Part shown: in pieces, positions 1-30,553 of the stretch | Layout: each line of letters begins with the position of its first letter | Numbering within the stretch: the stretch's first letter is position 1 | NCBI GenBank assembly: GCA_016748015.1 | Contig: JAAOMT010000514.1 | Location: 1-30,553, forward strand | Length of the DNA: 30,553 nucleotides | Direction of reading: 5' to 3' | Source of the DNA: Geosiphon pyriformis uo1 | Lineage: Eukaryota > Fungi > Glomeromycota | The notes under the pieces: generated by a model | What the model was told of the DNA's origin: nothing | Seen by the model: the letters and a program-made list of their open reading frames with translations, nothing else | Databases searched by the model: none | Position numbers and translations under genes: made by a program

Positions 1-494
1 CATATAAAATTTTTATTTTTTTGGATTGAAATCAATCTGATGTTAATGAAAAACAATGCACGTTATTGATACAAACTTTTGCATTCAATTAAGGCAGTTA
101 AGCCTTTTTTTTTGAAAATTTTAAAATTTGTGTTTTGTTTAATTAATAGCATTAAAATAACAAATCTTAATCTATTTGTAAACATTATACTTTCGGTTTT
201 TGTTATTTAAATTACATATATAAGTAAACCAAACTTTTTCAAAGCATATCTCAATTCAATAAAAAATAGCAGGTCATATATTTTCTAATCATCAAAGTGG
301 CTTATTGAAAAGAAAAAAAAATAGAATAGCCATAGCAAATAGAAAGTCAATATTAAAAATATTAGATAAGCAACATTCATGAATAGAAAACGAGAAAAAA
401 GGGTTAGCAGAGCAATTAATGACAATATTATAAAATAAATTGATTATTACTTAGTAAGAAACTGACTGGTAAAAAATTACAAAATAAATGATAT

Positions 495-2362
495 TTATTC
501 TAACTCAGGCATCCTTAACACATCACGGACCTTTGTTTCTTTAGTTCTAAGTACAGATTGATTAATTTTTTCCGTCAACGCCTCCTGCTTTATCATTTCA
601 TCCTACAGAAAAGATACCACCATATAAATCACCAGAAATAAAAGTATGGTCAGATACCTAATCTAAACACATACATGAAAGATAGCCATCATCCTGAGGA
701 CAGCTTTATATTGGCTCCGGGCATTAAAACTGAAAGGTATTGTGGCTGTAGCAAGCTCTGTTACAAGAAAATATCCATCAGGAAGCATGCTGAGAGCATA
801 AAGGGTAAGTTGATTGTCTGAAGTGATGGGAATGGAATATTAGAAAATACAACCTCTTAACATAAACCATATACCATGCACTTACTTATTGACTGGATGC
901 TAAAAACCTAATCTTCACTGCAAGTTTCACTTCGCAATCGAGGTGGTCCCGTAATATTGCGATTAAATTCAGAATATCAGTCCAGTGTTTTCTTTGAGTC
1001 ATCTAAGGTGTGCTTCTCACTTGCATTATAAGGAGGGCCTGCAACTTCCATGTGCCAAATATCTAATTCATCATAGGATCTTGTTGCCTTAATATCCACT
1101 GCACAATCCCAGAATTGTTTGATGACTTCATTATTTTTGCAGCGCGAGCTTGCGATTCGATCCAATCGAATTCAAGGTTAAGAAAAGTTCTTTCATAATA
1201 TTTAAATAAAGAGGATACTTGATATACTATGTGTTTTCGTTCCCCTATTTTTCTGCTCATTGTAGGATTGACATCTATAAGGTGGTAACTAAATGAAAGC
1301 AATTATTGGTATCTTCTTTGATATTAATATACAAATAGATATTAATGTTTACAAGTCAGTGAGAACTTTTTCACAATAAAGTCTAAAACGCTCATCTCCA
1401 TCCCCTGACAATTTAGCTTGGACTTTAGTTTTGTAATTATCCATTGTTTCTTCGAAGATAGCGTCAAGATACTTCTCCAAGGCAGGTGTTCATACAGCAG
1501 GATTAATATGACGCATAGAGGACACCTCCACAGCAAGTTCCTCTCCAATTTTTGATGACAACTCCTCAATCGTCTCCCCAGATGCACATACTATAGAGAT
1601 GTCTTGGATAAATCTATCATATAAAGAGAGCAAAGTTAAGAATCTCTTATTGTAAAGTGATACGTAGCAGGTAGAAAAACGGGATTTACTGCTGAAGTTC
1701 TTCCTTCTCATATGGTCGCTTATTGGGAGTTATTTTCAATGGCGTTAAATCTATGAAAGTTTGAGGTGGAGTTTTGGGTGCAGGCGGAAGAATAGGCAGA
1801 ACAGACCCTGATTGCAAATGGGCTTGGAAGATATCAGTTTTTGCGTTAAGGCATATCACATCCTGCAGGTGATAATATGTGAGTATTCCGTTCGAAACGA
1901 GTGTGCATACATCCATACTAACCCACCTCAGCAGTGCTGTGAATGTTAACCGATAGCTTACACGCTTTTTTGTTTCGAAGAATGTGGCACATGTTCCTGC
2001 TATTGCTACTCCCATATTAGACTATAATTATTCGAGTTTTTGTATGAGTTTTGGGTTTTATGTATTAATCAAAAATTGCAATAATACCGCACCTTCAGCC
2101 ACGTAATGTAACTGTTACAGAAAGCTCTGATTGGATTAGGCGTAACCGCAAGTTGATTTTTTTGAGCTAAGCTATCAGTGAAAAAATTGCAATATTGAAC
2201 GAAGTCAAGCTCCATCCCGGTTTCAGATATATACACGGTATATTCTTGAATACATTAGGTAGATGCTTTCCGACTCTTGAAGTAGTCCTCGACATAATTC
2301 ACATCTGGAGTACAAAGATACTCGAAATGTCTTGTCGAAGAAAGGCGTGGTTCACGTTCCAT
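495..2362 (-). pseudogene. Multi-exon pseudogene of an uncharacterised fungal protein family (possible PD-(D/E)xK/REase-like C-terminal domain)
   Basis: Hand splicing links the short ORFs through GT-AG introns: MEREPRLSS...YVEDYFKSRKAST*CIQEY...ITWLK | SNMGVAIAG...LLRW | DVICL... | ...LEKYLDAIFE...FRLYCEKVLTD | YHLIDV...RKIGERKH...FDWIE...VDIKATRSYDELDIWHMEVAGPP...TDILNLIAILRDHLDC... | NQLTLYALSMLPDG...YKAVLRMMAIFH | DEMIKQE...VRDVLRMPELE* (TAA 495-497). Lesions: TAA at 2255-2257, TGA at 1490-1492, frameshifts near 1100, 980 and 910. The fold assignment is inferred from the D...E-V-A-G spacing only. Confidence 0.8.
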
Positions 2363-2628
2363 AGCAAAAATTTTATCTAACTGTTTCGTTGCTTCCTGGG
2401 GTAGTTTGATACGTCATCAAAAATTGGAGAGGAACTTGCTGTGGAGGTGTCCTCTATGCGTCATATTAATTCTGCTGTATGGACACCTGCCTTGGAGAAG
2501 TATCTTGACGCTATCTTCGAAGAAACAATGGATAATTACAAAACTAAAGTCCAAGCTAAATTGTCAGGGGATGGAGATGAGCGTTTTAGACTTTATTGTG
2601 AAAAAGTTCTCACTGACTTGTAAACATT
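1344..2628. repeat. 216-bp near-perfect inverted repeat (arms 1344-1559 and 2413-2628)
   Basis: The arms are reverse complements with 2 mismatches by eye (TGA/TGG and CCT/TCT codons). The same peptide appears in ORFs 1342..1587(-) and 2406..2636(+). Confidence 0.95.
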
Positions 2629-3758
2629 TGAAATGACTAGCACAATCTTCTAATCTTAATCTTATTGAATATTGACTAATCACAATATTCACATGCAATA
2701 TTTTACCAATAAAATGGGATTGACAGAAAAAACTGCTGATAACTTATATTGTCTAATTTGCATTTAATTCAGCACATAATAAATTTTAATTTTAATTAAC
2801 ATGTTAAATATGGTATCAATAAATCATTTTAAAAAAATACTAGATAATTAAAAAAAGATGGTAAAAAAAAAATTCAAAGCTTAGTATAAAATATTTATAA
2901 TCACAAAAAAATAAAAATCAAGTTAGATAATCATTATTTTTGCTAAACATAATTATTTGATTAGTTTCGTTCTGCTTTTTTCAAGATTATTCAACACACT
3001 CAATTCTCAAGAAGAAAGGAATTTTTATCTGAACGACAAATACTAACCATCTCACTTTACCCGAGTTTTGGTTTATTTTTCTGGTGACACTTAAAATTGC
3101 ATTAAATTGTAATAGTGAAAGCATTGATATTATATCATTGTATGTTTACTCGCTACTAATTTTTAGATAGTTTAAATATTGATAATTATTCTCTATATAA
3201 TATAGCATACCATTTATATTCGTTCTCCTAACTTAAATCTTTCCTCTACTTTTAAATTCATCTATTGTTTTCTCTCTTATTCAATTGTTTTAACTTATCG
3301 AATACTCTTTGCTCTCTTTTTTGTATCAAAACTTATCCGGTAGTTATTAATTTTATTAAAATATTATTGTAATCAGAGTAGAATTGTTTAAAATTATTTT
3401 TCCTAAACTGTAACATGGTTAGTTATCAAGTCCTTTTTGTATTGGGTTATCAATGTAAAATAGTGAGGAAAAAATCGCCATAAAAATAGGAATTTTACTA
3501 AAGGTCAGACGCAACACATATATCAATCGAGCAAAATTAAACAAAAGTAATGATCTTTAACGAATTCCATTTGTAAAATTTGTAATACTTTCGTCATAGG
3601 CATAGTGATATATAGTAAGTTGCAGAAAGAATAATGCTAGGTGTGGAGAATTGAGATGATAAATAATAAAAATAAAATTTTTGTGTCACACAGTTTTATA
3701 TAAATACTCAAAAAGAAACACGAATTCAAACACCATACCTTATTTACCACAATCTCAA

Positions 3759-4398
3759 ATGTTAACAACACCAATTATTATTTTTATATTAATTTTAGAA
3801 ATATTGAATCAAATACAATTGATATGCGCATTTGATAAAAATCTATCTGAATTGGTGAAATTAATAGGAGAAAATTTTACTAATGAAATTTTTTCCTATC
3901 ATAGACGGGTACCCAGTATGAAGATAAATAATTTAGAAAAATACTCTAGAAATATATTAAGTGTAAGTTAATATATTCTTAATTGAATAATTTATTATAA
4001 TTATATTAAATTAACTTATTTAATTTATATATATATAGAAAAAAGGAAGAGATTTTAAGTTCGCAATTTTAGAAGAAATAAAAGGAGTAAACAAAAATAA
4101 ATTAAGATTATATTGTGAAAAAAATTATTAATGGGTTTGTTAGTATTAAATTATATTTAAGCATAAAAAAAACTTATTTCTAATAAATATTTTACGTTTC
4201 TAAAGTTATAACTCAGTTGATTTATTTCCAAGACCTTCAAGAAGAAGAATTGGAAAAAGAAAATTTATCATAAATCGTATCGTTTCTTTGTTCAAGTTTT
4301 ATGAAACACCATTTAGAATCTTGAAATTTGACTGGATAAAAGTGCATACCCCGTTAGCTGATTCTAAAATTGTATCAGTTGATATTAAAGGTAGTTAG
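3759..4398 (+). pseudogene. Truncated, divergent paralog of the 495-2362 gene
   Basis: Spliced: ...LSELVKLIGENF...LEKYSRNILS | (intron 3963-4038) KKGRDFK...KLRLYCEK(frameshift in A-run)IING | YNSVDLFPRPSRRRIGKRKFIINRIVSLFKFYETPFRILKFDWIK...IVSVDIKGS*. This aligns block by block with IEELSSKIGEEL...LEKYLDAIF...FRLYCEKVLTD / RKIGERKH...SLFKYYE.TF..LEFDWIE...IV.VDIK of the left gene. Confidence 0.8.
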
Positions 4399-4399
4399 T

Positions 4400-7300
4400 T
4401 TCAAAACTTTTCAATTAGAATATCTCATAAATAGTTTAATTTTACCAGAGCTTAATCTTTTTGGAGAGAATAATGTTATAGTTCAAAGCCATTGTTTTTA
4501 TTAATTATTACATGTATTAGCCACCTTATTTTTAGAAAGTAATTAATAATCTGGTTATTAATCTGATTGTTGACCTAATTATTAACCTGATCAAATAGCT
4601 TGATTGTTAACCTAATTAATAATCTGATTGTTGACTTAGTTATTAATTTAGTTATTAATCACTTTAAATAGCTATATAAGTAATGTATTTCTCAGCTATA
4701 AAAAAGCATGTTTCAATATATAAAACATATATGAATCAAAGTAATAAAAATCACTTTTAAATATCCAATCTTTTTCAATTTGTTTATTTTTCTTTTTTAA
4801 ATTTCCAGGTATTTAAATATCTGTGAATAAAAAATTACTTGTTGGTATTTACTTAGAGCTATTAGTCTTGAAAATTAATTAATAAATGTTACTAAAAAAT
4901 ATAATTAATACTTGATATTGAATTCTAAAAGTGCTAATATGAAATATAGAAATATATTAATATGTTATCTTTTGTTAACAGTACAGATTATTCTTCTATC
5001 TTCAAATTTTTTTGTTATTTTTAGAAAAAATAGCAATTAAAATATTTATGAAACTGATCTTACATATTAAATTTATACTAATTCAAACATTTTTTGAAAT
5101 TGAATTCTTTTTTTATTAATTTTATTACAATATAATTTTGTTTTACTTTACAATTTATTAGTTTGTTATTTTAATCTGTAATATTATAATGATCATTAAT
5201 AATGAAATTTTTTTTATAAATTTATTTTTAGTAAACAAAAAAATTATACTGTACAGTATTTTACATGTGTCTCTTGTGTTATTAATAAGACATATATTTA
5301 AAGTAACAATCTGAGTTTCTTTAAAACATAACAACATTTTGTTTTTAATTTATAAATTTGTTTTTCCAGAATTGTGATAATATATATTATATTGTTTTTT
5401 GCTTCCAATTTTATTATTTTAGTATTATTAAAGTTATATGATTGTATATTAGATCTATATAGAACTAGATTATTTTTTGTGTTCGTCTATTACAAGAATA
5501 ACCAGTTTAGAACATTTAACACAATCTTATATATTATAATTAGAACTTTCTAAATTTTCCAAATCTGTGTTTTTTTATTTATGCTTGCTTAAACGCTTCA
5601 TAATACTGTATATTTGTATTATGTTTTGAACTGCTTTTTTGTCAAAATCTATTTTTTTTGCCTCTATTTTACATATTATAATGTTATCTAAAATAACTAT
5701 ATAATTTATAAAATTAAAGTTATAACTTTTATTAAGTTTATCTTTAGCTTTAAGTAGAAGAAGTAATTTAATTACTTATAAATACTTTATAGCTGTATTT
5801 AAAAATAGAGAGATAAAGTTTTTACACATTATTTTATTACTTATTACTTTGCTAAATACATTTGTATTTTTTAAAAATTTATTTATAAGCAATTTTAAAG
5901 TATTATTGCTGATTTTTACTTTTTTAAATTCATTTAAGTTTAGTTAAAAAGCACTGTCACGTTATAACCAACTGCTTTTATGCAAAATGTTTTGAAAAAT
6001 ATTTTGCAAATCCTATTTTTCATATGTTTTTTTACTCTTAATTTATATAAATAAGCTAATTTAGCGTTTATTATTATTATTAATTAGAATATTATGTTAA
6101 TTTGAAACGTGTTAATTATTTGTTATTTAGCTGGATTTTTGACCACAAAAAAAATTTAAATTTGTTTAGTAAAGAAAATTGCTTAAGAACAACATACAAA
6201 ATATGTTAAAGTCTATTAAAATACAACCATTGTTGTTTGCAGCAAATTATGATTATACAGTCATAAAATAGATAATAAATAACAAAAATAACTTAGTTGT
6301 AGTATAAATAGATATGATAAAATTTTTTTGAAAGTAGTTGTGTGCAGTTGTTAAACAAAAATTGTATTTTACTTGATGAAATAAAGAAAAACTTTTTTAG
6401 AAATGTTTTTTTAATGCAAAAAACAAGATGTAACAAATTAAGTATGTTAAAAGCATCTACTTTAATAGAATTAATTTGATTTTCAAAAAAATTCACAGTC
6501 AATTTAATATTGAACAGACTTTTAAAAATAATTTTTGTTACTCAAAGTAGAACGTCAATTATATTTACTAAACATACAGCAGTTCAAAATAAAAAATAAT
6601 ATTAATTAGAAATAAAGTTTATATGGTCTATTGTTCTTTTTTTTGTTTGTTTGTTTTAAAGTAGTTAAATTACAAATTTTTATAGTAGAAAATTACAAAT
6701 TTTGGATTAAAATGTGTGTTTGTGTACTACAAATACTGTTAACAAATAAAATAATAAAATAAATTGCTTGTTTATATTTTTTGCATTATGAGAACAATTA
6801 TGTTTTAAAAAATAAATATACATTAAATCAGATTATCTGATTTTTGCCATTGTATTCTTTATAATATTTTATAATATTATGTATTTACATAACTTTTTGT
6901 ATTTTAAAAACAAGAACAATATAAATTTTGTAATTTTAAGAAACAAATAAAATTATAGAAATTTGTCTGATAATAATTCAAAAATAATAAAGAAAACAGC
7001 TATTTATTTTAAATTTTTTAAATTTTTTGTTTTTTTCTTGGTTTAACATAAGTTGGTGGTAGTGTTTATTTATTGTTTATTCGTTTTTATTCTTTTTGGT
7101 AAATTTTATAAATGATTTTTTTTTTATCTAGATATTCCTAAAAAGTTTGAATATCATTAATTTTAAAAACATATGGAGCGATATTATTTTCTTAAGTTTT
7201 CTTTAAAATACTTCTAATAGTGCTATAATCCTTTGGTTTTATGGTGGATTTGATGTAAATTAATTTTTATATATATTATTTTTATATAGACATAATCTTA

Positions 7301-8000
7301 TTCTGCTATGATAATAATTTAAACTGTGATTTACATAAATTTGTTTATAGGTTACAACTATGATAATCAAAATGTTATTAATTAAATTAATTAACTTTTA
7401 ACCACATCAGTCTTTCAATTAGTTAGATAATAAAATATTCACTTTGCTTGGTTTTTGTCGCAGTTTGCCCAAATAAAATAAAATAAAATTATATTTTATA
7501 TTTTTATAAAACATAATTTTTTTTATAATTATTTTTTAATGCCAATATTTTTTAAAATTTGATTATAAAATATATAAAATATATAAATATATATAAATAT
7601 ATATATAAAATAATTTCAAAGTATATATTAATAAATTTGATGGTATTTAAAAAAATAAATAATATTTTAATTTAACAAAACCAAAATAAAAATTATATAA
7701 ATGATAACAGAAAATTAAATTAAATAAAAAAAGCAGAATATTCATGATAAGTTTAAGATAAAATTTTGAATATTGTATTTATATGATTTGGAGTTATAAC
7801 CTATTAAGTTAGATTTTTAATATTTGCGAATGAAAATATGTGTTATATTATTTCTAAAAATTAATTATAATAATGTTTTGAAATTACTTTTCAGAAAAAA
7901 ATGAATACTTGGATAATATTAATATTGTAGAAAAAGAAGTTTTTACAATTTATTCATGAAAAATTAACCAGAAAAAGTATAAGACAATTATCAGTTCATA
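4400..8000. other. Extremely AT-rich, CpG-depleted decayed repeat block (element type not identifiable)
   Basis: CG dinucleotides are very scarce and there are no credible ORFs. Stretches such as 6180-6480(+) read like stop-riddled coding relics. Confidence 0.45.
4544..4660. repeat. Degenerate ~12-bp tandem repeat (AAYCTGRTTRTT-like)
   Basis: Recurrent aatctggttatt / aatctgattgtt / gacctaattatt / gacttagttatt units. Confidence 0.6.
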
Positions 8001-8333
8001 ATGTAAAGCTGCAGATTAAAACACTTTCAAATTGACCTGCACAATTACCAGATATTAAATTAGAAATTGGTAGCTTTTGGTAGAGACTGTATTTATTTCA
8101 AAGTCTGAAACCTCCAATTCAATGATAACTTTGATTTCTGAATCTTTTCAAATCAAATTAGCTTATTTTAAAAGTTTCAGCTTTATCATGGCTTAATGAC
8201 CATAATATTTTCAAATTGGTTGGACAAAATTTGTTTTTCGTGTTCATTTCCCCCCCCCCTCCCCCAATATATCAAATATCATGCTTTCGGTAAAAAATTA
8301 TTATAATTCACGTGACTGAGGTTGAAAATTAAA

Positions 8334-9801
8334 ATGAATTACTTTTTCAATTATTTTGCCAAATGTGTTCTTTATAATTTTGTTCTTTCTGTTCTTGAAT
8401 TTAATACCTGTTCTTCGTTCCCAAACAATAAATATACCTATTAAAATCCAAGAAAAGGTGTTGTTTAATGAGTATTTAGTAAAAGAACAATCCTACAATA
8501 AAACTCAACTATTATCTTCTTTTAAACAAAATCAATTTGTTAATGAATCAATTCAAAAAAGAAATCCACAAATTTTTCTTAATAGACCAGCCGCTGACCT
8601 TTATAATCAGTTAGTTGCAATAAAAGGAGATAGCGTAGATGTAACGTTTGTTAAAAAGACAGTGGAAGATATAGATATTTTGCAGGTATTGGATTCTGCG
8701 GCAAAATTTTCATGGATGGTATCATGTCAACAAGTTTTAAATAACAGAAAAAACTATTTGGTTGGTAAAAGACAAAAAAAGTTTGGGGTTAGTAAATAAT
8801 AATCCTTTCTTGAAGTTCATTATTAATTCTTAAAAAAAACCCCCATTTAATTTTATTTAATAAATCAATATTTTTTTTAAAACAGCAATATTTTCAGAAA
8901 AAACGATTGCTTTTAATACTCCAGAGTATGATTTTGATTATTTCACATTAGTTTCAAGCAATCGTAGATGAGGTACCATTTCTTACCCTCACGTAGAATA
9001 TGGTTTGGTGACCGAAGTTTTTTATCAATGTTGGGAAACCTGTAAAACTTGGTTCTGGGAGAAATTGAGAATTTTTGAAGAGAAAAACAATTTAAAAGAT
9101 CAATTGAACCAATATACATTTACAGGTTTTGGAATTGGAGCTGGTAAATAAAAATTTATATTCATTGAAAAACTATTGTGGAAAGAAAATTCTAAAATTT
9201 ACAATTTTGTGGTATTTGCTGCACTTGAATATAAAAGGGAATATATAAAAGCATCAATAACTCTTATTACATTCGGACAACCGAGAATTGGAAATAATCA
9301 ATTCATCTATTATATCGAACTCTTGGTGAAACTTTGGAGAGTAACTTATTGTGACGACTGGGTCCCTAATTTCCAATTGAAGATATTGATCATAAAAAAA
9401 AGAGGCTTAGTAATAAAGCTTTTAGATCTCCTATATAGACATTTTAGAAAAGAATTCTGTTTAGAACCTTCATGCGATTGTGCAAACCCAAAAATTTATT
9501 TATGTTATCACACGGTGACTTTAGATGAGAATGAGGTAATTTTCTTTGTTCTTTGTTCTTTGTGCTTTCTGCTTTCTGCTTTTTTTTTGAGTTTCACAAA
9601 AAAATCAAATTTATCAATATGATTAAAAAATATTATCAAGAGTTGCAATGGAAGAAATCATCCTTATAAAACAACATATCATACAAGTGGCTGGGAAGAT
9701 TCAATGAAATATTATAAACACATGCTGATAATCAGCATCTAGGTCCATATTTAGGGCATACAATGTTTCAAGATTGTTTTACAACAAAAGTACCTTTGTG
9801 A
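8334..9801 (+). pseudogene. Class-3 lipase-like pseudogene (copy L1), elbow GFGIGA
   Basis: Hydrophobic N-terminus and SAAKFSWMVSC. Exon 2 reads IAFNTP...NRR*(TGA 8969-8971)...YPHVEYGLVTEVFY...YTFTGFGIGA with a GT donor at 9144. Exon 3 reads VFAALEY...ITFGQPRIGNNQF...WRVTYCDDWVP...YRH...CDC...DENE. Exon 4 reads SCNG...(frameshift)NQHLGPYLGHTMFQDC...* (TGA 9799-9801). The ATG at 8334 is out of frame and the intron-2 acceptor looks damaged. Confidence 0.88.
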
Positions 9802-10853
9802 CAAAAAACTTTGAAAGGCATCCTTTTCGGAACCAAATAGAGGTTGTTTTTCTTGAAAATTTTCAAAAGATACAAGTAAATAAATTTGTCTTATTATTTG
9901 TAATTTAAAACATGAGTCGATTTTTAAAATTTATTTATATTTTAAGTTTGTAATTGTATGAATTTTGTCTTTTTTATTTTTATATTTTGAAATCATTTGC
10001 TTCAATCGAAATTTCTTTTTTGCTGTTAATACTAATATAAATATGTTGCAATTTTCAAACAATGAGCTTTGCTTTGATTTGATTACATGAATTTAACACC
10101 TCGAAGTTATATATATTTTCATCAGAGAAAACCAAAAAAATTAATGATGCCAATTGTTAATTCTAATCATAAACTAGAAAGTTATACATGTATTAAAAAT
10201 AAAAATTTGGTAATAAATGCTTTTCAAAATGTCTTGTGCATCATATCATACTGTATGTATACGTAATTGAATTCTATTTGTTTGCACCGCAAATTTCGGA
10301 GGAAAAATAACTTTTTAGTTTTTCTCATTATAAAAACTTGGACATATTCTAAATGTAGCAAGAAACGATAATAATTTCCAGCGATCCAAAAAAGTACATT
10401 TTTACCTTATAAATGTAAAGCCTTGAAAGTTTTCTTACCGATTGTTTTACTTATTATAGGTCCACTTTGATTCCAAGATCAAAAAATAGGAATCGTTTCC
10501 AGATAAGGAATAGACATGGAGGAAATTTATCTAATGATAAATTATTATCATATTTAAAATCAAGAATTCCAGAAATTTTTCTTTAAATATAATAGGAATT
10601 TAATCAATGTCCAAACATTTGGTCATCTCACGATGCGATGTTAACTTTGAAACTTTTAACATGTTTTTGTTTTGGAAAATTATTCAAAACGATAAGATTG
10701 ATGAAAATATTTGAAATTTTAAGAATTTCTAATAATAAATAATTAGAAAGCTCTCCTGATTCTTTAGATTCGAAAAATTATGTTTAAAAAAAAAAGATTT
10801 CTTTGACTAGAAATATCAGATGGCTTTTGAATTTTAGAAAGTCTTTCAAACAC

Positions 10854-11223
10854 ATGATCCTCATGGAATTAACATTTCTGATTCTTTTCTTTATTTTACC
10901 CTTCTTTTTATCTCGTCGACCCCTATTGGGATCAGGTTCGAAATTTATACAAATCTCTTTAATAAGAAATCACACAATACTTGATCATCCTATAAATCTT
11001 CAGCAAACTTTGCTATTTCCAAAAATTAAGACGCAAGATTTGGAAGTTTTCAAAACAGATAGCATCAAAGAAAAAAATAAATTAGAAGAAAGATATACTG
11101 AGCATTCTTTTTTTGTTAAAAGTCAAGTCAAAAATAATGAACTTTTAAAAATGCTTTCTAAAAAAGCAGACTTGGCATGGAAAGCACACTGCTATTTAGC
11201 CGAAAAACGTTTTCAAGAAAAAA
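10854..11223 (+). pseudogene. Exon 1 only of a lipase-like paralog (copy L2), cut off by the decayed TE block
   Basis: Signal-like MILMELTFLILFFILPFFLS. KKADLAWKAHC matches EKAELARKAFC of the intact gene. A GTAAGT donor at 11224 sits about 10 codons after the Cys, as in the paralogs. No downstream exons were found. Confidence 0.72.
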
Positions 11224-13104
11224 GTAAGTAATTAAAATGAAATTTTCAAGTGATAGAATTTCAAGTTCTAGTACTAATACAACTAATTATTATAAGTTAT
11301 TAACTTATGTATTTTAGTACTTAATGTATACTTAAGTAGAAGGTGTATTCTATATTGATAAGAAGTATATTTTGTGAATTGTAATTTAAGAAGATTTATT
11401 CGAAATATATTTTTCAGAATCATTACAAATGTAAACATTATAATATTAGTTGTTAAGTTTTAGATCTTTTATTAATTTTTACATCTGGATATTTCTATTT
11501 ATATTATTAGAATACAATTCTTTGAATTATATTAAGTAAAAATATTTAAGCATAAATCAATAGAAAATGCAAATAATAGAGAATTACAAATCAACAACTT
11601 ATATTAGCCTTCTTAAAATTATAAACTTGATAAATTTTTAATTAATTAAAAATTGCAATTGTTGAAAATTAAATTATTCTAATCCACATTTAACTTTGAA
11701 TCCAAAAGTCTTTATCTTCTCAAAAACGCGTATGTAAATAAATGCTAATAAGAGCAAACCAATTTTTTAGATAATTATATAAAGCGATTTCTGATTTGAT
11801 TTATTTGTCTTGTGATCAATAATAATTTTAATATGACCTTTTTCAACTGGAATTGTAAAAAATATTTGATCTTGAAATGCTTTCAATACTTTTTTTTATT
11901 GTTAAGTTTGATAGATTTGTAACCAGACACAAAAGTTCAATTAGGTCAACAAATTACCACCATTAGATATTTTAGTTTGATAACAATGTTAGAAATTTGT
12001 ATTAGAAAACAAATAATAAACTTTCTTTGCCTGCATAAATGCTTTTTTTCTTAGGAGAATTCAAAAAAAAATGAATAAATGTATGAAAAACTCAAAAATA
12101 TCTACCTTTTTTAAATTTTTACGAATTCTCTTAATGACTTCATTATTATACAAAATTATTATCAATAAAATAATTTTTATACTGTTGATTAAATATGCTT
12201 TCAAAAACATTTATTGTAATAATTCTATTATCTAGCTTTACATAAGAATTTTTTGCAGAAATATTTTGCTTCAGTTTTACTGATTTTTAAATAAAATCTT
12301 ATTATTTCTGTCTCTGTAAATTTCAATCTTTAATTATATTTTAGACTTAATGAATTGTAAAATAGTGTTTAAAATGTCAATAAAATTGTTAATATTTTTA
12401 GTTAAAAGAAAATCTATCATTGTGATAATTATGTTTAATTAATAAAAATAATGAAATATTATTTTTCCAACAAAGTCAATCACACCATCTTAGCTTATAA
12501 TTATTATTAAAATTTTCCTAAATTTTTAACTTTTAAAGATATAATAAAACAGAAGCTCTTAATTTATTAGCTTAATAAATCTATAATATTTTATTTTTAA
12601 ATGTTAAACAAAGATTTGTAATTCAATTAGCTACAAAAATCCTCTCTTTAATTTTAGAAATTTTATTTCAGATTGATTTTTATTTTTATAATACTTAAAT
12701 TTAGAGCCATTTAAAAGAATCTTGAGCGGTTTAATAAATATTATATTTCTTAGCGATAATTTTGTAACCAAATAATTTTCTGAAGTGAAAAGTTTTTTCA
12801 TTGTGAAATATTTAAAAGCAAATAATTAAACCTAATCCGAAATAGAAGATTGGGTTATTGGCTTTCCAAATTATTAAAAAGTTGATTCTATATTCAATTG
12901 ATCAAAAATATTATTAAAAGAGCTAAATATTCAAGGAAGTAGGTAAAAAAGTATAAAATCTTTTTTATAATGTTAATTGACTATTTAAACAACCAATATT
13001 TTCGCATTAATGGTTGAATATTTTTGAAAAACCATTTTCATTTTGATGATATATTCAAGATAACCTTGAACCAATTATAAATAATAAACAATAATATTAA
13101 TAAT

Positions 13105-25289: not shown

Positions 25290-26661
25290 TTAACAAGTCA
25301 TCGTTACTTCATAATAAGGCCCGAAATGATCATTATCCCCCTGTTGACCGCTAGAATTTACACACATCTTTTTATAAAGCAAAATTATATTTAGATGATT
25401 TTTAATAAAAGTTATGCTTATTTCACTTAAAGGTTTTTCAGTTACCTGACTTTCAAGTGAGGTATCGCTATTACAATAGAAGGATTCCCGATCCACGCCA
25501 TTGTTCCAGATCTCAGTTCCATCGTGGATATACTCTCCAGTTGGCAGTTGGGGAATTTTATCATGCCCAAAAGTTGAACGCCAATGTTCCAGCCGATCAT
25601 CAGCCCCTTCTGCGAATTTCTCATTCCCAATTCTAGGCTGGCCGAATGTAAACACCAAAGGTTTCGGAATATTTGGCAAATTATTTTGTGCATAATCTAG
25701 AGCTGCCAATTCAGCATACACTAATAAATTCCATTATAATCGATTGGGAATCCAAAAAAAAAAAAATTTCTTATTCCTAAAGAATGAACAATCTTTGAAG
25801 CCAGACACAATTTTATTTTAGCTAAAAGACAGACTTACCTCCACCGATCCCAAAACCAACAAATGTTACTAAATTTGAATCTTTTTTAGCTTGCTCTATT
25901 ATTGAATTTATATCGGCTAAATTTTCTGAATGCCAATTTTTATATTCATCTCGAAATTTTTGTAAAATCCTTGCACCAGATATTGGATTTTCCTCAGGAA
26001 ATTGGCTCATGTGATCAGCAGATTGAAGGTCCTTCAGCAAGGTTTCTTCATTGCCAGCAAAAGAAATATTTATTTCATCTTCAGATTTTTCAGCAAAATC
26101 TGAAAACAGAATTCAAGCCATGACTTTTTTTTATTGAAATTCAAGTTGATGCTTCTTAATTGTTGTTAATCTTTTTTTAAAAAACTTACGGTAAATCTTA
26201 TCAGATTGATCATTCTTACTTTTTCGAGTACAAAAGGCTTTTCTAGCCAGTTCAGCTTTTTCTTTCATCCAAGATTGATCTCTAGGACTAACTATGTGAT
26301 CATATAAAGATTCTGTCACTTTATCTTCTTGCACTAGAAATTCATTTATGGAGAACCAGGAAAAACCCTTTGATCCAAAGTTTAATGGATCAGAACTCGT
26401 TTCAAAAGATACCGCTGCATCTGTTTTGAATGGGTCATTGAAATTAAAGTTCAAAATGGAACTTTCATCATTCAAATTAAGATAATCATTGGTCGAAGCC
26501 AAAATTGGTTCCCCAAAAATATTTTGCTCAGAATCCAAAGTTATTGGTGAGGCTGTGACCACCATTATATTGGGATTTGAGATCGATGACAATTGCCATA
26601 TTATTCTTATTAAAACTATGAGAAAAATTTTGTATGCTAAGTTCGAAATTTTATTTGGCAT
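25290..26661 (-). CDS. Intact class-3 lipase-fold protein (copy L4), 361 aa, secreted/anchored, catalytic Ser replaced by Gly
   Basis: Exons 26661-26190, 26099-25839, 25720-25446 and 25367-25290 are all bounded by GT-AG introns with consistent phases (1,1,0), giving 1086 nt with no internal stop. Motifs: hydrophobic N-terminus, ELARKAFC, ISFAGN, VTFVGFGIGGVYAELAA, VFTFGQPRIGNEKFA, WRSTFGHDKIPQLP, YIHDGTEIW, DHFGPYY. An alternative ATG at 26691 is not conserved in the duplicate. Confidence 0.9.
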
Positions 26662-27066
26662 GGTGAGAATATCTATGCTAGAATTTTGCATAATAGAAAG
26701 TTATAAATTAATCCGTTTGCTTATATGTAGTTTTTTATCGGTTTTTTCGACCAGTGTGATAACCTCAAAGTTTTTCCACATATTAAAACATAATATCTTA
26801 AACCAATGATGGATAATCCGAAATTAGTGATGATTAATAATTTGCTTAGTAGATTGTTGATTAGCTGTGATAAAAAAATTTTCGTTTATCCGAATTTATA
26901 TTATAATCCAAATAAATCATAATTGATTTTTTTAGAATACTTACTCAAAAATAATCATTTATTTGAATAAAACATTTATTTAATTTAGCATTTTTAAATC
27001 ATATACTTTGTAATTATATCAATATGACAGAACAACTTAATGTGAAAAGAAAAACCTCACCTGTTA

Positions 27067-27255
27067 CAGTCGCCTCCGAAATTAACGCCCGATTTTGGTG
27101 TAACAAAGTACTCGAAAATTTACCATGATCTGGACGCCCACCAGCTCTCAATAACCAAACAAAAAGTGCTCTCTTACGAAAAGTTAAAAATGAACGACGT
27201 AAACCACTACAAGAGATTGTTGATGATTTGAAGCTTAATTGCAGTTTAACAACAG
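27067..27255 (+). mobile_element. Left end of Tc1-like element, cut by assembly gap
   Basis: TA followed by the TIR CAGTCGCCTCCGAAATTAACGCCCGA. Encodes LP*SGRPPALN...RRKPLQEIVDDL (GRPR-like motif). Confidence 0.88.
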
Positions 27256-27275
27256 NNNNNNNNNNNNNNNNNNNN

Positions 27276-27750
27276 TACGGTAAATCTTATCAGATTGATC
27301 ATTCTTACTTTTTCGAGTACAAAAGGCTTTTCTAGCCAGTTCAGCTTTTTCTTTCATCCAAGATTGATCTCCAGGACTAACTATGTGATCATATAAAGAT
27401 CCTGTCACTTTATCTTCTTGCACTTGAATTTAATTTATGGAGAACGAGGAAAAACCCTTTGATCCAAAGTTTAATGGATCAGAACTCGTTTCAAAAGATA
27501 CCGCTGCATCTGTTTTGAATGGGTCATTGAAATTAAAGTTCAAAATGGAACTTTCATCATTCAAATTAAGATAATCATTGGTCGAAGCCAAAATTAGTTC
27601 CCCAAAAATATTTTGCTCAGAATCCAAAGTTATTGGTGAGGCTGTGACCACCATTATATTGGGATTTGAGATCGATGACAATTGCCATATTATTCTTATT
27701 AAAACTATGAAAAAAATTTTGAATGCTAAGTTCGAAATTTTATTTGGCAT
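27276..27750 (-). pseudogene. Near-identical second copy of L4 exon 1 with in-frame nonsense codon
   Basis: Part of the duplication 26187-27255 / 27276-28242. GAA>TAA at 27430-27432. The 3' part is lost in the gap 27256-27275. Confidence 0.8.
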
Positions 27751-28073
27751 AGTGAGAATATGTATGCTAGAATTTTGCAGAATAGAAAGTTATAAATTAA
27801 TTCGTTTGCTTATATGTAGTCTTTTATCGGTTTTTTCGACCCGTGTGATAACCTCAAAGTTTTTACACATATTAAAACATAATATCTTAAACCAATGATG
27901 GATAATCCGAAATTAGTGATGATTAATAATTTGCTTGGTAGATTGTTGATTAGCTGTGATAAAAAAATTTTCGTTTATCCGAATTTATATTGTAATCCAA
28001 ATAAATCATATACTTTGTAATTATATCAATATGACAGAACAACTTAATGTGAAAAGAAAAACCTCACCTGTTA

Positions 28074-29075
28074 CAGTCGCCTCCGAAATTAACGCCCGAT
28101 TTTGGTGTAACAAAGTACTCGAAAATTTACCATGATCTGGACGCCCACCAGCTCTCAATAACCAAACAAAAAGTGCTCTCTTACGAAAAGTTAAAAATGA
28201 ACGACGTTGATGATTTGAAGCTTAATTGCAGTTTAACAACAGCCCGTCGAGTACTTCATAACCATGGCATTCGAAGTTATATTGCAGCAAAAAAGCCTTT
28301 TATTTCAGAAAAACAGGCAAAGGCACGCATACTTTGGTGCAAAAAATATCAAAATAAAGACCTTTATTTTTGGAGACGGGTAATTTTTTCAGATGAAACC
28401 AGTGTAGACAAGTTAAAGTATGACGTCATATAGGAGAAAGATATAATATTGAATGCTTAACACCTAGCTTCAAAAGTGGACAATCAATAATGGCTTGGGG
28501 ATGCTTTGTTGGAGAACTTAGAGGTCCATTGACATTTTGTGATGAATACAAGGAAAAAACGGAAAAGATTACAGCAAAAACATATTTTAAGATTATAGAA
28601 ACTAATCTTTTACCATTTCTTACTGTTACTCATGATTTAGTAGCAAGAAATCCAATATTTCAACAAGACAATCCTCCTATTCATAATGCTGGAATTACGA
28701 AAAATGGTTCAAAGACAAAAACATTGAGATTATGGATTGGCCAGCCAGTTCTCCTAATCTAAACCCCATAGAAAATGTGTGGAAAATAATGAAGGACAAT
28801 ATTCAAAAACATGAAAACTTTCCAAGAACTATAGAGGAACTTAAAAGTGCTCTAAAGAAGGAATGGTCAAGTTTTAATATGTCAGTTTTGAAACGAGTTG
28901 TAGACTCAATGCCACAAAGAATTGAAGCAGTATTGGAAGCAAATGGAGGGCCAACACACTATTAATTATATATATATAAAAAGTTATATGTATATAAGTT
29001 AGGTTTAGAATAAATCAAATAAACATTTAAAATTGTATAAAAAATAAATTCAGGCATTAATTTCGGAGGTGACTG
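28074..29075 (+). mobile_element. Tc1/mariner (DD34E) DNA transposon, internally deleted, non-autonomous
   Basis: TIRs of about 26-30 bp (28074 onward, and ending at 29075) with TA on both flanks. Transposase fragments GRPP, KKPF, VIFSDE, MAWGCF, FQQDN, WPASSPNLNPIENVW, GGPTHY*. D-to-E spacing is 34 after restoring a 1-nt deletion near 28703. The first HTH is missing and there are frameshifts. Confidence 0.95.
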
Positions 29076-30553
29076 TACATTCAAATGCAAAATTTCAAAA
29101 AAACATTTTATTACTTTTGATAATATTACATCTTATACACTTGAAGATAATACTTTTTTTACCGATATCATTTTTTTTATTGTCATTTTTTAAATACAAA
29201 ACTTATTTGCTATCATGTTATGTTGAAATTATTTATTTTTTTGATTTTTACATTGGTAAATGCTTTTTTTTCTAATGATAATACTATAAATAAATCTAAT
29301 AAAAAAAATGCAATATGTTATAAATCAACTTTTAATTAATAAATTTATAAATTGGTAAAAAAATTTTGACTTTTTACTGGTTTTATAAACTTTTTAATCT
29401 CAGTTCAAAAAATTTTTACTTAAATTTGAGCTAAATAAAAATATGCAATTTAACTTTTATCTAAGTTGTGTTTATAAATTTTGAGTTTTTTATTTAAAAA
29501 GATGTTATAATAATAATAGGTTTTGGTTAACACATAAATTAACAATTAAAATAACATATATAAATTTATTATCATTTTGAATAAACATAATACATATAAC
29601 TTTTTGGGTATAATTACATGCATTGTGAATTATTTTAACATAAAAAATTTGGATTTAAAAAAAGTATTTAGAAACTTTTAGTAGTGTTTTGTTTTGTGTT
29701 TTTATTTCAATTTGTAAAATATTCATGTTATATAAAATTATTAAAGTTTCTGGTAAATGTGATTATGTTTTGCAAAGTAAACTTTTAAGAATTTAATTTT
29801 TTATAATATTAAACAATACATTTGGGATATATATAATATACTTAATTGTATTAAAAAAATTTTATTAACTGTAAAAATATTTGAATAAGAAGTTCTTAAA
29901 TTTGCTGTTTATTTGTGCAATCAAATTAAGCCAACTTATTCAAATAGGTTTAAAAAGATTAATACAACTGGGATTAAATGTAATAGATCTGTTCAATTGG
30001 GAATATTCGATGTTTGTAAATAAAAATTGTTGATTGAACATAAATTAGTGTAATTTTTATTAACTTAAGTGGACTGGTTATATATATAAAAAGCATAAAG
30101 TGTAATTAAATTAAATTATTTAAGCAATAAAAAAATTAAGTAATACTTTGAATTATATTATAACAAAAAGTTAACTAGAATAATTTTTATTGAAAAATAT
30201 GCCAAAGAAATTCTAAAATTAATTAATAGCTTAAAATATTTTTTTTGATCTTTTAAGCTTAAAACAAAATTTATTTTTAATTATTCTATAAAAGTTACTT
30301 TTAATTTGTCGAAAAAATAAATATGAAATTATTATAGTTAAAGGATTTATTAAAAAAAATTATAAATTAATTAACTTAAAAATAATTTGATATTAAACTT
30401 TTTAACAAATTGTGAATTTTAAAATGTGAAAATCTTAAGTTAGTTGTAATCCTTTACAGTTAAACATCGTTTAAAGAAGCAAAAAAATCGGATAGAAACA
30501 GATTATATCTATTAACATTAAAAATTAGAAAATAAAATTAACTTTTTTAGTTA

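What the first reader, a model, noticed from the sequence alone, without database searches (positions are those of the whole stretch)
8334..27750. Cluster of about six secreted pseudo-lipases sharing an ancestral Ser-to-Gly loss of the nucleophile
Seen: the three divergent paralogs with a readable elbow all have Gly at the G-x-S-x-G serine (GGA 9131-9133, GGA 21819-21821, GGG 25849-25851). They share three intron positions, a phase-1 intron right after the elbow, and the TFGQPRIGN, D-x-(V/I)-P and H-x-G-P-Y motifs (partly eroded in L3). Known: class-3 (Rhizomucor/Thermomyces-type) lipases need GHSLG serine with a Ser-Asp-His triad. Inference: the substitution predates the duplications and runs opposite to the local G>A/C>T decay, so it is a family trait rather than pseudogene damage. 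The family would be an expanded set of non-hydrolytic lipid-binding, carrier, decoy or effector proteins undergoing birth-and-death in a TE-rich compartment. If the organism is a fatty-acid-auxotrophic Glomeromycotina symbiont, a role in host-lipid capture or signalling is an attractive but untested hypothesis.
Basis: partly seen in the sequence, partly recalled or inferred. Interest (0 to 1): 0.88.

Follow-up and report, generated by a model that had tools for sequence, protein, structure and literature searches.

The report
Serine-less lipase look-alikes in Geosiphon
This stretch of the genome of Geosiphon pyriformis, a fungus that houses cyanobacteria, holds five mostly broken copies from a family of several hundred lipase-shaped genes. 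Most family members lack the serine needed to cut fat yet are kept by selection, so they probably bind something, and the serine may have been lost several times rather than once.

Summary
The organism is Geosiphon pyriformis. The Gly at the GxSxG serine is real in L1, L3 and L4. But I find five loci, not six, and they are not local tandem duplicates: the closest partners of L1, L3 and L4 are other copies, and a shared clade is rejected. L1, L2, L3 and L5 are broken. L4 is an open 371-aa frame keeping Asp and His, with a Rhizomucor-lipase fold. Spliced transcripts from two studies keep the Gly, but join L4 exon 1 to the exons of a 97% identical copy, so assembled L4 may be a chimera. Genome-wide, one strict pattern finds 83 Gly and 24 Ser elbows (roughly 370 Gly copies); old pairs have dN/dS 0.12-0.17. 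One ancestral loss is not supported: an all-Gly clade is rejected (p=0.007), Ser and Gly copies interleave, and AGY to GGY is one transition. Ser-keeping members of the expansion also lack the oxyanion-hole FRGT motif (0/9). Best reading: exported non-hydrolytic binders in birth-and-death evolution; ligand unknown. The scan noted this family many times on other DNA of this genome. I found no paper describing the serine loss.

The parts
8334..9800 (+). L1, broken four-exon lipase-like copy. Elbow GFGIGA (Gly codon 9131-9133). TGA at 8969, ATG out of frame with exon 1, no AG at the usual exon 3 acceptor, frameshifts in exons 3 and 4. Recent duplicate of the first domain of KAG9300143 (P0002), 87-98% identical per exon piece
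10857..11231 (+). L2, exon 1 only (hydrophobic N-terminus, donor near 11223); 89% to the next domain annotated in P0002; no exon 2-4 found
13105..14080 (.). Identical 478-nt copies either side of the gap 13583-13602: assembly overlap artefact, no gene crosses it
21233..22520 (-). L3, decayed copy with stops and frameshifts. Elbow F-T-K-H-G-V (Gly codon 21821-21819); catalytic Asp position reads Asn. 81% to the second domain of P0062, whose elbow is FTGHGVGG
26190..26691 (-). L4 exon 1: hydrophobic stretch (about residues 14-38), acidic Ser/Asn-rich pro-region, first helix. Identical to exon 1 of the spliced contig in run X2
25839..26099 (-). L4 exon 2: FAGN in place of the oxyanion-hole FRGT (Asn184, 26052-26050) and elbow GFGIGG (Gly251, 25851-25849)
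25446..25720 (-). L4 exon 3: TFGQPRIGN and catalytic-position Asp308 (25562-25560); Pfam Lipase_3 E 6e-10
25290..25367 (-). L4 exon 4: DHFGPY with catalytic-position His360 (25328-25326), then stop
27276..27780 (-). L5, 98% copy of L4 exon 1 with TAA at codon 117 and no start at codon 1; cut by the gap. Both versions exist in DNA run X1 (depth 92.6 and 95.2). Probably the exon 1 of the second of two copies
28072..29077 (+). Decayed Tc1/mariner element upstream of L5 (32-nt terminal inverted repeats, HTH_Tnp_Tc3_2 and DDE_3 pieces). A piece of its left end also lies at 27065-27255, upstream of L4

Best explanation
The window holds five pieces of a very large Geosiphon expansion of class-3 (Rhizomucor-type) lipase homologues that have mostly stopped being serine hydrolases. 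Shown: fold kept, nucleophile replaced by Gly in most copies, Asp and His kept, purifying selection on old copies, transcription and splicing of a Gly copy, constant copying and decay. Inferred mechanism: an exported lipase with pro-region duplicated. The oxyanion-hole/lid strand (F-R-G-T) changed early, so hydrolysis was already weak or gone. The elbow Ser, coded AGY and held in a strained turn that suits Gly (established knowledge, from memory), then changed to Gly by one A>G transition in several lineages, with occasional returns to Ser. The proteins work as secreted or surface binders: the groove holds an acyl or other ligand without cleaving it, and the variable surface gives many specificities. 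They most likely act at the interface with Nostoc or other microbes (partner recognition, lipid sequestration or uptake, or decoys). The ligand and partner are not shown.
For: Elbow tally 83 Gly, 22 Ser-AGY, 2 Ser-TCN, reversed control 0; the pattern catches 7 of 31 Gly copies in fetched loci, giving about 370 (rough). 106 of 106 readable ordinary class-3 lipase hits have Ser. Gly-Gly pairs L018/L025, L013/L017 and L036/L048 have dN/dS 0.12-0.17, like Ser pairs at 0.16-0.22. Core positions 92-100% conserved in 66 non-Ser rows, Asp 98%. The predicted structure of P0001 has pLDDT 88 and TM 0.81 to 3tgl. Spliced Gly contigs in two studies. xRG[ST] is present in 12/12 named Glomeromycotina lipases, 0/9 Ser-bearing and 3/34 non-Ser members of the expansion. 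All elbow Ser codons in fetched loci are AGY. All-Gly clade rejected, p-AU 0.007.
Against: No assay, no secretome data, no ligand. Secretion rests on hydropathy only. His and Asp are kept, which a pure binder need not do. Young pairs are near neutral or above (L035/L036 0.63, L041/L050 0.65, L4/C571 about 1.25), so many copies may be dead. Synonymous sites in old pairs are near saturation, so those ratios are rough. The tree backbone is weak (160 columns, about 80 of several hundred copies), so the order of events is not settled. The expressed transcript is not the window's L4 as assembled.
Confidence: 0.6

Rival explanations
1. One ancestral Ser-to-Gly loss at the base of the expansion, with the scattered Ser copies as repeated reversions GGY>AGY. 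Function as in the best explanation.
For: Parsimony ties (8 vs 8; 123 of 200 bootstrap trees tie). In two of the three larger trees the earliest branch of the expansion is an all-Gly trio. At least one Ser copy (P0128) is nested among Ala and Gly copies, so reversion happens. Ser codons are almost all AGY.
Against: Likelihood favours Ser at the L1/L3/L4 ancestor (P(Gly) 0.002-0.24). Bootstrap trees favour Ser 59 to 18. Canonical lipases of this genome also use AGY, so AGY does not mark reversion. A single loss with no reversion is rejected.
Confidence: 0.3
2. Not dead but changed chemistry: the kept His-Asp pair acts as a general base on water or substrate in the space left by the serine, as in alpha/beta-hydrolase-fold dioxygenases and lyases that need no nucleophile (from memory).
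For: Asp 98% conserved in non-Ser rows; His present in all ten non-Ser proteins listed with a readable last exon, and in L4.
Against: Asp and His also have structural roles. The oxyanion strand and lid region vary freely across copies, which fits many binding specificities better than one reaction.
Confidence: 0.15
3. Mostly non-functional copies spread by segmental duplication in a repeat-rich genome; Gly is a tolerated by-product and only the few canonical lipases matter.
For: Four of five loci here are broken; young pairs show dN/dS 0.63-1.25; transposons flank the genes.
Against: Deep Gly-Gly pairs keep open frames and core residues with synonymous sites near saturation; a Gly copy is spliced and transcribed.
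Confidence: 0.12
4. Some members, mainly the Ser-bearing ones of the expansion, remain active lipases or acyltransferases of altered specificity, and the Gly copies regulate or compete with them.
For: About a fifth of elbows keep Ser with Asp and His.
Against: Those copies lack the oxyanion-hole Ser/Thr (0/9). No evidence of complexes.
Confidence: 0.13

Closest known systems
Rhizomucor miehei / Rhizopus class-3 lipases (PF01764; PDB 3tgl, 1tic, 6a0w)
   Same: Fold (TM 0.81 by query length), TFGxPRxGN, Asp and His at catalytic positions, N-terminal hydrophobic stretch plus pro-region.
   Different: Gly instead of the nucleophile Ser; FAGN instead of the oxyanion-hole FRGS/T; hundreds of divergent copies.
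Canonical Glomeromycotina class-3 lipases (Rhizophagus, Glomus, Funneliformis, Entrophospora, Paraglomus, and a few in Geosiphon)
   Same: Nearest active-looking relatives; share HxGPY; the Geosiphon ones share the post-elbow intron.
   Different: All have GHSxG and F/Y-R-G-T/S. No Gly-elbow relative from another Glomeromycotina species turned up, though only 16 of the expansion's hits could be named, all Geosiphon.
EDS1/PAD4/SAG101 plant immune proteins
   Same: Class-3 lipase-like domain used without catalysis (known from memory); found as structural relatives.
   Different: Intracellular, few copies, carry an EP domain, work as heterodimers; EDS1 and PAD4 keep the triad (from memory).
Cholinesterase-like adhesion molecules (neuroligin, gliotactin) and other non-catalytic alpha/beta-hydrolase-fold proteins
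   Same: Exported fold that lost the elbow Ser, Gly in neuroligins, and works by binding (from memory; not checked in a paper here).
   Different: Another family of the fold; animal; small gene numbers.
Lipase expansion of G. pyriformis in the genome paper (Malar et al. 2021, PMID 33592192)
   Same: From memory the paper reports an expanded Lipase_3 family in this genome; consistent.
   Different: The paper was not held, so I could not check whether it notes the missing serine.

Membership tests
Class-3 lipase fold (PF01764) | Pfam match above the curated cut-off | tested here: met
   Exon 3 of L4, L1, L3: 39.6, 38.3, 31.4 bits vs cut-off 22
Class-3 lipase fold (PF01764) | Rhizomucor-type alpha/beta-hydrolase structure | tested here: met
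   Model of P0001 (C571 copy, exons 2-4), pLDDT 88; best match 3tgl, TM 0.81
Active class-3 lipase | Ser in G-x-S-x-G | tested here: not met
   Gly251 aligns to Ser200 of the Rhizophagus lipase P0162; Gly kept in spliced contigs
Active class-3 lipase | Catalytic Asp and His | tested here: met
   L4 Asp308 and His360 align to D259 and H315 of P0162; L3 has Asn at the Asp position
Active class-3 lipase | Oxyanion-hole F-R-G-S/T | tested here: not met
   L4 FAGN vs FRGT
Active class-3 lipase | Ester hydrolysis | not testable with these tools
   Needs recombinant protein
Secreted protein | Cleavable signal peptide and export | tested here: inconclusive
   Hydrophobic stretch at residues about 14-38 of L4; no signal-peptide predictor or proteomics available
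Selected pseudoenzyme family | Purifying selection on Ser-less copies | tested here: met
   Old pairs dN/dS 0.12-0.17; young pairs 0.63-1.25
Selected pseudoenzyme family | Transcribed and spliced | tested here: met
   One Gly gene, runs X2 and X3, GT-AG introns removed; not shown for the window's own exons 2-4
Single-origin Ser-to-Gly clade | Gly copies monophyletic | tested here: not met
   p-AU 0.007 on 40 rows
Single-origin Ser-to-Gly clade | Gly at the common ancestor of L1, L3 and L4 | tested here: inconclusive
   Parsimony 8 vs 9 and 8 vs 8; likelihood P(Gly) 0.002-0.24
EDS1/PAD4/SAG101 | C-terminal EP domain | tested here: not met
   L4 ends 11 residues after the His

The most novel reading that the evidence does not exclude
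Geosiphon has turned a digestive lipase into a repertoire of several hundred exported, variable binding proteins that recognise or condition its Nostoc partner (or capture its lipids), and the catalytic serine was lost again and again after the oxyanion hole had gone: a fungal recognition repertoire built on a dead lipase scaffold.
Probability: 0.2. Interest if true: 0.85.

Novelty: new variant of a known kind. Interest (0 to 1): 0.55.

Why it matters
Geosiphon is the known Glomeromycotina member that partners Nostoc cyanobacteria instead of plants (PMC11134847), and its relatives cannot make their own fatty acids (PMC9620820). To my knowledge, how it recognises and feeds on Nostoc is open. 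If its lipase expansion is mostly non-catalytic, counting Pfam hits as lipid-digesting capacity is wrong, and a large testable candidate set for partner recognition or lipid handling appears. The family is also a natural experiment on how enzymes die: Ser, Gly, Ala, Cys and Asp elbows coexist, one transition separates Ser from Gly, and the oxyanion strand seems to go first. This window itself is a poor specimen: four of five loci are broken and the fifth may be mis-phased.

Tried and rejected
Ser reading of the L3 elbow (AWSFGG frame): rejected, since the partner P0062 has FTGHGVGG. Sixth copy: none found by HMM or tblastn; the match at 18412-18871 is a roughly 40-nt repeat annotated as a tail of P0062. 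Local tandem origin: rejected (p-AU 7e-63). The post-elbow intron and HxGPY as Gly-family marks: rejected. Word-based homolog searches with family queries found almost nothing because copies are too divergent; this says nothing about range. The atlas search gave only generic class-3 lipase clusters. Paper searches found no report of serine-less lipases in Geosiphon; the genome and metagenome papers were not held. One tree row (P0004a) was mis-parsed as Ser; it was relabelled and dropped. The first tree had L3 exon 3 in the wrong frame and was not used for L3. The joined spliced model was not sent to any search or fold tool: searches were exon by exon or with public proteins; joining was done only in local scripts, with X at breaks in L1 and L3.
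Full report
Organism and setting. The window is a whole 30.5-kb contig (C568) of a 128.3-Mb, 792-contig assembly. The nearest public proteins to L4 are Geosiphon pyriformis G9A89 models. Pfam Lipase_3 gives 783 first-look candidates in this genome, of which 150 were scored, yielding 180 exon-level matches.

Observation. The three Gly codons are at the stated places. A family HMM and tblastn find five loci, not six. L1 has a TGA at 8969, a lost acceptor and several frameshifts. L2 and L5 are first exons only, L5 with a stop. L3 is riddled with stops. L4 is an open 371-aa frame in four exons with GT-AG introns. The gap at 13583 is flanked by identical 478-nt copies, an assembly overlap. The gap at 27256 separates two overlapping versions of the L4 upstream region.

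The cluster is a mosaic. L1 and L2 match the first two domains annotated in P0002, from another contig. L3 matches P0062. L4 exons 2-4 are 97% identical to a copy on C571. A clade of L1, L3 and L4 is rejected.

Expression, and a caveat on L4. Contigs from runs X2 and X3 (two studies) skip the three introns exactly between them, so a Gly-elbow gene is transcribed and spliced. Their 8, 14 and 1 differences in exons 2, 3 and 4 are exactly the counts of the C571 differences, and the listed ones match; none touches the elbow. Exon 1 in X2 is identical to L4's. DNA run X1 shows two versions of exon 1 (depth 92.6 and 95.2) and two of exon 3 (81.6 of 176.4). The C571 copy reads N where exon 1 should be, and L5 ends at a gap. 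The simplest reading is two copies in all: an expressed one (L4 exon 1 plus C571 exons) and a dead one (L5 exon 1 plus the window's exons 2-4), with L4 as assembled a phase swap. This is inference from contigs; the two versions could also be alleles, and long reads would settle it. The near-neutral difference between the copies (19 non-synonymous, 4 synonymous) fits one of them being dead.

Anatomy. L4 has a hydrophobic N-terminal stretch, an acidic pro-region and the lipase domain. Against a Rhizophagus lipase, Gly251 stands at the nucleophile, Asp308 and His360 are kept, and FAGN replaces the oxyanion-hole FRGT. The model of P0001 (pLDDT 88) matches Rhizomucor lipase best, TM 0.81; EDS1/PAD4 appear lower in the same list.

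Family. One strict elbow-plus-donor pattern gives 83 Gly, 22 Ser-AGY and 2 Ser-TCN sites, with none for the reversed control. It catches 7 of 31 Gly copies in fetched loci, so there are roughly 370 Gly copies, with wide error. Ala, Cys and Asp elbows occur too. All four Gly codons are used, about half GGA or GGG, two steps from AGY. Outside the expansion, 106 of 106 readable class-3 lipase hits have Ser, including all named Glomeromycotina ones. Old Gly pairs have dN/dS 0.12-0.17, like Ser pairs; young pairs 0.63-1.25 (simple counts). Core residues are 92-100% conserved in non-Ser copies. So the Gly is a family trait under selection, with constant birth and death.

History. On 98 rows, the expansion (79 rows, 94/91) separates from canonical lipases. 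L1 and L3 fall in a 44-row, nearly all non-Ser group (94/89). L4 falls in a separate 12-row clade (100/95) that includes two Ser copies. Other Ser copies branch from the unresolved base. An all-Gly clade is rejected (p-AU 0.007). At the ancestor of L1, L3 and L4, parsimony needs 8 steps for Ser and 9 for Gly, or 8 and 8. Of 200 bootstrap trees, 123 tie, 59 favour Ser and 18 favour Gly. Likelihood gives P(Gly) 0.002 with free rates and 0.24 with equal rates. A single ancestral loss is therefore not supported, though a basal loss with many reversions is not excluded; P0128 looks like a reversion. Rows left out: two long foreign rows and most foreign lipases from then on, and L014 and the mis-parsed P0004a.

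A clue to mechanism. The motif xRG[ST] is in 12/12 named Glomeromycotina lipases and 85/106 ordinary hits, but in 0/9 Ser-bearing and 3/34 non-Ser members of the expansion. I infer that hydrolysis faded through the oxyanion strand first. The serine, coded AGY and sitting in a strained turn that Gly tolerates best (established knowledge, from memory), was then free to become Gly by one transition, repeatedly. The products most likely bind rather than cut. A His-Asp general-base chemistry remains a rival because both residues are kept.

Comparison and novelty. It works like other non-catalytic alpha/beta-hydrolase-fold binders (EDS1/PAD4/SAG101, neuroligin; from memory). It has the class-3 lipase fold but fails two defining features of an active lipase. 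Pseudoenzymes are a known kind; a fungal expansion of hundreds that is mostly Ser-less is a new variant as far as the searchable papers go. I could not read the genome paper. The scan's own notes record the same family on many other pieces of this genome. I tested the family claims independently; my results agree on size, selection and fold, and add the transcript, the probable chimera and the repeated-loss reading.

Verdict. Observation partly confirmed, interpretation partly supported. A real and surprising family with unknown ligand; this window is mostly its debris. Interest 0.55.

Noticed in passing
window 1344-1559 and 2413-2628: 216-nt inverted repeat, 99% complementary, 853 nt apart, with short open frames around it (977-2636, GC 30-38%) and no Pfam match below E 0.08; looks like a transposon or fold-back remnant.
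   Followed up: partly
window 18375-18870: Imperfect repeat of about 40 nt, also annotated as the C-terminal tail of P0062, so it was probably copied together with L3.
   Followed up: partly
window 27065-27255 and 28072-29077: Decayed Tc1/mariner element sitting just upstream of L4/L5; high read depth in X1 shows many copies.
   Followed up: partly
P0002, P0004, P0010, P0016, P0041, P0062: NCBI models with two or three lipase domains; probably neighbouring genes fused by the annotation (P0062 also retains an intron), so public protein counts understate the family.
   Followed up: no
L006, L020: A separate lipase-like type (GHSLGA, long open frames without the post-elbow intron) in the same genome, unrelated to the expansion.
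   Followed up: no
P0044 (ERR1711998_226051): An unnamed metagenomic class-3 lipase homologue with elbow GHGLGS and an ordinary DHLTY tail: apparently an independent Ser-to-Gly case outside the Geosiphon expansion.
   Followed up: no
L003, L011, L026, P0133, P0140: Elbows with Cys, Ala or Asp instead of Ser or Gly; the Cys and Asp copies could in principle have a different nucleophile.
   Followed up: no
window 14130-14800: A-rich stretch with long low-complexity frames, possibly a decayed retroelement; no lipase match.
   Followed up: no
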